Program-made: the position numbers and the translations under genes
The notes under the pieces: model-generated
The model's input: the letters and a program-made list of their open reading frames with translations, nothing else
What the model was told of the DNA's origin: nothing
Databases searched by the model: none
Part shown: positions 1 to 64,000 of the stretch, piece by piece
Numbering within the stretch: the first letter of the stretch is position 1
Layout: the number at the start of each line of letters is the position of its first letter
Assembly: GCA_030428125.1 (NCBI GenBank)
Contig: JAUIBF010000001.1
Coordinates: 426,383-490,382, forward strand
Direction: 5' to 3'
DNA from: a bacterium
Lineage (GTDB): Bacteria > Patescibacteriota > Saccharimonadia > Saccharimonadales > SZUA-47
Length of the DNA stretch: 64,000 nucleotides

Positions 1-10
1 CTAAATAATC

Positions 11-403
11 ATGAGTAAAGAAGTAAAAGCTCTAGCTAAAGGCGTTTCACACAGCCCACGTAAGGTTTCAGAAGTAGCAAGTCTAGTTCGAAACCGAACA
101 GTTGCTGATGCTCTAGTTATCTTGAGTCACACGCCTCGACGTGCTGCAACTCCAGTATCTAAAGTGGTTGCTAGCGCTAAAGCTAACGCAGAACACAACC
201 ACAACCTAAAGCCAAATACATTAGTTATAAAAGAAATTGCTGTAACAGCTGGACCAAGAATTAAAAGATACCGACCTGCTGCACATGGACGTGCATTACC
301 TTTCCAGCGCAAAACATCACATATTCGAGTTATTGTTACCGGCGAAGAGCGCCAGAAGAAAAATGCTGCTAAAAAAGCAGAAGATAAGAAGGAGAGCAAA
401 TAA
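11..403 (+). CDS. rplV: 50S ribosomal protein L22
   Basis: 130-aa ORF with an L22-family sequence. It is the first member of a TAATG-coupled r-protein string and has a K/A/E-rich C-terminal tail. Confidence 0.95.
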   Translation: MSKEVKALAKGVSHSPRKVSEVASLVRNRTVADALVILSHTPRRAATPVSKVVASAKANAEHNHNLKPNTLVIKEIAVTAGPRIKRYRPAAHGRALPFQRKTSHIRVIVTGEERQKKNAAKKAEDKKESK

Positions 404-1029
404 TGGGGCAAAAAGTAAACCCAATTAGTATGCGACTCCAGGTCAACAAGAACTGGCGTAGTAAATGGTTTGCCAGCAAGCGCGATTACGCAGATAAGCT
501 TACTGACGACCTGAAGATGCGCAAGCTAATTGACAAGAAAACTAATGGCCGAGCGGCTATTAACAAAGTAGAGATTGAACGATCTCCTAACCAAGTTACT
601 ATTACTATCCAGACAGGAAAAGCTGGTGTTGTTATCGGACGCGGTGGTGCTGGTGTAAATGAGCTTAAAGCTGAAGCTGAAAAGATTTACAAAACACCTG
701 TTAGAATCAACATTGAAGAAATCAAGAAGAGCGAACTTTACGCAAAACTGGTTGCAGAAAACATTGCATCTCAGCTAGAGCGTCGTATCGCTTTCCGACG
801 TGCAATCAAGCAATCTAGTGCAGCAACTATGCGTGCTGGCGCTAAAGGAATTCGTATTGAAGTAGCAGGCCGATTGAACGGTGCAGAAATGTCACGTCGT
901 GAAAAAGAAGTTCAAGGTTCAGTTCCACTTCACACGCTTCGTGCAGATATCGATTACGCTCACGTTGGAGCTCAAACTCCAGCTGGAATCATCGGTGTGA
1001 AAGTATGGATCTACAAGGGGGAAGCGTAA
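403..1029 (+). CDS. rpsC: 30S ribosomal protein S3
   Basis: 208 aa with the typical S3 N-terminus [12 protein letters not shown] and a KH-like core. The start overlaps the rplV stop (TAATG). Confidence 0.96.
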
Positions 1030-1030
1030 A

Positions 1031-1444
1031 ATGTTAGTCCCTAATAGAACTAAGTTCCGAAAGGTCCGAAAGGGCAAGAACGAAGGTGTTGCAACTCGTT
1101 GTAACTACATCGCTCACGGTGATTTCGGACTACAATCACTTGATAACGAAAGAATTACTTCACGTCAGATTGAAGCTGCTCGTCAAGCAATGACTCGTTA
1201 CATCAAGCGTGGTGGACAGATTTGGATTAGAATCTTTCCTCACACACCAGTTACCAAGAAACCACAAGACGTGAAAATGGGTAGTGGCAAAGGAAATCCA
1301 GAATATTTTGCAGCTAAAGTTCAAGCTGGAACAATTATGTTTGAAATCGCTGGAGTATCAGAAGAGCAAGCTCGTGAAGCTATGCGTCTAGCTGCTCACA
1401 AGTTGCCTGTTAAAACACGATTCGTTTCTCGGGAGGTCCAATAA
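1031..1444 (+). CDS. rplP: 50S ribosomal protein L16
   Basis: 137 aa with an L16-like sequence (RKGKNEG..., [12 protein letters not shown]). Position after rpsC is conserved. Confidence 0.96.
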
Positions 1445-1647
1445 TGTTGAAAATGGAAGATATCCGAAAAATGCCTACTAAAGAGCTAGTAGAAAAGAGT
1501 ACAGCTCTTCGTGATGAAATTGCTGAAATGAAGCGACGAATCCATATGGGTGAAGTAACTAACACGCGAAACATCCGAGTAAAACGACGAGATTTGGCGC
1601 GAATGTTAACTGTGTTATCAGAAGAATTAAGTAAGGAGAAAGCATAA
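1444..1647 (+). CDS. rpmC: 50S ribosomal protein L29
   Basis: 67-aa helical protein in the conserved slot between L16 and S17, with an overlapping start/stop. Confidence 0.9.
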   Translation: MLKMEDIRKMPTKELVEKSTALRDEIAEMKRRIHMGEVTNTRNIRVKRRDLARMLTVLSEELSKEKA

Positions 1648-2036
1648 TGGCACGTACAATTGTTGGAACAGTTGTCTCAGATAAGGCCGATAAAACCATC
1701 GTGCTATCTGTAACTGTTCGAAAAACACATCCAATTTATAAGAAACAATATAGTCGAAGCACTAAATATATCGCTCATGATGAAAAGAATGAAGCTAGTG
1801 TTGGTGACTTGGTAGAAGTTGTTGAAACTCGACCAATATCTGCTCGCAAGACTCTAAAACTTACAAAAGTTCTAGAAAAAGCTGCGATTTCAGCTGACAT
1901 GACTGTAGATAGTGTTACTGCTAAAGACGAAGGTTCTGAGGCTAAGATTCAGGAAGAAAAGAAAGCAGAAGCAGAAGCTAAGGAAGCTGAAAAAGCTGCA
2001 GAAGCTAAGACTGATGCAAAGGCAGAGGCTAAGTAA
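1647..2036 (+). CDS. rpsQ: 30S ribosomal protein S17 with A/E/K-rich C-terminal extension
   Basis: The S17 core ([16 protein letters not shown]...THPIYKK) fills roughly the first 85 aa. About 45 aa of low-complexity [13 protein letters not shown] tail follows. Confidence 0.93.
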
Positions 2037-2404
2037 TGATACAGCAAGAATCCCGCCTAAATGTCTGCGACAACAGTGGTGCTAAAGAAATTCTTTGCAT
2101 CCGTGTTCTTGGCGGTACTCGTAAGCGATATGCTCGTGTTGGAGATATCATAACTGCAACTGTTAAAGAAGCATCTCCAAACGGAACCGTTAAAAAGAAA
2201 TCAGTTGTTAAGGCTGTAGTTGTTAGAACACAAGACCAAATCCGACGTAAAGATGGTTCAACAATCCGCTTTGACGATAACGCAGCAGTAATCATTGGTG
2301 ATGACAAACTACCTAAAGCTACACGTATTTTTGGACCAGTTCCACGAGAATTACGTGACCAAGGTTATGCGAAAATAATCTCCCTAGCACCGGAGGTACT
2401 GTAA
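2036..2404 (+). CDS. rplN: 50S ribosomal protein L14
   Basis: Classic L14 N-terminus [17 protein letters not shown]; 122 aa. Confidence 0.97.
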
Positions 2405-2724
2405 TGTACAAAATCAGACTGAAAAAAGGCGATACCGTAATAGTAACAGCTGGTAAGTTCAAAGGACAAACAGGCAAAATTACTGCAACTCACCCTAAAG
2501 ACAACAAAGTAACTATTGAAGGCATCAATGTCGTTAAGCGGCACATTAAGCCAACAGAATTTCGACCACAAGGTGGAGTTGAAGAGAAAACTCTTCCGAT
2601 GTGGGTTTCTAAAGTCGCATTGGTTGATCCATCAGATAAGAAGCCATCAAAAGTTGGATACAAATTTGATAAGCAAGGAAATAAAGTTCGCGTTTACAAG
2701 CGATCTGGAAAGGAAGTTAAGTAA
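2404..2724 (+). CDS. rplX: 50S ribosomal protein L24
   Basis: KOW motif KGDTVIVTAGKFKGQTGKI; 106 aa; conserved position. Confidence 0.95.
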   Translation: MYKIRLKKGDTVIVTAGKFKGQTGKITATHPKDNKVTIEGINVVKRHIKPTEFRPQGGVEEKTLPMWVSKVALVDPSDKKPSKVGYKFDKQGNKVRVYKRSGKEVK

Positions 2725-3299
2725 TGGCTACTAAAGCAAAAGAAGTTAAAACTACTGCAAGACTAAAGACTGCTTATTACGAAACTTACCGAGCAGAACT
2801 TGCTAAAGAGTTAGGAATTAGCATCAGCGAAGTTCCCAAACTACGTAAAATTTCAGTAAACGTAGGTTTGGGTAAGGCAAAGGACGACAAGAAACTACTT
2901 GAAGTTGCTGACAATACCCTAACTAAAATTACGGGACAAAAACCTGTTGCGACTGTATCTAGACTGTCAATCGCTACTTTCAAACTTCGTGAAGGAAACA
3001 AGATTGGTATGAAAGTAACACTTCGTGATGAGCGAATGTACGAATTTATGGACCGCGTGATTAACATTGTGCTTCCAAGGCTTCGTGACTTCCACGGTGT
3101 TTCAAACAAATCATTTGATGCACAAGGTAATTACAGCATCGGATTCAGAGACCAGAGTGTTTTCCCAGAACTAACTTTTGAAGAAACATCTACAGCTCAT
3201 GGCTTGCAGGTTAACTTCATTATTGATGCTAAAGAAAAAGCACATGCACAAGCTCTACTAACTAAATTCGGTATGCCGTTCATGAAAGAAGGTAAATAA
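2724..3299 (+). CDS. rplE: 50S ribosomal protein L5
   Basis: 191 aa with an L5-like sequence (KISVNVGLG..., RDFHG); conserved position. Confidence 0.96.
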
Positions 3300-3568
3300 T
3301 GGCTAAAAAATCCATAGTCGCAAGAGACTTAAAACGACAGAAAATGATTGATAAGTACGCTGCAAAACGAGCAGAACTAAAAGCTGCAGGTGATTACGAA
3401 GGTTTGGCCAAATTACCACGAAACTCAAGCCCGACACGACGTAAAAATCGCTGTGCAGAAACAGGACGACCTCGTGGTTACATGAGACAGTTTGGTTTGA
3501 GCCGAATCGCGTTTAGAGAACATGCAAGCAAGGGTGAAATCCCTGGTATAACGAAAGCTAGTTGGTAA
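3299..3568 (+). CDS. rpsN: 30S ribosomal protein S14, long non-zinc form
   Basis: 89 aa with C-terminus ...[21 protein letters not shown]. It has one Cys only and no CxxC pairs. Confidence 0.93.
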
Positions 3569-3577
3569 GGAGCAATT

Positions 3578-3964
3578 ATGGTATCAACAGACCCAATTTC
3601 AGATATGCTAACTAGAATCCGCAACGCTCTAGCTGTTCACAAAACAGAAGTAAGCTTGCCTCACAGTAGCGTTAAAGAATCAGTAGCTAAAATCTTAAAA
3701 GACAATGGCTACATTAGCGACATTTCAGTTGCTAAAGACGGTTTCAGAAAAACTATGACTCTAGCTTTGCCAGAACACGTAACAATCAACGAGATTAACC
3801 GTGTCAGCAAGCCTGGACGTCGAGTTTATGCAAAAGTTAAAGAAATTCCACAGATCAAGCAAGGTCGAGGTATTGTCATAATCAGCACATCTAAAGGTGT
3901 AATGGCTGGTGACGATGCTAAAGCTCAAAAGCTTGGTGGTGAAATTTTGTGTGAAGTGTATTAA
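3578..3964 (+). CDS. rpsH: 30S ribosomal protein S8
   Basis: N-terminus DPISDMLTRIRNA is the S8 signature; 128 aa. Confidence 0.96.
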   Translation: MVSTDPISDMLTRIRNALAVHKTEVSLPHSSVKESVAKILKDNGYISDISVAKDGFRKTMTLALPEHVTINEINRVSKPGRRVYAKVKEIPQIKQGRGIVIISTSKGVMAGDDAKAQKLGGEILCEVY

Positions 3965-3983
3965 GGAATAATAAGGAAATAAT

Positions 3984-4520
3984 ATGAGTCGTATAGGAAA
4001 ACAACCTGTATCAATTCCAGCAGGAGTGATAATCACTGTCGACGAGAACTCTGTGACCGTAAAAGGTCCTAAAGGAGAACTCGCACAGCCGTTGCTGCCT
4101 GGAGTTACAGTAAAAGTAGATGGCGACACGCTATCAGTAACAAGACAAAGTGACGAGCGAGAACACCGTTCAAAGCACGGACTAATGCGAACACTAATCA
4201 ACAACATGGTTGTTGGTGTAACTGAAGGATTCGAAAAGAAACTAGAAGTTACTGGTGTTGGTTTCAAAGTTAGCCTAGCTGGCAATTCAATCAAGTTATC
4301 ACTAGGTTTCTCACACGAGATTGAATACAAGCTTCCTGATGGTGTTCAAGCAAAAGTTGAACAGAACACTATTACTATTTCAGGAATCGATAAGCAACAA
4401 GTTGGTCAAGTTGCAGCAGAAATTCGCGCCTTCAAGAAACCAGAACCTTATAAGGGTAAAGGTATTACATATGTTGGCGAGAGAATTTTGCGTAAATCAG
4501 GAAAGTCAGGAAAGGAGTAG
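3984..4520 (+). CDS. rplF: 50S ribosomal protein L6
   Basis: MSRIGKQPVSIPAGV start typical of L6; 178 aa. Confidence 0.96.
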   Translation: MSRIGKQPVSIPAGVIITVDENSVTVKGPKGELAQPLLPGVTVKVDGDTLSVTRQSDEREHRSKHGLMRTLINNMVVGVTEGFEKKLEVTGVGFKVSLAGNSIKLSLGFSHEIEYKLPDGVQAKVEQNTITISGIDKQQVGQVAAEIRAFKKPEPYKGKGITYVGERILRKSGKSGKE

Positions 4521-4523
4521 GCC

Positions 4524-4877
4524 ATGAGTGAAGTAAATAGAAAATTAGTTAATGCTGAGCGGCGGTCTGCTAGAACCCGATCTACTTTGCACGGAACTGC
4601 AAAGAGGCCACGTTTGTCAGTAAATGTATCTAACAAGCACATATCAGCACAGATTATTAATGATGACGACCACACTACTTTAGTTAGCGCTACAACTGTA
4701 GGCTCTAAAGCTAAAGGTACAATGACAGAACTTGCAGCAACTGTTGGAACTGACGTAGCTAAGAAAGCTAAAGTAAAGAAAATTAAAGCAGTGATGTTTG
4801 ATCGTGGAAACAAACAGTATCACGGACGAGTTAAAGCACTAGCCGATGCGGCGAGAGCTGAAGGATTGGAGTTTTAA
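4524..4877 (+). CDS. rplR: 50S ribosomal protein L18
   Basis: 117 aa with an L18-like sequence (RPRLSV..SNKHISAQII.D, FDRG...YHGRVKALADAARE.GL.F). Confidence 0.95.
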   Translation: MSEVNRKLVNAERRSARTRSTLHGTAKRPRLSVNVSNKHISAQIINDDDHTTLVSATTVGSKAKGTMTELAATVGTDVAKKAKVKKIKAVMFDRGNKQYHGRVKALADAARAEGLEF

Positions 4878-4879
4878 TC

Positions 4880-5422
4880 ATGGCCGCTAGAGAACCAAGA
4901 ATGCCAAAAGAAGAAAAGCAATTCGACGAACGAGTTGTTGCTATCGACCGTGTTGCACGTGTTGTTAAAGGTGGACGAAGATTCCGATTCCGAGCACTAG
5001 TTGTTGTTGGAGACCGAAAAGGAAAAGTTGGTGCAGGAACAGCTAAAGGTGCGGATGTTACTGCAGCTGTAGCTAAAGCAACAGAAGTTGCAAAGAAAAA
5101 CTTAGTTAAAGTACACGTTGATAAAAACGGGACAATCGCCCACGAGCACGAAGCTAAAGTAGCTGGTGCAAAGATTTTACTTAAACCAGCAGCACCTGGT
5201 ACAGGTCTTATCGCTGGTGGTGTTGTGCGAATTGTGCTGGAAGTTGCTGGCGTGCACAACGTACTTAGTAAATCTTTGGGCTCAAGCAACAAGATTAACC
5301 TTGCCTACGCTACATTAACTGCATTGAATGAGATTCAGCCAAAAGAACAATGGCATACAACTAAGCAAGAAGCTAAAGCTGCTCCAAAGAAAAAAGCAGC
5401 AGCAAAGGCGGAGGCTAAATAA
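4880..5422 (+). CDS. rpsE: 30S ribosomal protein S5
   Basis: S5 core ([27 protein letters not shown]) plus a K/A-rich C-tail. It abuts rplO directly. Confidence 0.96.
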
Positions 5423-5889
5423 TGAAGTTTAACGAATTAAATACTACCAAGAACCGAAAAGCTAACAGAGTTGGACGTGGTATTGCAGCCGGACAAGGTA
5501 AAACAGCTGGTCGTGGTACAAAAGGCCAGAAATCTCGAGCAGGTTCAGGACGCAAACCAGGATTTGAAGGTGGACAAAACCCACTGTATAAGAGAATACC
5601 TAAACTACGTGGGTTTAAACCATTCTGGGATCAGCCGGTTACAGTTACCACTGGACAGTTGAGCAACTTCAAAGGTGTAGTTGATAACTTTACACTTTAC
5701 GAAGCTAGAATTTTGAACAGTCCGTCTGATAATGCACGCGTTGTTGTACGTGGTGAGCTAAAGTCAAAAGTTGACGTTAAGCTGCAAGGTGCAAGCGCAA
5801 ATGCAGTTGAAGTAATCAGCAAGGCTGGTGGTAGCTTCGAAAAAGTTGCTCGCGTTAAATCTGCCGGTAAATCTGACAACGACAAATAG
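5422..5889 (+). CDS. rplO: 50S ribosomal protein L15
   Basis: L15 N-terminal G/R-rich region ([24 protein letters not shown]); 155 aa. The start overlaps the rpsE stop, leaving no room for rpmD. Confidence 0.95.
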
Positions 5890-6028
5890 TAGAAGTTAGC
5901 ATTCAAACTGCTATACTAGAATTAATTACTAAGGGTAAAGGAAAAAGAGCAGCCTACAATCAGATTCATTCTGATTCTGGCGCGATGAGAGAAAACGTAG
6001 TTTTGTCTTATCAAGCGAAGCGACAAAA

Positions 6029-7522
6029 ATGAACTGGAAAATTATTTGGAAGTCATTTAAGCACGATGATATGCGTAAGCGTATCCTCGGTGTAATTGGA
6101 ATGATTGTTATTTTCCGGGTGCTTGCGCAAATCCCGATTCCACTTTCCGACCCAACTACACTTAAAGATCTACTCGAAACTCTGTTTACAGCAACTCAAG
6201 ACACTCAGTTATTCAGCTTCCTTGATGTTATTTCCGGTGGTGCACTAGCTAACTTCTCAATCATGCTTATCGGTCTTGGACCATACATTAATGCCAGCAT
6301 CATCATGCAGCTTCTTACTCAGGCGATACCTAAGCTTGAAAACCTTAATAAAGAAGGTGAATTCGGCCGTAAGAAGATTAACCAATACACCAGAATGCTA
6401 ACTCTGCCGCTTGCTATAATCCAGTCGATTGGCGCGTTATTCCTTGTCAGACAACAAGCACAGCAGATAAGTGGAATTGACATTCTTCAGGGAGCAAATG
6501 CCGGTACATGGATTCTCATGATTGCAGCCCTAACTGGCGGTGCAATGCTATTGATGTGGATGGGTGAACTTATCACTGAACAAGGTGTTGGTAACGGTAT
6601 TTCACTATTGATTACAGCTGGTATCGTATCTACGCTTCCAGCAACAATAGCATCAATTGCTAGTAGCGTATTTTCAGGAGAAAACTCAATAGACATATTC
6701 AGCTGGACAATTAACTACAGAACAGAGTCACTGGTCATTGCATTAATAATACTAGTATCGGTGGTGTTTACGACTTGGGCAGTTGTTAAGTTAAACGAAG
6801 CGAAACGTAATGTAACAATTAACTACGCAAAACGAGTTCAAGGTAACCGTACTTATGGTGGCGTCACAACCAGTTTGCCGATTAAGCTGATTACAGCCGG
6901 TGTGATTCCGATTATCTTCGCAGTTGCGTTCTTGAGTGTACCAAGTTTCGTTGGGCAGTTACTTGCTAACAGTGATAATGCTTCATGGCAAGAACTTGGA
7001 AACAATCTGCTTATCTGGTTCCAGCAACCAACTTCTGAAACTTTCGCAGCTGGCGGATGGCAGCCTTATATTTACCCTGCTACATACTTTATCTTAATTG
7101 TGATGTTTACGTACTTCTACACCAGTATTACCTTCAATGCTAAGGAAATAGCGGAAAACTTGCAGAAGCAAGGTGGATTCATCGAAGGCGTAAGAAGTGG
7201 TTCAGCTACAGAAAAGTTTTTAAGAGCAATCGTTACAAGATTGACACTTTTCGGAAGTATCGCCCTTGGTTTAATAGCTCTTGGTCCAATCATTGGTCAG
7301 ATATTCCTGAATACTAACATAACAATCGGTGGTACGAGTGTTTTGATCCTTGTAGCGGTAGCTCTAGAAACTCTACGTCAGGTTGAGTCACGAGCGTTGA
7401 TGGTTACCTATGATGATTACTCAACTCCAGACTTCGTTTACGGACCGACAACTGAGGGTGAAGCTGCAACAGCGCAAAGCAAATTACGGTTTCTACCAAA
7501 ACGCAATAAAAAAGGCAAATAA
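6029..7522 (+). CDS. secY: Preprotein translocase subunit SecY
   Basis: 497-aa polytopic protein with the SecY N-terminus (..DMRKRILGVIGMIVIFRVLAQIPIP) in the conserved position after rplO. Confidence 0.95.
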   Translation: MNWKIIWKSFKHDDMRKRILGVIGMIVIFRVLAQIPIPLSDPTTLKDLLETLFTATQDTQLFSFLDVISGGALANFSIMLIGLGPYINASIIMQLLTQAIPKLENLNKEGEFGRKKINQYTRMLTLPLAIIQSIGALFLVRQQAQQISGIDILQGANAGTWILMIAALTGGAMLLMWMGELITEQGVGNGISLLITAGIVSTLPATIASIASSVFSGENSIDIFSWTINYRTESLVIALIILVSVVFTTWAVVKLNEAKRNVTINYAKRVQGNRTYGGVTTSLPIKLITAGVIPIIFAVAFLSVPSFVGQLLANSDNASWQELGNNLLIWFQQPTSETFAAGGWQPYIYPATYFILIVMFTYFYTSITFNAKEIAENLQKQGGFIEGVRSGSATEKFLRAIVTRLTLFGSIALGLIALGPIIGQIFLNTNITIGGTSVLILVAVALETLRQVESRALMVTYDDYSTPDFVYGPTTEGEAATAQSKLRFLPKRNKKGK

Positions 7523-7526
7523 AAAG

Positions 7527-7556
7527 TTGCAATAACAGTGGTAATTGCTGTATAAT
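7527..7556 (+). promoter_or_regulatory. sigma70-like promoter upstream of infA
   Basis: TTGCAA (7527-7532), 18-nt spacer, TATAAT (7551-7556), 19 nt before the infA ATG. Confidence 0.5.
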
Positions 7557-7575
7557 TTACTGTTGAATATAATTT

Positions 7576-7797
7576 ATGGCAGGAAACAAGGAAGTTATTG
7601 AATTGTCTGGCGTCGTGGTAGAGACTCTACCAGGGACCCAATTCAAAGTAGAATTGGAAAACGGCCATCAAATTATAGCCCACGTTGCTGGCAAAATGCG
7701 AAAACATTACATCCGTATCGTGCCTGGTGACTCGGTCACTGTAGAATTGACACCTTATGATCTTACTAAGGGTCGGATTACATACCGGAAATCGTAA
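7576..7797 (+). CDS. infA: Translation initiation factor IF-1
   Basis: 73-aa S1-like protein ([39 protein letters not shown]). Confidence 0.96.
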
Positions 7798-7851
7798 TAT
7801 TAAACTAATGCAGTGTGTCACACGCACATAAGATAAAGGAGTGTGATCCGT

Positions 7852-7968
7852 ATGAAAGTACGTGCTAGTGTCAAAAAGATTAGCCCTGACGATAAGATTG
7901 TTCGTCGCAAGGGTCGTCTTTACGTCATTAATAAATATAAACCTAAACATAAGCAGAGGCAGGGATAA
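7852..7968 (+). CDS. rpmJ: 50S ribosomal protein L36, Cys-less (C-minus) form
   Basis: A 38-codon ORF absent from the track (too short): [38 protein letters not shown]. It has the SD AAAGGAG upstream, and its stop abuts the rpsM ATG. Confidence 0.92.
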
Positions 7969-8355
7969 ATGGCTCGTATATCAGGTGTTACTATCCCCAA
8001 CGAAAAACAAATTCGTTACGCGTTGCAATATGTATACGGTATCGGCGACAAAACCAGCGTTGATATTCTAGAGCGTGCAAACGTTGAGCTGACTGTTAGA
8101 GTTAAAGATCTAACTGATGCTGAAATCTCTAGAATTCAAGATGTTATCAATGAACGCTACATTGTCGAAGGTGAGTTACAGAGAGTTGTAACTACTAATA
8201 TCAAGAGATTGAAAGACGTCAAAACTTATCGTGGCGACCGACATTCAAGAAACTTACCAGCTCGTGGTCAACGAACACGAACAAACGCGCGAACACGTCG
8301 TGGTAAGAAATTAACTGTAGGCGGAACTGCTAAAAAAGCTCCGTCTAAGACTTAA
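7969..8355 (+). CDS. rpsM: 30S ribosomal protein S13
   Basis: MARISGVTIPNEKQIRYALQYVYGIG is the S13 N-terminus; 128 aa. Confidence 0.96.
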   Translation: MARISGVTIPNEKQIRYALQYVYGIGDKTSVDILERANVELTVRVKDLTDAEISRIQDVINERYIVEGELQRVVTTNIKRLKDVKTYRGDRHSRNLPARGQRTRTNARTRRGKKLTVGGTAKKAPSKT

Positions 8356-8370
8356 GGGAGGTTAGTTGAA

Positions 8371-8796
8371 ATGGCAGAAGATACTCAGACAACTGCTCCA
8401 GCTCCAGTAGCTAAGTCGAGCAGTAAGAAGAAAAAAGCAAAACGAAGCGTACCTTACGGTGTTATGCACGTAAACGCTACGTTTAACAACACAATTGTTA
8501 CTTTCAGCGATAAAAACGGTGCAGTCCTAGCACAAAGCAGTGCTGGTGCTTGCGGATTCCGTGGATCAAAGAAAGGTACAGCTTACGCTGCACAAATAGC
8601 TGCAGAAAAAGCTGGAACAATTGCAAAGCAACAGTTTGGCATGAACAAAGTTGACGCTGTTGTTAAAGGAATTGGTCAAGGACGAGAAACTGCAATCCGT
8701 GCATTAATCGGACTAGAAATCGGTGTCGAGAGCATCAAAGATATTACTCCTATCGCTCACGGTGGCGTACGACCTAAGAAAGCAAGGAGAAACTAA
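8371..8796 (+). CDS. rpsK: 30S ribosomal protein S11
   Basis: S11 core (GVMHVNATFNNTIVTFSD..., GFRGSKKGT) with a roughly 25-aa K-rich N-terminal extension. Confidence 0.95.
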   Translation: MAEDTQTTAPAPVAKSSSKKKKAKRSVPYGVMHVNATFNNTIVTFSDKNGAVLAQSSAGACGFRGSKKGTAYAAQIAAEKAGTIAKQQFGMNKVDAVVKGIGQGRETAIRALIGLEIGVESIKDITPIAHGGVRPKKARRN

Positions 8797-8798
8797 TC

Positions 8799-9416
8799 AT
8801 GGCGAGAGATACACAATCAATCGTAAAGATGAGTCGCCGTGAAGGCTATGCTTTGCACCCTAAAGCTCACAAAGCTTTGGTTAAGAGAACATCCCCACCT
8901 GGACAAGGTGCTCAAGGACGTTTCCGTGGAAAAAGCAGCCAATACTCACTGCAACTTCGAGAAAAGCAAAAAGTTAAAAGACTTTATGGTTTGTTAGAGC
9001 GACAATTCTCTAACTTAATGAAAGAAGCTTCTAGAACTGCAGGTCAGTCAGGCCAGACACTTCTTAGACTTCTAGAGCAACGAGCAGATAACGTTGTATA
9101 CCGAGCTGGATTCGCTCCAAGCCGACGTGCTGCACGACAGTTAGTTACGCATGGTCACTTTATGGTAAACGGACGACGTTTTGACGTTCCTAGCCTTAGA
9201 TTAAAGCCAGGTGACGAACTAACAGTGCGTGACCACAGCAAAAATACTGATTACTTCAAACGCTTAGACGACGTAAGCCCAAGTCCTGAACAAACTGTTT
9301 CATGGCTTAAGGTTGATCGTAAAAAGGTAGCAGTTAAAGTTACTGCTTTACCTGTACGTGATGAAGCTGAACCAGACATTAACGAACAATTAATCGTCGA
9401 GTATTACTCGCGCTAA
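8799..9416 (+). CDS. rpsD: 30S ribosomal protein S4
   Basis: 205 aa with an S4 RNA-binding domain (RADNVVYRAGFAPSRRAARQLVTHGHF.VNG). Confidence 0.95.
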   Translation: MARDTQSIVKMSRREGYALHPKAHKALVKRTSPPGQGAQGRFRGKSSQYSLQLREKQKVKRLYGLLERQFSNLMKEASRTAGQSGQTLLRLLEQRADNVVYRAGFAPSRRAARQLVTHGHFMVNGRRFDVPSLRLKPGDELTVRDHSKNTDYFKRLDDVSPSPEQTVSWLKVDRKKVAVKVTALPVRDEAEPDINEQLIVEYYSR

Positions 9417-9438
9417 GGTTTAAGGAGAAAGAAACCAT

Positions 9439-10383
9439 ATGTCAGACCATATCAATACACCAACCATTACAAGTGTTACTGATGACGCTGATAACACAGC
9501 AACATTCACAGTAGAGCCGCTACATAATGGTTACGGCATGACTCTAGGAAACTCTATCCGCCGAGTACTGCTATCAAGCATCGCAGGTGCTGCTGTAACT
9601 TCATTCCGAATTGACGGTGTTACACACGAGTTTACTGCGGTTGACGGCGTTAAAGAAGACGTTGTTGACATCATGCAAAACCTAAAAGGCATCCGATTTA
9701 AAGTATTTTCTGATGATGCTCAAACACTATCTATCGAAAAGAAAGGTGCAGGAGCTGTAACAGCTGCTGACATCAAGACAAATGCTGATGTTGAAGTCGT
9801 AAATGGCGACCACCACATTGCAACTGTTGACGGAAAAGGTGGCTTCAAGGCTGAAATCGTAGTTGAAAAAGGCCGTGGATACCGAACAATCGAAGAAACT
9901 AGCGCAAACCGCCAAAGTTCAGACTTTATTGCTGTTGACGCTATCTTCAGCCCAGTTTTCCGAGTACGTTACAAAGTAGAAAGCACACGTGTTGGTCAAA
10001 TGACTAACCTGGATAAGCTTATCTTAACTGCTGAAACTGATGGATCTATCACTCCACGTGACGCATTCGAAGAAGCAAGTGCACTTCTTGCAAACCAATA
10101 CACTGCACTAGCTGGCAAGACAACTGTAGAAGCTGCTCCATTGCAACTTCATGTTCCTGCTAACGAAGCTAGCGTATCTGCAGAAGAAGAAAAAGACGCA
10201 CTAACTACTTCTATCGAGGACCTAAACTTCTCAGCTCGAACTACAAATGCTCTAATCAACAATGACATCCACACATTGAAAGACTTGTTTAGCCTAACTG
10301 ATGCAGAACTAAAAGACCTTAAAGGTTTTGGTTCAAAAGCATTGGATGAAGTTCGTGAAAAACTAGCGGAGCTTGAACTGTAA
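9439..10383 (+). CDS. rpoA: DNA-directed RNA polymerase subunit alpha
   Basis: 314 aa with an alpha NTD (GMTLGNSIRRVLLSSI) and a CTD HhH (LNFSARTTNALINNDIHTLKDL). Confidence 0.95.
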   Translation: MSDHINTPTITSVTDDADNTATFTVEPLHNGYGMTLGNSIRRVLLSSIAGAAVTSFRIDGVTHEFTAVDGVKEDVVDIMQNLKGIRFKVFSDDAQTLSIEKKGAGAVTAADIKTNADVEVVNGDHHIATVDGKGGFKAEIVVEKGRGYRTIEETSANRQSSDFIAVDAIFSPVFRVRYKVESTRVGQMTNLDKLILTAETDGSITPRDAFEEASALLANQYTALAGKTTVEAAPLQLHVPANEASVSAEEEKDALTTSIEDLNFSARTTNALINNDIHTLKDLFSLTDAELKDLKGFGSKALDEVREKLAELEL

Positions 10384-10817
10384 TGCATAGACACGGATAT
10401 AAAGGTCGCAAATTCGGCCGTGAAAGGGATCAGCGTGAAGCTCTTATTAAGGGCCTAGCGGATAGCTTGATTCTTCACGAGTCAATTGAGACCACATTAG
10501 AAAAGGCTAAGGACCTACGTCCATACGTAGAAAAATTAGTCACCAAGGCACGCAAAGGTGGACTTCACAATCGTCGTCAGATTATTAAATCTGTACAGAC
10601 TCTTGAAGCAGCACACAAGCTTGTCGATGACATCGCTCCAAAGATGAAGCGAGACAGTGGATACCTACGAATTGAGAAGTCAGATTTACGCCGAGGCGAT
10701 AATGCACAGATGGCAAGAATCTCATTTGTTGATGATTTGAAGGAAGCTCCAGTTGCTAAAAAAGCTGAAGCTAAGCCTGCTGTAAAGAAAACTACTGCTA
10801 AAAAGGAGGCTAAATAA
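10383..10817 (+). CDS. rplQ: 50S ribosomal protein L17
   Basis: MHRHGYKGRKFGRERDQREALIKGLA is L17-like. It carries a K/A-rich C-tail. Confidence 0.94.
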   Translation: MHRHGYKGRKFGRERDQREALIKGLADSLILHESIETTLEKAKDLRPYVEKLVTKARKGGLHNRRQIIKSVQTLEAAHKLVDDIAPKMKRDSGYLRIEKSDLRRGDNAQMARISFVDDLKEAPVAKKAEAKPAVKKTTAKKEAK

Positions 10818-11260
10818 TGAAAACTTATTCAGCTAAACCAACAGAAGTTGAACGAAAATGGTATGTGATTGATGCTTCAGAAGCACCAGTTGGTAGAATT
10901 TCTACAAAAATCGCTACGCTTTTGACTGGAAAAGGTAAGCCAATGTTTACCTCACACATCGATTGCGGTGATTACGTAATTGTAATTAACACTGATAAAG
11001 CTGTATTTTCAGGACTAAAAGAGGAAGATAAGAAATATTATCGGCACACTGGATATCCTGGTGGTATCAAGGAACGAACTGTTAGAGAACAACGTGAACT
11101 TGATTCGACAGCTCTAATCGAAAAATCAGTATTTGGAATGTTACCAACTAACAAGTTGCGTGACGGACGAATGAAGAGACTTAAACTTTACGCTGGTGCA
11201 GAGCACAACAACGAAGCTCAAAAGCCAGAAGTTATTAGTTTCAAGAAAGAAGGTAAATAA
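10817..11260 (+). CDS. rplM: 50S ribosomal protein L13
   Basis: L13-like N-terminus (VERKWYVIDASEAPVGRISTKIATLLTGK); 147 aa. Confidence 0.95.
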   Translation: MKTYSAKPTEVERKWYVIDASEAPVGRISTKIATLLTGKGKPMFTSHIDCGDYVIVINTDKAVFSGLKEEDKKYYRHTGYPGGIKERTVREQRELDSTALIEKSVFGMLPTNKLRDGRMKRLKLYAGAEHNNEAQKPEVISFKKEGK

Positions 11261-11652
11261 TGGCTGAGCATTACACATACGCATTAGGTCGCCGAAAAAG
11301 CGCTACAGCACGTGTACGCCTAACAAACGGTAAAGGAAATATTACTGTTAACGGTGTAACTGCTGAAGAGTATTTTGCTGGAAGCGGTATGCTTCTAACT
11401 GAGCTAAAAGCTCCGTTTAAAGCTATAGAAGACGACAAATACAATGCATCTGTAGTTGTAAGTGGTGGTGGCCACGCTGGTCAAGTTGACGCTATTAAGC
11501 TTGCTATCTCTAAAGCTCTTGTTGAAAAGAACGAAAGCTTGAAAGGTACGCTTAAGAAAGCTGACCTACTCGGACGAGATCCTCGAGAGAAAGAACGTAA
11601 GAAGTTCGGACTTAAAGGCGCTCGTAAGCAACGACAGTTTACCAAGCGTTAG
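11260..11652 (+). CDS. rpsI: 30S ribosomal protein S9
   Basis: 130 aa ending ...ARKQRQFTKR, with the S9 core GGGHAGQVDAIKLAISKAL. Confidence 0.95.
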   Translation: MAEHYTYALGRRKSATARVRLTNGKGNITVNGVTAEEYFAGSGMLLTELKAPFKAIEDDKYNASVVVSGGGHAGQVDAIKLAISKALVEKNESLKGTLKKADLLGRDPREKERKKFGLKGARKQRQFTKR

Positions 11653-11670
11653 GAAACTTTCGTTAACTAG

Positions 11671-11701
11671 ATACCCCGGGCACTATACCTGGGGTATTTT
11701 T
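11671..11701 (+). terminator. Intrinsic terminator of the r-protein operon
   Basis: ATACCCCGG (11671-11679) pairs with CCTGGGGTAT-side bases 11689-11697 (9 bp including one G-U). The loop is 9 nt and a T-run follows. Confidence 0.75.
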
Positions 11702-11704
11702 AGT

Positions 11705-11733
11705 TTGCAATTGTAATAGTTTAGTTGTATTAT
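11705..11733 (+). promoter_or_regulatory. sigma70-like promoter of the pheA leader
   Basis: TTGCAA (11705-11710), 17-nt spacer, TATTAT (11728-11733). The leader ATG lies 9 nt downstream. Confidence 0.55.
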
Positions 11734-11742
11734 CATCTTGAT

Positions 11743-11820
11743 ATGAAACAGATCGTAAACTTCTTTTACTTTTGGTTTACTAGCCCTAAACAGGCGGTTT
11801 GTTCAGTACGCATAAAATAA
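11743..11820 (+). CDS. Aromatic-rich leader peptide MKQIVNFFYFWFTSPKQAVCSVRIK
   Basis: A 25-codon ORF not in the track with six consecutive Phe/Tyr/Trp codons at 11761-11778. It contains the antiterminator arm and lies upstream of the pheA-like gene. Confidence 0.6.
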   Translation: MKQIVNFFYFWFTSPKQAVCSVRIK

Positions 11821-11867
11821 TTAAGCAAGATAAGAACAAGACAGACCGCCAGGACAGGCGGTTTTTT
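11793..11867 (+). promoter_or_regulatory. Attenuator with alternative antiterminator (11793-11802 : 11841-11850) and terminator (11843-11850 : 11857-11864 plus T6)
   Basis: Hand-paired 10-bp versus 8-bp mutually exclusive helices share the ACCGCC arm. T6 lies at 11862-11867. Confidence 0.6.
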
Positions 11868-11885
11868 AAATTAACGGAGTAGTAA

Positions 11886-12749
11886 ATGGGTCTAATAGTA
11901 GCGCAACAAGGAATAAAGGGTTCGTATCATGACATAGTTCGTCAGGATATGTTTCCCGATAGTACTATGATGGGTCTAGATAGCTTTCATGAAGTCGTTT
12001 TAGCTGTTGAGGATCGATCTGCAGATATTGGTATTATGGCTGTAGAAAACTCTATACATGCGGACACTCCAGCAGCTTTGGAGTTGCGTACGAACTTTGA
12101 AAGGTTGGAGATATTTGGTGAAACTGTGCTAGATATTACTCACAGACTAATCGGTGCGGCAGACGGTGATATTGACGAGATTAGGTCACATCAAGTTGCA
12201 ATAAGTCAGTGCCGTAAACGTGCTCGCGAACTATATCCAGGCGTTCGGCTTGTAGAGTCAGTAGATACAGCTGTAGCAGTTGAGGAAGTTGCCAGATTAG
12301 CTTTGCAAGGCGTAACTAACGTTGCTGCTATCGGTAGTCGGCTAGCCGGACAGCTCCATCCACATCTAGCAGAAATCCAGACGGATATGAACGACTACGA
12401 TAACAATCAGACGAGGTTCTTGATTTTTAAACGCGAAGATAACGATATTGTAGATTTGGATCCTGATAAAGCCGATAAGACTACGGTGAGGTTAGTTGTA
12501 CCGGATAGAAAAGATGGTCTACTGGACGCGATGAAGATTCTTAGCTATTACGACGTTAACTACACCTCATTAATCGCTAACGGATTTAGGTATGATTCAA
12601 GAGATGGTGAAATTGTTATTCCTGCGGAGTTTACACATGCATGGCACGATGATCGTTTGGTGCAGGCAGTGGCGGAAATAAAGAGCAAGTTAGGTGGAAA
12701 AGTCGATAATTTAGGAAGCTACCCAACAGGGAAAGTTTTGAAGGTTTAA
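11886..12749 (+). CDS. pheA: Prephenate dehydratase (PDT domain plus ACT-like domain)
   Basis: 287 aa with PDT motifs (IMAVENSIHA, IRSHQVAISQC, NNQTRFLIF). A C-terminal ACT-like segment follows (KTTVRLVVPDRKDGLLDAMKIL). Confidence 0.8.
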   Translation: MGLIVAQQGIKGSYHDIVRQDMFPDSTMMGLDSFHEVVLAVEDRSADIGIMAVENSIHADTPAALELRTNFERLEIFGETVLDITHRLIGAADGDIDEIRSHQVAISQCRKRARELYPGVRLVESVDTAVAVEEVARLALQGVTNVAAIGSRLAGQLHPHLAEIQTDMNDYDNNQTRFLIFKREDNDIVDLDPDKADKTTVRLVVPDRKDGLLDAMKILSYYDVNYTSLIANGFRYDSRDGEIVIPAEFTHAWHDDRLVQAVAEIKSKLGGKVDNLGSYPTGKVLKV

Positions 12750-12750
12750 T

Positions 12751-13437
12751 ATGAGTGACATAGTAGGAATAGTTGGGTGTAACGGCGACTTAGGTGGGCA
12801 ACTAGCCTTGTTACATAGACAGTTTGGCGTTGAAGTGGTAGGGTTTGATATTGAATATCGTGAACGACCTTTTAAAGTCGTGCAGAGTCTGGCAGAACTT
12901 CAAGTACAAGTTGAAAATATTCACTGGTGTGCACCTGCTTCAGTAATAGATACTTACGATGCAGAGCATACAGATTTAGGTCGAGTAATTTTGCACGATA
13001 GCGTCATGAATAACAGTGCGTTGGCGTGCGATGTTCTCTCGGAGAGAACCAATAGAGGAGTAGGTATGGCTCACATGCTAATGAACTCGCAAAATATGGT
13101 GGTGATTGCTCAAGAGTCAGATGACCCTATAAGTTTGGTTGGCATTTTTGAAGACATTGGTTGTAAAACCCAAATCATGTCCGCTGTAGAGCATGATACA
13201 GTTATGGCTCACTCTCAAGCTATATACGCGATACTGCACGAGCTTGTTAGCGAAGAATTAACTACATATGGTAACTTTGGCCTGCTAACACCCTCAGGAG
13301 AAGAGTTAAAAGGTGCATTAGAAAGTAGAGCAGCGATTTGGACCCCTGCTACAATGGCGTCGCTACTTAAGAATCCACAAATAATTCCACTATTAGAAAA
13401 AGCTAGGAATATGGCTAAGGCGAGAAATGGTAACTAA
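12751..13437 (+). CDS. Prephenate/arogenate dehydrogenase-like protein (short TyrA-like)
   Basis: 228 aa with an N-terminal Rossmann-like IVGIVGCNGDLGG and a VEHDTVMAHSQAIYAILH segment resembling the TyrA H-D...H region. It is adjacent to pheA. The assignment is tentative. Confidence 0.5.
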   Translation: MSDIVGIVGCNGDLGGQLALLHRQFGVEVVGFDIEYRERPFKVVQSLAELQVQVENIHWCAPASVIDTYDAEHTDLGRVILHDSVMNNSALACDVLSERTNRGVGMAHMLMNSQNMVVIAQESDDPISLVGIFEDIGCKTQIMSAVEHDTVMAHSQAIYAILHELVSEELTTYGNFGLLTPSGEELKGALESRAAIWTPATMASLLKNPQIIPLLEKARNMAKARNGN

Positions 13438-13447
13438 GGATAAAACA

Positions 13448-13510
13448 ATGAAATTTTTAAACAATAAGTTTTGGTATTTCGTGACGACACTAGGTTGGCG
13501 GTATTGCTGA
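13448..13510 (+). CDS. Second aromatic-rich leader peptide MKFLNNKFWYFVTTLGWRYC
   Basis: A 20-codon ORF not in the track with SD AAGGA at 13436-13440. Seven of its 20 codons are Phe/Trp/Tyr. It contains the antiterminator arm. Confidence 0.6.
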   Translation: MKFLNNKFWYFVTTLGWRYC

Positions 13511-13557
13511 AGTTACTAAATTTAACGAACTACAGACCGCCGACGAGGCGGTTTTTT
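13494..13557 (+). promoter_or_regulatory. Second attenuator with antiterminator (13494-13502 : 13536-13544) versus terminator (13534-13541 : 13547-13554 plus T6)
   Basis: Hand-paired 9-bp versus 8-bp alternative helices. The terminator sequence ACAGACCGCC...AGGCGGTTTTTTAA is nearly identical to the one at 11841-11869. Confidence 0.6.
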
Positions 13558-13583
13558 AATAGATAAATTAAGGAGAAAAAATA

Positions 13584-13847
13584 ATGAATAACTTAAGTTT
13601 AGCGCAAGTCCAAGAATTACTAAGGGAAAATAAAGTTTTAGTTACGCCTGAAGATGACGGAAATCCTGTCCATACTGCTCATGCGATGGGCATTATTGGA
13701 CTAGAACAAGTAGAGCTCACAGAGTCTGGATACTTTGACGGGGTTGATCAAAGTAGAATGATTACCCACGGAAGGGTTGTTGATACTGTTGGTTTTGGTC
13801 AACGAGTAATGCAAGCGGTACTTCTTGATGACGGGAGTTTGACGTGA
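13584..13847 (+). CDS. Hypothetical protein (87 aa)
   Basis: Strong SD (AAGGAGA). It is the first gene after attenuator 2 and its stop overlaps the next start. I recognise no motif. Confidence 0.55.
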   Translation: MNNLSLAQVQELLRENKVLVTPEDDGNPVHTAHAMGIIGLEQVELTESGYFDGVDQSRMITHGRVVDTVGFGQRVMQAVLLDDGSLT

Positions 13848-14425
13848 AAACCATAGCAATTATTGGCGGAATGGGACCCCAAGCCTCATTATTCGCACAA
13901 AAAAAGATTATTGAGGAATTAGAAAAACGAGATATTAAAGCGAACACCGTTCATATATCTTTAAGCATTGATGAGTTTTTTGATGAAGAGCCTAAATTAA
14001 ATTTAGCTAAAGAACAAAAGAGCTTACTCAAAAACATTAAGGCAGATACGGGTATCATTGCTTGCAATACAGCACACATATTTTTTGATGATTTCCAAAA
14101 ACTAGTAAGTTTTCCTTTGGTTAGTTTAGTTAATGAAGTAGAACTAAGCTCTGATAGCACTATTGTCTGCTCTCCGACAAGCAGAAGCATTAAGATATTC
14201 GGAAGTGACGTACATTACTTAAATGACGATGAATCAAAAATGATCGGAGAAGTAATAAGAAATATCAATCAAAGCAAAAAACACGTTAAGCTTTCAAAAA
14301 TAGTAAAAAACAAGAAAGATCTAGTCTTTGCCTGTTCAGAGATAAGCATGCTTGCTGACCAGGAAGGTATAGATGGTACTGATACTTTGAAGCTTGCTGT
14401 TGATAAGGTAGTAAATACGCTATAA
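13844..14425 (+). CDS. Asp/Glu/hydantoin racemase-family protein (short)
   Basis: IAIIGGMGPQAS, ACNTAH and ACSEIS motifs correspond to the two catalytic-Cys segments of aspartate/glutamate racemases; 193 aa. Confidence 0.7.
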   Translation: MKTIAIIGGMGPQASLFAQKKIIEELEKRDIKANTVHISLSIDEFFDEEPKLNLAKEQKSLLKNIKADTGIIACNTAHIFFDDFQKLVSFPLVSLVNEVELSSDSTIVCSPTSRSIKIFGSDVHYLNDDESKMIGEVIRNINQSKKHVKLSKIVKNKKDLVFACSEISMLADQEGIDGTDTLKLAVDKVVNTL

Positions 14426-15480
14426 TGAAATTAATGAGCAAACAGGTAATTTTGACTGGTATTAGAGCCAACAATGATTTAACTATTGGCAACTATTTTG
14501 GTGCAATTTTGCCAATGATTGATATGGCAACTACTCGCGCTGAAGAGTTTCAGGTTAATTTATTTGTGCCGGATTTGCATAGCTTTACCACACCCATAAA
14601 CCATAGAGAACTGCAGTCGGCCATTTGGAATAATCTACGGATATTTGTGGCCGCGGGGTTACCTCTAGATCAGCCAGATATTCATATATATCGTCAAAGT
14701 TACATCCCGGCACATAGTGAAATGACTTGGATTATAGATTGTTTTGTCGGTATGGGTGAACTTGGCAGAATGACTCAGTTTAAAGAAAAATCTTACAAAG
14801 AGGATGAATCAAAATCTGGCGAGGATAGGGTGAGGGTAGGTTTGTTCAATTACCCAGTGCTTATGGCGGCTGATATCTTGCTTTATAACGCTACATATGT
14901 GCCGGTTGGAGACGATCAGACACAACATTTAGAATTTACACGTGATATTGCAGAACGATTAAACAATAAGTTTGACCAGGAGTTATTCACGATTCCAAAA
15001 CCTGTTAAAGAACAGCACGAATTCTTCGGAAAAGACCAAGGATTACGCATTAAAGATTTGCAAGACCCAACTAAAAAGATGAGTAAATCTGATGAATCTG
15101 GAAAAGGTGTAATATTCTTGAACGATTCGCCTGAGCTAGCAGCTAAAAAAGTCATGTCAGCTACAACAGATTCTGTTGGTCAAGTTAACCTAGACTGGGA
15201 AAATCAACCGGGAATATCTAATCTGTTGCAAATTCTAGCTCTATTTCAGCATAGAAGTATTGAAGAAGTGGCATCAGAGTGGCAAGGAAACACGCAATAC
15301 GGTGAATTTAAGAAGACGGTCGCTGACGCTGTCAAGGGCTTCTTAGTTGACCTGCAAGACAAATTAGCTCAAGTAGACGATTCTGCTGTAAAAACCAAGC
15401 TAGAGGCCTCTGAAGCAGCTATGGACAAAGTTGCTGGTGAGACGCTACTAAAAACTCAAAAAGCCGTAGGTTTGCGTTGA
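14425..15480 (+). CDS. trpS: Tryptophan--tRNA ligase
   Basis: 351 aa with a TIGN variant of HIGH, YPVLMAADILLY, VPVGDDQTQHLEFTRDIAERLN and KMSKS. Confidence 0.93.
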   Translation: MKLMSKQVILTGIRANNDLTIGNYFGAILPMIDMATTRAEEFQVNLFVPDLHSFTTPINHRELQSAIWNNLRIFVAAGLPLDQPDIHIYRQSYIPAHSEMTWIIDCFVGMGELGRMTQFKEKSYKEDESKSGEDRVRVGLFNYPVLMAADILLYNATYVPVGDDQTQHLEFTRDIAERLNNKFDQELFTIPKPVKEQHEFFGKDQGLRIKDLQDPTKKMSKSDESGKGVIFLNDSPELAAKKVMSATTDSVGQVNLDWENQPGISNLLQILALFQHRSIEEVASEWQGNTQYGEFKKTVADAVKGFLVDLQDKLAQVDDSAVKTKLEASEAAMDKVAGETLLKTQKAVGLR

Positions 15481-15481
15481 C

Positions 15482-15595
15482 ATGAGCGAGAAATCGCCTA
15501 AAAATTTAGAAAAATCAATATTTTGGCCACTAAATAAAGTTGCCAAGCTCATCGGAGATATAATACTAAGCCCATTTAAGCCACCTGAGAAATGA
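15482..15595 (+). CDS. Possible 37-aa coupling ORF (MSEKSPKNLEKSIFWPLNKVAKLIGDIILSPFKPPEK)
   Basis: It fills the trpS-rluA gap exactly. The ATG is 1 nt after the trpS stop and the TGA overlaps the next ATG (ATGA). I see no SD and recognise no homology. Confidence 0.3.
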   Translation: MSEKSPKNLEKSIFWPLNKVAKLIGDIILSPFKPPEK

Positions 15596-16452
15596 AGCAA
15601 AATATAACAATTACAGAACAAGAAGGGGTGGTAAGGGTAGATAAATTTCTGTCTTCTAAGTTCCCGGAATACTCACGTGCAGCGATCACTAAGCTGTTTA
15701 CGCTGAATCTAATAAAGCTAAATGGTGAACCCATACAGCCTGGTCATAAGTTAAGGCCAGGAACTAGTTTTGAATACGATTTAGGACCTCTGCAAGCAAA
15801 ACCTGAAGTAATTCCTTTGCCAATTATCTTTGAAGACCAGGACGTAATTGTGATTGATAAGCCTGCAGGAATAATTTCTCATGCTCGTGGTAGATTCTGG
15901 CAGGAGGCTTCAGTAGCTAGCTTTATTCGTGATCGAATAAGTGGGATGGAAGGTGAACGAGGCGGAATAGTGCATCGGCTAGACAGGGCAACTAGCGGAG
16001 TAATGATTTGTGCTAAAAATGTAGATACATTAAAGTTCTTACAAAAACAGTTCAGCGATAGAAAAGTACAAAAAACATACCTAGCAATTACTAAAAATAC
16101 ACCGAAAGAAACAAAGGCTAGCATCATGGCACCGATTGCCCGTAATGAAAAGGATCCTAAACGCTTTAAGATAACTAAAAATGGTAAGCCGGCAGAGACT
16201 TTATATACAGTTCTGAAAACTACGGAAAAAGGCTCTTTAATCGAACTAAGTCCAAAAACCGGAAGAACTCATCAATTAAGATTGCATCTGGACTACATCG
16301 GATGTCCTATTGTTGGCGACGAGTTGTACGGAGGTGAATACAATAGTCGATTATTACTTCACGCTCAGAAGCTTAAAATCACCATGAGAAACGGTAAAGA
16401 AGTAGAGTTCGAATCTAAATTGCCTAAACACTTTTCGGAGTATTTAAAATGA
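15592..16452 (+). CDS. RluA-family 23S rRNA pseudouridine synthase (RluD-like, S4 domain)
   Basis: N-terminal S4-like domain and the catalytic HRLDRATSGVMI motif; 286 aa. Confidence 0.88.
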   Translation: MKQNITITEQEGVVRVDKFLSSKFPEYSRAAITKLFTLNLIKLNGEPIQPGHKLRPGTSFEYDLGPLQAKPEVIPLPIIFEDQDVIVIDKPAGIISHARGRFWQEASVASFIRDRISGMEGERGGIVHRLDRATSGVMICAKNVDTLKFLQKQFSDRKVQKTYLAITKNTPKETKASIMAPIARNEKDPKRFKITKNGKPAETLYTVLKTTEKGSLIELSPKTGRTHQLRLHLDYIGCPIVGDELYGGEYNSRLLLHAQKLKITMRNGKEVEFESKLPKHFSEYLK

Positions 16453-17285
16453 TCCTAAACCCCATTACTGAAAGGTGGCTGGGCGCTTTTATTAACCGTC
16501 CGGTCTCTACATTGTTGATTGAAACGCGTGGTGATGTAAGCGCTGGCCTAGAAATAGCTGAAAGAATTCATAAAGAGTTGATCAAGTCTAAAAATCATCC
16601 TATTAACACGCTAAAGTTCGAAGAGCAAAAGTCGATCGGTATCGATGATGTCCGAGATATTCAGAAGTCTATGGCACTAAAAGCAGATAATACTGAAGAA
16701 ATTAGTAGAATAACAGTTATAGAATCGGCCGAAAGACTTACCCCAGAAGCACAGAACGCATTATTAAAGCTAATTGAAGAGTTGCCTGATAAAACTATAA
16801 TAATTCTGCTTATTGAGCAAAAGGAAGATATGCTACAAACAATACAGTCCAGATGTTTTGTGTTGCCAGTATTCCCGATTACAGAAGAACAGTCTAAGAT
16901 TTACGCTAATAAACAGGGCTATGATTTAAAAGAAGCATCCAAGGCATACATTATGAGTGAAGGACTTTATAGCGAATTCGAACAACTTTTGACTGACCCT
17001 AATGATAGTTTTCATGAAAGTATAAATGTGGCAAAGAAATTCTTGCAGTCATCAGTGTTCGAGAGGCAAAAAAGCTTAACTGAAATTCAAAAATCCGATT
17101 CTGTGAATGAGTTTTTGAAAGCATTAAGTTTAACGGCAAAATCCGGAATGAGGTTGTCTAAAACATTGGAATCAAAAAAGAAATGGAAAAATATCTTAAG
17201 TTCAACACTTAATTCTCAGGAACAACTAAAAAGCAACGTAAATGCAAAGCTCGTACTGCTTAATTTAAGCGTTGCGCTGCCTTAA
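16449..17285 (+). CDS. holB: DNA polymerase III subunit delta-prime-like
   Basis: 278 aa with a clamp-loader-like AQNALLKLIEELP...TIQSRC motif but no intact P-loop. Confidence 0.7.
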   Translation: MILNPITERWLGAFINRPVSTLLIETRGDVSAGLEIAERIHKELIKSKNHPINTLKFEEQKSIGIDDVRDIQKSMALKADNTEEISRITVIESAERLTPEAQNALLKLIEELPDKTIIILLIEQKEDMLQTIQSRCFVLPVFPITEEQSKIYANKQGYDLKEASKAYIMSEGLYSEFEQLLTDPNDSFHESINVAKKFLQSSVFERQKSLTEIQKSDSVNEFLKALSLTAKSGMRLSKTLESKKKWKNILSSTLNSQEQLKSNVNAKLVLLNLSVALP

Positions 17286-17297
17286 GTACTTAAAAAA

Positions 17298-17306
17298 TGT
17301 TACAAT
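17298..17306 (+). promoter_or_regulatory. Extended -10 promoter (TGtTACAAT) 7 nt before the ATG at 17314
   Basis: TG at 17298-17299 and TACAAT at 17301-17306. There is no SD before the start. Confidence 0.4.
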
Positions 17307-17313
17307 ATAGTTC

Positions 17314-17970
17314 ATGATTTCAATAATCTTATTGGCGCTTTTCGGAGTAATTGCCATCGCGGCCGGAAAAGTCAGAGACACAGAACTCTCGCCAATACCT
17401 CTTAAGCTCAGTGACCGTATGAGTAAACTGTGGGACATTGCACACCAAGGCATGCGAGACAACAGGTTATTGCGCGCAGAAAAAGCACTCTTGACCATCT
17501 TGAACATAGATGAAAAGAACGCTGCTGCTTATAATCGTTTAGGTATACTTTATGCTAAACAAAAAGAGTTTAAAGACGCAATTGACTGCTTTGAAATCGC
17601 CAGCAGTATAGAGCCTTCAGCGTCCAGTTTGCACAACTTAGGACTTATCTATTATGAAACTGAGAATTATGAAAAAGCAGAAACAGCATTCAATCAGGCA
17701 CTAAAGATGGAAGATAACCTGGCAGCAAGACACATTGCTCTAGCTAAAGTTAGCGAAAAACTAGGAAATAACGCAGTGGTTATGAAATCTTTAGAAAGAG
17801 CAGTAGAGTTAGAGCCGACTAAAGAATCCTTGACACTTCTCATGAACGCTTACGTTGATGCAGACATGGATACCGAGGCTAGAGCTGTACAGCGTAAACT
17901 AGAACGCTTCGAATCTAAAAAATCTCCAACACCAACTAAAGTTAAGCAACCACGTAAAGTAGTCGTATAA
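17314..17970 (+). CDS. TPR-repeat protein with N-terminal membrane anchor
   Basis: Hydrophobic N-terminus (ISIILLALFGVIAIAAG) followed by TPR-like repeats (AAAYNRLGILYAKQKEFKDAIDCFEIA...). Confidence 0.75.
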   Translation: MISIILLALFGVIAIAAGKVRDTELSPIPLKLSDRMSKLWDIAHQGMRDNRLLRAEKALLTILNIDEKNAAAYNRLGILYAKQKEFKDAIDCFEIASSIEPSASSLHNLGLIYYETENYEKAETAFNQALKMEDNLAARHIALAKVSEKLGNNAVVMKSLERAVELEPTKESLTLLMNAYVDADMDTEARAVQRKLERFESKKSPTPTKVKQPRKVVV

Positions 17971-17999
17971 ATAAAAGCCCGCTAATCAGACTTGGTTAA

Positions 18000-18074
18000 T
18001 GGAGCCCCGATCGAGGATTGAACTCGAGACCTCATCCTTACCATGGATGCGCTCTACCACTGAGCTATCGGGGC
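18000..18074 (-). tRNA. tRNA-Thr (anticodon GGT)
   Basis: The reverse complement folds as a cloverleaf: acceptor GCCCCGA/TCGGGGC, D stem GCTC/GAGC, anticodon stem CATCC/GGATG with loop ATGGTAA, T arm TCGAG-TTCAATC-CTCGA. CCA is encoded. Confidence 0.93.
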
Positions 18075-18169
18075 TTATTTATTAAGTGTCTAAGAACACA
18101 AAATACCAATTTATTCTAGCAAAATCATCTGTTATTTGCTAGAATAATTCGAGTGTTAACAATTTATTT

Positions 18170-18255
18170 GCAGAGATAGTGAAGCGGTCAAACACGGCAG
18201 ACTGTAAATCTGCTGGCATTCGCCTTCGGGGGTTCGAATCCCTCTCTCTGCACCA
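18170..18255 (+). tRNA. tRNA-Tyr (anticodon GTA), long variable arm
   Basis: Acceptor GCAGAGA/TCTCTGC, anticodon stem-loop GCAGA-CTGTAAA-TCTGC, long variable arm, T loop TTCGAAT. CCA is encoded. Confidence 0.93.
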
Positions 18256-18292
18256 GATTATTAAAATCTGATAAAATATTATGACTACATTT

Positions 18293-18369
18293 GCCACCTT
18301 AGCTCAGTTGGTTAGAGCATCTGTTTTGTAAACAGAGGGTCGTCGGTTCGAATCCGACAGGTGGCTCCA
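18293..18369 (+). tRNA. tRNA-Thr (anticodon TGT)
   Basis: Acceptor GCCACCT/AGGTGGC, anticodon stem-loop TCTGT-TTTGTAA-ACAGA, T arm GTCGG-TTCGAAT-CCGAC. CCA is encoded. Confidence 0.94.
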
Positions 18370-18371
18370 GG

Positions 18372-18407
18372 AGAGCTTGCTGACAATATGTTGGAGAGCT
18401 CTTTTTT
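18372..18407 (+). terminator. Weak terminator-like hairpin after the tRNA pair
   Basis: AGAGCT (18372-18377) pairs with AGCTCT (18397-18402), followed by T6. The 19-nt loop makes it weak. Confidence 0.35.
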
Positions 18408-18449
18408 AATGTTGAAATAACTTCGGTAATCTGTTAAAATTGATGTCTG

Positions 18450-18653
18450 ATGAGTGAGAAGAAACGACTATCCAAGTCATCTAAAGACAAAGTATTCTTA
18501 GGAATCTGCGGTGGAATAGCAAACTACTTTGACTCAGACCCAGTGTTAGCACGATCGGCTTACGTAATATTAACGATATTTACCGGATTTGTACCAGGAA
18601 TACTCGGTTACATTATCTTGGGAGTTATAATCCCAGAGGAAGGAAACGCCTAA
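18450..18653 (+). CDS. PspC-domain membrane protein
   Basis: 67 aa with a PspC-like segment (KVFLGICGGIANYFDSDPVLARSAYVILTIF) and one TM. Confidence 0.8.
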   Translation: MSEKKRLSKSSKDKVFLGICGGIANYFDSDPVLARSAYVILTIFTGFVPGILGYIILGVIIPEEGNA

Positions 18654-18860
18654 ATGGCAAAGAAAACTGATAAACGAAAAATTGTTGGACTTGTATGTGA
18701 AGAATCTGGACACAGGCACTACTACACAAAAAAGAATACGATGAACACTCCTGACAAGCTACGATTGAAGAAATACAACCCAGTTCTTCGCAAACATACA
18801 TGGTACGTTGAAACTAAAAAGAACTTAGGCCGTAACGAAGTTAAACCTCGTAAAGGATAG
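18654..18860 (+). CDS. rpmG: 50S ribosomal protein L33 (non-zinc form, C-terminal extension)
   Basis: MAKKTDKRKIVGLVCEESGHRHYYTKKNTMNTPDKLRLKKYNPVLRKHTWYVETK matches L33. Both CxxC motifs are absent. Confidence 0.88.
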   Translation: MAKKTDKRKIVGLVCEESGHRHYYTKKNTMNTPDKLRLKKYNPVLRKHTWYVETKKNLGRNEVKPRKG

Positions 18861-18866
18861 GGTTAT

Positions 18867-19115
18867 ATGACCTCACAGCACCTAGCACCTTTAGATAATT
18901 TCGGTGAAAAACTTGATGATTTTATCGCTGTAAGCAGTAAAGCAACTATCGGCTGTGCGGCGCTTACGGGGGTAGGTGCCTTATTTGACACAGAAACAGC
19001 GCTATCGCTAGGCGTACCAATAACTTTAGGTATAGGTGGAACAAACGTCTTGTCTAGGCTTGGCCGCAGGGTTTATGATTTTGTAATCCAGACCCAAGAA
19101 CCATTATCTGAGTAA
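18867..19115 (+). CDS. Hypothetical protein (82 aa, Gly/Ala-rich hydrophobic core)
   Basis: ORF with an SD-like GGATAGGG upstream. I recognise no motif. Confidence 0.45.
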   Translation: MTSQHLAPLDNFGEKLDDFIAVSSKATIGCAALTGVGALFDTETALSLGVPITLGIGGTNVLSRLGRRVYDFVIQTQEPLSE

Positions 19116-21017
19116 TAATATTGAATTAATGAGCTCAGCATGGCTCCAAACCAATGGGGTTACGCCTACAATAGAGCTATCGTTTGGATTTATCTGTTCA
19201 GATAGTGCACCACTAGCTAAACTGTTACTTATAGACCAATCTACTAACTCTTTAGCGCGTTTTTTATCACCTGCATGAGAATAATACTGACTCATCCATA
19301 GCGTGGTAACAAACCAAGGGTTACCCATATAAGCTGGGTTGCTAGCAAAATAACTATCATGTTCATATCTAGGCAAGCCTCCAGAAGGGGATTTACCAAG
19401 CATTGTATTCTCTATTTGGACAGCAGTGGCTTCTATGTGTTCTTTTGAACCATATTCGTACTTAAATGCCCCATACAAGTTCGAGACATCGAGCGTATCG
19501 TCAACTTTTACGCCGTCTATCGAGTTTAAAAGGCCTTTGTTATATATTTTCTTTTCATCATTAAAGAAGGTGTCGGAGTTCTCCTTAATCAACTTGGCCT
19601 TGCCTAACCAGTAATCTGCTTCTTCTGCGTGGCCTAACTTGGCTCCAATTTTTGATGCAGTAACAAGAGCTTTGTACACAGTCGCAGCCGTATATGTTGA
19701 GGTCAAAAACTTTTCTTCCCATAAATCATAAGATGCGTGCGGTAAATTTGTTGGGTCATCAATGAAATTTGACATAAAGTTAGCAGCTGGTTCAATAAGT
19801 GTCTGGTATAACGTAGCTATATAATTTATGTCGTTAGTTGCTTCTAGGTATTCACCGATCATTATTAAAACTGAAGCAGTTTCATCTTCTTGTATAGCTA
19901 GTTCTTTTCTTTTGCCGTGAAGTAGTGGATGCCAAGTACTCCCGATTGCTTGATCCGGCTGGTACTTGTGCATTAAGTATCCCCGATGCGACAGAATCGA
20001 TTCGCAAAATTCAAAAAACTTTTTAGCTTCATGGGTATAGCCAAGTTTTATGAGTGGCCATATGGCGTACGCACCATCCCTAGGCCAAACATAGCTATAA
20101 TAATCACGACCATAGTTATAAATGGACGAATCACAAGAAGCGATGATTCCTCCGTGTTTATCAATATGAACTTTAATAATCATTAAAGATTTATTAACGA
20201 TTGACTTATAGCCGGGAATTATTTTGGATTTGTCTGATTTATTTAGCCAGTCATACCAGTGCTGCTTAGTCGCTCTAAACCGTTTATAAAAACCCCCGTT
20301 CAACATTCGTTCATGCATAGCTTCAAGTCTATCTTGAGAGTCTGAAACGCAAAGCCAGTACCGTACTTCCGCTTCATTATTCGCCTTTATTTTGAGAGAG
20401 CAACGCAGGGTAGAGTCAACGCTTGCATGCTCTACAGCCGCATTTGACAGTTCACCGTCTTCAGAATCCCTGAACGTACCTTCCTTACCTTCAATACCAG
20501 TATTACCAACTGCCCACTGATCAAACGCACCATTATCGTGTTCTGCGTAAGCTAATATACTGCATCGTCCTTTGTAGTCGAGGATGTAGTGCCCGTCAGG
20601 TACATACATGGCAGTATCTGCTCTACCATCAGCACTAATTTGGAAAGTCTGATGAAAAAATATACGAATTTCACGTGCTTCGCTAGCTAAATTGTCAACC
20701 ACAACCTTTCTAGCGAAAGTATTATAACTAGAATCTACGAAGTCTCTGAACGTAATTTTTAATTTAAGTTCTTCATTTTTAAAGGTACTAAAACCTATCA
20801 GTGCATCATCTCGGAAGTTTATATCTTTTTCCCATGATTTTTCATGTAACCAAGAAAATGTTCCATCAATCCATACACCTATGTAGTGAGGGTTGCTTCT
20901 AGCAGTAGTTAGGTTTTCTAAGCCCACATAAGGGTAGTAAAAATCGTGCACGTATCCACTCTCATCCAAACCAACAGTCAAGCTATTATTTCCTAGAACT
21001 ACGGGCCTAGCCATCAT
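19104..21017 (-). CDS. Glycoside hydrolase family 15 (glucoamylase/glucodextranase-like)
   Basis: 637 aa with a GH15-type (alpha/alpha)6 region (YSYVWPRDGAYAIWPL, ...LWEEKF...). It is the last gene of a three-gene glucan operon. Confidence 0.82.
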   Translation of the reverse strand: MMARPVVLGNNSLTVGLDESGYVHDFYYPYVGLENLTTARSNPHYIGVWIDGTFSWLHEKSWEKDINFRDDALIGFSTFKNEELKLKITFRDFVDSSYNTFARKVVVDNLASEAREIRIFFHQTFQISADGRADTAMYVPDGHYILDYKGRCSILAYAEHDNGAFDQWAVGNTGIEGKEGTFRDSEDGELSNAAVEHASVDSTLRCSLKIKANNEAEVRYWLCVSDSQDRLEAMHERMLNGGFYKRFRATKQHWYDWLNKSDKSKIIPGYKSIVNKSLMIIKVHIDKHGGIIASCDSSIYNYGRDYYSYVWPRDGAYAIWPLIKLGYTHEAKKFFEFCESILSHRGYLMHKYQPDQAIGSTWHPLLHGKRKELAIQEDETASVLIMIGEYLEATNDINYIATLYQTLIEPAANFMSNFIDDPTNLPHASYDLWEEKFLTSTYTAATVYKALVTASKIGAKLGHAEEADYWLGKAKLIKENSDTFFNDEKKIYNKGLLNSIDGVKVDDTLDVSNLYGAFKYEYGSKEHIEATAVQIENTMLGKSPSGGLPRYEHDSYFASNPAYMGNPWFVTTLWMSQYYSHAGDKKRAKELVDWSISNSLASGALSEQINPNDSSIVGVTPLVWSHAELINSILLLR

Positions 21018-22224
21018 TATTCCCAGAATTTATAACACGGACCGTCATATCTCTATAAGTATTCATAAAGTACATAAATGCTTTGTACGGTGAATCATAT
21101 GGACTGAAGTAGGCATGAACATCACCGTCGTTAAACCATTTAGTGCACATATAATAAAAATGATCGCTGGTTTGAAGCTTACGCCAATCTGCAAGTATGT
21201 GTGGATCTGTTTGTTCTGTTATAGTCTGCTCCATCTCATAAATTGCGCTAATGGCATCTACCTGCATATCATTGCCTAGCCACGCCGTTAAATCTCGCTC
21301 TGTATCCGCCCAAGTAATCGTATACGGAACATCAACAAAATCTTTTGACCGATAACTTTCAGCAGCTTCGGTAATGGTTTTGAAATCGTGGCCTTCGGTT
21401 TTTAACCATTCCTCAGGAAACTTCCTGAGAAAATCAAATATTCCAGTATCTTCCCATTGGTGCTCACCAAAAGTTTCATAATCCATGAATAGGTTTATTA
21501 CGTCACCACCACCATCTGTTTCGCTGAGCCAGTGACAGTACTTTTCAGTTGTTAGAGGCCACTCTGACCAGTTACGATCTGAGAATCTAAAAGCTACATC
21601 ATCGCTCAATTTGTAATTTTTCATCAGTAACTTTATGTTGCTTGTATAACTTGGTTGGTAAACATAGTTGGGTGAACGCCAGCCTAAAATTGGATCCCAT
21701 CCTTCAGTAATTATCGCTTTGTATCCAGCTTCGTCTGCCCAGTATGCTAAATCGTTATTGTAACTAAGTTCAGTATTCCTAAAAGCCGTTGATGTAACTC
21801 CGAAAACTTCTCTGATTTTTTGTGCGTGCATTGCCACTTGTTTTACAAACTCTGCTCTTGAATAAAAGAATGCTAGTGAATGATAGTAAGTTTCTGCAAT
21901 AATTTCTACTTTCCCAGTCGCCACTAACTCCTTAAAAGACTGCAACACGTCTGGTCGCCATTCTTCTAGCTGCTCGATTAAAGTACCTGTGATAGACAAG
22001 CTTAGTTTAAATTCAGGGTGCTGAAGCAGCATGTCTTTTAGGGCTGCATTTGTTGGTAAGTAAGATTTTTCTGAAACCTTATCGATTATAAATCGATTAT
22101 TAGTTTCGACGTTTATGGTTTCATCATTGAAATAAAAGGGATCAGTTCCTGCCTGAAATACACTGTAAGGCTTAACCCTCCAGGGCTGATGAGCATGTAG
22201 ATAAAGAACCACCGACTTACTCAT
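21007..22224 (-). CDS. Glycoside hydrolase family 57 (alpha-amylase/glucanotransferase-like)
   Basis: N-terminus VVLYLHAHQPWRV and FMDYETFGEH are typical of GH57; 405 aa. Confidence 0.82.
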   Translation of the reverse strand: MSKSVVLYLHAHQPWRVKPYSVFQAGTDPFYFNDETINVETNNRFIIDKVSEKSYLPTNAALKDMLLQHPEFKLSLSITGTLIEQLEEWRPDVLQSFKELVATGKVEIIAETYYHSLAFFYSRAEFVKQVAMHAQKIREVFGVTSTAFRNTELSYNNDLAYWADEAGYKAIITEGWDPILGWRSPNYVYQPSYTSNIKLLMKNYKLSDDVAFRFSDRNWSEWPLTTEKYCHWLSETDGGGDVINLFMDYETFGEHQWEDTGIFDFLRKFPEEWLKTEGHDFKTITEAAESYRSKDFVDVPYTITWADTERDLTAWLGNDMQVDAISAIYEMEQTITEQTDPHILADWRKLQTSDHFYYMCTKWFNDGDVHAYFSPYDSPYKAFMYFMNTYRDMTVRVINSGNNDG

Positions 22225-23430
22225 CTAAACGCAAGCTCCTGTTACATGATGATAGCGACTATGCATTGTGTCTACCGATTTCTGCCAGGACTGAGAAGTA
22301 TATTCGTTATAACTATTTTGCCACATAGTTTTTGCCAAGCCTTCATTTTCACAAAGGCTGAGTATCATGTCGGTCATTTGGTGAGAATCCCAGAAATCTA
22401 CCTTGAAACAGTTACTGAGAACTTCGGCCACGCCCGATTGTTTGGAAATTATAACCGGCGCGCCATAGCCTATAGCCTCTAGTGCTACCAAACCGAATGG
22501 CTCTGATACGCTGGGCATTACAAATACATCAGCGATCTTGAAAGTGTCTCTTAGGTGTTTGCCGTTTACCCAACCAACGTTTAAAAAGTTTTTTGAAATA
22601 CCATATGAAGCAGCTAGAGCTGTTAGCTCATCTTCCTGTTCGCCACCACCCGCAATCACGAACAGAATTTTAGGATTTTTTGCAACTACCATAGATGCTG
22701 CATCTAGTAGGTGAGTTAGGCCTTTTTGTATTGTTTTACGGCCGATGTTGACAACCACTTTGTATCCGTTAGACTTCATAACCTGCAGATATTGATGTAA
22801 ATTGTGAGACTCATCAATTTCTGCATCAATCTCCATGCTGTTGTGTACTACGTGAATTTTATCTTCCGCTATGCCGTACTCCCTAATCAGTACTTTTTTT
22901 GTATAATCTGACACTGTAAAAATTTGATCAGCCATTGATAATCCAGCATATTCAATCTCTCTAGCTTCAGGATTTCCATGTCCTCCTGCTGACTGGTCAA
23001 ACTGAGTGGCATGAACGTGAGCTATTAAAGGTTTACCTGTAACCAATTTCGCCATCACACCAGCCTTAAATGTCAACCAGTCATGGGCGTGTATCACATC
23101 GAACTCTGCGTTTTCTGCTAGTTTTGCAACGTTGTGAGCATATAAATCATGTTGCTTGCGTAAATCAAGCTTGTTTTTGTGAAGAGTTACATTATGTTTA
23201 GAGAAATATTTACTGTCATAAACTCCTCCTGCAAACTTAACCTCCTCAACTGTCTGTGGGTGGGCTGGAGTCACTTTCATAAAGGGGATGTTATGCTCTG
23301 CTGTGTAGGGAACAATGAATTCAATATCTACACCAGCGTTAGCAAGGCCTTTGCACATCTGATAGCATGCCACCCCCATACCACCTGCATGATGTGGAGG
23401 CAATTCCCAGCCTAGCATGAGGACTTTCAC
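22225..23430 (-). CDS. GT4/GT5-type glycosyltransferase (glycogen synthase-like)
   Basis: GTG start, MKVLMLGWELPPHHAGGMGVACY N-terminus and a C-terminal EPFGLVALEA motif; 401 aa. Confidence 0.8.
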   Translation of the reverse strand: MKVLMLGWELPPHHAGGMGVACYQMCKGLANAGVDIEFIVPYTAEHNIPFMKVTPAHPQTVEEVKFAGGVYDSKYFSKHNVTLHKNKLDLRKQHDLYAHNVAKLAENAEFDVIHAHDWLTFKAGVMAKLVTGKPLIAHVHATQFDQSAGGHGNPEAREIEYAGLSMADQIFTVSDYTKKVLIREYGIAEDKIHVVHNSMEIDAEIDESHNLHQYLQVMKSNGYKVVVNIGRKTIQKGLTHLLDAASMVVAKNPKILFVIAGGGEQEDELTALAASYGISKNFLNVGWVNGKHLRDTFKIADVFVMPSVSEPFGLVALEAIGYGAPVIISKQSGVAEVLSNCFKVDFWDSHQMTDMILSLCENEGLAKTMWQNSYNEYTSQSWQKSVDTMHSRYHHVTGACV

Positions 23431-23535
23431 GTGTATTTTACCCCTAGAATGTACTTTTTATTTATTCTGAGCTAAATTATAGTGCTTGTGCTCTTAAATC
23501 ACAACAGATTTATAGAGGTAAAATTATTAAGATTA

Positions 23536-23544
23536 TGCTATAAT
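23536..23544 (+). promoter_or_regulatory. Extended -10 promoter (TGcTATAAT) of typA
   Basis: TG at 23536-23537 and TATAAT at 23539-23544, 55 nt before the ATG. Confidence 0.5.
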
Positions 23545-23598
23545 TAGCCTAGAAGGAAAAATACGAGGCGACCAGATTTTTCAGGCGCCTCATTTTTA

Positions 23599-25431
23599 AT
23601 GAATATGAACACATCCGACAAGATTAGAAACATAGCTATCATTGCACATGTAGACCACGGGAAGACTACTTTAGTTGATGGATTACTAAAGCAGTCTAAC
23701 ACTTTCAGAGAAAACCAGGCCGAAATGAGTCAAGAGCTAATTATGGACAGTGGAGACCAGGAAAAAGAACGCGGTATTACAATTACTGCAAAAATAACTG
23801 CTGTTGACCATGATGGATATCGTATAAACATCGTAGATACTCCTGGGCATGCCGATTTTTCTGGTGAAGTTGAACGAACTTTACGAATGGCTGATGGCTG
23901 TATTTTAGTCGTTGACGCTCAAGAAGGTCCAATGCCCCAGACAAAGTTCGTTTTAAAGAAGTCATTAGAGCTTGGCCTAAAACCTATCGTTGTTATTAAT
24001 AAAATTGATAAACAGGCAAGAAGAATAGCAGAAGTAGAAGACGAATTGGCAGATTTATTTTTAGAACTGGCAGTTAATGAAGAGCAGTTACATTATCCTG
24101 TTTACTACGCAATCGGCAGAGAAGCTAAGGCTTGGACTGACATTCCATCCAACCCAGAATCCGAAAAAGCAGATTTGTCAGTAATTTTTGATGCAATCGT
24201 TAATGAAGTATCGGCTCCAAATGTAGATACTGAAGGCACTCTACAACTATTGGTATCCTCGCTTCGTTATGATTCTTTTCAGGGAAAGTACGCCGTAGGT
24301 CGAGTGGAGCGAGGTTCGTTGAAAAAAAAGGACCAAGTTACACTGTGCTCTGAAAACGGTGAAGTAAAAGGCAAGATTGATAGACTGTACAGAACTGTTG
24401 GACTAGCATTTATCGAGGTAGATGAAGCGATTGCAGGCGACATTGTGTCCGTAACTGGACTGGCAGATGCAAAAATAGGTGATACTATTGCTGATTCAGA
24501 CAAGCCTGAAGCTCTTCCAAGAATCGAAGTTGAAGCTCCAACTCTCAAAATATACTTGGGCCCTAATACCAGCCCGATGAAGGGTAAGGAAGCAGAGTTC
24601 AATACTTCAAGACAAATTGGCGACAGGTTGAAACAAGAGCTAGAAACGAATGTAGGTCTAGAAATTGAAGAGCAAGGCATTGGTTTCTTGGTTGCCGGTC
24701 GTGGTGAGCTACATCTTTCGGTTCTGATTGAAACCATGAGGCGCGAAGGTTTTGAGTTTGAGGTAGGTAGACCACAGGTTGTTACTAAAACCGAAAATGG
24801 AGTCGAGCTAGAACCAGTCGAAGAATTAACTGTTGAAGTACCAGCAGAGCATGTTGGTGCTGTGCAGATGGAGCTAGGTAAGCGAAAAGCTGAATTGCTT
24901 CAACAAAACAACTCAACCAAAGGTGTTACAGAACTAATCTACAAAATTCCTACACGAGCTCTTTTGGGAGCTCGAAACACGCTTTTGACTGCCACGAAAG
25001 GCACGATTATCATGAATACTTTGCTTGATTCTTACGCACCACTTGGTAGTGCTATAAACCAGATACGAAATGGCGTATTAGTAGCGTGGGAACCGGGTGT
25101 TGCTACACCATATGCTTTGCAGAATGCAGAAGATAGGGGCGTGCTGTTTGTCGGAGCTACAGAGCAAGTTTATGCTGGACAAATCGTTGGCTTAAACACG
25201 CGACAAGACGATTTAGAAGTTAATGTCTGTAAAGAGAAACACTTAACTAACATGCGAAGCTCAAGTTCAGATGGAGTTGTACAGCTAACGCCACCCACAA
25301 AGATGAGCTTAGAGCAGTGTTTAGACTTCATTGAGAATGACGAACTTCTCGAAGTAACACCACAAAACTTACGACTACGTAAGCGCGAATTGAACCATAA
25401 CCTGCGTAAGCGAGCTGCTAAAAACGCTTAG
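23599..25431 (+). CDS. typA: Translational GTPase TypA/BipA
   Basis: 610 aa with G motifs (AHVDHGKTT, DTPGH, NKID) and a BipA-type C-terminal domain. Confidence 0.95.
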   Translation: MNMNTSDKIRNIAIIAHVDHGKTTLVDGLLKQSNTFRENQAEMSQELIMDSGDQEKERGITITAKITAVDHDGYRINIVDTPGHADFSGEVERTLRMADGCILVVDAQEGPMPQTKFVLKKSLELGLKPIVVINKIDKQARRIAEVEDELADLFLELAVNEEQLHYPVYYAIGREAKAWTDIPSNPESEKADLSVIFDAIVNEVSAPNVDTEGTLQLLVSSLRYDSFQGKYAVGRVERGSLKKKDQVTLCSENGEVKGKIDRLYRTVGLAFIEVDEAIAGDIVSVTGLADAKIGDTIADSDKPEALPRIEVEAPTLKIYLGPNTSPMKGKEAEFNTSRQIGDRLKQELETNVGLEIEEQGIGFLVAGRGELHLSVLIETMRREGFEFEVGRPQVVTKTENGVELEPVEELTVEVPAEHVGAVQMELGKRKAELLQQNNSTKGVTELIYKIPTRALLGARNTLLTATKGTIIMNTLLDSYAPLGSAINQIRNGVLVAWEPGVATPYALQNAEDRGVLFVGATEQVYAGQIVGLNTRQDDLEVNVCKEKHLTNMRSSSSDGVVQLTPPTKMSLEQCLDFIENDELLEVTPQNLRLRKRELNHNLRKRAAKNA

Positions 25432-26252
25432 TAGCCACCGGCTTCGACACCGTAGTATTGATCGAGTGTTAAGCCTGAATTTTTGACTGCAGTAGCAGTT
25501 TCTACACCGAGATATCTAATGTGCCAAGGTTCGTAAATGTAGCCCGTTAAATTTTCTTTGCCTTCTTCATATCTGACAATAAAACCATACTCATGTGCGT
25601 TCGACGCTAACCATTTTCCGGCAGCACCGTCGCCAAAACATGCCAATAAACGACACGAGCCGTCAGGGTTTCCCATATCAGCCGCCAGTCCCGTCTGGTG
25701 CTCAGAATGACCTGGTCTGGCACTTTCACGATCGGCTTGAGCTTGACCTTGCGTATCGACCCAATATTGATAAGTGCTGACTTGTGTTTGATATGAACGA
25801 TACGAACTAATGATGTTCATTGGCGCGCCTGCTTCTGATGCTGCATTTAGAAGTTCTTGCATTGCGCTAGCAGCTTCTGGCTTCATTTGACCACCTGCAA
25901 CAGAAACAAGACTAGGTGTGTAGCTACTTGGCAACTTGTGCTTCTTGTTGACTACAACCGTCAAACTATTTGCTTCTTTTACGCTGTATGTAACAGGCCA
26001 CTGACTTACAGGTTCAGGCTCAGGTGTTGAATCTTTTTCTTCTACAGCCATTTTTTCTTCTAAGACTTCTTCGGACTCTTCCTCGGGTTCAGGCTGATAA
26101 TTGCTTACTACATCTGGTTCATAAACACTATCTTCGCCTCTGATTAAAACAGCAGACGCTACTCCTGTTGTCACTATCAAAACCAAGCCAATTACGATTA
26201 GGCTAATTATTCTAGTTCTTTTGCTAAGTTTATGTATTTCAGGAAGTTTCAC
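25428..26252 (-). CDS. VanY/M15B-family D-alanyl-D-alanine carboxypeptidase with N-terminal TM anchor
   Basis: SYRSYQTQ, GHSEHQTGLAAD and EPWHIRYLG motifs; 274 aa. Confidence 0.88.
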   Translation of the reverse strand: MKLPEIHKLSKRTRIISLIVIGLVLIVTTGVASAVLIRGEDSVYEPDVVSNYQPEPEEESEEVLEEKMAVEEKDSTPEPEPVSQWPVTYSVKEANSLTVVVNKKHKLPSSYTPSLVSVAGGQMKPEAASAMQELLNAASEAGAPMNIISSYRSYQTQVSTYQYWVDTQGQAQADRESARPGHSEHQTGLAADMGNPDGSCRLLACFGDGAAGKWLASNAHEYGFIVRYEEGKENLTGYIYEPWHIRYLGVETATAVKNSGLTLDQYYGVEAGGY

Positions 26253-26269
26253 AGTATATACATTATAAC

Positions 26270-26953
26270 TTAGACACCCTTATCTCTTATTTCCCGATAG
26301 AAACTTCTTAAGGCATCTCTGTCGCTTATTACATGCGCTGAGCTTACTCTTCTGTCACGATGACGCATATGACGCATCCGCATTAAGTTTAGGTCACTCA
26401 GTAGGGTCATTTCGCTCCTGCAACAATTACAGAAGGTATCGTGCCGTTGCTTGCCAAAACTCTTGTACATTAAACACCCGTCGTCAGAACAGTGCTTGGG
26501 GCCTCCGTTGTCTATATCTGCAGCGTGAGTGGCATCTAAAGCGACGAACCCCATGCTATGAGCTACTTCGTGGGCAGTGGTCGTATGTACATAATCCCCT
26601 GAGCCGGTAGTATCCACCAGCGCGAGTCCGCATAATTCATAACCTAGACCTAGCGCTTTACCTTTTTGACCCTTCCTGAACAATTCTCTAGCAGTTAAAA
26701 CTACGTGAATATCTATATCCGGGTCAAACTGCATGGCATTGACATAGCCAACGTCTAAAACATCACCTACAGGCTTTGTTAACTCTAGTGGCAGAATTAT
26801 AGGCTCTTCGAACATTTGTCCAATAGTCTTGCCAACTATATCTAATCCATCAATCGAATCTTCTATAGTTGCTTCGTTAACTCCATCTCTGTACAAGGCA
26901 ACATTTATCATGTTAAGTAATATAGCATCTTTATATGTCCCGTACTTGCCCAA
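26270..26953 (-). CDS. Archaemetzincin-like (M54-like) zinc peptidase
   Basis: HEVAHSMG followed by HCSDDGCLM and FCNCC resembles the archaemetzincin HExxHxxG...HCxxxxCxM...CxxC pattern, with an insert. The track start is TTG inside the dinB 3' end. The ATG at 26911 is an alternative start. Confidence 0.6.
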   Translation of the reverse strand: MGKYGTYKDAILLNMINVALYRDGVNEATIEDSIDGLDIVGKTIGQMFEEPIILPLELTKPVGDVLDVGYVNAMQFDPDIDIHVVLTARELFRKGQKGKALGLGYELCGLALVDTTGSGDYVHTTTAHEVAHSMGFVALDATHAADIDNGGPKHCSDDGCLMYKSFGKQRHDTFCNCCRSEMTLLSDLNLMRMRHMRHRDRRVSSAHVISDRDALRSFYREIRDKGV

Positions 26954-28301
26954 ACGCTATACGGTCTAGAATGGTGCCTTGCATATCAAGCATTATTGCT
27001 GGAGTCAGGACGAATTCTCCGTAACGATTATTTACGGCATCCACAGAGTCGGATATGCGTTTGCGAGCTGATATTTCGCTAAAGTGAACGCGCTCTAGTC
27101 GGACATCTTCTTGCTTAGATTCAACGTCAAATATACTCAGTTGTTCCGGATCCCAGGGGTATAAATCATAAACGTGCATCGACATAATCCTAACATTGTC
27201 ATCAATCTCTGCCTGATGAAGCAGTTTCTTGGTTGCCTCATAAATATCTTGGGTAGAATATAGCCTATGCGCAACCTTTTCGCCATGATGCCAAGATCGG
27301 AGCTTGTACATATTTTCGAAGCCTACAGCACCATCAAAAGCTGGCTGTCTGCCAACGAAACCCAAATACAAATGCACTCCTTTTGCATAATAGTCGTTCT
27401 TGCGTAAGCGTCTGCCGGTTTTTTCGCACAACTTCATCAGTAGACGTTCTAACTTTGCTATATCTCTGGTTTTGTCACTCAAAGCATGCTGATGACCAAT
27501 GCTTTTACGATCAAAGCTGATACCGTCAATCTCGTGTCCTCTCAAACGCAAGTACCAGTAATAGCCGTTTATGCTCTTGAAAACTTGCTTCTTGAGTGTG
27601 TTTAAATCAGCATCCAAAAACTCCAGTGGGGTATAAATACCTGCCGTTCGCAGTCGAGCCCTAAACCTAGTATTTATGCCCGGCAAATCAACTAAATTCA
27701 TTCCTTCATACTTTTCTCGCAAATTAGTATGGTCGATTAAGGTCATTCCGTCTGGTTTGCCAAACCCAGCAGCATATTTAGCCAAGAATCGGTTAGAGCC
27801 TATGCCAACATTAACCGTCACCCATTCACCAAGCCTTTCGCGTATTTTGTCCTTAATTTCTCGACCTATTTGTAGCATCGCCTGATTATGACTGTACAAG
27901 GACGTTCCTTGTACGTAACTTCGGTAGACGGGTGAACTAGTTAAGTCTAAGACGAATTCATCTATAGACTTCGGGGTTACGTCTGGGGTGTATTCCAGCA
28001 TCAGTTCTTTGAATCTCTTGTGAGCTTCGCGATACTTGGCCGGGTCAGGTGTCATGATTACTATTCCGGGACACATAGCTCGTGACTGCGACACATTGAC
28101 ACCCAGCTTTACGCCTTTTTCCTTGGCCTCGTAGCTGGCAGCTAGCACAAACCCCTTAGGGGTGTCGTAGGCAGAAATTCCTACCGGACGACCACGCAAT
28201 AATTTATTAGCCTGCTGCTCAATAATTGCAAAGCAACTATTCAGGTCGATGTGCATTACGAAGGGTTTATTTTTGTTGACTAAAAGGTTAGAATCTTTCA
28301 T
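26931..28301 (-). CDS. dinB: Y-family DNA polymerase (DinB/Pol IV-like)
   Basis: 456 aa with the N-terminus MHIDLNSCFAIIEQ (catalytic Asp region) and an IMS-family palm/fingers arrangement. Confidence 0.85.
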   Translation of the reverse strand: MKDSNLLVNKNKPFVMHIDLNSCFAIIEQQANKLLRGRPVGISAYDTPKGFVLAASYEAKEKGVKLGVNVSQSRAMCPGIVIMTPDPAKYREAHKRFKELMLEYTPDVTPKSIDEFVLDLTSSPVYRSYVQGTSLYSHNQAMLQIGREIKDKIRERLGEWVTVNVGIGSNRFLAKYAAGFGKPDGMTLIDHTNLREKYEGMNLVDLPGINTRFRARLRTAGIYTPLEFLDADLNTLKKQVFKSINGYYWYLRLRGHEIDGISFDRKSIGHQHALSDKTRDIAKLERLLMKLCEKTGRRLRKNDYYAKGVHLYLGFVGRQPAFDGAVGFENMYKLRSWHHGEKVAHRLYSTQDIYEATKKLLHQAEIDDNVRIMSMHVYDLYPWDPEQLSIFDVESKQEDVRLERVHFSEISARKRISDSVDAVNNRYGEFVLTPAIMLDMQGTILDRIAFGQVRDI

Positions 28302-28342
28302 GGTATTGACTAAGTTTAAATTTTATTGTATTGTAATTAATC

Positions 28343-28999
28343 ATGTCCAAGTTCTCTTATTTCGAATATCGGATGCCTCAATTTGTTACTCCTGAAGGTT
28401 ATAGCAAGGAGGCTTTTATAGCGGATACACTTCGTTTTCCTTATAGCCCTGAAGAGCCTGCTCGCTCTTGGAAGGTTATGTCCAATCGTCATCCTTGGCT
28501 GAAAAATCAGTTATTTCCCAAATCTGCCGGTGCGCATAGCGTAGTGAAATCGGTAATTCGTGAAGAAAACGCTTCTGCCAGTGTTCCGTTTAGGCCTAGT
28601 AGCAGAGAATGGCACATTGACGGCCCATCATTCGGCGAGAAGATTGCTATTTTGCGTACTGCTTGCCCGACTATTTTTGCAAGCTGTATCGCAGTAATTA
28701 ATGTAGAAGAGTACAAAGAGCAGGGTTTCTCTGGTAACCCTGCTGGGCCAGTTAGAGGGCTTACCCGTGCTTTTGGCGCAGACTGGCTGGAACAGGCTGC
28801 TGGACTATCGGAATGCAACCCCGTATTACGCAGAGTTATGCCCGGAGTGCAAGATCTAGAAGTGGAGCAAGCTCCGGTCGATATGATTGCCGTTGGAGAT
28901 ACTGCCGTCACCCTGCATCGTAGTGCAGACAGAAAGCCTGATGATCCGGAATTTAGTGTCATAGCAAGAGCTCTTTACGACTTACCTCAAGTGGCGTAG
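28343..28999 (+). CDS. Hypothetical protein (218 aa ORFan)
   Basis: It is divergent from dinB across a 41-bp spacer, with TTGACT-17-TATTGT 8 nt before the ATG. The amino-acid composition looks natural, unlike the antisense ORF. Confidence 0.6.
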   Translation: MSKFSYFEYRMPQFVTPEGYSKEAFIADTLRFPYSPEEPARSWKVMSNRHPWLKNQLFPKSAGAHSVVKSVIREENASASVPFRPSSREWHIDGPSFGEKIAILRTACPTIFASCIAVINVEEYKEQGFSGNPAGPVRGLTRAFGADWLEQAAGLSECNPVLRRVMPGVQDLEVEQAPVDMIAVGDTAVTLHRSADRKPDDPEFSVIARALYDLPQVA

Positions 29000-29271
29000 T
29001 GAGCCTGATTTTCGCCAGACATCATGTACTCCTCTAGGGTCCAGTTAAGTGTAGTGGCGTCAAATACTAGTTTGAAGTAAGTGGATTCGTCCTTGTCCGT
29101 TAGCGAGAAGTGGTGCAGCGTAGTAGAACCCTTTTTAGTCTTGTGATAGAAATCCACTTTGCCCAGTCGGTAATCGATACCGTCCCAGGTCAGGATTTCT
29201 GGTTTAAATATTTTGTGCTTTTTGGAATATATTGATAGAACCGATACCGGTTCGTTTAGTCCTTCACGCAT
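28987..29271 (-). CDS. Hypothetical protein (94 aa)
   Basis: Second gene of a two-ORF minus-strand pair. Its start overlaps the upstream ORF's stop by 8 nt. Confidence 0.5.
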   Translation of the reverse strand: MREGLNEPVSVLSIYSKKHKIFKPEILTWDGIDYRLGKVDFYHKTKKGSTTLHHFSLTDKDESTYFKLVFDATTLNWTLEEYMMSGENQAHYAT

Positions 29272-29494
29272 GGCTCCTCCTTGGTGAGCCTTGAGCTCGG
29301 AATGAGTCGAGGTTCATGTCGATGTCCTTTAGAAGCTCACCTATAGATTGCATGCCGGCTTTTCGTCCAGCATCTGCTTTAGCCGAATCCAGTTTAAGTT
29401 CTGTTTGTTCTAGAATTTCTGTTTTTTCTTTTGCGACCTCAGTGATTTTTACTCCATTTTCTTCAATAAGTTCACCAAAATAATAGATTTTCAT
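29264..29494 (-). CDS. Hypothetical protein (76 aa)
   Basis: SD GAGGT sits 9 nt upstream (minus strand). It is predicted helical and overlaps the next ORF. Confidence 0.5.
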   Translation of the reverse strand: MKIYYFGELIEENGVKITEVAKEKTEILEQTELKLDSAKADAGRKAGMQSIGELLKDIDMNLDSFRAQGSPRRSHA

Positions 29495-29810
29495 AATTAA
29501 TACCTCAAATAAGCTAGTTTATAAAGAGAAACGAACAGTTTAACGCTCACACTGCCAACGATTTGAGATCTTTGCGAGATCAATGATTTAGCTAGCTTGC
29601 TAGAAGTAGGCGGGAATTTCTCATCCTGGCTACTGATGCTTGAATATAGAGTTTGTAAGGAGGAATCCGCCGATCAAGGCAAAAGCCCTTACACAACTTA
29701 GTTATATTCTACACCCACCCAACTAGTACAAATCAAGTTTTTTGGCTAAAAAAAGGTTGTGCTTTTTGCATGCTTTTTAAACTGTTTTCGTGATAAGCTA
29801 AAGCAAGATA

Positions 29811-30467
29811 ATGAATGATAGTCCTTACTTTGTATCACGTGCTGATGTGGGCAAGCGCTTCGCAGAGGAGTTATTTAACTTGCGCTATGAAAACACGGCA
29901 GTACTAGCTCTGTCGCCCGGAGGAGTTATCATAGGTATAGAAATAGCTAAAAGGCTGCACTCTATCACTGGTTTATTACTGCTGAAACACGTACATGTGC
30001 CTGGCGATACTCCATATGGCATGATTGATGATCACGGAGGATTTACAATTGATGGCTCAATTTCTATCGCCGAAGCAAAAGAATTTAAGTCAGAATACAG
30101 AAACTCTATAGAGCAGGGCAAAATGGAAGCTGTGCACAAGCTACATGCCATTGGTAACGACGGATACCTACAGCCAAAGTACTTTAACGGCAGAAATGTG
30201 ATAATAGTAAACGATATATCTATGACCGGCACGTCATTCCAGGCTGCTCTCGATTTCCTGAAGCCTGCGAGTCTAGAGAGCGTAGTTTTAGTAGCCGCTG
30301 TTGCCAAAGAACAGTCAGCAGATGTTATGCATCACCTGGGAGACAAAGTACTTATCGCGCATAAAACTGATAAAGATTTCCCCTCTGGACACTACTTCGC
30401 CAATGACGAAATACCTGAGTCTAGAGCACTAGAGCGTATGATGAGCCAAGTCATCTTGCAGTGGTAA
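29811..30467 (+). CDS. Phosphoribosyltransferase-family protein
   Basis: 218 aa with a PRPP-binding-like loop VIIVNDISMTGTSF and an N-terminal region typical of the roughly 220-aa putative PRTase family. Confidence 0.72.
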   Translation: MNDSPYFVSRADVGKRFAEELFNLRYENTAVLALSPGGVIIGIEIAKRLHSITGLLLLKHVHVPGDTPYGMIDDHGGFTIDGSISIAEAKEFKSEYRNSIEQGKMEAVHKLHAIGNDGYLQPKYFNGRNVIIVNDISMTGTSFQAALDFLKPASLESVVLVAAVAKEQSADVMHHLGDKVLIAHKTDKDFPSGHYFANDEIPESRALERMMSQVILQW

Positions 30468-30470
30468 ATG

Positions 30471-31094
30471 CTATTTATAAAAACCTTCGTCTGAGGTAAT
30501 TCCATTTTCAAGATCTAGTGGTTCCACATCAATATCAAAATCTTTTAACAGCTCAGAAACTAAGTCGGTGGGCAATCCAATAATCACATCTTTACGGCCT
30601 TCTATCTTCTTGATATGAGGTTTCATTAATGGATGTTCGATGGCATAGCCACCAGCTTTATCCAAGGTAGAGCCTGTGGCAGCATACTCAGCAATAAAAT
30701 CTTCTGAGAGATCATCCACCGTAACAAAAGAGGACTCAGATAAAGCTTTAGAATAGTTTTTAGACTTACAAACGACAGCAACGGAGCAAATTAATTCATG
30801 GGTGCGTCCACTAAGAGCGCGTAAACGCACCTTAGCATCTTCTACGCTTTCCGGTTTGCCAATTTGTTTGCCGTCTATTACTACAATCAAATCACTACCG
30901 ATGACTATGTCGTCGGGGTTATTTTCAGCAACTGCATTCGCTTTACCTAAGCCAAGCTCTTTAGCGACTTCTTCTGCAGACTTTGTATCGTCAAAATATT
31001 CTTCAAAATCGCTAGGGATTTGCTCAAACTCTACTCCCATTTGGGTTAGCAGGAATACTCGGCGTGGTGATTGAGAGGCCAAAATAATCTTCAT
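30471..31094 (-). CDS. maf: Maf-like nucleoside triphosphate pyrophosphatase
   Basis: MKIILASQSPRRVFLL N-terminus; 207 aa. Confidence 0.9.
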   Translation of the reverse strand: MKIILASQSPRRVFLLTQMGVEFEQIPSDFEEYFDDTKSAEEVAKELGLGKANAVAENNPDDIVIGSDLIVVIDGKQIGKPESVEDAKVRLRALSGRTHELICSVAVVCKSKNYSKALSESSFVTVDDLSEDFIAEYAATGSTLDKAGGYAIEHPLMKPHIKKIEGRKDVIIGLPTDLVSELLKDFDIDVEPLDLENGITSDEGFYK

Positions 31095-31268
31095 ACGTGA
31101 AACTATAACAGATATCAGGTATAATAACTCTAGTTCAAAACCAATTTTTTAAACCAAGAACTGGTTCTGTTTGAAAAATTGAGAGCAAGAAGCTTGTTAC
31201 GATTTCTAGTTTGCATGCTCAAACTTGTTTTGGCATAAAACAGAAATCGAAGCATTACATTTTTGCGA

Positions 31269-31344
31269 AGGGGAGTAGCTCAGTTGGTAGAGCACCGGTC
31301 TCCAAAACCGGGTGTCGCAGGTTCAAGTCCTGTCTCCCCTGCCA
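31269..31344 (+). tRNA. tRNA-Trp (anticodon CCA)
   Basis: Acceptor AGGGGAG/CTCCCCT, anticodon stem-loop CCGGT-CTCCAAA-ACCGG, T arm GCAGG-TTCAAGT-CCTGT. CCA is encoded. Confidence 0.94.
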
Positions 31345-31360
31345 TAACACTTAAGCTTGC
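31340..31360 (+). repeat. Direct repeat copy 1 (TGCCAtAACACTTAAGCTTGC), overlapping the tRNA-Trp 3' end
   Basis: A 21-mer that recurs at 31889-31909 with one mismatch. Confidence 0.8.
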
Positions 31361-31412
31361 TAGATGACCATATAAAAGTAATAATTGAGTTTTAAGTGAG
31401 AGGTTATTAGAC

Positions 31413-31871
31413 ATGAGCGATATGCAAGGTGCTGTAGAAGAAGGTTTACCAACTCCTCCCGCAGAAGATGATTCTAGAGAGTGGACTAGCGAATGGGTGC
31501 TAAACGAGCATACAAGAACGTGGGAGCGTAGATATTTACATCGTCACTTCAAAACTGGCGCTCTCACCGACACAGAGTTAGTCCATAAAGGACCTATGCA
31601 TAGACCTGGGGTTTTACGTGACGTTGTACACCTAAACGTTCCGTTAGTGTCTTTGAAATCTCATCCTGACACGCCAGGTGTTATGCCGGAGGAGCATGAA
31701 GGTATGTGGATAAGCACAAATCCTGCGTGGCCTGAAATGTCCGTAACTAGCCACCTTGGGTCGTTAGGTCTTGTGGCAGATTTTAAGGGAAGTGTCCCTC
31801 CACAGTACGAAGAATTTGATGGCCTTAGTGCTGTCGTAATATTTGCCCGTGATCCGGCAAAAGTTTCCTGA
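31413..31871 (+). CDS. Hypothetical protein (152 aa ORFan, W/H/P/E-rich)
   Basis: ORF with SD-like GAGAGG upstream, flanked by the 21-nt direct repeat. I recognise no motif. Confidence 0.55.
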   Translation: MSDMQGAVEEGLPTPPAEDDSREWTSEWVLNEHTRTWERRYLHRHFKTGALTDTELVHKGPMHRPGVLRDVVHLNVPLVSLKSHPDTPGVMPEEHEGMWISTNPAWPEMSVTSHLGSLGLVADFKGSVPPQYEEFDGLSAVVIFARDPAKVS

Positions 31872-31888
31872 ACTAGTCAATCAGAGGT

Positions 31889-31909
31889 TGCCAAAACACT
31901 TAAGCTTGC
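31889..31909 (+). repeat. Direct repeat copy 2 (TGCCAaAACACTTAAGCTTGC)
   Basis: Matches 31340-31360 at 20 of 21 positions, 549 bp downstream. Confidence 0.8.
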
Positions 31910-31942
31910 ATAAAGATGCTTCTCTGCAATAATAAATTCATA

Positions 31943-32215
31943 ATGTTAGAATTAGAACAAATTTCAGGTGGACCATGGGCAGTTTGTGTAACTGAATTCG
32001 ATTCTGGGGGCGTATTAACTGCAGTTCGTGAGAGGGAACCTGGTGTATGGTCGTGTGACACTGAAGGCATACCCTTATCGTACGCAGAAGCAACAAAGAG
32101 AGCAGCTCGTTTTAATGCCAGCCTAGAGCAAGACCCAGCTGTAAGAGATCAAGTATTTCTAAGAAGTGCCGGGGGCACTGTGCTGCATTTCGATTCGACT
32201 ACTTTGGCCGCTTAA
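31943..32215 (+). CDS. Hypothetical protein (90 aa ORFan)
   Basis: I prefer the internal ATG at 31943. The extended -10 TGcAATAAT (31925-31933) lies 9 nt upstream, so the track start at 31916 would fall inside the promoter. Confidence 0.5.
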   Translation: MLELEQISGGPWAVCVTEFDSGGVLTAVREREPGVWSCDTEGIPLSYAEATKRAARFNASLEQDPAVRDQVFLRSAGGTVLHFDSTTLAA

Positions 32216-32252
32216 TCTTAAGTCAAAGTGTGTCAGCTAAGGGGTGCTGTTA

Positions 32253-32282
32253 TTGACATTTATGTGTGATTAATGTTATAAT
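32253..32282 (+). promoter_or_regulatory. Near-consensus sigma70 promoter
   Basis: TTGACA (32253-32258), 18 nt, TATAAT (32277-32282). The ATG at 32292 is 9 nt downstream with no SD. Confidence 0.65.
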
Positions 32283-32291
32283 ATAGTTATT

Positions 32292-32606
32292 ATGGCACTA
32301 GGCAGACGCCCCAGTATCCCACAAGACGTATTCGAAGCGCGTTTAAGCGACGCGTTTAAAGGCTTTGCAGTCGACACAGGCACTATGCCTTCTGTTGACG
32401 ACGCTATCGCATACGACATTGCACAAGGTAATCAGCCACCATTACCCAGAGCATCAGTATTTAGAAGATTGAACGCTCTCACTGAAGGAAATCCTGAAGT
32501 AGACACTTATGGCCTGGCAGTTGCATATGCAGGGCAAATAGGAATTAGATCAGCAGTCCAAGTAGACGGTGAATTCTACGTCCACCAGGCTTCAGTTAGC
32601 ACCTAG
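32292..32606 (+). CDS. Hypothetical protein (104 aa ORFan)
   Basis: ORF directly behind a consensus promoter. I recognise no motif. Confidence 0.55.
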   Translation: MALGRRPSIPQDVFEARLSDAFKGFAVDTGTMPSVDDAIAYDIAQGNQPPLPRASVFRRLNALTEGNPEVDTYGLAVAYAGQIGIRSAVQVDGEFYVHQASVST

Positions 32607-32649
32607 AACTCTGTACTAACCAGAAACCACATTATGTTATATTCAATCC

Positions 32650-33177
32650 ATGCCATTGGATATTGGAGTTGGACTAATGCTAGGCGTGTATCTTAGCGAT
32701 ATTTCGTCGATATCGTACTCGTGGTGTCTAGTTATTGGAGTTGTGTCGACTTTACTACCCGATCTGGACTTCATCTGGACTTACATAACGAAAAACAAAA
32801 CGGACACTAGACACAGAGACCTGCTTCACTACCCATTGATATTTACACCTATAGTTTTTGCTTTAGGGTTATTAGTCAGCCAGGAAGTAGCAATCGTACT
32901 AGCTCTAGGTTCTTTAGCGCACTTTATCCACGATAGCTTTGGGATAGGATTCGGCTTAAAATGGCTTTTTCCTTTTAGGAAGAATTCTTATCTGTTCTTT
33001 TTTCAGACAAGTACTCCAAAAAACATCGACATGCCCAAGCCCAAGAAATGGGTATACTCTTGGACCGACACACAACGCAATAAAATGATTGAAAAGTATG
33101 GTTACAAGGATTGGATTCGTCATATATATTTCAGGCCCATCCGTTTGGTATTTTTGAATACTCAGTACTGGCAATAG
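32650..33177 (+). CDS. Membrane-bound metal-dependent hydrolase (DUF457/YdjM-like)
   Basis: Multi-TM protein of 175 aa with LLPDLD and HRDLLHYP / HFIHD His/Asp motifs. Confidence 0.7.
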   Translation: MPLDIGVGLMLGVYLSDISSISYSWCLVIGVVSTLLPDLDFIWTYITKNKTDTRHRDLLHYPLIFTPIVFALGLLVSQEVAIVLALGSLAHFIHDSFGIGFGLKWLFPFRKNSYLFFFQTSTPKNIDMPKPKKWVYSWTDTQRNKMIEKYGYKDWIRHIYFRPIRLVFLNTQYWQ

Positions 33178-33233
33178 GTATATTTGTAGCAATTATTAAT
33201 CTGTAGATTTATCGTGATAAAATTGTAGTAACA

Positions 33234-34160
33234 GTGGCTAAACAGACATATTCAGACACAAACGTAGTTGGCACCTCGTTGATAGTCAGTGTTTCTGACG
33301 TTTTATTGAACGTTTTGGTTGGAGTTCTGACAGGCAGTACAGTTGTTTTTGCTCAAAGTTTGCAAGGTATTTCAGACCTGCTTACTGCTGCAGTGCTTTA
33401 TACGGGAGTGCGTAGGAGTAAACGTAAAGCAGACAAGAAACATCCGCTAGGCTACGGTAGGGAGATATTCTTTTGGGTACTGATTGCCGGTGTTGTAATG
33501 TTCATCGGAACAGGTTTCATTACTTTAAACCTAGGCATAGATCAGTTTACTAATCCAGGTGAGATTGATTCAGTTTACATAGCTTTTATTATGTTGACCT
33601 TTGGATTTTTGACTAACCTTTATGCTTTCAGGAAAAGCGTTAAACGACTTAGAGGACGGCAAAGAAAGAATATCTGGAGAGTATGGCGTGGATCATCGCT
33701 AATCGAAACAAAAGCAACGTTTATTGTGGACTTCCTAGGAACAGCTTCTGCCGCCATCGGTTTGACTGCCTTAGGACTATACGCACTAACTGGAGACGTT
33801 AAGTTTGACGGGTTAGGAACAATGTTTGTAGGAATCACTATGATGATTGCTGCTGTGGTGTTAGTTCTAGACGTTAGAGACTTAATCGTCGGAAAAGCTG
33901 TTCCAGACAATATAAATCGCAAAATTCGCTCGAGCGCAATGAGCCATAAAGAAGTCGAAGAAATACTAGACCTCAGGACGCTGTACTTGGGTTCAGAGAA
34001 ACTTTTAGTATTGCTTGAGGTACATATCAACGACCAAATGACTACCAATCAAATAGAGCACCTAATCGATAGGATTAGAGCAAAAATAAGGAAAGAAATC
34101 CCTCAGGCTTACCATTTGCAAATAGAAGTCGAAACACCAGACGACGAAATAATAGGCTAG
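33234..34160 (+). CDS. Cation diffusion facilitator family transporter
   Basis: GTG start, six TM segments, a HPLGYGREIFF motif and a C-terminal cytoplasmic domain; 308 aa. Confidence 0.85.
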   Translation: MAKQTYSDTNVVGTSLIVSVSDVLLNVLVGVLTGSTVVFAQSLQGISDLLTAAVLYTGVRRSKRKADKKHPLGYGREIFFWVLIAGVVMFIGTGFITLNLGIDQFTNPGEIDSVYIAFIMLTFGFLTNLYAFRKSVKRLRGRQRKNIWRVWRGSSLIETKATFIVDFLGTASAAIGLTALGLYALTGDVKFDGLGTMFVGITMMIAAVVLVLDVRDLIVGKAVPDNINRKIRSSAMSHKEVEEILDLRTLYLGSEKLLVLLEVHINDQMTTNQIEHLIDRIRAKIRKEIPQAYHLQIEVETPDDEIIG

Positions 34161-34214
34161 ACATATAGCGTTACCTCTTTAAAATACGTCAATTTTCTGC
34201 TATAAATAGTTGCA

Positions 34215-34874
34215 ATGACTAACGCTAAGCTAAAAACCAACAAGCCAGTATTGATATTGCTGTACGGCTTTCCTGGCGCTGGCAAGACGCACTTTTCTAA
34301 TAACATCACCGAGCATCTAGAGTCAGCAGTGGTCCAGAGTGACCGTATTCGAAGCGAACTATTTGAAGAGCCTCGTTACGATGCGCAAGAGAACAGCATC
34401 GTTAAACATTTAATGAACTACATGAGCGAAGAGTTTTTGAATGCTGGAGTATCTGTCGTGTATGACATGAACGCAATGCGTAAAGCTCAGAGACACGAAC
34501 TGCGAGAGATGGCTCGCAAAAAAAGAGCAAAGACGGTTTTAGTTTGGTTCCAGCTAGATGCCGATACGGCATTTCAAAGACTGAACAGCAGAGACCGACG
34601 TACGGCTGACGACAAATATGCTATGGACTACACTCAGAACGAGTTTCGAGACTATGCATCACATATGCAGCACCCTGCATCTACAGAAGATTACGTTGTC
34701 GTAAGTGGCAAACATACTTTTGGTAGTCAAAAAACGGCATTTTTTAAAAAGCTAATCGAACTTGGATTAATCGATTCTACCTCGGGTCAGTCTAAAGTCG
34801 CTAAACCAGGACTCATAAATTTGATTCCTAAAGGTCGTGTGGATATGACCAAAAGAAATATTTCTATACGCTAA
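34215..34874 (+). CDS. P-loop kinase-like ATPase (AAA_33/zeta-like)
   Basis: Walker A YGFPGAGKTHF and Walker-B-like VVYDMN; 219 aa. Confidence 0.65.
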   Translation: MTNAKLKTNKPVLILLYGFPGAGKTHFSNNITEHLESAVVQSDRIRSELFEEPRYDAQENSIVKHLMNYMSEEFLNAGVSVVYDMNAMRKAQRHELREMARKKRAKTVLVWFQLDADTAFQRLNSRDRRTADDKYAMDYTQNEFRDYASHMQHPASTEDYVVVSGKHTFGSQKTAFFKKLIELGLIDSTSGQSKVAKPGLINLIPKGRVDMTKRNISIR

Positions 34875-34922
34875 AGACAATCTATAGACTGAATGAATCA
34901 GTAAATAGATTAGAATATAGAT

Positions 34923-35630
34923 ATGGTAAAGAAAGTATATGTCGAGTCTATAGGCTCGGAAGTAACTGTGGCTCGTAGAAAAGGCACCAGAAACCTCAGG
35001 CTATCTATTAGAAGCGATGGCCAAATACGGTTATCTATACCGTATGGATTGCCAGAGCGACATGCTGTAAAGTTTTTAGATGATAAATCAGACTGGATTA
35101 AAAAGCATGCAAAACCTGCGATAAAACTTTCCCAAGATATGCATATTGGCAAAGCACATCGTTTACGTTTTGAACGAACAAATGACGACTTAATACGAAC
35201 AAGAATTAAGCAAAACGAAGTTATAGTTAGGGTTCCTGCAAAATACGAAATTAGTGACAACGAAGTTCAGTCAAAAGCGCTTCAAGCGAGTGAGAGGGCG
35301 CTAAAGGGTGAAGCAGAAAGACTGTTGCCACAAAGATTAGAGTTCTTGTCTGATAAATACTCAATCAAATACCAGAGCCTGAAAGTTAAAAAACTAAAAA
35401 GTCGTTGGGGTTCATGCGATAACCGAAAGAACATAATACTCAACACGTACCTTATGCAGCTTGATTGGAAGCTGATTGATTACGTCATACTTCACGAACT
35501 AACTCATACCGAACATCAACACCATCAGTCAGATTTCTGGGATTCACTTAGTAAGATATGCCCGAACTATAAGGAGCTCAGAAAAGAGCTAAAAACTCAT
35601 CCCACGAACATTTTTGGTACTAACTTTTGA
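34923..35630 (+). CDS. YgjP-like (DUF45, M48-like) metal-dependent hydrolase
   Basis: SRWGSC followed by ILHELTHTEHQHH; 235 aa. Confidence 0.8.
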   Translation: MVKKVYVESIGSEVTVARRKGTRNLRLSIRSDGQIRLSIPYGLPERHAVKFLDDKSDWIKKHAKPAIKLSQDMHIGKAHRLRFERTNDDLIRTRIKQNEVIVRVPAKYEISDNEVQSKALQASERALKGEAERLLPQRLEFLSDKYSIKYQSLKVKKLKSRWGSCDNRKNIILNTYLMQLDWKLIDYVILHELTHTEHQHHQSDFWDSLSKICPNYKELRKELKTHPTNIFGTNF

Positions 35631-35656
35631 CTTAATACCACTTCAGAAGTCATAAT
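35627..35656 (+). promoter_or_regulatory. sigma70-like promoter of the histidine kinase gene
   Basis: TTGACT (35627-35632), 18 nt, CATAAT (35651-35656). The ATG at 35664 is 7 nt downstream with no SD. Confidence 0.55.
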
Positions 35657-35663
35657 ACTGCTA

Positions 35664-36758
35664 ATGTCTAGTAAAAAAACTAATGTAAGCACTGATATTG
35701 ATCATCAGCGGCTTGAAAGCCTTATCAACTCCATGTCAGACGGAGTTATTTCTACTGACGAAAAGGCTAATATCGTTTTGTATAACGGAGCGGCTCTAAA
35801 TGTGCTGGATGTTAACTCGATACAAAAAGGCGACCCTGTAGACACAGTCCTGAAGCTTACAAATGAGCATGGTGATCCTCTGGACGTAAAACGCATAATT
35901 TTAGATGCAAAAACTCAAATTACATCTAGAGATTACAAAATAAAATACTCTGACGGAAGTGTTGTCAGTCTGTACCTTAGCATTTCTCCAGTACACCTGG
36001 GATACGGTAAAAAAGGTGAAAAAGGATTTGTATTAATTATTCGTGACATCACTCGCGAAAAATCTCTAGAAGAGGAAAGGGACGAATTTATTAGCGTCAT
36101 TAGTCATGAACTACGTACACCGATTGCAATCGCTGAAGGCGCAATAGGAAATGCTGAGTTTATACTTGAAAAGTCTGGCGACACAGAAAAGATCAAGGAA
36201 GCTCTGGCTAGCGCCCATCAGCAGGCCATTTACCTCGAGGATATGATTAACGACCTATCGACTCTATCCAGAGCAGAGCGAGGTGTTTTAGAAAATAGTG
36301 TCGAAGACATTAACGCACATCAGTTCATAGAAAGTCTGCAAGAAATGTACATCAAAGATGCCGAGAAAAAGGGGATACAATTGTATATTGATGTGGATCC
36401 AGAACTAGAACTACTACGATCGTCTAAGCTTTATGTACAGGAAATAATGCAAAATTTCATTACCAATGCTATTAAGTACACAGAAGAAGGCAGCGTAACA
36501 GTTCACGCTAAAAAGGCTAAGGATGGTGTCGAGTTTGCTGTAAGTGATACAGGTATTGGCATTAGTAAGGGTGATCAGGCCAGAGTGTTTGATAAATTCT
36601 TCCGTAGTGAAGATTTCAGAACCCGTTCGCAGAACGGAACTGGATTAGGACTGCATGTAACTCGAAAATTAGCACAAATGGCAAAAGCTCAAATTAACCT
36701 ATCTAGTGAGCTAGGTAAAGGCTCTACCTTTACCATCTATTTCCCGAACTTAAATTAG
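35664..36758 (+). CDS. Cytoplasmic PAS-domain sensor histidine kinase (orphan)
   Basis: PAS-like N-terminus, H-box ISVISHELRTPIA and a HATPase_c domain (GTGLGLHVTRKLA). There is no response regulator nearby. Confidence 0.88.
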   Translation: MSSKKTNVSTDIDHQRLESLINSMSDGVISTDEKANIVLYNGAALNVLDVNSIQKGDPVDTVLKLTNEHGDPLDVKRIILDAKTQITSRDYKIKYSDGSVVSLYLSISPVHLGYGKKGEKGFVLIIRDITREKSLEEERDEFISVISHELRTPIAIAEGAIGNAEFILEKSGDTEKIKEALASAHQQAIYLEDMINDLSTLSRAERGVLENSVEDINAHQFIESLQEMYIKDAEKKGIQLYIDVDPELELLRSSKLYVQEIMQNFITNAIKYTEEGSVTVHAKKAKDGVEFAVSDTGIGISKGDQARVFDKFFRSEDFRTRSQNGTGLGLHVTRKLAQMAKAQINLSSELGKGSTFTIYFPNLN

Positions 36759-37016
36759 CTATTTTCTGGTAGCCCAGATAGCTGTGTAGTCAAACGCACC
36801 ACACGCCAGATTGGTTACAGCTGCCTCTATTGGGCTTGATGCAGAAGCCGTAAAAGCAACATGGTTAAATGCGTTCATGCTTAGCAGCCCATATCTTCCA
36901 ATTAGTCTCGTGTTAACTCTGCTCAATATACCTGGAGCTTCTGGGGCGTTAACAGGCTCTATGGGAGCCTGAGCATCCAGGGTATTGTTTGCAGTGTTCA
37001 ACTCTGCAGTACTCAT
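36759..37016 (-). CDS. Hypothetical protein (85 aa)
   Basis: It is preceded on the minus strand by TTGACA-17-TATAAT ending 8 nt before the ATG. Its stop abuts the kinase stop. Confidence 0.5.
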   Translation of the reverse strand: MSTAELNTANNTLDAQAPIEPVNAPEAPGILSRVNTRLIGRYGLLSMNAFNHVAFTASASSPIEAAVTNLACGAFDYTAIWATRK

Positions 37017-37024
37017 AATACTAC

Positions 37025-37053
37025 ATTATATCATAGTTGTACGTTATTGTCAA
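37025..37053 (-). promoter_or_regulatory. Consensus sigma70 promoter (minus strand)
   Basis: Reverse complement reads TTGACA (37053-37048), 17 nt, TATAAT (37030-37025). Confidence 0.65.
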
Positions 37054-37146
37054 TCTACAGCTTTTACTACAACGTGTTGCGATTTTGTATTACGACTACC
37101 TATTCATGCGTCAGATAAATGAAATTATGTAAGGGGTACATTTTTA

Positions 37147-37422
37147 CTATTTGTTGTGTGTATCTAAACTAAGGTCTACGTACATTAATGATTCAGGGGT
37201 ATTATTTTGCAAGATATGTTCTATCGTGTCCTGTTGGGCATGCTTTCGTTCTATAATCATATCAATAGCTCCAACTGTAACCCCTAATAAAAAAGAACCT
37301 GCCGCGATCGGTACGTTCACCTTTTCATCATCGATGATCCAATCCATAACTTCATAAATGCAAGGCACAAAAGTGGCCTTTTCTGCTACGGACAAACTTA
37401 TTTTTGAAGCCAAACCTCTCAT
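37147..37422 (-). CDS. Hypothetical small membrane protein (91 aa)
   Basis: One central TM (PIAAGSFLLGVTVGAIDMII). It lies 39 nt downstream of the GT2 gene on the same strand. Confidence 0.5.
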   Translation of the reverse strand: MRGLASKISLSVAEKATFVPCIYEVMDWIIDDEKVNVPIAAGSFLLGVTVGAIDMIIERKHAQQDTIEHILQNNTPESLMYVDLSLDTHNK

Positions 37423-37461
37423 ATTAAACTATTATACACTTAAAGTGAGTTTTCGTCAATT

Positions 37462-38937
37462 CTACAGCTTGGGTAGAGTCTTTTCGACCTTGTACATTGG
37501 GAGACAGATGTTTCGGTCTTTCCACATAACTACACCAAACTCATATGCAAGCATTGATCTTATCAAGATAAACCATTCTTCAAAGAGAAGGAATGGCAAC
37601 GTAACTAACCCAAATAGCCAAGTTCTGTAGACAGTTATAAAGCTAATATACGTGTTAATTAATACCAAGATACTCATAGAAACAATTGATACTAGCAGTA
37701 TTCTACTATTGTCGGTAACTATTCCATTAATTATACCTACGATCGGCGTGAAAAACACTGTAACTTCTGCAACTAATAGCACTGGTACTAGTTCTATTCG
37801 GCGCTTGGCCTGTGGGTACCTAGTTCGAATAGCCGTATTGTACTGTTCTCGGGCAGGCTTAACGCTAACTATTCCTAACCTGTTACCAGACATAATGAAG
37901 CTGAATTTGGATTTCAGACGCTTCGCAAAGTGTGCTTCTGGCTGAACTGACTTACGAAAACTATCGAACTCTCCTAGCTTTTTAAGGCTAGCTGACCTAA
38001 TGGCCCAACAAGTACTTAACACAGGGGGTCTGCCCCCTAAAAACCTAGGAACGCTGAGCTCCCACCAGTACCTAAGAGGCTGTATAAAGACCGACAGCTC
38101 ACTGTTAAAACTACGTCTAGGTAGCACGCTCAACATATCACTGCCTTCCTGCATAGTATTAACTATTTGTTGAACGCTGTTTTTGGAAAACCTGACATCA
38201 ACGCCTGTAAAGATAATTATCTCTCCTTTGGCTTCGTCAAATAGTTTATTCATTGCCTGATTCTTTGCCAGCCAGTCATCGTCAGGCTCCGTCCCACTAA
38301 CAAAACGAACACCTTTATGCGCATATTCTTTAATGATGGCTGGAGTTTTGTCGTGGGAGCAATCATCCAAAACTAGTATTTCCAATTTAGAATAGTTTGA
38401 ATCAAGCATTGATTCTATACATTCTGGTAAGTCTTGTGTTTCATTCCTCGCTGGGATGCATATAGAGACAGTTGGTTGCTTCAAATCATTGGTGACCGAT
38501 AATTTCCTGGGGCGCCATTTTACAGATGAATAAATTGTGCTTAACAACAGGACTAACGAGCCTGCTAAAGATAAATATAGAATTATTTCTAAATTTATAA
38601 AGTTTATTTCAGAAACCGAAACGTAAAGTAGTGCTGAAGTAACCAACAATAAGTACAGCGATGATCGCTTGTATTTTTCTTGCAATTCTTTAGCGTTCAT
38701 TCTGCCTATCGCGATTCGTGACACGTTAAAAATACGGAAAATTGAAATAAACGCGAATACTCCATTTATAAAACTTGGGTAGTTAAAGAACAATATAGTT
38801 GTTGTGAAACTAGTAAAAACAACACTTAATAACGCAAAAAACTTGGAAGAGTCTAGATTTCGTTTAGTGATTGGTATTAAGAGTAATTCCAATAGTAAGC
38901 TCACACCAACTAATGCAACAATCATGACATAGCTCAT
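37462..38937 (-). CDS. Membrane-embedded family-2 glycosyltransferase
   Basis: N- and C-terminal TM bundles flank a GT2 core (SICIPARNE..., LVLDDCSHDKT); 491 aa. Confidence 0.82.
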   Translation of the reverse strand: MSYVMIVALVGVSLLLELLLIPITKRNLDSSKFFALLSVVFTSFTTTILFFNYPSFINGVFAFISIFRIFNVSRIAIGRMNAKELQEKYKRSSLYLLLVTSALLYVSVSEINFINLEIILYLSLAGSLVLLLSTIYSSVKWRPRKLSVTNDLKQPTVSICIPARNETQDLPECIESMLDSNYSKLEILVLDDCSHDKTPAIIKEYAHKGVRFVSGTEPDDDWLAKNQAMNKLFDEAKGEIIIFTGVDVRFSKNSVQQIVNTMQEGSDMLSVLPRRSFNSELSVFIQPLRYWWELSVPRFLGGRPPVLSTCWAIRSASLKKLGEFDSFRKSVQPEAHFAKRLKSKFSFIMSGNRLGIVSVKPAREQYNTAIRTRYPQAKRRIELVPVLLVAEVTVFFTPIVGIINGIVTDNSRILLVSIVSMSILVLINTYISFITVYRTWLFGLVTLPFLLFEEWFILIRSMLAYEFGVVMWKDRNICLPMYKVEKTLPKL

Positions 38938-38976
38938 TAATAGAACTCTACCATAAGCGTGTTCATTAGTTCTATA

Positions 38977-39006
38977 TTGACCTTATAGCTTTTCAACTGT
39001 TATAAT
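38977..39006 (+). promoter_or_regulatory. sigma70-like promoter of secE-nusG
   Basis: TTGACC (38977-38982), 18 nt, TATAAT (39001-39006). The 5' UTR contains the CTTGAG-GAAA-CTCAAG hairpin (39021-39036). Confidence 0.6.
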
Positions 39007-39061
39007 GTGCCTATTGACTGCTTGAGGAAACTCAAGCTTTTTAAATTGGGAGACATACGAA

Positions 39062-39472
39062 GTGGCAAAAAAAGAAGCCAAAGATAGCAAGAAGCCTAAA
39101 AAGGAAGAAGCTAAGAAGAAATCATCAATGCGTGAAAGCGCTGCTAAATCACGTGAGGCTGCAAACAAACCTAAACGTGTACGTAAAGCAGCAACAGCGG
39201 CTACTAAGCCCGTTGGGAAAGCAGGAAAAGTTCTAACTACTGAATACCATTTGTTTGACAATAAAAAGCAAGGGTTTTTCACGAAAAGTCGTTCATTCAC
39301 ACCGAAATACTTCAGAGAATCTGCCAAAGAGCTTAAGAATGTTACCTGGCCAGGGCGCAAAGAGACTTGGCGATTGGTATTTGCAGTGTTTGTGTTCGCC
39401 ATAGTAATGGGAACATTTATCGCTGTACTTGATTACGGACTAGAAAAAATATTAAGAGAGGTAATACTTTAA
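39062..39472 (+). CDS. secE: Preprotein translocase subunit SecE with long K-rich N-terminal extension
   Basis: GTG start. The C-terminal 60 aa are SecE-like (ELKNVTWPGRKETWRLVFAVFVFAIVMGTFIAVLD). The N-terminal roughly 70 aa are Lys/Ala-rich. Confidence 0.85.
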   Translation: MAKKEAKDSKKPKKEEAKKKSSMRESAAKSREAANKPKRVRKAATAATKPVGKAGKVLTTEYHLFDNKKQGFFTKSRSFTPKYFRESAKELKNVTWPGRKETWRLVFAVFVFAIVMGTFIAVLDYGLEKILREVIL

Positions 39473-40014
39473 TGAGCAAAAGATACGACACCAGTCGTAG
39501 CTGGTATGCAATCCACACCTACAGTGGATACGAAGAAAAAGTCGCGGAATCTATTAGACAACGTGCGGACAGCTTAGATATGAAGGACAAGATCTTTCAA
39601 GTCTTAGTCCCTAAAGAAAAAATGATCGAGATCAAAAACGGTAAGCGAAAAGTTGTTGAGAAGAAGATTTTTCAGGGTTACGTACTTGTCGAAATGAAAC
39701 TGTCGGAAGACGCTTGGTACATCGTGCGAAACACACCTTCTGTAACAGGCTTTGTTGGAACAGGAAACGATCCATCACCAGTTAGCGATGACGAGATAGA
39801 AAAAATCATGAAGCGAATGGGCAAAGAAGAACCTAAGCACAAAATCGACTTTGCTGTTGGCGAAATTGTTAATATCATCGATGGTCCATTCAAAGGATTC
39901 GATGGCTCCATCAATGAGATAGATGAAGCTAAAGGTAAGCTTAAGGTTCTAGTGAACATGTTCGGACGTGAAACTCCAGTTGAGCTAGACGGACTTCAGG
40001 TTAAGAAAACTTAA
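39472..40014 (+). CDS. nusG: Transcription termination/antitermination factor NusG
   Basis: WYAIHTYSGYEEKV NGN start and a KOW motif (GEIVNIIDGPFKGFDGSI); 180 aa. Confidence 0.95.
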   Translation: MSKRYDTSRSWYAIHTYSGYEEKVAESIRQRADSLDMKDKIFQVLVPKEKMIEIKNGKRKVVEKKIFQGYVLVEMKLSEDAWYIVRNTPSVTGFVGTGNDPSPVSDDEIEKIMKRMGKEEPKHKIDFAVGEIVNIIDGPFKGFDGSINEIDEAKGKLKVLVNMFGRETPVELDGLQVKKT

Positions 40015-40035
40015 AAATACTTATAGTTGTTAATT

Positions 40036-40066
40036 AGACATTGCAAGAAATCGGCAATGTCTTTTT
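40036..40066 (+). terminator. Intrinsic terminator after nusG
   Basis: AGACATTGC (40036-40044) pairs with GCAATGTCT (40054-40062), a perfect 9-bp stem followed by T5. Confidence 0.75.
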
Positions 40067-40069
40067 AAT

Positions 40070-40579
40070 ATGATTCAAATGGGAGAGGCGCAAACAGAAA
40101 GAGCTGTTGTTGAGAGAGATGCCGCATCACTTGTGGTTATTTTAACGTCTCTAGATCCTAATGCTGAAAACCCAGTAGCAATGTTACTAGCAAAATCTGG
40201 TTTACATGTAGGACAAGAACCTTACTCCGATTGGGTACTAGGTGATTTTGATCCTACAGCTAATGACAGTAAGGAATTGTTAAGTTTAGCAGGTGAAGCA
40301 GGAATAGTTCAGAGGAACGCCTTAAGAGGTTTAGCATATTTTGGATGTAGAGATCGTGCAAGAGTTGCGGTAATAGATGATTTGTTTGAAGAACGAGAAG
40401 CAGGTTCTGCTGCTGCGCATAAAGCACTACTGAAATATTGTGGGGTAGAAAGACCTACTTACGACAATTTAGTAGGTCGTGCTTGGCACTACAGTGCTTT
40501 GGAAGACACCATAAGAAGTAATGTTGCATATCAGTTAGCCGGAGTTGACCCTGCGAATCTACGAGACGATAGTCGCTAG
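40070..40579 (+). CDS. Hypothetical protein (169 aa ORFan) inserted between nusG and rplK
   Basis: The ORF starts 4 nt after the terminator T-run. It may contain helical repeats. I recognise no motif. Confidence 0.5.
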   Translation: MIQMGEAQTERAVVERDAASLVVILTSLDPNAENPVAMLLAKSGLHVGQEPYSDWVLGDFDPTANDSKELLSLAGEAGIVQRNALRGLAYFGCRDRARVAVIDDLFEEREAGSAAAHKALLKYCGVERPTYDNLVGRAWHYSALEDTIRSNVAYQLAGVDPANLRDDSR

Positions 40580-40674
40580 ACTAAAAGCGTTAAATGTAGT
40601 AAAATAGACAAGTTACGCACCTAAATTAGTAAAGAGAGCTTCTAACTCTTTACAAATTAGAGGAGATTACTTAA

Positions 40675-41106
40675 ATGGCAAAGCCAAAAGTAACAGCAAA
40701 TCTTAAAATGAAACTACGTGGTGGTCAGGCGTCTGCAGCACCTCCTGTTGGTAGTACTCTGGGTCAGTACGGTGTAAACATGATGGATTTCATTACACCA
40801 TTTAACGAAGAAACTAAAGACATGATGGGACAGGATATTACTGTTCATATTGCTATACACGAAGACCGTACAATGTCTTGGCGAGTCGTGGGAACACCTA
40901 CAGACGTACTTATTCTGGCTGCATTGGGTGAAAAGAAGGGTTCAGGACGACCTAATACCGAGAAGCTAACTAAAAAGCTTACAGATGCACAAGTTACCGA
41001 AATCGCTGAAAAGAAAATGGAAGATATGAATACCAACCGACTAGATTCTGTAAAGAAAATGGTGGCTGGAACTGCACGAAGCATGGGAATCGAAGTAGAG
41101 GCTTAA
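40675..41106 (+). CDS. rplK: 50S ribosomal protein L11
   Basis: KMKLRGGQASAAPPVGSTLGQYGVNMMDF is the L11 N-terminal domain signature; 143 aa. Confidence 0.96.
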   Translation: MAKPKVTANLKMKLRGGQASAAPPVGSTLGQYGVNMMDFITPFNEETKDMMGQDITVHIAIHEDRTMSWRVVGTPTDVLILAALGEKKGSGRPNTEKLTKKLTDAQVTEIAEKKMEDMNTNRLDSVKKMVAGTARSMGIEVEA

Positions 41107-41130
41107 TCTAAGGTACAAGAGGCATCTTGA

Positions 41131-41346
41131 ATGGGTGAAAAATTTTCCGGAAATTCCGAAGAAAAGCGCGAAGATAAGAAAGAAGCTGATTTTAATAAAA
41201 TCGAGCGACTTAAAGAGAACCTAATGAAGTTAGAGAAAAGTGCTATCGATAAAGTCGATGAAGGCACGCAAGCTGTAAGAGGTTCTATTCGCGCAATGGG
41301 ATTCGGAATTACTCCTCTGAATGATGATGACGAGGATGACGAATAG
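41131..41346 (+). CDS. Hypothetical 71-aa protein with ...AMGFGITPLNDDDEDDE C-terminus
   Basis: ORF between rplK and rplA, with a charged helical N-terminal part and an acidic tail. Confidence 0.5.
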   Translation: MGEKFSGNSEEKREDKKEADFNKIERLKENLMKLEKSAIDKVDEGTQAVRGSIRAMGFGITPLNDDDEDDE

Positions 41347-41410
41347 TTCGCTTGTTAAGACCCACTAATCTTGTTAAGATTTATTTGTAATTTTAAACAG
41401 GAAAATATAA

Positions 41411-41653
41411 ATGAGCGATGTAATAAATGAGGGAATGCTTGACTTGGCATTTTATGAAGATTTAGATTCTTTGGACAGGGCATATTTCGAGTACTTTGGA
41501 TTTTTAGTAGACGAAATAATCGATACTGATCCAATACCGCAAACTGTTGATGAACAAGAGCTAGTGTGGGAAGTTATCGACGAATTGATGATTGCTCGAC
41601 AGACGGAAATGGGTAACTACCATTCGGTTCAAGTTCTTGAGTCTTACAGTTAA
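41411..41653 (+). CDS. Hypothetical 80-aa highly acidic protein
   Basis: ORF between rplK and rplA, rich in D/E. SD-like CAGGAAAA upstream. Confidence 0.5.
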   Translation: MSDVINEGMLDLAFYEDLDSLDRAYFEYFGFLVDEIIDTDPIPQTVDEQELVWEVIDELMIARQTEMGNYHSVQVLESYS

Positions 41654-41665
41654 ATATTATATAAT
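41637..41665 (+). promoter_or_regulatory. sigma70-like promoter of rplA
   Basis: TTGAGT (41637-41642), 17 nt, TATAAT (41660-41665). Confidence 0.5.
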
Positions 41666-41683
41666 GCAACAACAATTAAAGTT

Positions 41684-41718
41684 GTGGGAGGCGAAGTTTA
41701 AGTAGCCGAATGCACCAC
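41684..41718 (+). promoter_or_regulatory. L1-binding 23S rRNA mimic in the rplA 5' UTR
   Basis: GUGGGAGGC-N12-GCCGAAUGCACCAC. The GUGGGAGGC, AGCCGA and ACCAC blocks match the L1-stalk H76-H78 elements as I recall them from E. coli 23S rRNA. They also match the Methanococcus L1 operator (GGAGGC...GCCGAG). The site ends 14 nt before the ATG. Confidence 0.65.
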
Positions 41719-41732
41719 GAAAGGAATAACTT

Positions 41733-42713
41733 ATGGCCAAAAAGGCTGATTTACTAGCTGAAGCTAAAAAACTAAAGCTAGAAGTAACTGAAAAAAATAC
41801 TATTGCAGATATTGAAGCAGCTATTGCTGGTGTTGCAAAAGTGCAAGAAAAAGCAGAAGAACCTGCTAAAGAAGATAAGACTGTAGCAAAAGCTGGTAAA
41901 AGAAGCGCAAAAGCTATTGCTGAAGCCGAAGAAAAGGCCGAAAAAGAAGAACGAAAAGCTAACAAGTCTGAAGAAGAAGCTAAGCCAGTAAAGCCGGCTT
42001 ATGTACAGAATACGCGTTCTAAGCTAGAACGTTCTGGTAAGAAATACAGAGAAGCAGCAAAACTAGTCGAAAAAGATACAGAATACAGCATTAAAGACGC
42101 CGTTGATTTAGCCGTTAAGACATCTTCAACTAAGTTTGATAGCACTGTAGAACTACACATTAGACTTAATGTTGATCCTAAACAAGCAGACCAAAACATT
42201 CGTGAAAACATCGTATTGCCTGCAGGTACCGGTAAAAGTGTCAAGGTTGCAGTATTCGGTGAAGCTGATGACGTTGCAGCTGCTAAAAAAGCAGGCGCCG
42301 ATATCGCGGGAGCTGATGAATTCTTGCAACAACTAGATAAAGGTGTGATTGACTTCGACGTACTTGTAGCAACCCCTGCTGTAATGGCAAAACTTGGTAA
42401 ATACGCACGCGTACTGGGGCCAAAAGGACTAATGCCTAACCCTAAGAGTGGAACTGTTACAAAAGATGTAGCTAAGGCTGTAGAACAAGCTAAAGCTGGT
42501 AAAGTTGAATACCGTGTTGACGAAACTGGAATCATTCACCTAGGCGTTGGTAAAGTCAGTTTCGGTGCAGACAAGCTATTCGAAAACGTTCAAGCAGTGT
42601 TCGCTAGCGTTAAGGGTGCTAAACCATCAAGTCTAAAAGGTAATTACGTAAACACTATTTACGTGACAACTACAATGGGCCCAAGCATCAAAGTTATAGC
42701 TTCAGAGCTTTAA
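41733..42713 (+). CDS. rplA: 50S ribosomal protein L1 with roughly 95-aa N-terminal extension
   Basis: The C-terminal roughly 230 aa are canonical L1 (FDSTVELHIRLNVDPKQADQNIR, GKYARVLGPKGLMPNPKSGTV). The N-terminus carries a Rho_N/HeH-like segment (DLLAEAKKLKLEVTEKNTIADIEAAIA) and an A/E/K-rich linker. Confidence 0.93.
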   Translation: MAKKADLLAEAKKLKLEVTEKNTIADIEAAIAGVAKVQEKAEEPAKEDKTVAKAGKRSAKAIAEAEEKAEKEERKANKSEEEAKPVKPAYVQNTRSKLERSGKKYREAAKLVEKDTEYSIKDAVDLAVKTSSTKFDSTVELHIRLNVDPKQADQNIRENIVLPAGTGKSVKVAVFGEADDVAAAKKAGADIAGADEFLQQLDKGVIDFDVLVATPAVMAKLGKYARVLGPKGLMPNPKSGTVTKDVAKAVEQAKAGKVEYRVDETGIIHLGVGKVSFGADKLFENVQAVFASVKGAKPSSLKGNYVNTIYVTTTMGPSIKVIASEL

Positions 42714-42730
42714 TTAGATAAAACGATACA

Positions 42731-42759
42731 AAAAAGACCTGAGAAATCCGGTCTTTTTT
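42731..42759 (+). terminator. Intrinsic terminator after rplA
   Basis: AAAAAGACC (42731-42739) pairs with GGTCTTTTT (42750-42758). The loop is 10 nt and the T-run is part of the stem. Confidence 0.65.
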
Positions 42760-42777
42760 GTATGTTAAGCTTTATTC

Positions 42778-43263
42778 ATGCCACATATTCACGAGCTTTA
42801 TGATTTCACGACAAGCGCATTTGTGATTCATCCTAGTGAAAAGAAGCTATTGTTACTATTTCATAAAAAACTTCAGAAATGGCTACAGCCAGGTGGTCAT
42901 GTTGAACTAAACGAAAATCCACTTCAAGCCCTACATCATGAACTGGAAGAAGAGACAGGATTGACGCCAAACGATTACGTGATTATTGAGCCGTCCGAAA
43001 GCCCAGATATCAGTGGCGGAAATATTAAACTGCCTTTGCCTTTCTATTTTAATGAACACCCAATGGGCAACATGCCATCACACAAACATATAGATATTTG
43101 CTATTTGGCAAAGTCGAATACCGTAAAACTTACAGACAACCCAGACGGAGCTACAGCCATTAGCTGGTTTGACGAGAAGGAAATCACTCAACTGTATGAA
43201 AAAGGCGAAATGTTTAAAGACACTTTAGAGATCTGCCAGTGGATATTCGAAAAGCATTTGTAA
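42778..43263 (+). CDS. Nudix hydrolase
   Basis: Nudix box GGHVELNENPLQALHHELEEETGL; 161 aa. Confidence 0.85.
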   Translation: MPHIHELYDFTTSAFVIHPSEKKLLLLFHKKLQKWLQPGGHVELNENPLQALHHELEEETGLTPNDYVIIEPSESPDISGGNIKLPLPFYFNEHPMGNMPSHKHIDICYLAKSNTVKLTDNPDGATAISWFDEKEITQLYEKGEMFKDTLEICQWIFEKHL

Positions 43264-43333
43264 AAACTACGTCGTTTTTTATTGTGCTTATGGTTGTTTG
43301 GTCGCCCTAAGCAGACTAAACTATTAACTAGTT

Positions 43334-44092
43334 ATGGATGAGGGTAGCTCGCAAGCTTTCACTCCACCTTCAATGCCCCCGTCGAAAGACAAGCATGCAG
43401 AAGGTGATGGAGTTTTTAGCAACACACAAATTAAGAGCGCTATATTAAGCGGCCATATTGTTTTCCATCCCTACGTTGAGGAGCATATTGCTGGCAGTAG
43501 CGTCGATGTGACATTGGGTCACTGGTATTACCGTACAGAAAGAAATTCTAATGGTGGATTTTATAACCCGTTTGACGAGAATGATGTAGCAAAACACTTC
43601 GACGGACCACAAGCAGCGGAGATACATCATACTTGGGCAGAAAAAAATGGACGAAGATTATTTTCAGGCATTCCCGAGGACCATCCGATTATTGTTTTGG
43701 GCCCAGGCGAAAGAATACTTGCCCACACACATGAGTTTATAGGTATTCGGCCACCAGGAACTAGCACGATGCAAGCTAGAAGCACGTGGGGCAGAAATGG
43801 TGTTGCGGTATGTTTAGATGCAGGATGGGGTGACCCAGGATACATCAATCGTTGGACGATGGAGATTTATAATATGAACCAGCACCACTCAGTCGTACTG
43901 CCCGTTGGAGAACGCATAGCTCAGATAGTCTTTTACCACACTGGGCCTGTCGACGGTCAATACAAGAAACTAAGTGGAAAATATCAGGTAGATAACGACG
44001 CAGATTTGACAAAGCTAATGAGAGATTGGCGACCTGAGCACATGCTCCCAAGAGGTTTCAAGGACTCTCGCAGAAAGCCTATTGACCTATGA
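43334..44092 (+). CDS. dcd: dCTP deaminase family protein (Dcd or bifunctional Dcd-Dut) with N-terminal extension
   Basis: SVDVTLG, ARSTWGRNGV and GWGDPGY..WTMEIYN...GERIAQIVF match the Dcd/dUTPase-fold trimer family; 252 aa. Confidence 0.8.
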   Translation: MDEGSSQAFTPPSMPPSKDKHAEGDGVFSNTQIKSAILSGHIVFHPYVEEHIAGSSVDVTLGHWYYRTERNSNGGFYNPFDENDVAKHFDGPQAAEIHHTWAEKNGRRLFSGIPEDHPIIVLGPGERILAHTHEFIGIRPPGTSTMQARSTWGRNGVAVCLDAGWGDPGYINRWTMEIYNMNQHHSVVLPVGERIAQIVFYHTGPVDGQYKKLSGKYQVDNDADLTKLMRDWRPEHMLPRGFKDSRRKPIDL

Positions 44093-44919
44093 TTCTTCGT
44101 GGACTAGAGAATATACCTACGGATAGCGCACTGGAAACTGACCTTCGTGTGTATGGACAGCTGCACTCAATAGACAGTTTGCGTGAACCATTACAAAACA
44201 GTGTTCATGGCGTCAATCTAGCAAACCTAAAACCTAGATTCAGTTTCTATTGGCAAAAATACTGGCCTGATTTTGCAAAGTTTGCAGAGTTGTATGGACC
44301 TGATGTGGACCCGGTGCAACACGGCCCGTACCAAGCTAGGACTATCGCCATACCAATGGTAGATGCTCAACGTAGCGCTGGACTATCTGGATTGTCAGGA
44401 AGAACTGGAGAGGCATTTGTTGCGCACACAGTTCAGCACGATGACCATGAAGGTACAGAAGCAAAAAATAGAGGTTCTGACAGAGACAGGCAATACATAG
44501 ACAGGACAGCTCAACACGAACACGATGAATTTGAGCTATGGAAGGACATCCACAGAGAGCTATTCGGAGAAGAAGCTTCAAGGACTCAAATATGGCATGC
44601 TACAAGATTTGAACACGGCAATGGATTTGCTGGCACGCTATTTGGCACAAAAGAATTCATTGGGTATCTAGCAACAGGAATTCAAAGTATTCACATAGCC
44701 ATGGAGGAGCCTGCACTGTTAGATATTGAGCGTGAAGGCGCCTGGGAAATGGGACGCAGGGTTGTTGCACATCATTATCAAAACGTAGCACCAAGTAGGG
44801 AAGTCATTGCCTACTCAGATACGGCTTTGTCTCACGGAGATGAGGCAATTAGAGCAATCACTGACCATTTCGACGTAAGTAGAGAGGAGTTATTTGCAAG
44901 TGAAGTCAGAAGAATTTAA
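44089..44919 (+). CDS. Hypothetical protein (276 aa), translationally coupled inside the dcd - tmk::thyX operon
   Basis: The start overlaps the dcd stop (ATGA), and the 3' end overlaps the tmk::thyX start. It contains a His/Asp/Glu-rich segment (AHTVQHDDHEGTE...QHEHDEFELWKDIHRELFGEE). Confidence 0.6.
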   Translation: MILRGLENIPTDSALETDLRVYGQLHSIDSLREPLQNSVHGVNLANLKPRFSFYWQKYWPDFAKFAELYGPDVDPVQHGPYQARTIAIPMVDAQRSAGLSGLSGRTGEAFVAHTVQHDDHEGTEAKNRGSDRDRQYIDRTAQHEHDEFELWKDIHRELFGEEASRTQIWHATRFEHGNGFAGTLFGTKEFIGYLATGIQSIHIAMEEPALLDIEREGAWEMGRRVVAHHYQNVAPSREVIAYSDTALSHGDEAIRAITDHFDVSREELFASEVRRI

Positions 44920-47218
44920 AGGTAGATTTTTTGTAATTGAGGGAACTGATGCTTCGGGTAAGACAACCCAGTTCAACCTTCTAACTGAGAGGCTACTAAA
45001 CGAAGGTTACGATGTAGTTACGTTTGATTTTCCTCAGTATGATAATGATTCTAGTTTCTTTGTGCGTGAATACTTGGGTGGTAAGTATGGAACTGCTGAC
45101 GAGGTTGGACCCTATACAGCAAGTGTGTTTTATGCCCTGGATAGATTTGCCGCAAAAGATGCTATAAAAGAAGCATTAGATGCAGGTAAAATCGTACTCT
45201 CTAATAGATTCACAGGCAGCAATATGGCGCACCAGGGAACTAAATTCACTAACGCAGAACAACGCAGAGGGTTCTTCATCTGGGAAGACAATTTAGAATT
45301 TCAAATGCTGGGAATTCCTAGACCAACGGCTAGCATCGTTCTCCGTGTAGATGCTCAAACTAGCATGCAATTAATTGAGCTGAGGGCTGAAAAAGAAGGA
45401 CGAGAAAAAGACATTCATGAAGCTGACCAGTCACACCTGGAGCGCTCTGTTGAGGTTTATGACGACCTTTGCGCTTTGTTTCCAAAAGATTTTTTGCGGG
45501 TAGATTGCGTTCGTAGCAAGAAGCTAATGACACGTCATCAAGTTCATGACATTGTCTGGAGCTCTGTCGAAAGATTATTGCCTAAAGCTACGAAAGAAAA
45601 AGGCACGTTAGTAAAGGGTTCCGATAATCAAAAAGAATTGGTCGCAAAGAATTCTGACGGCGTTAATTACATTACAGATGCCGGCAAAGAATTCCTGAAG
45701 GATGCCGTAACTACTACCGAAGGCAATGTTTATGCATTCAGCGATCAAATGAGCCCAATAACCATCGCTGCTGCTATGGCACGATTAAGTCGTAGAGCGG
45801 ATGATATGCGCATCACTATATTGGACGAGTTCTCAAGCAGTACAAGTAAAAAAGATGAAAAACTATTGCAGCGAGTCATTACTGCTTACGGAGACGATTC
45901 GGTTCAGCAACTCGTAGGTCAGCACGTAGTGGTTGAGGGTGCATCTAACTTGCTTACTAAAAAACTAGAGTGGGGACGACTAGCGAGTTACCTAGAGCAG
46001 TCTACAAGATACATATTCTTTGATCAAAAAGATGAACAGGGAAGGTATAAATATGTAACTCCAAGCAACCTAAAAGGTAATGCCTTGCAAAGTTACGTAG
46101 AAATAATGGACGAAATATTTGATACATATTCTGTAATGGTCCGAGAACTAACCGACTATGTCCGTAAAAACTCAAAAACCCCTAAAGCAGAGCAGGATGT
46201 TGCATGGAAAGGTGCAACCAAAGCCCAAGCATGTGATGCAATACGACCTGTTCTGCCAGTAGCTACTAAATCTACCGTGGGAATATTTGCATCAGGACAA
46301 GCACTGGAAAGCTTGATAATGCATCTTCTGAGCGATGAATTGTCAGAATCTAAAGAAACTGGACAGAAAATGCTTGAAGAAAGCAGGAAAGTCCTTAGCA
46401 CGTTCTTAGAGCGCGCTGACAAACCAGAACGTGGAGGCGCTGCCATTGCGTACCGTGCAAACACCAGAGAAGCCACTCGAGACTTAGCTGAAGCATACTT
46501 ACCTGAAAACCATTCTGCCGAGTCAAAGCCTGTGGATCTAGTTTCATATTGGCCTAGAAACGAGATGGATTTAGTCGCCGACATGCTTTATGAATACAGC
46601 AGCTTACCACTCAGAGATATACAGAGAAGCGTTGAAAGCTGGGATTTCGATAAAAAAGAGCAAGTATTTAAATCATACATAGGAGAAAGATTAAACCGTC
46701 GGCATAAACCAGGTAGAGCTTTAGAGAAAGCGCACTATAGTTGGGATTTAGTCTGTGATTACGGTATCTTCAGAGATCTGCAAAGACATCGAATGGTTGA
46801 CGATTTACAGTGGCAACAGTTAACTCCTAGGTACGGATACGATATCCCTGAACTGGTTGAAGAAGCAGGGCTAACGGAAAGTTATCAGCATTGTTTTGAT
46901 AAATCACTAGAGCTATATAGCATTTTGACTGAATCAGGATACGATAACGAAGCACAGTATGCTACATTGTTAGGCCATAAAATGCGTTGGAAGATTACGT
47001 ATAACGCTAGGCAGGCTTTCCATTTCCACGAACTACGAACAACTCCTCACGGTCACCCTGGATATCGTAAATTGGTAAAGCAAATGCACGATGTGGTGTG
47101 TCAGGTACACCCATTAATCGGGCAGGCTATGAAGTTTGTTAATCAAGATGAAGACCCTGAATTAACTCGTCTTGCTGCAGAGCGCTACACGCAGTTTAAG
47201 CTAGAGAAGTTGAACTAA
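44894..47218 (+). CDS. tmk/thyX: Fusion protein of thymidylate kinase and a tandem-duplicated flavin-dependent thymidylate synthase (ThyX-like)
   Basis: The N-terminal roughly 235 aa are Tmk (FFVIEGTDASGKTTQ). The rest holds two ThyX-like halves, WGRLASYLEQSTRY (45971-46012) and LQRHRMV (RHR at 46784-46792). The start may be TTG 44894 or GTG 44900, behind the SD GAGAGGAG. Confidence 0.85.
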   Translation: MQVKSEEFKGRFFVIEGTDASGKTTQFNLLTERLLNEGYDVVTFDFPQYDNDSSFFVREYLGGKYGTADEVGPYTASVFYALDRFAAKDAIKEALDAGKIVLSNRFTGSNMAHQGTKFTNAEQRRGFFIWEDNLEFQMLGIPRPTASIVLRVDAQTSMQLIELRAEKEGREKDIHEADQSHLERSVEVYDDLCALFPKDFLRVDCVRSKKLMTRHQVHDIVWSSVERLLPKATKEKGTLVKGSDNQKELVAKNSDGVNYITDAGKEFLKDAVTTTEGNVYAFSDQMSPITIAAAMARLSRRADDMRITILDEFSSSTSKKDEKLLQRVITAYGDDSVQQLVGQHVVVEGASNLLTKKLEWGRLASYLEQSTRYIFFDQKDEQGRYKYVTPSNLKGNALQSYVEIMDEIFDTYSVMVRELTDYVRKNSKTPKAEQDVAWKGATKAQACDAIRPVLPVATKSTVGIFASGQALESLIMHLLSDELSESKETGQKMLEESRKVLSTFLERADKPERGGAAIAYRANTREATRDLAEAYLPENHSAESKPVDLVSYWPRNEMDLVADMLYEYSSLPLRDIQRSVESWDFDKKEQVFKSYIGERLNRRHKPGRALEKAHYSWDLVCDYGIFRDLQRHRMVDDLQWQQLTPRYGYDIPELVEEAGLTESYQHCFDKSLELYSILTESGYDNEAQYATLLGHKMRWKITYNARQAFHFHELRTTPHGHPGYRKLVKQMHDVVCQVHPLIGQAMKFVNQDEDPELTRLAAERYTQFKLEKLN

Positions 47219-47694
47219 AACTGCAACGTGGCATTTGGTTCGCCAACTACGACTGTCCTCATTAATGGTAGGTTGCCAATTCTTGCTCCCAAGCCAGCAA
47301 TTTCTTGCCCAGTCAGCTCTGATACTGACTCCACAGGCTGAAATGCTACTAAGGTTTGAATCATATCTAGATCAACGACATCACCTGGAATAATGTCTCC
47401 AAGATTATCTCCTGAGTAGCCAAGAGCATTCATAAGTGCTATGTTCGTGGGTGATTCCCGAATTCTAACCTCATCAAAACTAGTAGTTTCTGCGTCTAAT
47501 AGTGGCAGGTACTTGACTCTGTTTCCGTGTATAAAATCCCCTAGAGTTACATCTGCGATATCGCGTCCTTTTTCGGTCAAAGGCGCCTCGGGTTCTGAAG
47601 CCACCAACTCCCTAAATAGTAAACGCTCCTCATCCGCACTAGTCGTGTGACTATGTACTACCCTATCCAACAGAGCATTAAAATTCTTACTCAT
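47215..47694 (-). CDS. Hypothetical protein (159 aa)
   Basis: I prefer the ATG at 47694 (MSKNF...), which has TTGCTT-17-TATTAT 10 nt upstream on the minus strand. The longer track ORF would start inside that promoter. Confidence 0.5.
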   Translation of the reverse strand: MSKNFNALLDRVVHSHTTSADEERLLFRELVASEPEAPLTEKGRDIADVTLGDFIHGNRVKYLPLLDAETTSFDEVRIRESPTNIALMNALGYSGDNLGDIIPGDVVDLDMIQTLVAFQPVESVSELTGQEIAGLGARIGNLPLMRTVVVGEPNATLQF

Positions 47695-47704
47695 ACCATA
47701 GTTC

Positions 47705-47733
47705 ATAATATCACATTTTAAGCATAAAAGCAA
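47705..47733 (-). promoter_or_regulatory. sigma70-like promoter (minus strand)
   Basis: Reverse complement reads TTGCTT (47733-47728), 17 nt, TATTAT (47710-47705). Confidence 0.5.
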
Positions 47734-47909
47734 TAGCATGTGGCGCAAAGTGCTTGACACTCGTGTTGATAGTAGTATTCTAAAAAGTGATGTTTAAATC
47801 ATATGCAACAATTATTAAGAATATTGTCCTCGTTATTCCGATGGGAGGTTCTTTTGCGTATGAGTTGAAGCATTATAGATAACAGCAATCCGAACCGACG
47901 ACCTTAAGC

Positions 47910-47935
47910 CTTCGACTCATCAGTCGAAGTTTTTT
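47910..47935 (+). terminator. Intrinsic terminator-like hairpin in the leader of the 47956 cassette
   Basis: CTTCGACT (47910-47917) pairs with AGTCGAAG (47922-47929), a perfect 8-bp stem with loop CATC, followed by T6. It lies 20 nt before SD AAGGAG and the ATG at 47956. Confidence 0.7.
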
Positions 47936-47955
47936 AATTTAAGGAGATAATAAAA

Positions 47956-48210
47956 ATGACAACTTTAGAGATGAGACCAGATGAGGCATCGTTTGCTGTT
48001 GAAGCGGCACCGACGGCACAGCATGCTGACGCATTAGACCAAGCAGGTGTACTTAAAAGAAGTTTGCAGTGGGTAGCCGCCCTAACATTGCTAGGACACT
48101 ACCCTCCAACTTCAAGCAGTAGAGAATTAGTACACTCACCGCAAATGGCACAAACAACTGGTGTAGCATACGCTAACTCAATACCTGACCGGAGGTCACC
48201 CCTCGAGTAG
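47956..48210 (+). CDS. Hypothetical protein (84 aa ORFan)
   Basis: Strong SD (AAGGAGA). I recognise no motif. Confidence 0.5.
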   Translation: MTTLEMRPDEASFAVEAAPTAQHADALDQAGVLKRSLQWVAALTLLGHYPPTSSSRELVHSPQMAQTTGVAYANSIPDRRSPLE

Positions 48211-48278
48211 AGATGCTATAAATCCCACCTTTGCAATGCAGCCTGCAGAAGTTAGCTGGAATAAATGGAGACGACACT

Positions 48279-48476
48279 ATGAATAAGCCCGGAAGCCGAC
48301 ATAACATTTGTGGAATAGATTCTATATACGGTGGTAGCATGTACAAAGAACCTGGAGATCATCCTGGGATGGACGTTTATGATGCTCGTGACGGAACCAA
48401 TACCTGGATGGATCGTCAAATTGCAATAGTAACTGGAGCTGGGACTTTAACAGTTGAACAAGAAGTAGACGGCTAG
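48279..48476 (+). CDS. Hypothetical protein (65 aa ORFan)
   Basis: I prefer the ATG at 48279, with SD GGAG 8 nt upstream, over the TTG at 48231 in the track. Confidence 0.45.
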   Translation: MNKPGSRHNICGIDSIYGGSMYKEPGDHPGMDVYDARDGTNTWMDRQIAIVTGAGTLTVEQEVDG

Positions 48477-48522
48477 ATTCTCATAATTAATTTTGTCGTG
48501 TTTATATTATATAGTATGTTTT

Positions 48523-49308
48523 ATGATCGTTAATCTGAATCGAAATGGTTTTGGGCTACAATACGGAGTTAGGTTTGATGAAGAACCACTAATTAACAGT
48601 TTTTGGTTTGACTATGCCGATGATTACTTAGAGCATTTAACGTCTGTAGGACCAATGGTCATAGGTGGAGAACCCGGTGCAGGCAAAAGTCATATTGCAA
48701 ACGATATTTTAGTTGCCGCTCACGATGCCAATAAGGCGTTTCTAATGATAGCGTGCCATATTAATGGCGGCAACTTAAAGGGTCGAGACCAGACTATAGA
48801 ATCATTACAGACAGCTCAAGAGCTAGGTGATGAAGCCGTTGTAGTATTTGATAATTTTGATTTTGCAGTTTATACAGGAGCCGTAAAAAGACGAAAAAGC
48901 AACGCTAAAGTTGCAGAGTACTGTGATTTTGTGACAACTGCTGCTCAACAATGTGCTGATGCTGGATGTGGTGTTTTAGCGACTACACATACAGATGAAT
49001 GGAGGAAGAATCATTCCGATGCACCTGTCGAAGTGTTTGATAAGTTTCATTGCACCGTAGATAAATTAAAAGGCTTTCAAGAATTTTTCGGGAATATATC
49101 AGTCGATAATGCAATAAGAATTTTAATTGGACGTGGTTTGAGTCCTGAGGACGCAAATTTTATAGCTCTAGAACTAGAAAAACAAGGAGGTCTATATTTC
49201 CGACAGGCCTACCATATTGATCCTAATAAAGTAGCAAGAAATGGAATTATTGATGCTATGCAAGACGTAGTAGATTTAAAAAACAAAAAAATAGCAGGCG
49301 GGGCTTAG
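48523..49308 (+). CDS. P-loop NTPase (minimal AAA-like ATPase)
   Basis: Walker A GGEPGAGKSH and Walker B AVVVFDNFD. I prefer the ATG at 48523 (MIVNLNRNG...) over the TTG at 48493. Confidence 0.6.
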   Translation: MIVNLNRNGFGLQYGVRFDEEPLINSFWFDYADDYLEHLTSVGPMVIGGEPGAGKSHIANDILVAAHDANKAFLMIACHINGGNLKGRDQTIESLQTAQELGDEAVVVFDNFDFAVYTGAVKRRKSNAKVAEYCDFVTTAAQQCADAGCGVLATTHTDEWRKNHSDAPVEVFDKFHCTVDKLKGFQEFFGNISVDNAIRILIGRGLSPEDANFIALELEKQGGLYFRQAYHIDPNKVARNGIIDAMQDVVDLKNKKIAGGA

Positions 49309-49324
49309 TTAGCTCGATATAAGA

Positions 49325-49353
49325 TTGTAATTACCTATCAGAGGTGCTATAAT
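49325..49353 (+). promoter_or_regulatory. sigma70-like promoter of the rplJ-rplL leader
   Basis: TTGTAA (49325-49330), 17 nt, TATAAT (49348-49353). Confidence 0.6.
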
Positions 49354-49360
49354 TACATCT

Positions 49361-49481
49361 GTTACCGAAGACAGTAGCTGGAGAAATCCTTAATCGCGCT
49401 ACCGAGGATAATAAAGAGATTTATTGTTTTTGAGCACTAAGACGCTACTTCGGAAGAAGTAGTTTTTTAATACTCGGTAAC
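49361..49481 (+). promoter_or_regulatory. Structured rplJ leader (L10-leader-like) containing an internal terminator
   Basis: GTTACCGA (49361-49368) is complementary to TCGGTAAC (49474-49481). That pairing encloses the internal terminator hairpin at 49445-49468. The leader is about 185 nt long. Confidence 0.5.
49445..49468 (+). terminator. Leader terminator upstream of rplJ
   Basis: CTACTTC-GGAA-GAAGTAG is a perfect 7-bp stem with a GGAA tetraloop, followed by T6. It lies 74 nt before the rplJ ATG. Confidence 0.7.
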
Positions 49482-49541
49482 AAATATCAATAACTGGTCG
49501 ATATTATTGATCAAAATAATGCACAGAAAAAGGGAAACCAA

Positions 49542-50063
49542 ATGGCATTAACCAAAGATAAGAAACAAGAAATCGTTAAGGAACTAGCTGATTTATTAGC
49601 AAGTTCTAAGATGACTGTTGTCGCTAAGTACGAAGGTACTACCGTTAAAGCAATGCAGGAACTTCGCTCAAACGCTGAAGAAAACGGCACAAGCATCAAG
49701 GTTGTAAAAAACCGACTTGTCCGTAAAGCATTTGAAGCTACCGACTCTCACAAGGAAAGCGATACAGCTGACCTAGAAGGTATGCTTATGTACGCATTCA
49801 ACGCTGACGACGAAGTGGCTCCAGCTCAAGTTATCAAAAACATGAGCAAGAGCGAACCACAACTGGAGTTTGTGTGTGCATACGACAATAGCGGTAATTT
49901 CTTAAGTGCAGAGGATGTGAAAGCACTAGCTGATCTACCTAGCCGTGAAGAAATGATTGCAACAGTTATTAACACCTTGAAATCACCTGTTAACAATGTT
50001 GTTAGCGGACTTTCAGGTAACCTACACGGCCTGCTAGATGCAGTTGCCGTTAAAGCAAATTAA
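49542..50063 (+). CDS. rplJ: 50S ribosomal protein L10
   Basis: 173 aa with an L10-like N-terminus (KDKKQEIVKELADLLASSKMTVVAKYEGTTVKAMQELR). Confidence 0.94.
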   Translation: MALTKDKKQEIVKELADLLASSKMTVVAKYEGTTVKAMQELRSNAEENGTSIKVVKNRLVRKAFEATDSHKESDTADLEGMLMYAFNADDEVAPAQVIKNMSKSEPQLEFVCAYDNSGNFLSAEDVKALADLPSREEMIATVINTLKSPVNNVVSGLSGNLHGLLDAVAVKAN

Positions 50064-50190
50064 TTCAATTAAGAAAGGAAGTTTCGTTATTTAGGGAAAA
50101 AGAACAGACAGAACAGACGATTTATTCGGCTGTCCTGCTCGTCGAGAAAAAACCGTAGGTTTTGTCTTGAATAGCGAAGCGATTAAAATT

Positions 50191-50571
50191 ATGGCAGATG
50201 TTAAAAAACTTGCTGAAAGCTTAACAAAGCTAAGTGTTTTGGAAGTAAAAGAACTTCAAGACATTCTAAAAGATGAATATGGTATCGAACCAGCAGCAGC
50301 TGCAGCAGTTGTTGCAGGTCCAGCAGCTGGTGGAGACGCTGGTGCAGCAGAAGAAGAGAAGAGCGAATACGACGTTGTTCTTAAAGATGCAGGCGCACAA
50401 AAAGTAGCTGTTATCAAGGCAGTAAAAGACGTAACAGGTCTAGGTCTTGGTGAAGCAAAAGCTATCGTTGATGGTGCACCAAAACCAGTTCTAGAAAAAG
50501 CTGCAAAAGAAGATGCAGAAAACGCCAAAAAAGCTCTAGAAGAAGCTGGCGCAACAGTAGAACTTTCTTAA
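50191..50571 (+). CDS. rplL: 50S ribosomal protein L7/L12
   Basis: [39 protein letters not shown]..., an Ala/Gly hinge, and a conserved CTD. I prefer the ATG at 50191 over the TTG at 50167. Confidence 0.93.
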
Positions 50572-50592
50572 TAGCATAACTACTTGCAAATT

Positions 50593-50623
50593 AATAACCA
50601 CTCCCAGGGGTGGTTATTTTTTT
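50593..50623 (+). terminator. Intrinsic terminator after rplL
   Basis: AATAACCAC (50593-50601) pairs with GTGGTTATT (50610-50618), a 9-bp stem followed by a T-run to 50623. Confidence 0.8.
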
Positions 50624-50735
50624 GTGATTTATCCACAGTTTTTACTTAACTCTTTGACAATGTAATCTTGACGTGTTACTGTCAAGAGGATTATATAAAT
50701 CGCGAGTAAAAGAGAAACAAAGACAGAGGCGAGAC

Positions 50736-51248
50736 ATGTCGGAGTTACCAGACAAACAAGCAAAGAGATTAAAGGCATTAATAGAAGAGGCTGAGACCTC
50801 GCTAGGTGCTGCTAAAGAATTATTGATTAGCCTAGTAGGTGATGATCCTGTAGTTACTAACGCGGTAAAAGATGAAAACATTGGTAAAGTTATCGAAGGC
50901 GTTTTCGATGGTCAAAATATGGCAGGTGGCGACGGCAAAATGTATCCGGTTCCTGCTAATTACGCCTCCAAGTCCAAATTGGTTCAAGGAGATATTCTAA
51001 AACTGACAATCGCAGAAGACGGATCGTTCTTGTATAAGCAAATCGGCCCTATCCCTCGTAAACAAGTTGTTGGAACATTATCTCAAAAAGAGGGTCACTA
51101 CCTAGTTACAGTTGGCAAGAAAGAATACCGGGTATTGTTAGCAAGCGTTACTTATTTCAAAGCAAAGCCTGGCGACCAGGTAAGCATCAATATCCCAGAT
51201 GACGATTCGGTGGACGTAGAATGGGCAGCACTAGAAGCCGCATTGTAG
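50736..51248 (+). CDS. Hypothetical protein (170 aa)
   Basis: I prefer the ATG at 50736 (MSELPDKQAKRLK...), downstream of TTGACG-17/18-TATATA-like promoter elements at 50668-50697. Confidence 0.55.
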   Translation: MSELPDKQAKRLKALIEEAETSLGAAKELLISLVGDDPVVTNAVKDENIGKVIEGVFDGQNMAGGDGKMYPVPANYASKSKLVQGDILKLTIAEDGSFLYKQIGPIPRKQVVGTLSQKEGHYLVTVGKKEYRVLLASVTYFKAKPGDQVSINIPDDDSVDVEWAALEAAL

Positions 51249-51487
51249 TATCACTTTCGGTTGTAGCTGTAGCAGTGGTTATAGCTGTATTAGCGTTATT
51301 CATACCGTACAACACAGAAACTTTCAGTGCTACTTGCGCTGATGACGACCACTATAATGAAATAAAAAAGAGATACAGTTTACTTAAGAATACTAAGCCA
51401 AACTATCCTAGGATAAAGGAACTCTCTACGACGACTAGTCGATGCTTAAACCCACAGTTCATAACCATAAAGCATTATGTGATTTAG
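51221..51487 (+). CDS. Hypothetical small membrane-anchored protein (88 aa)
   Basis: N-terminal TM (IVVSLSVVAVAVVIAVLALFI). It overlaps the upstream ORF by 28 nt. Confidence 0.45.
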   Translation: MGSTRSRIVVSLSVVAVAVVIAVLALFIPYNTETFSATCADDDHYNEIKKRYSLLKNTKPNYPRIKELSTTTSRCLNPQFITIKHYVI

Positions 51488-51610
51488 CATAAGCTATATA
51501 GCGTGTGATAAAAATCACTTTACACCACATCTAGCGCAGAGTACTATATATTTAGTTCACCGAGAGGCGAATTAGCAAGGAGTCCTCCGGGGCACACCGG
51601 CGAACAAAGG

Positions 51611-51635
51611 AGAGCCCGTCAAACGGCTCTTTTTT
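51611..51635 (+). terminator. Intrinsic terminator
   Basis: AGAGCC (51611-51616) pairs with GGCTCT (51625-51630), followed by T6. Confidence 0.6.
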
Positions 51636-51767
51636 GTTTTCTATGAGACAAACAGTTCGTGTTTCTCATCGCTCATCGGCATAGCCGACCATAAATGGCA
51701 AGCTGAGCAAGCTCTTTTCCCTAAGCTTAACTAGAAAAACCTGCAGTCCAACATGTAAACTAAATTG

Positions 51768-52361
51768 ATGGCGAAGTTGTTTTTCAGGTATGGGGCAATG
51801 AACAGTGGTAAATCTACTGCTCTGATGCAAGTTGCTCACAATTATGAAGAGCGAGGGATGAATGTTTTGCTAGTAAAAGCCAAGGTGGATTCTAAAGGTG
51901 ATAACAAAGTTATATCTAGACTTGGAATAGAAAGAAAAGTAGATATCTTGGCTAGTAAGCAGGTAAATCTCTACCATACAATTAAGCAGTGGAACAAAGA
52001 TGTAGAAAAGGTATCGTGTGTTTTAGTCGACGAAGCGCAATTTTTAGAACCGACACACATTGATCAATTGTTTAACTTGACCGTTTACGATAACATTCCG
52101 GTGATAGCATACGGTCTGCGTTCTGATTTCCAAACTCAGTTATTCCCTGGCAGTCAACGTCTATTTGCACTCGCTCATTCTATTGAGGAGCTCAAAACTA
52201 TCTGCAGATGTGGCAGAAAAGCCATGCTCAATGCACGTAAAGTTGATGATGTATTTGTATTTACCGGCTCTCAGGTAGCTATAGACGGTGCAAGCAGTAC
52301 AACTTACGAAAGCCTATGTGGAAATTGCTATTTTGAAGAGTTAGAAAAAGCACATGGTTAA
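51768..52361 (+). CDS. tdk: Thymidine kinase
   Basis: YGAMNSGKST P-loop, VDEAQF, and C-terminal zinc ribbon cysteines (CRCGRKA...CGNCY). Confidence 0.93.
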   Translation: MAKLFFRYGAMNSGKSTALMQVAHNYEERGMNVLLVKAKVDSKGDNKVISRLGIERKVDILASKQVNLYHTIKQWNKDVEKVSCVLVDEAQFLEPTHIDQLFNLTVYDNIPVIAYGLRSDFQTQLFPGSQRLFALAHSIEELKTICRCGRKAMLNARKVDDVFVFTGSQVAIDGASSTTYESLCGNCYFEELEKAHG

Positions 52362-52388
52362 ACCACTTACCTCTGTTAAGATTCAATT

Positions 52389-53114
52389 ATGATGAATTTA
52401 CACAGAACAGCAGAGGTTCCGCAGTGGGATCTCGTAGAGCCACACGAAAGAAATAAGTGGCAAATACGTGCAGCCGAAACAAATGGCTGGGATACCCCTG
52501 CAAATAGAATTTCTGCACTTGGTCTAGCTTCGACATTAACCGGTTTGTTTCTTACAACTAGAAAGGGTGTAATCCCGAAAGTTGCAGGAGTAGGCTTGGT
52601 AGGTATTGGTAGATGGCAAGATATACGTGATGGAAAAAAAGCGGAAGAAACTGGCACTAAAAGCCCAACGGGTGAAGCTGTAGACGCTGCTATTGATAAA
52701 GTAGGATTAGCAGCTGCACTTGCATCGAACTTTGTCTCCAAAGCTGTCCCTACAGCAGAGATGGCTGCCCACGGTGCACAACAATTAATAGGGAATGTTC
52801 TACTTACTACTATTGCGAAAGTACGCGGTAATGAAATTCACCCAGGCTTTCTAGGTAAATCTGGAACTGGACTTTTGTGGCTATCTCTAGGTTCTCATCT
52901 AAGTGCGCTTGCTGCTCAAGAAGCCGGATTTGATGACGCTGCTGAAAAGTTTCGTACAGCTGGTACAAGGTTTGGTGGAGCAGCATTAGCATTAAATACT
53001 GCTGGAATGGTAGTTGATTACATACCTGCAGCTTTTGGCTCGGGAGGTATGACTGAAGCCCAAGAAACAGCCATGATACAAGGCGCAATTAGTGAACGTG
53101 GCCTTTGCACTTAA
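52389..53114 (+). CDS. CDP-alcohol phosphatidyltransferase-family membrane protein
   Basis: TPANRISALG and D(I)RDGKKAEETGTKSPTGEAVDAAIDK resemble the DG(x2)AR(x8)G(x3)D(x3)D motif, with Glu in place of Arg. Confidence 0.6.
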   Translation: MMNLHRTAEVPQWDLVEPHERNKWQIRAAETNGWDTPANRISALGLASTLTGLFLTTRKGVIPKVAGVGLVGIGRWQDIRDGKKAEETGTKSPTGEAVDAAIDKVGLAAALASNFVSKAVPTAEMAAHGAQQLIGNVLLTTIAKVRGNEIHPGFLGKSGTGLLWLSLGSHLSALAAQEAGFDDAAEKFRTAGTRFGGAALALNTAGMVVDYIPAAFGSGGMTEAQETAMIQGAISERGLCT

Positions 53115-53169
53115 CGTTGTTTATTAAAAACTACTATTAACTATCCCCGTTTGTCATAATGTTAGGACG

Positions 53170-54606
53170 ATGGGGAAGGCTCTATACCGGAAGTACCGGT
53201 CTAAAACACTGGATGAAGTAGTCGGTCAAAAACATATAACTGACACTCTAAATAATGCGTTAAAGAAAGACGCTATTTCTCATGCCTATTTATTTACTGG
53301 TCCCAGAGGAGTTGGAAAAACTTCTGTAGCTAGGATTTTGGCTCATGAGATTAACGGTTTACCTTATGACGAGGAATCTACACACCTAGACATAATTGAA
53401 ATTGATGCTGCCAGCAACCGCCGTATCGACGAAATACGTGATTTGCGTGACAAAGTTCATATCGCACCTACGAGCGCAAAGTATAAGGTATACATTATAG
53501 ACGAAGTTCACATGCTTACTCGTGAGGCATTTAACGCGCTTCTGAAGACACTCGAGGAGCCACCGGAACACGCAGTATTTATCTTGGCTACCACTGAAGC
53601 ACACAAGGTACCAGAAACAATTATCAGTCGCACGCAGCAATTCAGTTTCAAGCCGATTGATAATGAACACGCCGTATTGCATTTACGCATGATTGCAGAC
53701 AAAGAAAACTTAGACATCAGCGATAAAGCTCTGTCCTTAATAGCTAGGCACGGAGGGGGAAGTTTCCGCGACAGTATAAGCATGCTAGACCAACTTGCTG
53801 GATTATCAGAAAAATCAATTGACGATAAAGAAGTGGCTCAACTTCTTGGAGTTCCCGACGACGAATTATTAGACAGCTTGATAGGCCATGTCTCAGATGG
53901 TGAAGTCGAAAACTTGTTCTTGGCCGTAACTAAGCTTCGAGAACACGGCGCTTCTCCGAGTAATATTTCGCAGAGACTAATTGAGAAACTTAGAGCTGGT
54001 GTCATGAACAATAACTTAACGATGTCGAATACTAAAGCAATTAAACTAATGAAAGACCTGCTCGGCTATACCGGTGCTCACAGTTCGTTTGAAGCAATTG
54101 AAATTGCACTACTCGACGCTGTGGAATTTTCTGAGCAACCGAAAGTCAAAGCAGTAGAGGATGTGCAGAAAACTAAAGAAGTTGAATCCCTGCCTGAGGA
54201 TACAACCGTTGTCACTATTGAACCAGAAGAGCAAAATATTGAAGTTTCAGCTGATAATTTGACAAACGAAATCGATAAAAACTGGGATACAGTCCTAAAA
54301 GCTCTAAAAACAAAAAACAATACCCTGTACGGAGTTTTACGTATGGCTGATGCGCAAATTGTTGGTGATAAAATTACATTGACGTTTAAATTCGAATTTC
54401 ATAAAAAACAATTAAAACAGAACAAGAATCTTGAGATGCTTCATGGAGTGATTGTCGATAACTTGGGCAAAAAATACGAACTAGAGCTTATCGTCAAAAA
54501 AAGTGATAAAAAAGATCAAAAACCTAGTGAAATTTCCAGTAAAAATGATGAAGCTATTACAAGCGTGAGCAATATCTTTGGTGGCGCAGAATTGTTAGAA
54601 TCATAA
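53170..54606 (+). CDS. dnaX: DNA polymerase III subunit gamma/tau
   Basis: YRKYRSKTLDEVVGQKHI, GPRGVGKTS, IIDEVHML and SRTQQF; 478 aa. Confidence 0.94.
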   Translation: MGKALYRKYRSKTLDEVVGQKHITDTLNNALKKDAISHAYLFTGPRGVGKTSVARILAHEINGLPYDEESTHLDIIEIDAASNRRIDEIRDLRDKVHIAPTSAKYKVYIIDEVHMLTREAFNALLKTLEEPPEHAVFILATTEAHKVPETIISRTQQFSFKPIDNEHAVLHLRMIADKENLDISDKALSLIARHGGGSFRDSISMLDQLAGLSEKSIDDKEVAQLLGVPDDELLDSLIGHVSDGEVENLFLAVTKLREHGASPSNISQRLIEKLRAGVMNNNLTMSNTKAIKLMKDLLGYTGAHSSFEAIEIALLDAVEFSEQPKVKAVEDVQKTKEVESLPEDTTVVTIEPEEQNIEVSADNLTNEIDKNWDTVLKALKTKNNTLYGVLRMADAQIVGDKITLTFKFEFHKKQLKQNKNLEMLHGVIVDNLGKKYELELIVKKSDKKDQKPSEISSKNDEAITSVSNIFGGAELLES

Positions 54607-54615
54607 AGTATAGAT

Positions 54616-55968
54616 ATGAATCCGAGAGAATTACCATCAAGTACCGATATAGAGGCTAGCGTATTAGGTGCTGTATTGATAGACCCCGATGCCATTGTAA
54701 AAGTGGCAGATGTTATTCGTCCAATAGATTTCTACGATGATAGGCACAGGCAAATCTATGAAGCATGCTTGAGATTATATGAACAGCAAACTCCCATAGA
54801 CATTTTGACACTGAGTGAAGAGTTGAGAACCGAAGGAGTATTGCAAGAAGTAGGAGGTAGCTCGTACCTTACACAGCTGACAAATACCGTGCCGACTAGT
54901 GCTAATGCCGAACAATATGCATCAATTATCGCAACAAAATCTATTAGGCGAAAACTTATAAATGCCAGTAAAGAAATTGCGGAAATCGGACATGATGAAA
55001 AACGAACAGTTGCAGAGCTTGTTGAGGAGGCAGAATCTAGGCTGTTTGAAGTCAGTCAACGACACGTCGGAAATGACGTAGTAAGTTTGGAGAATATCTT
55101 GGCTGAAAGCTTCGATAGGCTCGATTCACTGCACAAAGACAAGGGGACGATACGTGGAATACCAACTGGATTTAAGGACATGGATTCCACATTAGCAGGG
55201 TTTCAGAGAAGTGATTTAATAATCTTGGCAGCCAGGCCGTCAATGGGCAAGACGGCGATGGCGTTAAATTTAGCACAAAACATAGCTGTTAAATCAGAAC
55301 AACCTGTACTGCTGTTCTCATTAGAAATGAGCAAGGAGCAGCTAGTGGATAGGATGCTAGCGTCAGAAGCTGGAGTAAATTCTTGGAATTTAAGAACAGG
55401 AAACCTGACTGATAGCGATTTCGAAAAAATTGGTCACGCAATGGGATCTTTAGGCGAGGCGCAGTTATTCATAGATGACACACCCGGCATTACCGTCAGT
55501 GACTTGCGCACCAAAGCAAGACGCGAGGCTCACAAACGTGAATTAGGGTTAATTATAGTCGACTACTTACAGCTAATGAGTGGAGGCAGTAAGTTCGGTG
55601 GCTCGGAAAATCGCGTCCAAGAAATTTCTGAAATCTCTAGAGGTCTAAAAAGCGTTGCACGTGAGCTAAACGTACCAATCCTTGCTCTGTCACAGCTTAG
55701 TCGTTCAGTAGAAAGTAGAAGCCCACAAATTCCTCAGCTAGCTGACTTGCGTGAATCCGGTTCTATCGAGCAGGATGCCGACGTAGTGATGTTCCTCTAC
55801 AGAGACGATTATTACAATCCGGACACCAGTGAAAAACCAAATATACTTGACATATTTATCAAGAAACATAGAAACGGTCCAACGGGCAAGGTTGAGCTGT
55901 ACTTTGACAGGGAACGTCAAAAAATGCTGAATTTAGACACTAAACACGCCCCTCCGTTTGATAATTAA
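54616..55968 (+). CDS. dnaB: Replicative DNA helicase DnaB
   Basis: PSSTDIEASVLGAVLIDP N-terminal domain, Walker A ARPSMGKTA and a RecA-like C-terminal domain. At 450 aa there is no intein. Confidence 0.95.
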   Translation: MNPRELPSSTDIEASVLGAVLIDPDAIVKVADVIRPIDFYDDRHRQIYEACLRLYEQQTPIDILTLSEELRTEGVLQEVGGSSYLTQLTNTVPTSANAEQYASIIATKSIRRKLINASKEIAEIGHDEKRTVAELVEEAESRLFEVSQRHVGNDVVSLENILAESFDRLDSLHKDKGTIRGIPTGFKDMDSTLAGFQRSDLIILAARPSMGKTAMALNLAQNIAVKSEQPVLLFSLEMSKEQLVDRMLASEAGVNSWNLRTGNLTDSDFEKIGHAMGSLGEAQLFIDDTPGITVSDLRTKARREAHKRELGLIIVDYLQLMSGGSKFGGSENRVQEISEISRGLKSVARELNVPILALSQLSRSVESRSPQIPQLADLRESGSIEQDADVVMFLYRDDYYNPDTSEKPNILDIFIKKHRNGPTGKVELYFDRERQKMLNLDTKHAPPFDN

Positions 55969-55980
55969 TCTGTTATACTT

Positions 55981-57204
55981 ATGTTTAAGGTGAAAAGTAA
56001 GTCTACTCCATCGATGAAGGAAATGGGTAAATCCTTGCTGGATTTTCTGTGGCAAAGGCAAACTATTTATTTTGTTCTACTTTTAGCAATATTGATTACA
56101 CTTGTATTTAATTTGAGCATTATACCAACGAATTCTGCATCCCAGGAAGTAGAATATGTACAGTCAAATAGTCAGTTTAGTGACCTAGGAGATAACCCAC
56201 TTTACCTGCCGCATAAGCTAGCTACATTCGCTATACATGAGGTCACAACAAGCGTTAGATTTGTAAGAGCTATTAGTATAATATTTTTTGGAGTTTGCAC
56301 AGTTGCACTTTATAGATTCTTAAAACGTTGGCATAGCGACAAAATAGCTTTGTTTAGTTCGGTAATGTTCGCGACGAACGCGGTAGTCCTGGCAGTCGCC
56401 AGACTCGCATCTCCAGACGTCTTATTGTTCAGTTGGGCAATTGTTATATCGATGTTGCTTTGGATACATCACGGAACTTCTCGCAGAATTGCACCTCTTG
56501 CTCTAGCGCTGATAGGCACTGCGCTTATCTACATTCCGGGAGCACCTTACTTTTTCATTCTGTTGCTAATTTTGTTCGCTAATAAAATAAAAAGTACTTT
56601 TACCAATATGAAGCGTTCGTCTTTTTATATAAGTCTGTTTCTGGGCATAATAGTACTAGCACCACTTATAGTTAGTTTTGTATTAGATCCGGGGCTATTT
56701 AAGTCTTGGTTGCTACTACCTGCTAGCATCGAATTAGGCGACGTGCCTATGAACATCCTTGAAGTACCTTCAGCCTTTGTTTATCAATCGCCAGTCTACC
56801 CATTACTGAACGTTGGAAAACTGCCCATATTTGATGTTGCATCAGGTGGAATGTTCTTGATTGGTTTGTATGCATACCAAAAGTACATCAAACTAGAGCG
56901 AACCAAAATCATGATTCTGACAGCAGCATTAGGTTTAATTCTTGGAGCGTTAGGTCAAACATTAATAGCGATTATTATCTTACTTCCGTTTACGTATAGC
57001 GTGATCGGAGCGGGAATAAGTTTCATCTTAGATGAATGGTATTCCGTATTTCCTAAAAATCCCTTTGCAAGAAGCTTTGGACTAATTCTGGTAACACTTG
57101 TCATTCTAATGAGCGTTTATTACCAGCTCACAAGATTCCTAGTCGTATGGGTAAATGCCCCCGAAACACGTGAGACTTATAACCAATCTAGAATTATTCA
57201 ATAA
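55981..57204 (+). CDS. Polytopic membrane protein (possibly GT-C/PMT_2-like glycosyltransferase)
   Basis: About 11 predicted hydrophobic segments. The family assignment is tentative. Confidence 0.4.
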   Translation: MFKVKSKSTPSMKEMGKSLLDFLWQRQTIYFVLLLAILITLVFNLSIIPTNSASQEVEYVQSNSQFSDLGDNPLYLPHKLATFAIHEVTTSVRFVRAISIIFFGVCTVALYRFLKRWHSDKIALFSSVMFATNAVVLAVARLASPDVLLFSWAIVISMLLWIHHGTSRRIAPLALALIGTALIYIPGAPYFFILLLILFANKIKSTFTNMKRSSFYISLFLGIIVLAPLIVSFVLDPGLFKSWLLLPASIELGDVPMNILEVPSAFVYQSPVYPLLNVGKLPIFDVASGGMFLIGLYAYQKYIKLERTKIMILTAALGLILGALGQTLIAIIILLPFTYSVIGAGISFILDEWYSVFPKNPFARSFGLILVTLVILMSVYYQLTRFLVVWVNAPETRETYNQSRIIQ

Positions 57205-57254
57205 TGCGCAAGGGTAATCTGTATAATAAATAGTTAGAAAAGGAGAGTTTAGAA

Positions 57255-57548
57255 GTGAGCAAATTTGACCAAGCGAAAATGTTAATGAAAATGCGAAAAG
57301 TCCAAAAAGAACTTCAAAAAGAAATCGTTCGAGCAGAAGCCGGTGACGGAGCAGTAATCGTTGAGGTTAACGGAGAAATGAAAATTAAAAATGTCACTAT
57401 TGATCCAGATTCTGTGGACTTAAATGATATTGGTCAGTTAGAAAACTGGGTGGAAGAAGCCGTAAAAGCGGCAATAGCACAAAGCCAAAAGATGGCAGCC
57501 GAAAAAATGCAACCGATGATGGGTGGCCTAGGCAACCTCGGAATGTAA
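57255..57548 (+). CDS. ybaB: Nucleoid-associated protein YbaB/EbfC
   Basis: GTG start behind SD AAAGGAGAG, with a YbaB-like sequence (MRKVQKELQKEIVRAEAGDGAVIVEVNGEMKIKNVTIDP). Confidence 0.88.
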   Translation: MSKFDQAKMLMKMRKVQKELQKEIVRAEAGDGAVIVEVNGEMKIKNVTIDPDSVDLNDIGQLENWVEEAVKAAIAQSQKMAAEKMQPMMGGLGNLGM

Positions 57549-57570
57549 GCTTTAAAATAAAGAGTTAGTT

Positions 57571-58176
57571 TTGAGAATTCTACCTAAAGCACTTGAAGAT
57601 CTTATCGAAGCCTTGTCGCAACTTCCTGGAGTAGGTCCACGAAGTGCAGAGAGGTATGCTTACTATTTGCTAAAAGCAGACTCCACTAAAAGCCAAAAAC
57701 TGGCTGGAGCACTTTCAAAAACTCATTCATCGATTAAATATTGTCCAACGACGTTTGCGCTTATAGATGCAAATGAAGATGCATCACACTTGTATACTGA
57801 CGAGAAGCGCGATAAAACAACTATTGCGCTGGTTGCCGACCCGTTTGATATACCTGCAATTGAAAAAACTACACTGTACAACGGAACTTATCACGTGCTC
57901 GGTGGATTAATCTCTCCTCTCGATGGCATAGGGCCTGAGCAATTGCACATCCCTGAATTAATCAGCCGGATTGAAAAAGACAAAGTTAGCGAAATCATTA
58001 TGGCTACCAATGCAAGCGTGGAGGGTGAAACGACTGCACTATACATTCAACAACAGCTTGAAGGGAAAGACTTAAAAATAACACGCCTAGCACGTGGACT
58101 ACCGATTGGGGTAGATCTAGAGTATGCGGACCAAATAACGCTTGGGCGAGCCTTGGAAGGACGACAGAGTATATAA
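57571..58176 (+). CDS. recR: Recombination protein RecR (C4 zinc-finger cysteines absent)
   Basis: HhH N-terminus (LIEALSQLPGVGPRSAERYAYYLL) and a Toprim domain. Only one Cys (YCPTTF) sits where the CxxC...CxxC finger normally lies. Confidence 0.88.
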   Translation: MRILPKALEDLIEALSQLPGVGPRSAERYAYYLLKADSTKSQKLAGALSKTHSSIKYCPTTFALIDANEDASHLYTDEKRDKTTIALVADPFDIPAIEKTTLYNGTYHVLGGLISPLDGIGPEQLHIPELISRIEKDKVSEIIMATNASVEGETTALYIQQQLEGKDLKITRLARGLPIGVDLEYADQITLGRALEGRQSI

Positions 58177-58195
58177 ACTGATATACTAGAGCGAA

Positions 58196-59206
58196 ATGGA
58201 CTACAGCGAATTAAACAAAATTGTTGAAGATGCTAATCACATTGTAATACTGCAAGCCGACAACCCTGACGGAGATTCGCTAGGAAGCGCTTTGGCACTG
58301 GAAGCAATCTTGTCAGAATTAGGTAAAAAAACGACTCTTGTTTGTGCAATCGATATTCCAGCACATTTAAAGTATTTAAATGGCTGGGATAGGGTTGTAA
58401 AGGAAATACCCAATAATTTTGACGCCAGTGTTATTGTCGATACCAGCACAGAATCACTGTTTGAAAATGCAAACGGCACTCAGGGCATGGAGTGGATTAA
58501 AACAAAGCCAGTAGTTGTGCTAGACCATCACACCGAAAGCCCGGGGATAAGCTTTGCAACTGTCGAAGTAAATGAGCCTGTGGTCGCAACTGGTGAGTTA
58601 ATTTATAAAATCGCCAAAAAACTAAACTGGCCACTACCCGTTGATGCCTGCGAAATGTTGGCAACATCTATTATGTCGGACAGTCTGGGATTAACCACAG
58701 ATGCTACTACTCCAGAAAGTTTCAGGACTATGGCTGACTTGGTTGAGGCTGGCGTTGATATGTCTAAACTCGATGCGGCACGGCGAGAACTTATGAAAAA
58801 AGAACCTGAGCTTATTCCGTATAAGGGCGATCTCTTAAACAGGGTACGGTTTGAGCTAGATGGCCAGCTAGCTACTATTGGTATCCCGTGGGCAGAAATT
58901 GAAAAATACAGCCCAATTTATAACCCAACTATGCTAGTTATGGATGATATGCGAATGACTGTAGGCGTAAAGCTAGCTATCGGTTACAAAATCTACAATG
59001 ACGGTAAAGTAACGGCGAAAATTCGCTGCAATTATGGCTATGGCATTGCTAATTCTATCGCCGAACATTTTGGTGGAGGTGGTCACCCGTATGCAGCTGG
59101 GTTTAAAGTCCTGGATGGTACTTCGATAGAAGATATCAAAAAAAGAGTTAACGCTAAGACACGAGAACTGCTTGATAGCTTAAATACTAAGGAAACGAAA
59201 CAGTAG
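58196..59206 (+). CDS. DHH/DHHA1 phosphoesterase (NrnA-like)
   Basis: ADNPDGDSLGS, DHH (LDHHTES) and GGGHPYAAGF motifs; 336 aa. Confidence 0.85.
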   Translation: MDYSELNKIVEDANHIVILQADNPDGDSLGSALALEAILSELGKKTTLVCAIDIPAHLKYLNGWDRVVKEIPNNFDASVIVDTSTESLFENANGTQGMEWIKTKPVVVLDHHTESPGISFATVEVNEPVVATGELIYKIAKKLNWPLPVDACEMLATSIMSDSLGLTTDATTPESFRTMADLVEAGVDMSKLDAARRELMKKEPELIPYKGDLLNRVRFELDGQLATIGIPWAEIEKYSPIYNPTMLVMDDMRMTVGVKLAIGYKIYNDGKVTAKIRCNYGYGIANSIAEHFGGGGHPYAAGFKVLDGTSIEDIKKRVNAKTRELLDSLNTKETKQ

Positions 59207-59211
59207 TTAGT

Positions 59212-60585
59212 ATGCAGATATATAACACTCTCACCAGAAAGCAAGAAGAATTTACTCCAGGCAACCAAGAGCATATCAAAATATATTCCTGTGGATTGAC
59301 TGTTTATAGTCACCCACACATAGGTAACTGGGTCGGCTATATTTACTGGGATGTGCTACAGCGCTATTACGAAGAAGTTGGGATTGAAGTTGAGCGAGTT
59401 CAAAACATTACGGACGTTGGACACTTGGTAAGCGATGACGACTCAGGTGAAGACAAAATGGAAAAAGGCGCTAAAGCAGAAGGTAAAACTGCTTGGGAGG
59501 TTGCCGATAAATACATAGAGATTGCGAACAGAGAAGGTTACGAAGTTCTTAGACTTCGTAAACCAAAACTTATTCGAGCAACAGACTTAATTAAAGAACA
59601 GATCGAATTCGTAGAAGAGCTAGAAAAAAAAGGTTTTACATACCGGATAGATGGTGAGGGTATCTATTTCGACACTTCTAAACTATCGGATTATGGCAAG
59701 CTTGCGAGGCTAGATATAAAAGGACTCGAAGAAGGCGCAAGAGTCAAGGTTGATGGTAAAAAGAACCCTACAGATTTTGCACTTTGGAAGTTTTCCCCTA
59801 AAGACCAAAAACGCGATATGGAATGGGAAAGTCCGTGGGGAACAGGATTCCCTGGGTGGCATTTAGAATGCTCTGTAATTGCTAGAACAGCCCTAGGTGA
59901 CCAAATACATGCCCACACAGGTGGCATTGATCATATACCTGTTCACCACACAAATGAAATAGCTCAGACAGAGTCTGTAACCGGAAAACAATTCTCTAAG
60001 TTCTGGCTACACAATAATCACATCAAGGTAGACGGCACTAAAATGTCAAAATCATTAGGTAATGTATATACTCTTGTGGATATAGAGGAGCGAGGTTATG
60101 ATCCACAGGCCTTTAAAGTTTTGGTCCTGTCGAAACATTACCAAACTGAAGGCAACTTTACGTGGGAGATTCTTGATGCTTCACAAAATAGACTAAAAAA
60201 CTGGTATGCTGTTGCTGACCTCGCCTGGCAGTTACCTAACGTCGAACAAAAAAACCAATCTACTTTCATTAATGACGTGATGGAGGCAGTTGGTGATGAT
60301 TTAGACACACCAAAAGCACTGAATATAATTGATGAAAAGTTCAATGCACTAGTTAATGCAAATCTATCTCCATCCCTGCGAGAACTTGAATTTATTGACA
60401 ATTTGTTGGGAATTAAACTAGCCGGTGAAGATATTTCCGAAAGACTTAAATCAAAACTCTTAGAGCGTAAAAATGCCCGCGACTCGAAGGACTGGGAAGC
60501 CAGCGACAGAATCCGTGATGAACTAAAAGAAGAAGGAATAGGCTTGAACGACAGTACCACAGGCCAAACCTGGTACAGAATCTAG
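59212..60585 (+). CDS. cysS: Cysteine--tRNA ligase
   Basis: IYSCGLTVYSHPHIGN (HIGH region), KMSKSLGN and a C-terminal anticodon-binding region; 457 aa. Confidence 0.95.
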   Translation: MQIYNTLTRKQEEFTPGNQEHIKIYSCGLTVYSHPHIGNWVGYIYWDVLQRYYEEVGIEVERVQNITDVGHLVSDDDSGEDKMEKGAKAEGKTAWEVADKYIEIANREGYEVLRLRKPKLIRATDLIKEQIEFVEELEKKGFTYRIDGEGIYFDTSKLSDYGKLARLDIKGLEEGARVKVDGKKNPTDFALWKFSPKDQKRDMEWESPWGTGFPGWHLECSVIARTALGDQIHAHTGGIDHIPVHHTNEIAQTESVTGKQFSKFWLHNNHIKVDGTKMSKSLGNVYTLVDIEERGYDPQAFKVLVLSKHYQTEGNFTWEILDASQNRLKNWYAVADLAWQLPNVEQKNQSTFINDVMEAVGDDLDTPKALNIIDEKFNALVNANLSPSLRELEFIDNLLGIKLAGEDISERLKSKLLERKNARDSKDWEASDRIRDELKEEGIGLNDSTTGQTWYRI

Positions 60586-61673
60586 GCTTTCTTCTTTCGG
60601 GCTTTATAAGAAGTATTTCGCTCTAAGTAATCTTCGACTAATATTCGAGCACAACCTGCTAGAGGAATCGCTATTAACGCACCAAGTATGCCACCGAGCG
60701 CCACACCAATAATGGCCGCAATAAATACAAGCATTGGTGTTAGCTCTAAACCTTTAGACTGAATATACGGCTGTATTGATGCATTTTCAATCTGTTGATA
60801 TATGATGAAGAACGCTAGCATTGTTATTGCTAGCGGAATACTTGCAAACAGACTAAACATAATTACTATTGTTGAGCTAATAAACACGCCTATATACGGG
60901 ATTAGGTTGAACAGTAAGACCACTCCACCCATAGCTATAGGATTCACTGCCGTTACGTCGAATATAGTCGTGGCAATAAACAGAGCAACCGTTGCGAATG
61001 AAGCACCTATCGCCGCTACTAGAACTTGCCCATTAACATAATTAGTAACGACTTTATACATTTTTTGTGCCATTTCTTGGGCATGTATACGCTTACCTTC
61101 AGGATATTGTTTCCATATAAAATCTAACCACTTAGGTCCTTCTATAAGCATCATAAAAGTAAGAATTAACACAGTTATTATCGAGAATACGTTGGCAATT
61201 ACTCTATTTGAAGTTGAAACAACACTATCGGTGTCTAAGTTTTCTGCCCAACTATTAGCAAACTCGCTTACTTGTTCCTCCAGGTCGTGCCTGCGCACAA
61301 AATCTCCTATAGCGCTATCATTATCTTCGAGTTGTCTAATCGTCTCAGGTGCATCTTGGACGAATTTCGTTGTTTGCTTAACCAAAGGAGGTAGCACTAG
61401 TGCAAAAAATGCTATTAAAACACTTACGATAGCAATGTACGCAACAGCAGTAGCTCTTATGCGACTTTTTATATTGAGCTTGGAGGATACCCAATTGACA
61501 GCCGGGTTTAATGCCATTGCCAAGAAAAAACCTACAAATATCATGGTTAAAGGATGTCTAATCGTATCTATTAGCTGGATGACAATAACTGACAGCAATA
61601 CCAGACCAATAACTCTCAGGATAGTCCTGTTGGAAACAGTTATCTCCTGTGCATCTTTTTTACCAAATATCAT
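60582..61673 (-). CDS. AI-2E family transporter (PerM/UPF0118)
   Basis: 363-aa, 8-TM protein with the typical family layout. Its stop overlaps the cysS stop (CTAG). Confidence 0.8.
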   Translation of the reverse strand: MIFGKKDAQEITVSNRTILRVIGLVLLSVIVIQLIDTIRHPLTMIFVGFFLAMALNPAVNWVSSKLNIKSRIRATAVAYIAIVSVLIAFFALVLPPLVKQTTKFVQDAPETIRQLEDNDSAIGDFVRRHDLEEQVSEFANSWAENLDTDSVVSTSNRVIANVFSIITVLILTFMMLIEGPKWLDFIWKQYPEGKRIHAQEMAQKMYKVVTNYVNGQVLVAAIGASFATVALFIATTIFDVTAVNPIAMGGVVLLFNLIPYIGVFISSTIVIMFSLFASIPLAITMLAFFIIYQQIENASIQPYIQSKGLELTPMLVFIAAIIGVALGGILGALIAIPLAGCARILVEDYLERNTSYKARKKKA

Positions 61674-61713
61674 TCTTCTTCGATTATCGTATTTTTATCT
61701 TCTTTAAGCAAGT

Positions 61714-62817
61714 TTAGCTTAAGTAATCTTCCTCTAAATGCTTCACGATGAGGTTTATGTCGTAGTTTTTTGCATCCTCGTGTTGCTTTTTGCCTAATTT
61801 ATTCCTTAGAGGTTTGTCATCAATAAAGGTGTTCAGTGTTTCTGCAATAAACGTTGGATTACGAGCGTCGAATAAGGTTTCTCCCCATTTATGCAATACG
61901 CTTGCATATCCAGGATTATCTCCACCTAAAGTCACGCCAGCACCTGCCGACATTGCTTCTGTTAGCACAATCCCGAAGCTCTCTCCGCTCGTTGAAGGGA
62001 AGACTGCGATATCAGCTCCTGACAATAACTCAGCTTTTTCTTGTTCACTTACAAACCCTGGAAATTCAATATTGAGTTCTTTGTCCTTAGCATACTTAAC
62101 CAATTCGTCGTGCATCGGTCCTTTACCACACATAGTAAAGCTGATTTTGTCTTTGTTTTTTAGCAACTCATAAGCTTTTACAAGTTGTTTTACTCCTTTG
62201 CGCTCATCGAACCTACCAACAAATACTATATTAACTTTACCTTTAGTTTTTTTAGGTTTTGCCTTTGAAAAAAAATTGTAATTTACAGGGTTAGGCAACA
62301 CCGTACCGTCAAGATTAAATGACCCGTTCATGAAATTTAATGCTGGTTCGGATACTGCATAGGAAGCTTTAATTCTTTTATGGGATTTGGTTAATGCTCT
62401 GGCAAGTATTTTCGTACCGTAGATTGAAGCGATACTATACGGAAGGATATGAAACGTTCCAAATATTTTAGTTTTTTGGGGTGCTAACTTTATGCACTTA
62501 GCCGCAAACAATGGGCTATACGGCATTTGAACATGGATAACATCGAACTGTACTTTACTAAAAAGCTCTTTGATAGTTTTTGATGATACAGGTAGAGGGG
62601 TTCTGACGGAGTTACCATTAAACTTGGTGGACCAACTTTTACCAACCGAGTGAATATTTTTTAGATCACTACGTTCAGTCTTGGATACTATGTAGTGAAC
62701 ATCGTGACCTTTTTCTCGCATTTGCTCAGCAATGGCAATCACTGCTTGTTGCACACCGTCAGAAACATCCAACGTGTCGTCTAGTAAATAGCCGATTGTG
62801 AGTTTCTTTTGTGCCAC
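61714..62817 (-). CDS. Family-4 glycosyltransferase
   Basis: GT-B fold with C-terminal ESFGIVLTEAMSAG (the EX7E region); 367 aa. Confidence 0.85.
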   Translation of the reverse strand: MAQKKLTIGYLLDDTLDVSDGVQQAVIAIAEQMREKGHDVHYIVSKTERSDLKNIHSVGKSWSTKFNGNSVRTPLPVSSKTIKELFSKVQFDVIHVQMPYSPLFAAKCIKLAPQKTKIFGTFHILPYSIASIYGTKILARALTKSHKRIKASYAVSEPALNFMNGSFNLDGTVLPNPVNYNFFSKAKPKKTKGKVNIVFVGRFDERKGVKQLVKAYELLKNKDKISFTMCGKGPMHDELVKYAKDKELNIEFPGFVSEQEKAELLSGADIAVFPSTSGESFGIVLTEAMSAGAGVTLGGDNPGYASVLHKWGETLFDARNPTFIAETLNTFIDDKPLRNKLGKKQHEDAKNYDINLIVKHLEEDYLS

Positions 62818-62822
62818 AAAGA

Positions 62823-63932
62823 TTACACCAACTTTTTATAAATTTCTTCGTAGGCATCAACTACTTTTTCGTAGTCGAACTGCTTAACGTAATCCTTTGC
62901 CCAATTCACCCAAAGCTCTCTGATATCCTCTTGCTCCATCAGTAGCTGCATCCTTTCAGCATAAGCAACAGGATCCTCGCAATCTACAAGTGATATACGC
63001 CCTGTGTCTTTCATAACCCATTTATAGCCATCATTCGGATGACAAACGACCGGGATCTGCATACACATTGCCTCGGCCAACACTATACCGAAGCTCTCGC
63101 CATACAGAGCAGGGGTGGTATAGATACCACATGTCGCTAACAGTTCTAACTTCACTTCGTCATCAACATACCCTAGAAATTCGACGTCTTTAATTTTCTG
63201 AACCTTTACATAAGACTCCAGTGATTTTCGGAGGGGTCCATCGCCAGCTATCTTGAGCTTTGCATCTGGTTTTAATTTCTTTAGTTCCACAAATGCTTTT
63301 ATAGCAGCCCTCGCGCCCTTTCTTTTCTCCAGGCGCCCGATAAACAAAACCGTGTTTAGATCGCGCTTTTTATCGCGTGCTCTATAGTGAGACAGCTCTA
63401 CCCCGTTAGGGATGTAATTTATTGTTAAATCTGTAAAATCTTTAATATATCCGATGGCAGCAGTTGAAACAGCTGTAATTGCGTCAATATGTGGCATTAC
63501 GGCTCTGGCATAAGTCTTATAGGTTGTCACCAAAGATTTACCTAGGGTGTTACCGGGCAGCGCTGCATGAAAGGTCCCAACTCGAGTAACTTTTCCTTCT
63601 GCTCGAGCTAGAATCTGACGACCAGAAATAGGGACGAGAGGCTCGTGGACGTGCAGAATGTCGTAACCTTTGTCCAGAGCTTCGTCGATAGCTTCTGTAT
63701 ACACACTTACTGAAACGTCGGAGCTTGTTGCACTAGGGGTTTTGATGCGCGCAGAAACGCCTAAGAAATCAACTCCTTCTGGTGCATCGTGAACGTACTT
63801 ATCTCTTGGTCTAGGTGTAATAATCGTAACGTCATGACCGCGTTTGCGCAGTATCTGAGCTTGATACTGCACGTGTTCTCGAACCCCACCGTGTTTGAAT
63901 ATATTGTAGGGTGTAAAGATAGCTATTTTCAT
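62823..63932 (-). CDS. Family-4 glycosyltransferase
   Basis: MKIAIFTPYNIFKHGGV N-terminus and ESFGIVLAEAM motif; 369 aa. It is in tandem with the previous GT4 gene. Confidence 0.85.
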   Translation of the reverse strand: MKIAIFTPYNIFKHGGVREHVQYQAQILRKRGHDVTIITPRPRDKYVHDAPEGVDFLGVSARIKTPSATSSDVSVSVYTEAIDEALDKGYDILHVHEPLVPISGRQILARAEGKVTRVGTFHAALPGNTLGKSLVTTYKTYARAVMPHIDAITAVSTAAIGYIKDFTDLTINYIPNGVELSHYRARDKKRDLNTVLFIGRLEKRKGARAAIKAFVELKKLKPDAKLKIAGDGPLRKSLESYVKVQKIKDVEFLGYVDDEVKLELLATCGIYTTPALYGESFGIVLAEAMCMQIPVVCHPNDGYKWVMKDTGRISLVDCEDPVAYAERMQLLMEQEDIRELWVNWAKDYVKQFDYEKVVDAYEEIYKKLV

Positions 63933-64000
63933 CCTGTTAGAAATCCCTTCTTATGGGGTCTTTGGTTACCCGTGCTACGTAGTTTGATATGTGTAGGTTT

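Follow-up and report, generated by a model that had tools for sequence, protein, structure and literature searches.

A predicted leader-peptide attenuator ahead of pheA, the first of two paralogous elements in a Saccharibacteria gene cluster

Leader-peptide attenuators and the Saccharibacteria locus

In the enterobacterial pheL-pheA system, a short open reading frame (ORF) with Phe codons lies upstream of pheA and is followed by a terminator with an alternative upstream pairing; a stalled ribosome means read-through. The pheL genes reported by Gurvich et al. (2011, PMC3082878) are all from gamma-proteobacteria. Beyond that group, leader-peptide attenuators have been predicted in Actinobacteria (Seliverstov et al. 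2005, PMC1262725), and for S. aureus an attenuator peptide rich in Leu is described (PMC5794164). Mycobacterial leaderless polycysteine short ORFs sense amino-acid supply via ribosome stalling (Canestrari et al., bioRxiv 10.1101/834739). Our literature searches found no paper on attenuation in CPR bacteria, which is consistent with an earlier remark that leader-peptide attenuation is not known to have been described there. CPR bacteria such as the Saccharibacteria have very small genomes and are generally regarded as lacking most pathways of amino-acid biosynthesis and much of their regulation.

Here we describe a 64-kb stretch of Saccharibacteria DNA (the window) in which a ribosome-mediated (leader-peptide) transcription attenuator very probably controls pheA and a tyrA-like gene, as the first of two paralogous elements in one cluster. 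The assignment of this DNA to the CPR is based on its RpoA, which shares 85% identity with the RpoA of a Candidatus Saccharibacteria metagenome-assembled genome. The aromatic amino-acid enzymes would probably be made only when Phe, Tyr or Trp run short. Like enterobacterial pheL-pheA, the element combines a short ORF with Phe codons upstream of pheA with a terminator and an alternative upstream pairing, and the logic, in which a stalled ribosome leads to read-through, would be the same. Whereas the enterobacterial ORF uses Phe codons alone, the Saccharibacteria element has a mix of Phe, Tyr and Trp codons; its leader is also predicted to be leaderless, without a Shine-Dalgarno sequence, and there is no conserved segment 1:2 helix. 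A preliminary description of this DNA had likened it to pheL-pheA and trpL. That likeness stands for the attenuation logic and the competing helices, but does not extend to the full four-segment trpL architecture, as there is no conserved segment 1:2 helix.

Resemblance to the Rfam Phe_leader and Trp_leader models is full-length and weak. Against Phe_leader (RF01859), the window scores 25.6 bits (E = 0.25) and the first leaders of five relatives score 25.7–34.4 bits; the gathering score is 55, and membership of the window's element in this family was rejected, as no homology to the enterobacterial element is detectable at these scores.

Promoter and leader ORF

For comparison we assembled 12 distinct Saccharibacteria loci with an orthologous pheA, the window included, with PheA identities of 45–91%. 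In the window, the 5′ part of the element consists of the following features, preceded by the end of a ribosomal-protein operon:

11669–11701, forward strand: intrinsic terminator at the end of the ribosomal-protein operon with rpsI (S9); 12-bp stem and T run
11705–11733, forward strand: predicted promoter, with −35 box TTGCAA at 11705–11710, a 17-nt spacer and −10 box TATTAT at 11728–11733
11743–11820, forward strand: leader ORF 1, 25 codons encoding MKQIVNFFYFWFTSPKQAVCSVRIK, from ATG at 11743 to TAA at 11818–11820, with homologous ORFs in 11 other loci
11761–11778, forward strand: regulatory codon run Phe-Phe-Tyr-Phe-Trp-Phe (FFYFWF), codons 7–12 of leader ORF 1

The promoter boxes, the 25-codon ORF and its six aromatic codons lie exactly where the preliminary description had placed them; the ORF listing gives leader ORF 1 with a TTG extension from 11725. 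Because the strong rpsI terminator lies upstream, pheA needs a promoter of its own. An equivalent hairpin follows rpsI in relatives, and the rpsI terminator shows that hairpin-plus-T terminators occur in the lineage. A consensus promoter scan lists the 11705–11733 site, with a site count no higher than in the scan's shuffles. In the sequences of all 12 loci, a TTGnnn box can be read 16–17 nt ahead of a TAnnnT box, and the −10 box ends 6–9 nt before the start codon of leader 1 in every one (7–9 nt by hexamer scoring, and 6 nt in L009, where the reading TATTTT is preferred). Given this short distance, leader ORF 1 is predicted from promoter geometry to be leaderless. The preliminary description had not remarked on this implication of the promoter geometry. 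No Shine-Dalgarno sequence was found upstream of the leader 1 start codon, which is weak evidence by itself because a Shine-Dalgarno-like 4-mer is present at only about half of the window's genes.

The six frames of the 64-kb window contain no run of at least five aromatic codons apart from FFYFWF, and the aromatic density of leader ORF 1 was reached by one in 5000 shuffles of the ORF's own bases (P = 0.0002). First leaders contain 4–8 aromatic codons each (12/12 loci) and second leaders, described below, contain 6–10 (10/10). The start-codon frame is the frame richest in aromatic codons in all 22 leaders, 12/12 first leaders among them. Among relatives, the run varies by TTT/TTC and TAT/TAC synonyms or by Phe/Tyr swaps, and the sole indel within it, between the window and the other loci, is exactly one codon long. 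A codon-position and synonymous-change test on close pairs gave only a mild third-position excess, which we do not count as strong evidence.

The leader 1 peptides are hydrophobic, 15–26 aa long, and keep an MKQI... start in most loci, as might be expected of a free-standing gene for a hydrophobic micropeptide, with its own promoter and terminator and unrelated to pheA expression. We regard this as highly unlikely, and as the least probable of the readings weighed here. It would leave pheA downstream of a terminator with no promoter of its own, and the element invariably accompanies whichever gene comes first in the pheA operon. Moreover, the amino-acid sequence is poorly conserved outside the aromatic block, and what fixes the C-terminal half of the peptide is the nucleotide sequence of the GGCGG arm, not amino-acid conservation.

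The terminator and antiterminator of the first element

The 3′ part of the element contains three segments that form two mutually exclusive helices:

11793–11803, forward strand: segment 2, antiterminator 5′ arm GGCGGTTTGTT, found by folding inside leader ORF 1, with an invariant GGCGG core
11840–11850, forward strand: segment 3, shared arm GACAGACCGCC, found by folding, pairing with segment 2 or segment 4
11857–11867, forward strand: segment 4 and U-tract, terminator 3′ arm GGCGG TTTTTT, in an 8-bp hairpin of −12.7 kcal/mol

Both helices had been proposed before, and both are recovered. In the antiterminator, GGCGGTTTGT (11793–11802) pairs with ACAGACCGCC (11841–11850) over 10 bp with one G-U, to which ViennaRNA adds an eleventh pair, T11803-G11840. 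In the terminator, AGACCGCC (11843–11850) pairs with GGCGGTTT (11857–11864) over 8 bp, and the T6 tract runs to 11867; the pheA ATG at 11886 follows 19 nt later, as had also been claimed. These 19 nt leave no room for a promoter. Neither helix includes the pheA Shine-Dalgarno sequence, GGAG at 11876–11879, which follows the U-tract on its 3′ side. The window contains two matches to the pattern GGCGG-N25-55-CCGCC-N3-12-GGCGGTTTT, and 100 dinucleotide shuffles contain none.

Constraining the RNA to each fold in turn, a comparison put forward in the preliminary description, shows that the two states are nearly isoenergetic. The forced terminator and antiterminator folds have energies of −27.4 and −26.5 kcal/mol in free RNA, and of −17.8 and −17.9 kcal/mol when the ribosome-covered 5′ part is masked. 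A search for a conserved segment 1:2 or pause helix found none: RNAalifold on 11 leaders returned only three trivial pairs, and single-sequence folds of the leaders contain local hairpins whose registers differ. In the window, the minimum free energy (MFE) fold pairs codons 2–6 with segment 2; this pairing is not conserved and was set aside as a segment 1:2 helix. Such a helix characterises the four-segment subtype and not leader-peptide attenuators in general. With no conserved helix of this type, the model leaves the synchronisation of ribosome and RNA polymerase unexplained, and untranslated RNA should default to read-through.

Genes downstream of the first attenuator

Two genes follow the first terminator:

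11886–12749, forward strand: pheA-like gene, prephenate dehydratase (Pfam PF00800, PDT, E = 3e-36)
12751–13437, forward strand: compact TyrA-family gene (prephenate/arogenate dehydrogenase-like), 228 aa, assigned by profile and fold searches

The pheA-like product matches the NCBIfam prephenate dehydratase models below their cut-offs, and no ACT domain was detected in it. The 228-aa protein has no Pfam match, and a direct PDB sequence search with it was uninformative. A profile of its family matches the prephenate dehydrogenase 5t9e (E = 9e-5), and in a Foldseek search of the PDB with its AlphaFold2 model (pLDDT 95.6), the top matches are almost all TyrA enzymes, with TM scores of 0.70–0.78. 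As modelled, the gene product thus has a TyrA (prephenate dehydrogenase) fold. The earlier claim that the regulated genes make Phe and Tyr therefore holds, with PheA assigned by the Pfam PDT domain and its neighbour by a prephenate/arogenate dehydrogenase fold. A match to the 228-aa protein is present in the window and L006/L007, and none was found in the fetched stretches of the other loci. Among 30 further window proteins scanned, none was found to belong to the aromatic pathway outside the cluster.

A second attenuator in the same cluster

A second, paralogous attenuator, rich in Trp and Tyr codons and absent from the preliminary description, is predicted at 13448–13557 in the same gene cluster:

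13448–13510, forward strand: leader ORF 2, MKFLNNKFWYFVTTLGWRYC, with Tyr/Trp-rich homologues in nine other loci
13469–13480, forward strand: regulatory codons of leader 2, Phe-Trp-Tyr-Phe, from a codon scan
13494–13502, forward strand: segment 2′, GTTGGCGGT, pairing with 13536–13544
13534–13544, forward strand: segment 3′, AGACCGCCGAC, shared arm of the second attenuator, from folding
13547–13557, forward strand: segment 4′ and U-tract, GGCGG TTTTTT, terminator 3′ arm, 26 nt before the ATG at 13584
13584–15480, forward strand: 87-aa ORF, Asp/Glu-racemase-like gene and trpS, downstream of the second attenuator

The Shine-Dalgarno sequence of leader ORF 2 (AAGGA, 13436–13440) overlaps the stop codon of the tyrA-like gene. 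Second leaders that have their own promoter show −10 to start codon gaps of 7, 8 and 11 nt. Some relatives carry an extra DAHP-synthase-like gene downstream of the second attenuator.

Like trpL-type attenuators, the second element has Trp codons in a short ORF, and a terminator and an antiterminator helix that exclude each other. It differs in that it would gate trpS and its neighbours, not trpE, and in that it lies inside a gene cluster. In addition, the leader 2 start overlaps the pheA stop codon as ATGA in four relatives (L018, L002, L016 and L009), where the ribosome that has translated the upstream gene may pass on to the leader and do the sensing. Against the Rfam Trp_leader model (RF00513, gathering score 41), positions 13490–13560 score 20.9 bits and relatives score 24.9–28 bits, and membership in that family was likewise rejected.

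Conservation and covariation among relatives

A check against relatives, suggested earlier, bears out the first element: an in-frame, aromatic-rich short ORF is followed by GGCGG...CCGC(C)...GCGG-T6 at all 12 pheA loci, and ORF, terminator and competing helix are kept in every one. The element adjoins rpsI in six loci and has other upstream neighbours in L001/L008, L006 and L012; in L003, L009 and L019 it is placed ahead of a LysE-family gene whose direct downstream neighbour is pheA. Across five upstream contexts it tracks the operon start. A LysE-family exporter under a starvation-induced switch, as these last three relatives would have it, is odd.

The terminator is contained in the full-length MFE fold of 11 of the 12 first attenuators. 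The exception is L019, in which the antiterminator fold is lower by 1.1 kcal/mol (−25.5 versus −24.4 kcal/mol). When segment 4 is left out, the MFE fold is the 2:3 antiterminator in 12/12 first and 10/10 second attenuators; the full-length folds of the 10 second attenuators are split between the terminator and antiterminator states.

For covariation analysis, 22 leaders (12 first and 10 second) were aligned by anchoring on the invariant CCGC and GCGG cores, in place of a whole-leader MAFFT alignment in which segment 3 came out misaligned. The antiterminator has a covariation of 0.210, against 0.139 in shuffles, with 1/500 shuffles reaching the observed value and slid controls at ≤0.137. The corresponding values for the terminator are 0.175 and 0.111, with 0/500 shuffles reaching it and slid controls at ≤0.097. 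Segments 2, 3 and 4 change together: position −1 reads T/A/T or A/T/A, and position +6 reads G/C/G or A/T/A. Neither helix varies in its 5-bp core, which therefore contributes no covariation signal; the covarying pairs are those of the core flanks, and they represent few independent events in related sequences.

A conserved, covarying competing helix would be superfluous for a plain terminator. This argues against the hairpins being constitutive partial terminators that fix the relative expression of the ribosomal-protein operon, pheA and trpS irrespective of amino acids, the ORF being a T-rich by-product. The region is AT- and T-rich and the promoter scan performs no better than on shuffles, as such a reading would have it. 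Nonetheless, the element is preceded by the strong rpsI terminator and a conserved promoter, and the aromatic run, which has no counterpart elsewhere in the window, keeps its frame in 12 loci; we hold constitutive termination to be highly unlikely.

The GGCGG/CCGCC/GGCGG triplet is invariant in 22/22 elements and could mark a binding site. In that case the helix would be picked by a factor bound to the leader RNA, either a protein or an uncharged tRNA, the short ORF would be incidental, and the want of a conserved segment-1 helix would be in keeping. However, since the triplet cannot change without three coordinated substitutions, it would be expected to stay the same in any case. A T-box was sought at 10500–13500 and 13300–13700 of the window and in 11 related loci, with no match to the Rfam T-box model at E ≤ 10, and no other known leader family was found even at that threshold. 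Factor-dependent antitermination also does not account for an aromatic enrichment that is specific to the start-codon frame in 22/22 leaders, with the start next to the promoter, for a codon-to-arm spacing fixed at 14 nt, or for an indel in the run that amounts to a whole codon. We give it very little weight.

A metagenome scan for more PheA orthologs yielded only two distant loci, L004 and L005, which we used as outgroups. Both have a Phe/Tyr-rich short ORF and a terminator upstream of pheA, with helices that differ from those of the Saccharibacteria element. Each also has an upstream TAnnTTTG box, which we take to be of the Bacteroidetes promoter type. Judging by the sequences of these two loci, leader-peptide control of pheA appears to occur in other non-proteobacterial lineages as well.

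Ribosome position and proposed mechanism

The last aromatic codon of the first leader lies 14 nt from the GGCGG arm in 11/12 loci. The gap of about 15 nt in the preliminary description is thus real, its exact value being 14 nt. Ribosome footprint sizes, on which the following coverage reasoning draws, are general knowledge. In nine loci the stop codon stands 12 nt after the start of the GCGG core, which would place segment 2 inside the terminating ribosome, and in L014 the stop codon abuts the antiterminator arm. The distance from core start to stop codon is 24 nt in the window and L006, where a terminating ribosome would cover only the 3′ part of the arm. The earlier reading, in which a ribosome at the stop codon favours the terminator, agrees with the predicted coverage of segment 2 in relatives but less so with the partly covered arm of the window, where the terminated state is less well explained.

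What has been shown up to this point is sequence anatomy, conservation, covariation and fold energies; from these we infer a course of events that runs from the transcription start and leaderless translation through stalling and termination to an amino-acid response. Transcription would start at the conserved promoter, a few bases from the leader ATG, so that translation of the leader ORF would be leaderless. A shortage of charged Phe-, Tyr- or Trp-tRNA would stall the ribosome in FFYFWF with its front edge short of the GGCGG arm. The free arm could then pair with ACCGCC once this is transcribed, the terminator would not form, and RNA polymerase would read into pheA and the tyrA-like gene. With a good supply, the ribosome would move over the arm towards the stop codon, ACCGCC would pair with the downstream GGCGG, and the 8-bp hairpin with its U6 tract would cause termination 19 nt before pheA. 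Read-through transcripts would then meet the second switch at 13448–13557, which would gate the 87-aa gene, the racemase-like gene and trpS.

The same RNA switch could instead be thrown by a nascent-peptide sensor in the manner of TnaC, with Trp-Phe(-Thr) or Trp-Tyr cores arresting the ribosome in the exit tunnel. The trigger would be a free aromatic amino acid or another small molecule, independently of tRNA charging. Of the 12 first leaders, 11 share an invariant TGGTTT (Trp-Phe), and TGGTA (Trp-Tyr) occurs in most second leaders, which goes beyond what codon-counting needs, and the LysE-family exporter in the operon of three relatives fits induction by excess better than starvation. Set against this, the leader run of L014 (FSFAFF) lacks any Trp or Tyr codon and yet the switch is kept, the peptide is otherwise free to vary, and Phe and Tyr replace each other. 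The conserved TGGTTTAC can be read as a local hairpin arm in several loci, and induction by product would be paradoxical for regulated genes that are biosynthetic. Peptide-mediated arrest thus seems very unlikely. There is a similarly slim chance that both leaders are arrest modules sensing a free aromatic compound, possibly supplied by the host, and that the cluster is a metabolite-exchange module of an episymbiotic CPR bacterium. If that were true, orphan PheA and TyrA and, in some relatives, a LysE-family transporter would be switched by a new kind of ligand-sensing leader peptide.

Attenuation in a CPR lineage

Codon-dependent stalling, the reading we prefer, sets the Saccharibacteria element beside several attenuators outside the Proteobacteria. 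With the mycobacterial leaderless polycysteine short ORFs it would share a sensory ORF at or next to the transcript 5′ end, a position predicted here from promoter geometry. It differs from that type in that its switch would be a hairpin and U-tract terminator, with the pheA Shine-Dalgarno sequence outside both helices. The non-proteobacterial attenuators of Actinobacteria, S. aureus and L004/L005 share no sequence with it, and none of them comes from a CPR lineage. By its predicted function, the Saccharibacteria element would be a known kind of attenuator in an unexpected lineage, present twice in one cluster.

What is gained is phylogenetic reach and insight into CPR physiology; the mechanism is a textbook one and involves no new principle. 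The element is about 125 nt long and self-contained, and is suited to heterologous or cell-free systems. Its leader codons also offer a form of annotation that is independent of homology, being Phe-biased ahead of pheA and the tyrA-like gene and Trp/Tyr-biased ahead of the 87-aa, racemase-like and trpS genes. The promoter geometry suggests leaderless initiation in the lineage. The proposed mechanism would need transcription and translation in CPR bacteria to be coupled, putatively, tightly enough for the ribosome to steer RNA polymerase. Finally, the paired, conserved attenuators suggest that the isolated pheA and tyrA-like genes are in use and respond to the cell's own aromatic supply.

A probable leader-peptide attenuator upstream of pheA

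The pheA gene is preceded by an aromatic-codon ORF (leader 1) and an RNA switch, which together probably form a ribosome-mediated attenuator responding to aromatic aminoacyl-tRNA supply. In this switch, segment 2 (the antiterminator 5' arm) and segment 4 (the terminator 3' arm) share segment 3 as a partner. The sequence between 11400 and 12200 contains the following features, all at the coordinates claimed in the preliminary description:

11669-11701: rpsI terminator, a 12-bp hairpin then a T run, 3' of rpsI
11705-11710 and 11728-11733: promoter-like site, TTGCAA and TATTAT with a 17-nt spacer
11743 (ATG) to 11818-11820 (TAA): leader ORF 1, product MKQIVNFFYFWFTSPKQAVCSVRIK
11761-11778: aromatic run, six codons in succession
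11793-11802 with 11841-11850: antiterminator, GGCGGTTTGT paired with ACAGACCGCC, one G-U
11843-11864: terminator hairpin, AGACCGCC / GGCGGTTT, then T6 ending at 11867

The end of the T6 tract lies 19 nt before the pheA ATG. An aromatic run of at least five codons occurs only once in the six frames of the window, the pattern GGCGG...CCGCC...GGCGGTTTT is found at two sites in the window versus none in 100 shuffles, and the aromatic density of leader ORF 1 was reached by one of 5000 shuffles of its own bases. The leader features are therefore not chance products of a genome with 41% G+C.

The pheA product (11886-12749) matches the Pfam prephenate dehydratase (PDT) domain with E = 3e-36; the match is limited to this domain, and Pfam detects no ACT domain in the protein. 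ACT (PF01842) is present in many of the more distant PheA homologues, and the clade of the window PheA has a conserved C-terminal 100 residues with the motif EFTHAWHDDR. A 228-aa gene has no Pfam match. Its family profile matches prephenate dehydrogenase 5t9e (E = 9e-5), its AlphaFold2 model has a pLDDT of 95.6, and the top Foldseek matches of that model are almost all TyrA enzymes (TM 0.70-0.78, E ~1e-9), supporting its assignment as tyrA-like. The PDT match and the TyrA fold back, at the fold level, the earlier proposal that the regulated genes make Phe and Tyr. Among the loci compared, only the window and L006/L007 showed the tyrA-like gene, and the genes scanned in the window include no further aromatic-pathway gene.

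Conservation of the leader in relatives

Close PheA homologues form 11 clusters with 45-91% identity, and the next lower homologue, after a gap, is at 37%. DNA of the relatives (L-numbered loci) was taken from genome and assembly collections, giving 12 distinct loci including the window. One locus belongs to a MAG titled Candidatus Saccharibacteria, with which the window shares 85% identity in RpoA and 80-87% in the ribosomal proteins, making placement in the Candidate Phyla Radiation reasonable. The first attenuator is present in all 12 loci.

Leader 1 peptides
Window: MKQIVNFFYFWFTSPKQAVCSVRIK
L006: MRQIVNFYYFWFTSPKQAVCSVRIK
L002: MKQILNYFDFYWFTTQFEAVRF
L016: MKQILNYFEFYWFTTRYEAVRI
L018: MNQILNYFEFFWFTTRYEAVSF
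L012: MRLINVFFDYFWFTTRRQAVSF
L009: VKQLLNYFDLFWFTTQSEAASF (GTG start)
L019: MKQIMHYYFGFWFTDVEKAASF
L003: MKQIMHYYFGFWFTDTAKAASF
L001: MIKTNRYFDFFWFAGSKEAASL
L008: MNKTNRYFDCLWFTGSKEAASL
L014: MKLNTFSFAFFEGPN

Changes inside the aromatic run are synonymous (TTT/TTC, TAT/TAC) or swaps between Phe and Tyr, and the sole indel is one entire codon; sensing by the nascent leader peptide itself is a very improbable reading of this run. In every leader, the start-codon frame is richer in aromatic codons than both other frames. The element also tracks the pheA operon independently of rpsI: an extra gene separates leader and rpsI in L001 and L008, the upstream neighbor lies on the opposite strand in L012, L006, and L009, and in L003, L009, and L019 the leader precedes a LysE-family transporter gene that is itself directly 5' of pheA. 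That the short ORF is an independent micropeptide gene seems most unlikely. The LysE/RhtB-family genes between leader and pheA lie at L003:3357-3993, L009:1492-2106, and L019:3327-3947; it would be odd for a switch induced by starvation to control an exporter of amino acids.

A putative second, paralogous attenuator

Weak Trp_leader and Phe_leader matches 3' of pheA in relatives led to a second element, which in the window comprises:

13436-13440: Shine-Dalgarno AAGGA of leader 2, overlapping the preceding gene's stop codon
13448-13557: whole second attenuator, arms of the GGCGG / CCGCC / GGCGG-T6 design, flanked by the tyrA-like gene on one side and by the 87-aa gene, racemase-like gene, and trpS on the other
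13448-13510: leader ORF 2, product MKFLNNKFWYFVTTLGWRYC
13469-13480: aromatic codons of leader 2
13494-13502: segment 2 arm, GTTGGCGGT
13534-13544: segment 3 arm, AGACCGCCGAC
13547-13557: segment 4, GGCGG and T6
13584: ATG of the 87-aa gene, with a Shine-Dalgarno ahead, followed by the racemase-like gene and trpS

Leader 2 has homologues in nine further loci (e.g., MINFVLNYWYTYTQSWRYCFY and MKTHVNNYYWYETTQSWRYC), which are Tyr- and Trp-rich (2-5 Tyr, 2-3 Trp) in contrast to the Phe-rich first leaders. The alternative pairing is common to all 10 second attenuators. The cluster holds two paralogous putative switches in series with differing codon spectra, the second Trp/Tyr-biased. The leader 2 start and the pheA stop overlap as ATGA at L018:3287, L002:4849, L016:4849, and L009:2955, where the leader 2 ribosome may be delivered by termination-reinitiation from pheA, an unusual loading route for a leader peptide. 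Leader 2 in L014, L003, and L019 instead has a TTGACA-type promoter ending 7-11 nt before the start codon. A DAHP-synthase-like gene lies 3' of the second attenuator in some relatives, with a divergent copy in L008 and L014. A conserved 86-87-aa ORF without Pfam or NCBIfam match (window 13584-13847, L014:6629-6889, L019:4994-5254) is always beside the racemase-like gene and trpS, 3' of the second attenuator.

Folding and covariation of the RNA switch

The two alternatives whose energies the preliminary description proposed to compare are nearly isoenergetic in the window (forced terminator -27.4 versus forced antiterminator -26.5 kcal/mol), also with the 5' part masked as under a stalled ribosome (-17.8 versus -17.9 kcal/mol). 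The 141-nt leader region folds better than shuffles (z = -2.3). The terminator is within the full-length minimum-free-energy fold in 11 of 12 loci, the exception being L019, where the antiterminator fold is lower by 1.1 kcal/mol (-25.5 versus -24.4); with segment 4 left out, segment 2 pairs with segment 3 in all 12. Fixed partial terminators are a very unlikely alternative.

The 5-bp core (GGCGG / CCGCC / GGCGG) is invariant, as expected when one arm has to suit two partners, and gives no covariation signal. Across the compared pairs, leader ORFs share 70-93% identity. Conservation is low in the stretch linking segments 2 and 3, where identity is mostly 56-74% but reaches 93-96% for the two most similar pairs. 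The core flanks are variable yet complementary across loci. At position +4, the terminator C-G becomes U-A in L001 and L008 and the antiterminator retains G-U; at +6, three loci have G/C/G and two have A/T/A in segments 2/3/4; at -1, the antiterminator pair is A-T in L014 versus T-A elsewhere, and the second attenuators of L019 and L003 carry a three-way change. We aligned the three arms of 22 elements (12 first and 10 second attenuators) without gaps, anchored on the invariant cores.

Covariation of the two helices (cells paired; covariation; shuffle mean; shuffles reaching it; best slid control)
Antiterminator: 73.9%; 0.210; 0.139; 1/500; 0.137
Terminator: 79.8%; 0.175; 0.111; 0/500; 0.097

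This covariation is supportive but short of proof, as the sequences are related and independent events few. The comparison with relatives suggested in the preliminary description thus finds the aromatic run kept in frame and the flanks of both helices covarying. Factor-dependent antitermination is a remote prospect next to ribosome-mediated attenuation.

Promoter and ribosome geometry

A TTGnnn box lies 16-17 nt 5' of a TAnnnT box in all 12 loci, and the gap from the -10 box to the leader 1 start codon is 6-9 nt (7-9 nt by the listed hexamers; 6 nt in L009 with TATTTT, the preferred reading of its -10 box), with no Shine-Dalgarno in between. Transcription usually starts ~7 nt from the -10 box, which would place the start codon at +1 to +4 and predicts that leader ORF 1 is leaderless. 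The missing Shine-Dalgarno is weak evidence alone, since roughly one in two genes of the window carries a motif of this kind; what truly argues for the predicted start is the constant promoter geometry.

Between the last aromatic codon and GGCGG lie 14 nt in all loci but L014, which has 15 nt (11 of 12 loci with 14); the window value is thus 14 nt, against about 15 nt in the preliminary description. The front edge of a bacterial ribosome lies ~10-13 nt beyond the A-site codon, so a ribosome stalled at any codon of the run would leave segment 2 free. In nine loci the stop codon begins 12 nt past the first base of the GCGG core, and in L014 it abuts the arm; a ribosome terminating at these stops would have segment 2 buried within it. 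The ORF in the window and L006 is longer by three codons, with the stop codon 24 nt downstream, and a ribosome there would reach over no more than the arm's 3' part. The proposal that running to the stop favors the terminator therefore fits the nine loci and L014 but is least clear in the window copy, whose stop position is atypical among relatives; its replete state may depend on a ribosome passing over the arm and on the local terminator hairpin closing far faster. From the ORF start to segment 2, RNAalifold detects no conserved helix, and the element is a three-segment design lacking a trpL-style 1:2 element. The classical architecture first proposed holds for the switch and codons but not for this helix.

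Comparison with known systems

The Saccharibacteria element is proposed to share the working logic of enterobacterial pheL-pheA. It is not a member of the pheL family, as Phe_leader (Rfam) gives 25.6 bits for the window and no more than 34.4 for relatives, below the gathering score of 55; Trp_leader reaches at most 28 bits versus 41, and T-box gives no match. The window also holds a ribosomal protein L10 leader (RF00557) at 49347-49477 (65.3 bits, above gathering score), 5' of an ORF at 49542. A 9-bp hairpin with T5 at 40036-40067, a few bases 5' of an ORF start (40070) and just past an ORF end (40014), could be a plain terminator or a further leader element. A 774-aa ORF (44894-47218) with thymidylate kinase (residues 15-210) and ThyX (549-740) domains is an apparent Tmk-ThyX fusion.

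Two distant outgroup PheA loci (L004:92-235 and L005:708-849; 33-41% identity) encode the Phe/Tyr-rich short ORFs MINRSYFGFYFSYYYSNGRMTNV and MGQYSPFFGYYFYFYFTKSGLGLHC, with a terminator upstream of pheA. The arms of their RNA bear no relation to the Saccharibacteria element, and their upstream TAnnTTTG box is presumably of the Bacteroidetes promoter type. Leader-peptide attenuation is also predicted for Actinobacteria (PMC1262725) and demonstrated in S. aureus (PMC5794164), so such attenuators are widespread. The predicted leaderless arrangement resembles mycobacterial polycysteine short ORFs, which are reported (10.1101/834739) to act by preventing ribosome-binding-site sequestration; unlike there, the pheA Shine-Dalgarno lies outside both helices.

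The original attenuation reading is thus supported in amended form, with a predicted leaderless start, three segments, an atypical stop position, and a second copy. A search, incomplete in coverage, found no literature on leader peptides or attenuation in the Candidate Phyla Radiation (CPR), Patescibacteria, or Saccharibacteria, consistent with the preliminary statement that attenuation is undescribed in CPR-type genomes. Within that coverage, this is a probable new case of a known mechanism in a lineage without an earlier described one, and its value lies chiefly in its ease of testing and its implications for CPR physiology.

Follow-up and report, generated by a model that had tools for sequence, protein, structure and literature searches.

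Within one operon of the window (the whole 64-kb stretch of DNA that was analysed), a short ORF rich in aromatic codons and followed by inverted repeats stands before the first gene, and a similar arrangement recurs inside the operon at 13436-13557, ahead of the genes that end with trpS. Is the internal copy, here called leader 2, a second regulatory element acting on the distal genes, or does its hairpin simply end the transcript of the genes upstream? Judged from the sequence, the segment at 13436-13557 very probably acts as a leader-peptide attenuator of transcription that is set by ribosomes and lies inside the operon.

Anatomy, folding and proposed action of leader 2

Direct reading of the forward strand shows leader 2 to consist of a Shine-Dalgarno (SD) sequence, a 20-codon ORF and two alternative hairpins, an antiterminator of 9 bp and a terminator of 8 bp with a U6 tract. 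The SD, AAGGA (13436-13440), lies 7 nt 5' of the ATG and overlaps the TAA of the tyrA-like gene (13435-13437). The ORF, MKFLNNKFWYFVTTLGWRYC (13448-13510), has its stop codon, TGA, at 13508-13510; seven of its 20 codons specify Phe, Trp or Tyr, and codons 8-11 form a Phe-Trp-Tyr-Phe (FWYF) run (13469-13480), the proposed site of ribosome stalling. The antiterminator has as its 5' arm region 2 (GTTGGCGGT, 13494-13502), which lies within codons 16-19 of the ORF and pairs over 9 bp, including one G-U, with ACCGCCGAC (13536-13544). Region 3 (13534-13544) is the arm common to both hairpins; in the terminator, AGACCGCC (13534-13541) pairs with GGCGGTTT (13547-13554), which together with the U6 tract (13552-13557) makes up region 4 (13547-13557), the loop being N5 up to GGCGG (N4 up to AGGCGG). 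The original prediction had described the SD, the ORF, the FWYF run, both pairings and the T6, and its coordinates proved exact to the base. It had also counted two Trp codons in the leader; both are in the ORF, but the TGG of the second, W17, belongs to TGGCGG, the antiterminator arm, and since other members of the family read this GGCGG as Gly-Gly or Ala-Val, we reject W17 as an additional Trp sensor and attribute it to RNA constraint.

The A-site codons of the FWYF run begin 14-25 nt 5' of region 2, the first nucleotide of the last aromatic codon lies 19 nt 5' of GGCGG (family median 18, typically 15-23), and the stop codon starts 6 nt past the end of region 2; at these distances region 2 stays free when a ribosome occupies the regulatory codons and is masked when it occupies the stop codon. 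The motif ACCGCC-N3-8-GGCGGT occurs twice in the 64 kb (0.01 expected), at leaders 1 and 2, and a small ATG ORF that has at least four consecutive aromatic codons, with a GC stem and a T-run behind it, was found in the window only at these two leaders, and in 0 of 30 Markov-shuffled sequences.

The antiterminator and the terminator are mutually exclusive, share an arm and are followed by a U-run. Folded without constraint, 13436-13565 takes the antiterminator as its MFE structure (-27.8 kcal/mol, z = -2.4). In the constrained folding suggested with the original prediction (ViennaRNA), the RNA left free by a ribosome set at codon 10 forms the antiterminator (-18.9 kcal/mol) and that left by a ribosome at the stop codon forms the terminator only (-13.2 kcal/mol, as for the terminator hairpin alone), a result consistent with classical attenuation. 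Six orthologous leaders and leader 1 behave in the same way: as long as region 4 is lacking the antiterminator forms, and a ribosome placed on the stop codon allows only the terminator; with region 4 included, two of the orthologs (L073 and L075) refold to the terminator. The hairpin of leader 2 was not detected by a consensus terminator scanner, a miss attributed to its longest-stem rule, which leaves too few T in the tail, and our own scan and ViennaRNA were used instead. Intrinsic terminators are in use in this region, for example after rpsI at 11669-11699.

A probable operon promoter, TTGCAA-17-TATTAT (11705-11733, forward strand), has a -10 box that ends 9 nt before the ATG of leader 1, and the transcript is therefore probably leaderless or almost leaderless; most first-copy leaders of other loci likewise have a TTGACA-type -35 box and a -10 box ending 7-9 nt before the ATG. 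Two genes, both on the forward strand, separate the two leaders. The first (11886-12749) encodes a prephenate dehydratase (PDT; PF00800, 125 bits). The second (12751-13437) encodes a Rossmann protein whose label in the original prediction, tyrA-like, is weakly founded: there is no Pfam match and no convincing PDB match, the NCBIfam prephenate dehydrogenase model gives E = 0.07, and a database of 5.8 billion sequences holds only six homologs. Downstream of leader 2 and on the same strand, the predicted succession of an 87-aa protein, an Asp/Glu racemase family protein and tryptophan--tRNA ligase was borne out. The first of these (13584-13847, SD AAGGAG at 13570-13575) matches nothing in Pfam or NCBIfam, and a word-indexed search returned only the protein itself; jackhmmer, run over the ORFs in the fetched loci, detected three homologs, each directly between a leader of the same type and trpS (L074, L079 and L080). 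The racemase family gene (13844-14425; PF01177, 33.1 bits) has relatives directly 5' of trpS in several other loci. trpS itself (14425-15480; TIGR00233, 286.5 bits against a cut-off of 176.75; PF00579) is always downstream in the loci of the family, several of which also hold PDT or DAHP synthase genes, and the FWYF run at codons 8-11 suits the presence of trpS among the genes downstream.

We infer the following course of coupling, stalling and termination. Transcription would start at the promoter before leader 1 and, on read-through of that leader, cross the prephenate dehydratase and tyrA-like genes. A ribosome would then load on the ORF of leader 2 through the SD that overlaps the tyrA-like stop codon, and since the ATG lies 10 nt downstream of that stop, coupled re-initiation is likely. 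With charged tRNA-Phe, tRNA-Trp and tRNA-Tyr plentiful, the ribosome would reach the UGA at 13508-13510 and its footprint would mask region 2 (13494-13502); regions 3 and 4 would pair, and the hairpin with its U6 tract would stop transcription short of the three genes downstream (87-aa, racemase-like and trpS). Were any one of these charged tRNAs scarce, the ribosome would stall at codons 8-11 (13469-13480), at least 14 nt 5' of region 2, allowing regions 2 and 3 to pair before region 4 is made; the terminator would be blocked and the downstream genes, including trpS, would be transcribed. Because the antiterminator is the default fold without translation, termination would need translation of the leader. 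The sensor is short and mixed, with four codons for three amino acids and one regulatory Trp only, for which low sensitivity and high basal read-through are predicted (Elf-Ehrenberg model, PMC1183508). trpS, presumably essential, stands behind two terminators in series, an arrangement workable only if both leak.

A family of leaders between rpsI and trpS

Leader 1 (11743-11872, forward strand; ATG at 11743; covariance-model match 96.7-103 bits) consists of the ORF MKQIVNFFYFWFTSPKQAVCSVRIK, an antiterminator formed by GGCGGTTTGT and ACAGACCGCC, and a terminator at 11843-11864 with a T-run. The two leaders have exact repeats in common, ACAGACCGCC at 11841-50 and 13532-41 and AGGCGGTTTTTTAA at 11856-69 and 13546-59. 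A covariance model, R2, made from 30 leader-1-type sequences with leader 2 and its orthologs excluded, matches leader 2 over its full length (13448-13562, model positions 1-128; 47.6 bits, E about 8e-10). Since a model built without any such sequence still finds it, leader 2 is a true paralog of leader 1. In this respect the original prediction, which took the leaders for duplicates of one module, holds; a recent duplication of leader 1 is rejected, as leaders of the second type also occur in loci whose TrpS is only 54-59% identical. Leader 2 represents a distinct, old subfamily, with a WRY(C)-stop end, led by an SD and adjoining an upstream stop codon.

Among 82 fetched loci, another model, R1, gave 59 same-strand matches; these come from 49 of 67 Saccharibacteria loci, with L003 and the window in addition, and every one lies within the rpsI-trpS interval, exactly two being in the window. 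An in-frame ATG ORF that terminates between regions 2 and 3 accompanies 67 of 70 matches, and the members have in common a Tyr-Trp-Phe core and the GGCGG/CCGCC/GGCGG arms. GGCGG is read in all three frames (29/14/24) and its distance to the aromatic codons stays at about 18 nt. In a 30-sequence family alignment the antiterminator is paired at 84%, against 36-51% in slid controls, and 0 of 500 shuffles scored as high; on a 22-sequence alignment 96.6% of the terminator pairs are paired. Leader 2 likewise lies between rpsI and trpS, on the strand of trpS, and has an aromatic cluster with one Trp. Both leaders of the window are members of this family, which is widespread in the sampled Saccharibacteria.

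The subfamily of leader 2 (L2-type) comprises seven loci, the window and six others of Saccharibacteria (L065, L073, L075/76, L074, L079 and L080), in which orthologous ORFs have 19-20 codons and the distance from the ATG to TGGCGG is fixed at 16 codons. One of them, L065 (TrpS 73% identical), has MKVTKTQFWYYEKTLSWRYC followed by a stop at the equivalent position; the other five are metagenomic, again with 19-20 codons and unchanged spacing. Five of the six orthologs were fetched with a pattern requiring TGGCGGTAYTG and the terminator, features that are therefore conserved by construction; the ORF start, the ORF length and the aromatic cluster are outside the pattern, so their conservation is not. 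The cluster occupies codons 8-12 and has one Trp in all seven leaders; its order is permuted (FWYF, FWYY, FYYW, FFYW, IWRY), aromatic identity and position being kept, and there are synonymous changes (TTT/TTC, TAT/TAC). Codons 2-7 vary freely, no conservation is seen in the peptide outside the cluster and the RNA-constrained C-terminus, and the non-coding spacer of the orthologs varies, by 33-44 nt.

Every L2-type ORF has an SD, in the form of purine-rich GGA/GAAAG boxes in the loci other than the window, and is followed by trpS, by a small ORF or by both. Its ATG is -4 to +11 nt from the stop of the upstream gene in six of seven loci, as is that of nine of 11 operon-internal leaders overall, and in six of seven the next gene begins 14-21 nt past the end of the model match, which itself ends about 5 nt beyond the T-run. 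GGCGG is invariant in the set and nearly so across the family. Pairing is conserved in the seven sequences, with one compensatory pair only and a shuffle control that was not significant, the significant signal being confined to the 30-sequence family alignment; covariation is scarce because the helix cores GGCGG/CCGCC/GGCGG are invariant, and the conserved pairing of the L2-type leaders could in principle be sequence conservation for another reason. Some relatives manage without leader 2, which makes it dispensable: L003 has leader 1 only, and L001 and L004 have the tyrA-like gene directly adjoining trpS.

Other readings of the element

The hairpin might be a constitutive terminator of the PDT/tyrA-like unit, with a promoter of their own for the genes downstream and the ORF present by chance, but we think this very improbable. 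The hairpin and its U6 tract do form a good intrinsic terminator by themselves (-13.2 kcal/mol). A promoter for the downstream genes was sought between the T-run (13557) and the ATG at 13584: no promoter-like site was found, the single match (13556-13585) overlapping that ATG. A weak match (9/12) lies at 13735-13762, within the 87-aa gene, and some second leader copies elsewhere (L028, L057) have -35 and -10 boxes of their own; in L074 and L079, however, the homolog of the 87-aa protein follows within 16-18 nt and is itself followed by trpS, leaving no promoter space. Chance also accords poorly with an ORF whose presence, length, SD, aromatic cluster and proximity to an upstream stop are kept in six other loci, with the conserved complementarity of region 2, and with a match of the model made without L2-type sequences to the entire 115-nt element and not to the hairpin alone. 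An independent promoter for the 13584 gene and an ORF not conserved in relatives were what the original prediction had named as grounds for abandoning it; no such promoter was found, the ORF proved to be conserved, and its attenuator interpretation is supported.

A trans-acting factor, either a TRAP- or PyrR-like protein or an RNA, might recognise the invariant GGCGG/CCGCC motifs or a conserved UGGUUUACCGAC-like segment and so set the switch, translation of the ORF being incidental; we give this very little credence. The helix cores are unusually invariant, with little covariation, across loci whose TrpS is about 55-76% identical to that of the window, and leader-1-type members conserve the stretch TAT TGG TTT ACC GAC at the nucleotide level too. 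Such freezing is nevertheless expected of three mutually constrained segments and has been described for other attenuators (PMC1262725), and the permuted order of the aromatic residues in the L2 subfamily argues for selection on codons, not on a motif. Incidental translation, moreover, fits neither the retention of the ATG ORF ending between regions 2 and 3 in 67 of the 70 matches nor the SDs or -10 boxes correctly placed for translation. Less credible still is that the mini-ORF serves translation, as a re-initiation relay, or acts in trans as a peptide or small RNA (compare peTrpL/rnTrpL), attenuation being secondary. The tight junction of the ORF with the upstream stop codon would suit a relay, and re-initiation at leader genes has been proposed elsewhere (PMC4833913), but the 73 nt and the terminator between the leader stop and the next ATG make direct re-initiation onto the 87-aa gene implausible. 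Precedents for trans functions of leader peptides and attenuator RNAs are offered by two reports (PMC7298713, PMC6614838); here, in contrast, what is conserved is the geometry of the alternative hairpins and not the peptide beyond the cluster and the RNA-constrained C-terminus. Ribosome-mediated attenuation remains the reading that we prefer.

Relation to known attenuators and meaning for Saccharibacteria

The mechanism is a known one, and the family was not found in Rfam or the searchable literature. No Rfam family matched either leader at its gathering score, in the window or in eight related loci. Phe_leader (RF01859; gathering score 55 bits) gave 20.0 bits for leader 2 (13453-13560, E = 3.4) and 25.6 bits for leader 1, and Trp_leader (RF00513; gathering score 41 bits) 20.9 bits for leader 2 (13490-13560, E = 0.41); both were rejected, as was a T-box, which reached its gathering score neither in the window nor in the eight loci and gave no match at E<=10 within 11500-13800. 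Searches for leader peptides or attenuation in Saccharibacteria, TM7, Patescibacteria or CPR returned nothing relevant in the searchable literature, outside which most subscription journals fall.

As in pheL-pheA and trpL-trpEDCBA of E. coli, cognate codons are clustered in a short ORF, region 2 is located in this ORF or directly behind it, and exclusive antiterminator and terminator hairpins with a U-run precede the structural genes; leader 1, like pheL, is 5' of a prephenate dehydratase gene. Leader 2 differs from these systems in having no detectable homology to them, in mixing Phe, Trp and Tyr codons where they have a run for one amino acid, in being intercistronic, beside the stop of the upstream gene, and in its host, a CPR bacterium. 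It also has no predicted region 1:2 hairpin, so that its untranslated default would be read-through. The comparison with E. coli pheM-pheST made in the original prediction is apt, an aminoacyl-tRNA synthetase gene being placed under a leader peptide with codons for its own amino acid and not under a T-box; an even closer precedent is found in Streptomyces, where attenuators of trpS and leuS have been predicted or tested (PMC1262725). Unlike in those cases, trpS is here the last gene of a variable operon, behind two serial attenuators, the sensor also has Tyr and Phe codons, and conservation of the leader family extends over an entire class of CPR bacteria. Two attenuators in series on one transcript, which make combinatorial control possible, recall tandem T-boxes and riboswitches and the mgtCBR leader of Salmonella, whose two ORFs share a single 5' leader and respond to different signals, proline being one (PMC3641672). 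Here, on the other hand, the two are paralogs with one or more genes between them, so that the upstream genes would be under one attenuator and the downstream genes under both.

It is possible, though less likely than not, that Saccharibacteria have a conserved two-stage ribosome-sensing circuit, in which leader 1 would gate the whole operon and leader 2 only the distal genes, including trpS. The first leader of this possible circuit would be promoter-proximal, probably leaderless, with an [F/Y]-W-F cluster; the second would be led by an SD and lie beside the stop of the preceding ORF, with a cluster of W plus Y. If this were true, the proximal genes would respond to a single aromatic signal and trpS to two signals multiplied, and tight coupling of transcription and translation would operate in CPR bacteria as a main regulatory device of genomes poor in transcription factors. 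The serial attenuators add a small variation in design, an intercistronic leader beside an upstream stop, and models R1 and R2 could be used to annotate the family and for an Rfam proposal.

CPR bacteria (Patescibacteria) have tiny genomes with few recognisable regulators, and we know of no cis-regulatory logic worked out for them. The leader family, present in about three quarters of the sampled rpsI-trpS intervals, provides a concrete, testable regulatory element in Saccharibacteria and points indirectly to coupling of transcription and translation in them. The epibiotic Saccharibacteria are generally reported to be unable to make amino acids; the family offers a handle on how such an epibiont senses the supply of aromatic amino acids, apparently by tuning TrpRS and also, in some lineages, PDT, DAHP synthase and a tyrA-like gene.

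Anatomy and predicted folding of leader 2

On sequence analysis throughout, leader 2 is very probably a functional ribosome-mediated attenuator; its original reading as an aromatic leader-peptide attenuator stands with three corrections, concerning its old subfamily, its second Trp codon (W17) and the tyrA label. Direct reading of the window matches all coordinates of that prediction: the tyrA-like gene stops at TAA 13435-13437, AAGGA lies at 13436-13440, and the ORF MKFLNNKFWYFVTTLGWRYC runs from ATG 13448 to TGA 13508-13510, with seven aromatic codons among 20 and a Phe-Trp-Tyr-Phe run at 13469-13480. The antiterminator pairs GTTGGCGGT (13494-13502; its 5′ arm, region 2) over 9 bp with ACCGCCGAC (13536-13544), within the arm shared by both hairpins (region 3); alternatively, AGACCGCC (13534-13541) pairs with GGCGGTTT (13547-13554; region 4) as a terminator, with six T at 13552-13557. 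The terminator halves of leader 2 and of leader 1 (ATG 11743) share two exact direct repeats, ACAGACCGCC at 11841 and 13532 and AGGCGGTTTTTTAA at 11856 and 13546. The motif ACCGCC-N3-8-GGCGGT occurs twice in the 64-kb window (0.01 expected), and an ATG mini-ORF with at least four consecutive aromatics, followed by a GC stem and a T-run, is found there solely at leaders 1 and 2, and in 0/30 Markov-shuffled sequences. This combination of features is far beyond chance.

Folded without constraints, 13436-13565 has the antiterminator as its minimum-energy structure (-27.8 kcal/mol, z = -2.4). Constrained folding, a check proposed with the original prediction, covered the RNA outside a ribosome placed at codon 10 or at the stop codon and gave the expected alternation: a ribosome stalled at codon 10 is predicted to permit the antiterminator (-18.9 kcal/mol) before region 4 is synthesized, and with the ribosome at the stop codon the terminator alone can form (-13.2 kcal/mol). 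The same pattern is predicted for six orthologs and for leader 1; adding region 4 makes loci L073 and L075 fold into the terminator even with the ribosome stalled. Within the aromatic run, A-site codons begin 14-25 nt 5′ of region 2 and the stop codon begins 6 nt past its end, a predicted spacing that is classical for attenuation. Stalling at the aromatic codons would thus leave region 2 free, allowing the antiterminator to form and transcription to read through, and a ribosome at the stop codon would let the terminator form. No region 1:2 hairpin is predicted in leader 2, so untranslated RNA would default to read-through.

Conservation and the leader family

A simple scan, followed by the covariance model R1, gave 59 same-strand matches, which occupy 49 of 67 genome loci as well as L003 and the window; every one is within the rpsI-trpS interval, and exactly two are in the 64-kb window. 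An ATG ORF ends between regions 2 and 3 in 67/70 matches. Typical peptides contain NQYWFTDTSRGGLF, and leaders 5′ of prephenate dehydratase (PDT) or DAHP-synthase genes carry longer Phe/Tyr runs (e.g., FFYFWF, FYFFWF); in L062 (5602-5688) the sensor is tandemly duplicated within the peptide, MLTMTHNSNYWFTDFSNYWFTDFIEAVS. Translation of the invariant GGCGG gives Gly-Gly (29), Trp-Arg (14) or Ala-Val (24), while in all three frames the last aromatic codon keeps a distance of about 18 nt from it; what is conserved is therefore the RNA in region 2 and the codons in the aromatic cluster. Antiterminator pairing amounts to 84% over 30 leader-1-type sequences; slid controls give 36-51%, and 0/500 shuffles attain the 84%. 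For the terminator, pairing is 96.6% in a 22-sequence alignment, and compensatory variants are present (e.g., ATCGCC...GGCGAT in L019 and L006).

The short ORF of leader 2 is conserved in relatives, with six orthologs in other Saccharibacteria loci. In L065 (TrpS 73%, PDT 62% identical) the peptide MKVTKTQFWYYEKTLSWRYC begins 1 nt past the PDT stop; next come AGACCGCC-AACAT-GGCGGTTTTTT, racemase-like and DAHP-synthase-like genes, a 68-aa ORF and trpS. A metagenome scan for TGGCGGTAYTG...ACCGCC...GGCGGTTT, which left start codon, ORF length and aromatic cluster free, gave five further leaders, with peptides MSHKFNRFYYWTHTMTWRYC (L073), MKKNLRKFFYWKYTMTWRYC (L075/L076), MKSLIKQYIWRYHLKRWRY (L074), MKTTIQQFIWRYHLKCWRY (L079) and MKNFSIQIIWRYHLKCWRY (L080). 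All seven lie in the rpsI-trpS interval with a purine-rich Shine-Dalgarno sequence (SD), 16 codons from ATG to TGGCGG (a hexamer that belonged to the scan pattern for five), codons 2-7 that vary, an aromatic cluster at codons 8-12 that holds exactly one Trp, and a non-coding spacer of differing length. Since L003, L001 and L004 lack leader 2, its distribution is patchy. The L001 Logan contig (~1060-2932) shifts abruptly from AT-rich Saccharibacteria-like to GC-rich sequence partway through trpS, probably an assembly chimera. L025 (DATHJH010000014.1; 67% TrpS identity), labelled Candidatus Limnocylindria (Chloroflexota), bears Saccharibacteria rplM-rpsI-leader-trpS-rluD-holB synteny and may be mis-binned.

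Leaders 1 and 2 had been taken for duplicates of one regulatory module. The model R2, trained on leader-1-type sequences with zero of the leader 2 type, matches 13448-13562 full length (47.6 bits, E ~8e-10) and 6/6 leader 2 orthologs, and leader 2 is therefore a genuine paralog of leader 1, in keeping with the exact terminator repeats; it belongs, however, to an old subfamily and is not a recent duplicate. Nor does W17, counted in the original prediction as one of two Trp codons, serve as an extra Trp sensor: its TGG is a structural part of the antiterminator arm, and stalling at this codon would leave region 2 covered by the ribosome. The gene at 13584 might have had an independent promoter, making the hairpin simply the terminator of the preceding operon, but the stretch from the T-run (13557) to its ATG contains no promoter-like site, which favours attenuation.

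Two leaders in series and their operon

The window host belongs to the Saccharibacteria (TM7, candidate phyla radiation) by its trpS relatives, the closest TrpS in one-genome-per-species GTDB being 76% identical. From rplM and rpsI, the gene order runs through a terminator (11669-11699), a promoter-like TTGCAA-17-TATTAT (11705-11733), leader 1, prephenate dehydratase, the tyrA-like Rossmann protein, leader 2, an 87-aa gene, an Asp/Glu-racemase-family gene, trpS, a rluD-like gene and holB. Relatives keep the rpsI...trpS-rluD-holB synteny, with a rpsI-trpS interval of ~50 nt to 5 kb. Elsewhere in the window, Rfam matches comprise an L10 leader (65.3 bits) and four tRNA genes (49347-49477; 18003-18366; 31269-31341).

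Two copies each are found in the window and in L065, L005, L028, L050, L053, L054, L057, L073, L074, L075, L079 and L080, so that the serial pair, as judged by these loci, is a recurrent design. In first copies, a TTGACA-like -35 box is paired with a TATAAT-like -10 box that ends 7-9 nt 5′ of the ATG (window 11705-11745; L005, L050, L054, L057, L074, L079, L080, L065, L060, L008), and an SD is absent, so that leader-1-type peptides are probably made from mRNAs that are leaderless or nearly so. In second copies like the window's, an SD is present and a promoter is not; for 9/11 of them the stop of the preceding ORF falls within -4 to +11 nt of the leader ATG, ATGA overlaps included. Such an arrangement is consistent with translational coupling, in which a ribosome would be loaded onto leader 2 just as RNA polymerase enters the attenuator.

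The N-terminus of the tyrA-like protein (12751-13437; six homologs in the protein database) carries GxGxxG, but the label is weak, with no Pfam hit and NCBIfam prephenate dehydrogenase at E = 0.07. The 87-aa protein (13584-13847) has no family hit and, in a 5.8-billion-protein database, no homolog except itself; homologs ~30% identical, with a common GFGQ motif, occur in L074, L079 and L080, solely directly 3′ of an L2-type leader and 5′ of trpS. The racemase-family gene (13844-14425; top NCBIfam match cysteate racemase, under cut-off) recurs just 5′ of trpS in L005, L028, L035, L038, L054 and L065. Amino-acid biosynthesis is generally described as absent from Saccharibacteria; some carry DAHP-synthase-family/prephenate-dehydratase genes within these leader-controlled operons (L017 4111-5349; L070 4894-5985; L065 4522-5430; L060 4978-5928; L057 2449-3507). 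Small ORFs of 68-103 aa with C-x2-C-x6-10-C and then a helix-like E/L-rich stretch also occur there (L074 6156-6422; L005 4068-4289; L062 5757-6008; L037 5181-5459; L054 2833-3090; L065 5420-5626; 103-aa ORFs between both leaders in L079/L080), often as the ORF between leaders 1 and 2; those of L062, L037 and L065 were scanned against Pfam and gave no hit. Such ORFs may encode a Zn-binding small protein.

Relation to known attenuators

The mechanism is of an already known kind. Leader 2 is predicted to work like pheL/trpL-type attenuators, although without their region 1:2 hairpin; it resembles pheM-pheST, likewise an aminoacyl-tRNA synthetase gene under a leader peptide, and the proposed control has parallels in Streptomyces trpS and leuS (PMC1262725), with mgtCBR (PMC3641672) as precedent for serial attenuators. 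No T-box is found at leader 2, and no Rfam family reaches its gathering score for the leaders of the window and eight related loci; Phe_leader (20.0 bits vs 55) and Trp_leader (20.9 vs 41) were rejected. What appears undescribed is the leader family, the phylum that hosts it and the series in which a second leader adjoins an upstream stop: the searchable literature on Saccharibacteria/TM7/Patescibacteria/CPR leader peptides or attenuation, which does not extend to many subscription papers, yielded nothing relevant. By the Elf-Ehrenberg analysis (PMC1183508), one codon for each of two to three amino acids predicts high basal read-through and modest sensitivity, and such a leaky, modest sensor is sensible for a presumably essential trpS behind two terminators.

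Follow-up and report, generated by a model that had tools for sequence, protein, structure and literature searches.

In E. coli, the L1 operator lies ahead of rplK and controls both rplK and rplA by translational coupling (PMC3616713). L1-interacting RNAs were also reported directly ahead of rplA in Cyanobacteria, Actinobacteria, and Chloroflexi, and over 40% of Firmicutes were reported to carry sites ahead of both rplK and rplA (Fu et al. 2013, PMC3616713). Both sites of Geobacillus kaustophilus bind L1 with a Kd of 25–50 nM, as measured by filter binding (Fu et al. 2013, PMC3616713). Members of this family have a stem of 6–12 bp broken by an internal bulge; they bind L1 at nanomolar concentrations, and binding is lost when the guanosines of the bulge are mutated; and they are located directly before rplK or rplA, beside the ribosome binding site (Fu et al. 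2013, PMC3616713). In archaea, the operator regulates an L1-L10-L12 operon (PMC3616713).

We analyzed a 64-kb stretch of DNA, hereafter called the window, in which rplA is preceded by GUGGGAGGC–12 nt–GCCGAAUGCACCAC at 41684–41718, 3' of a promoter-like site and 14 nt ahead of the rplA ATG. This sequence is made up of GTGGGAGGC (41684–41692), GAAGTTTAAGTA (41693–41704), and GCCGAATGCACCAC (41705–41718). The original prediction read these blocks as an L1 autoregulatory operator that mimics the L1 stalk of 23S rRNA. On re-reading, the sequence and coordinates that it gave for the blocks were exact, and the spacing of 14 nt between CCAC and the ATG at 41733 was also borne out. The full element (41682–41720) reads UUGUGG-GA-GGC-GAAGUUUAAGUA-GCC-GAAUGCA-CCACGA, and its parts are listed in Table 1. 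Within the internal loop, A41689 faces G41708, and the two could form a non-canonical pair. No terminator-like hairpin or U-run was found between the element and the rplA ATG.

Table 1. Positions of the rplA leader features and of rplA in the window.
Feature	Position	Strand	Remarks
Promoter-like site, TTGAGT-17-TATAAT	41637..41665	+	-35 at 41637-41642, -10 at 41660-41665
P1 5' strand, UUGUGG	41682..41687	+	Core GUGG (41684-41687) equals the 5' strand of 23S helix 77
Unpaired G and A, 5' side of internal loop	41688..41689	+	Counterpart of 23S G2125 and A2126
P2 hairpin	41690..41707	+	GGC 41690-41692, 12-nt loop 41693-41704, GCC 41705-41707; counterpart of the base of 23S helix 78
Internal loop, 3' side, GAAUGCA	41708..41714	+	Shortened counterpart of E. 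coli 23S G2162-A2173
P1 3' strand, CCACGA	41715..41720	+	Core CCAC (41715-41718) equals the 3' strand of 23S helix 77
Shine-Dalgarno, AGGA	41722..41725	+	3 nt past P1, 7 nt ahead of ATG
rplA (ribosomal protein L1, 326 aa)	41733..42713	+	Pfam Ribosomal_L1, E 5.6e-63

We examined the window sequence by itself. The pattern GTGGGAG-N10-40-ACCAC occurred once in the 64 kb, compared with 0.08 occurrences expected by chance, and 8 of 100 shuffled versions of the window contained it at least once. P2 of the window has just three pairs and a loop of 12 nt. When folded alone, the RNA had a minimum free energy of −11 kcal/mol and a z of +0.34 against shuffles, a value at which thermodynamics alone would have discarded a real element; the minimum-energy structure predicted also differed from P1/P2. 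Because the lone fold is this weak, the structure would need to be stabilized by a bound protein; that is, P1/P2 is probably held by its ligand.

The region was then compared across 80 Saccharibacteria rplA loci. The closest L1 genes showed 53–76% identity and came from metagenome-assembled genomes that were nearly all Candidatus Saccharibacteria or Saccharimonadales, and an L1 protein identical to that of the window was encoded on a Logan contig from run ERR3428546. On these grounds, the window derives from an uncultured member of Saccharibacteria (TM7). For 78 of the 80 loci, we read the 75 nt upstream of the rplA ATG, the other two having no assigned ATG. The design that recurred among them was uuGUGG-GA-(helix of 3–9 pairs, variable in sequence)-G-N6-CCAC-(G)AAAGGAG-N6-9-AUG, where (G)AAAGGAG stands at the position of AGGA in the window. 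Using R1, a covariance model made only from Saccharibacteria leader sequences, the same element was detected ahead of rplA in 75 of the 80 related genomes with one match per locus, and no match was detected ahead of rplK in any of the 80 loci. The distance from CCAC to the ATG was 11–15 nt in 66 of 73 sequences, and the distance to the Shine-Dalgarno sequence was 3–5 nt. Meanwhile, the gap between rplK and the element varied from 7 nt to 2.2 kb and was at least 120 nt in 49 of 69 relatives. The element moves with rplA and not with rplK.

The 73 distinct copies were aligned with MAFFT, and a structure composed of P1 (6 pairs) and P2 (7 pairs) was scored. T, G, G, A, and CCAC were invariant in all 73 copies, and another five positions were conserved in at least 90%. 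In the loop GA, the A was invariant and the G was conserved in at least 90%; likewise, the 3' strand of the loop was nearly always 7 nt long, with its first G and its last A each conserved in at least 90%. The U-A, G-C, and G-C pairs of P1 were present in 73/73 copies and the outer G-C pair in 67/73. The proportion of paired cells was 85.5%, compared with 71.3% in shuffles, and the covariation score was 0.335, compared with 0.112 in shuffles; none of 500 shuffles scored as high, the slid controls scored 0.06–0.13, and a longer alignment gave similar figures. Compensatory double changes were present at all seven modelled pairs of P2, including a change of the closing G-C to C-G in 7 sequences, and RNAalifold predicted the same P1 and P2 helices with no structural input. 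The three inner pairs of P1 never varied; i.e., their support is invariance, not covariation. The original prediction had drawn a GUGG/CCAC closing helix and a GGC/GCC inner helix, both of which agree with the alignment and with RNAalifold, and it had named the comparison of the spacer among relatives as a check; in that comparison the element was conserved and its inner helix covaried strongly.

At the position after the conserved loop G, both the window (A41709) and E. coli rRNA have A, and the relatives mostly have C or U. Thus, this group does not conserve the "unpaired adenosine" that the published consensus contains, and Saccharibacteria 23S rRNA also has C at the matching position. Six loci had no recognizable L1 operator in the flanks examined (L037, L045, L055, L057, L066, and L076), and in five of them the rplK stop codon abuts the rplA ATG. 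An unfiltered search of the flanks of these six loci found neither an E. coli-like site ahead of rplK nor any other L1-like site. In these six lineages, L1 feedback may be absent or differently built.

The L1 stalk of 23S rRNA was compared with the element. In E. coli, the stalk reads GGUGGGAGGCUUUGAAG...GGAGCCGACCUUGAAAUACCACC at nt 2120–2178, and the original prediction had quoted it correctly. Helix 77 is formed by GGUGG (2120–2124) and CCACC (2174–2178), and G2125-A2126 come next. Helix 78 runs from G2127-G-C to G-C-C2161, and the strand G2162–A2173 returns to helix 77. The core common to the element and to nt 2121–2177 of E. coli 23S rRNA is GUGG-GA-G...C-(G/A)...A-CCAC. In these terms, the element has helix 77, GA, and three pairs from the start of helix 78, with a shorter strand leading back. 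As the Rfam scan found no rRNA gene in the window, rRNA operons of Saccharibacteria were fetched with the TM7905 16S probe sequence; 12 blocks gave a full reading of the L1 stalk, and BLAST brought the number to 14. All of the full readings had AUAGGUGG-GA-G(N)C...G(N)C-(A/G)-CC(R)GUGAAAUA-CCACC, and the rRNA of the phylum thus has GUGGGAG and ACCAC in common with the leader, the shared core being judged by eye and the 23S sequences belonging to other members of the phylum. Five assemblies with an rplA locus (L011, L012, L019, L045, and L051) also had 16S-bearing blocks, none of which reached the L1 stalk. The proposed mimicry of the L1-binding region of 23S rRNA is therefore supported by a core common to E. 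coli and Saccharibacteria. Shared with the stalk are GUGG/CCAC of helix 77, the GA bulge, and the G-C pair that closes helix 78, along with the purine that follows this helix and the A ahead of CCAC. Meanwhile, the mRNA element differs in having no helix 76, in the reduction of helix 78 to 3–9 pairs, and in the shortening of the strand from helix 78 to helix 77 from 12 to 7 nt.

R1 was searched against the window and against loci from other phyla. In the window, the single strong match was at 41682–41720 with 36.8 bits, and the next best scored 11.6 bits. In a 2.6-kb E. coli locus from secE to rplJ, the best R1 match was GGGAGCCUCUCAGAGGCGUUAUUACC of the rplK leader, with 17.2 bits and E 3e-4, the next match having 4.8 bits; this is the classical L1 operator, which has been defined experimentally. 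In Bacillaceae, a site approximately 20 nt ahead of the rplA ATG was found in 40/40 loci with 15.9–34 bits, in addition to weaker rplK-proximal sites with 11–16 bits. The reading of the element as an L1 operator is well supported because a model built from Saccharibacteria alone finds established L1 operators in E. coli and Bacillaceae. R1 gave no match to the 23S rRNA of Saccharibacteria and E. coli, in which the length of helix 78 and of the 12-nt strand amounts to an insertion too large for the model, and it did not detect the archaeal L1 operator in the archaeal loci. An Rfam/Infernal scan with L1-leader models had also been put forward as a check, and it matched no curated model: there was no L1-type match in the whole window at the gathering threshold or in 40500–41800 at E up to 10. 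Rfam appears to have no model that recognizes the L1 leader, so that the null result would reflect a missing model and not a missing element.

The Bacillaceae loci have one additional feature. Immediately before the rplA-proximal L1 site (L203–L282, ~810–850) stands a terminator-like hairpin, GGGUUGCG...CGCAACCC, which is followed by UUAUU. This hairpin suggests a further layer of control at the rplK/rplA junction in that family.

We propose that the element is very probably an L1-binding operator in an autogenous feedback loop on rplA, as the original prediction held; it is conserved, it covaries, and R1 groups it with experimentally established L1 operators. In the inferred mechanism, L1 would bind the element and repress translation sterically. 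The leader of approximately 60 nt would fold into P1 (UUGUGG/CCACGA) and P2 (GGC/GCC) around the asymmetric loop GA/GAAUGCA, and this fold would reproduce the site at which L1 docks in the ribosome: helix 77, the first pairs of helix 78, and the GA bulge between them. As long as there is 23S rRNA to bind, newly made L1 would go into ribosomes; once in excess, L1 would bind the weaker copy on the mRNA. Bound L1, at 3 nt from the Shine-Dalgarno sequence, would then exclude the 30S subunit, and L1 synthesis would be shut down.

We considered three other explanations. The first accepts that L1 binds and has it act on the stability or processing of the mRNA, or on transcription through the short leader, instead of blocking initiation sterically. 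Bound L1 could change the access of RNases to a short leader whose free RNA is weakly folded, and the hairpin of Bacillaceae makes more than one layer of control at the junction possible; however, neither a terminator-like hairpin nor a U-run stands from the element to the ATG, and the fixed spacing to the ATG and the Shine-Dalgarno sequence (66/73) suits a steric translational operator. The L1 operators of E. coli and Methanococcus act on translation, which also counts against this explanation, and we consider it unlikely. The second explanation is that a conserved structured leader serves another factor or is a processing or stability signal, its likeness to the L1 stalk being incidental. 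The support for an operator consists of sequence evidence, and the invariant P1 has no covariation behind it, both of which leave room for such a role. However, the nucleotides that never vary are those which 23S rRNA also has in helix 77, in the GA bulge, and at the base of helix 78. The element keeps its place before rplA regardless of its upstream surroundings, at 7 nt to 2.2 kb from rplK, and R1 recognizes known L1 operators from two further phyla; another role is therefore very unlikely. Third, chance resemblance to 23S rRNA in an AT-rich intergenic spacer might be argued from the 8 in 100 shuffles of the window that contain the pattern and from the insignificant fold of the single sequence, but it has practically no probability left and is refuted by the comparative data, as 75 of the 80 related genomes have the element and its pairs show compensatory changes, and the element is the unique strong R1 match in the window.

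The L1 operator would be transcribed together with rplA from a promoter of its own. The TTGAGT-17-TATAAT sequence, cited as a promoter in the original prediction, was present and was the best promoter-like site of 39000–43500, matching at 10 of 12 positions; as a class, promoter-like sites were not enriched in that region, with 6 found vs 9.5 expected. Transcription would start at approximately 41672, which would give a 5' UTR of approximately 60 nt. A perfect TATAAT starts 22–25 nt upstream of the element both in the window and in L002, L003, L005, L007, L011, L012, L015, L041, L046, and L061, and slightly further away in L073. In most of these 11 related loci it was preceded by TG, and in these loci rplK is distant. 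That rplA has its own promoter, as was proposed, is plausible because TATAAT recurs in the same register in the 11 related loci.

The product of rplA has the L1 core fold in residues 100–324, after an N-terminal extension of approximately 99 aa. Its top PDB match among L1 structures was 3j3v (1.9e-70), and entries for Thermus thermophilus L1 were also matched, e.g., 1zho and 2hw8, which are presumably L1-mRNA complexes. The standard core could be aligned from end to end with solved L1 structures, that of T. thermophilus among them, and we take the FDxTVE and TMGP stretches of the alignment to be RNA-binding motifs. The extension (41733–42029, the first ~99 codons) is rich in Lys, Ala, and Glu; judged by where tblastn matches start, many relatives have it too, and others have a shorter or poorly conserved version. 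Conservation of the leader, the Shine-Dalgarno sequence, and the ATG shows that the extension is translated.

The usual nusG-rplK-rplA-rplJ-rplL cluster is broken up in the window (40070–49477). The order upstream of rplA is secE, nusG, an ORF of 169 aa, rplK (40675–41106), an ORF of 71 aa, and an ORF of 80 aa; downstream, the L10 leader (49347–49477) follows rplA after approximately 6.6 kb, a stretch that includes a NUDIX gene, a dCTP-deaminase-like gene, and others. The two ORFs between rplK and rplA had both been called ORFans. This description holds for the 80-aa ORF, which had no relatives in the loci examined, and fails for the 71-aa ORF (41131–41346), which has homologues at the same position in three loci (L001, L002, and L007) with 53–61% identity. 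No homologue of the 80-aa or the 169-aa ORF was found in the 80 related loci.

The rplK leader of the window was reported to contain no GGGAG-type site. We found none there either, the sole strong R1 match in the window being that ahead of rplA. The leader (40577–40674) has a conserved design of its own, which was also present in L004, L005, L014, L015, L019, L031, L035, L042, L052, and others. Its promoter-like site is TAGACT-17-TAAAAT, the form in relatives being TAGACAACAGGGGT..TGTAGTAnAAT, and GUUACGCAC (40612–40620), which is unique in the window, was present in 34 of 55 related rplK leaders. Some of the Shine-Dalgarno sequence is base-paired within a hairpin at 40620–40663, the loop of which, AGCUUCUAA (40637–40645), recurs as GCUUC(U)A(A) on differing stems in at least 14 loci and is the reverse complement of UUAGAAGCU. 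The loop of 23S helix 43 at the L11 site reads UUAGAAGC (E. coli 1065–1072) and is identical in 14 Saccharibacteria 23S genes; these 14 genes continue with A, so that 8/9 positions are complementary to the rplK loop. In the sense direction, 6/8 positions of the rplK loop match the helix 43 loop. The hairpin matched no Rfam family. Six other loci (L016, L020, L039, L041, L051, and L076) have a different rplK leader, in which GGGAAGGAG, a covarying hairpin, and CGAAA stand 30–40 nt before the ATG. The GGAG-helix-CG of these six leaders resembles the L1 core motif, and R1 does not score it. L076, which carries this alternative rplK leader, is also one of the loci that have no rplA-proximal element. 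We tentatively suggest, as a rather doubtful reading, that the rplK-rplA unit was split by inserted small genes in this Saccharibacteria lineage and that each part has its own control: rplA its own promoter and L1 operator, and rplK a leader with GUUACGCAC at the 5' end and a hairpin, with a loop related to that of helix 43, that might be an undescribed operator for L11 or another factor.

These results would add Saccharibacteria, a phylum within the candidate phyla radiation, to the groups in which this ribosomal-protein feedback element is known; our literature search found no report that links ribosomal leaders with Saccharibacteria or Patescibacteria. They indicate that the rplA-proximal L1 operator stays with rplA while the surrounding ribosomal gene cluster breaks up. 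They are also of use for annotation, since no Rfam model recovers the element and the alignment of 73 sequences could serve as the seed of a new one. The understanding of L1 autoregulation is unchanged, as the rplA-proximal arrangement is already documented elsewhere.

Finally, we compared the element with the known L1 operators. The pattern GUGAAGGAGGC-N15-GCCGAGAAACUUCAC, which we take to be that of the crystallized Methanococcus RNA, was exactly conserved in 105 archaeal genome stretches, mostly of methanogens; its carriers include Methanobrevibacter, Methanocaldococcus, and a Thermococci bin (L284–L363, e.g., L349 1429–1469, minus strand). The Methanococcus-type operator cited in the original prediction (GGAGGC...GCCGAG) thus exists in archaea in this form. 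The archaeal MvaL1/MjaL1 operator shares with the window the core GA-GGC...GCC-GA internal-loop motif inside a closing helix, and it differs in its location within the L1 coding sequence, in the closing helix GUGAAG/CUUCAC, and in a shorter 3' strand. In Methanocaldococcus indicus, the operator starts 28 nt after the AUG, within the L1 ORF, and codes for VKEARQKAKPRNF, whereas the window site is in the 5' UTR, with rplJ approximately 6.6 kb downstream behind its own L10 leader. Since the Methanocaldococcus operator lies inside the L1 ORF and rplA of the window is not followed by rplJ-rplL, the arrangement is not archaeal-like, contrary to what had been proposed.

The E. coli operator in the rplK leader has the same succession of P1, GA, P2 closed by G-C, G, a 6-nt strand, and the 3' strand of P1, at a similar distance to the Shine-Dalgarno sequence and AUG. 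Its 3' loop strand is G-UUAUUA, and exactly GUUAUUA occurs in L012 and L073. Its P1 is different, being GG/CC and not the helix 77-identical GUGG/CCAC. In Bacillaceae, the consensus of the rplA-proximal site is almost identical to that of Saccharibacteria, and its position directly before the rplA Shine-Dalgarno sequence is the same. The site of Bacillus inaquosorum reads UUCGUGGGAG-GUUAUUC-CG-CUAUAA-CCAC-AUAAGGAGG-N10-AUG, compared with UUGUGGGAG-GC...GC-CG-AAUGCA-CCAC-GAAAGGA-N7-AUG in the window, and the Bacillus site UUCGUGGGAGGUUAUUCCGCUAUAACCACAUAAGGAGG is nearly the Saccharibacteria consensus. As Bacillaceae have the same GUGG/CCAC design, a stem identical to helix 77 is not special to the window element. 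The surroundings differ: rplK of Bacillaceae directly neighbors rplA, is co-transcribed with it, and has a second site ahead of it, whereas the window has a gap of 575 nt with two small ORFs between rplK and rplA, an apparent promoter for rplA, and no second site. The relocation of the operator from rplK to rplA, which the original prediction stressed, is not notable, since sites preceding rplA were reported in 2013 (PMC3616713) and the Bacillaceae consensus is practically the same. Measured against the family described by Fu et al. 2013, the element has P1 of 4–6 pairs and P2 of 3–9 pairs around an asymmetric loop, an unpaired GA as in the family description (with the base after the loop G varying among relatives), a position at the rplA ribosome binding site, a likeness to accepted members, and mimicry of the L1 site of 23S rRNA. 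As judged from these comparisons, the element is an ordinary member of the family, of the rplA-proximal type.
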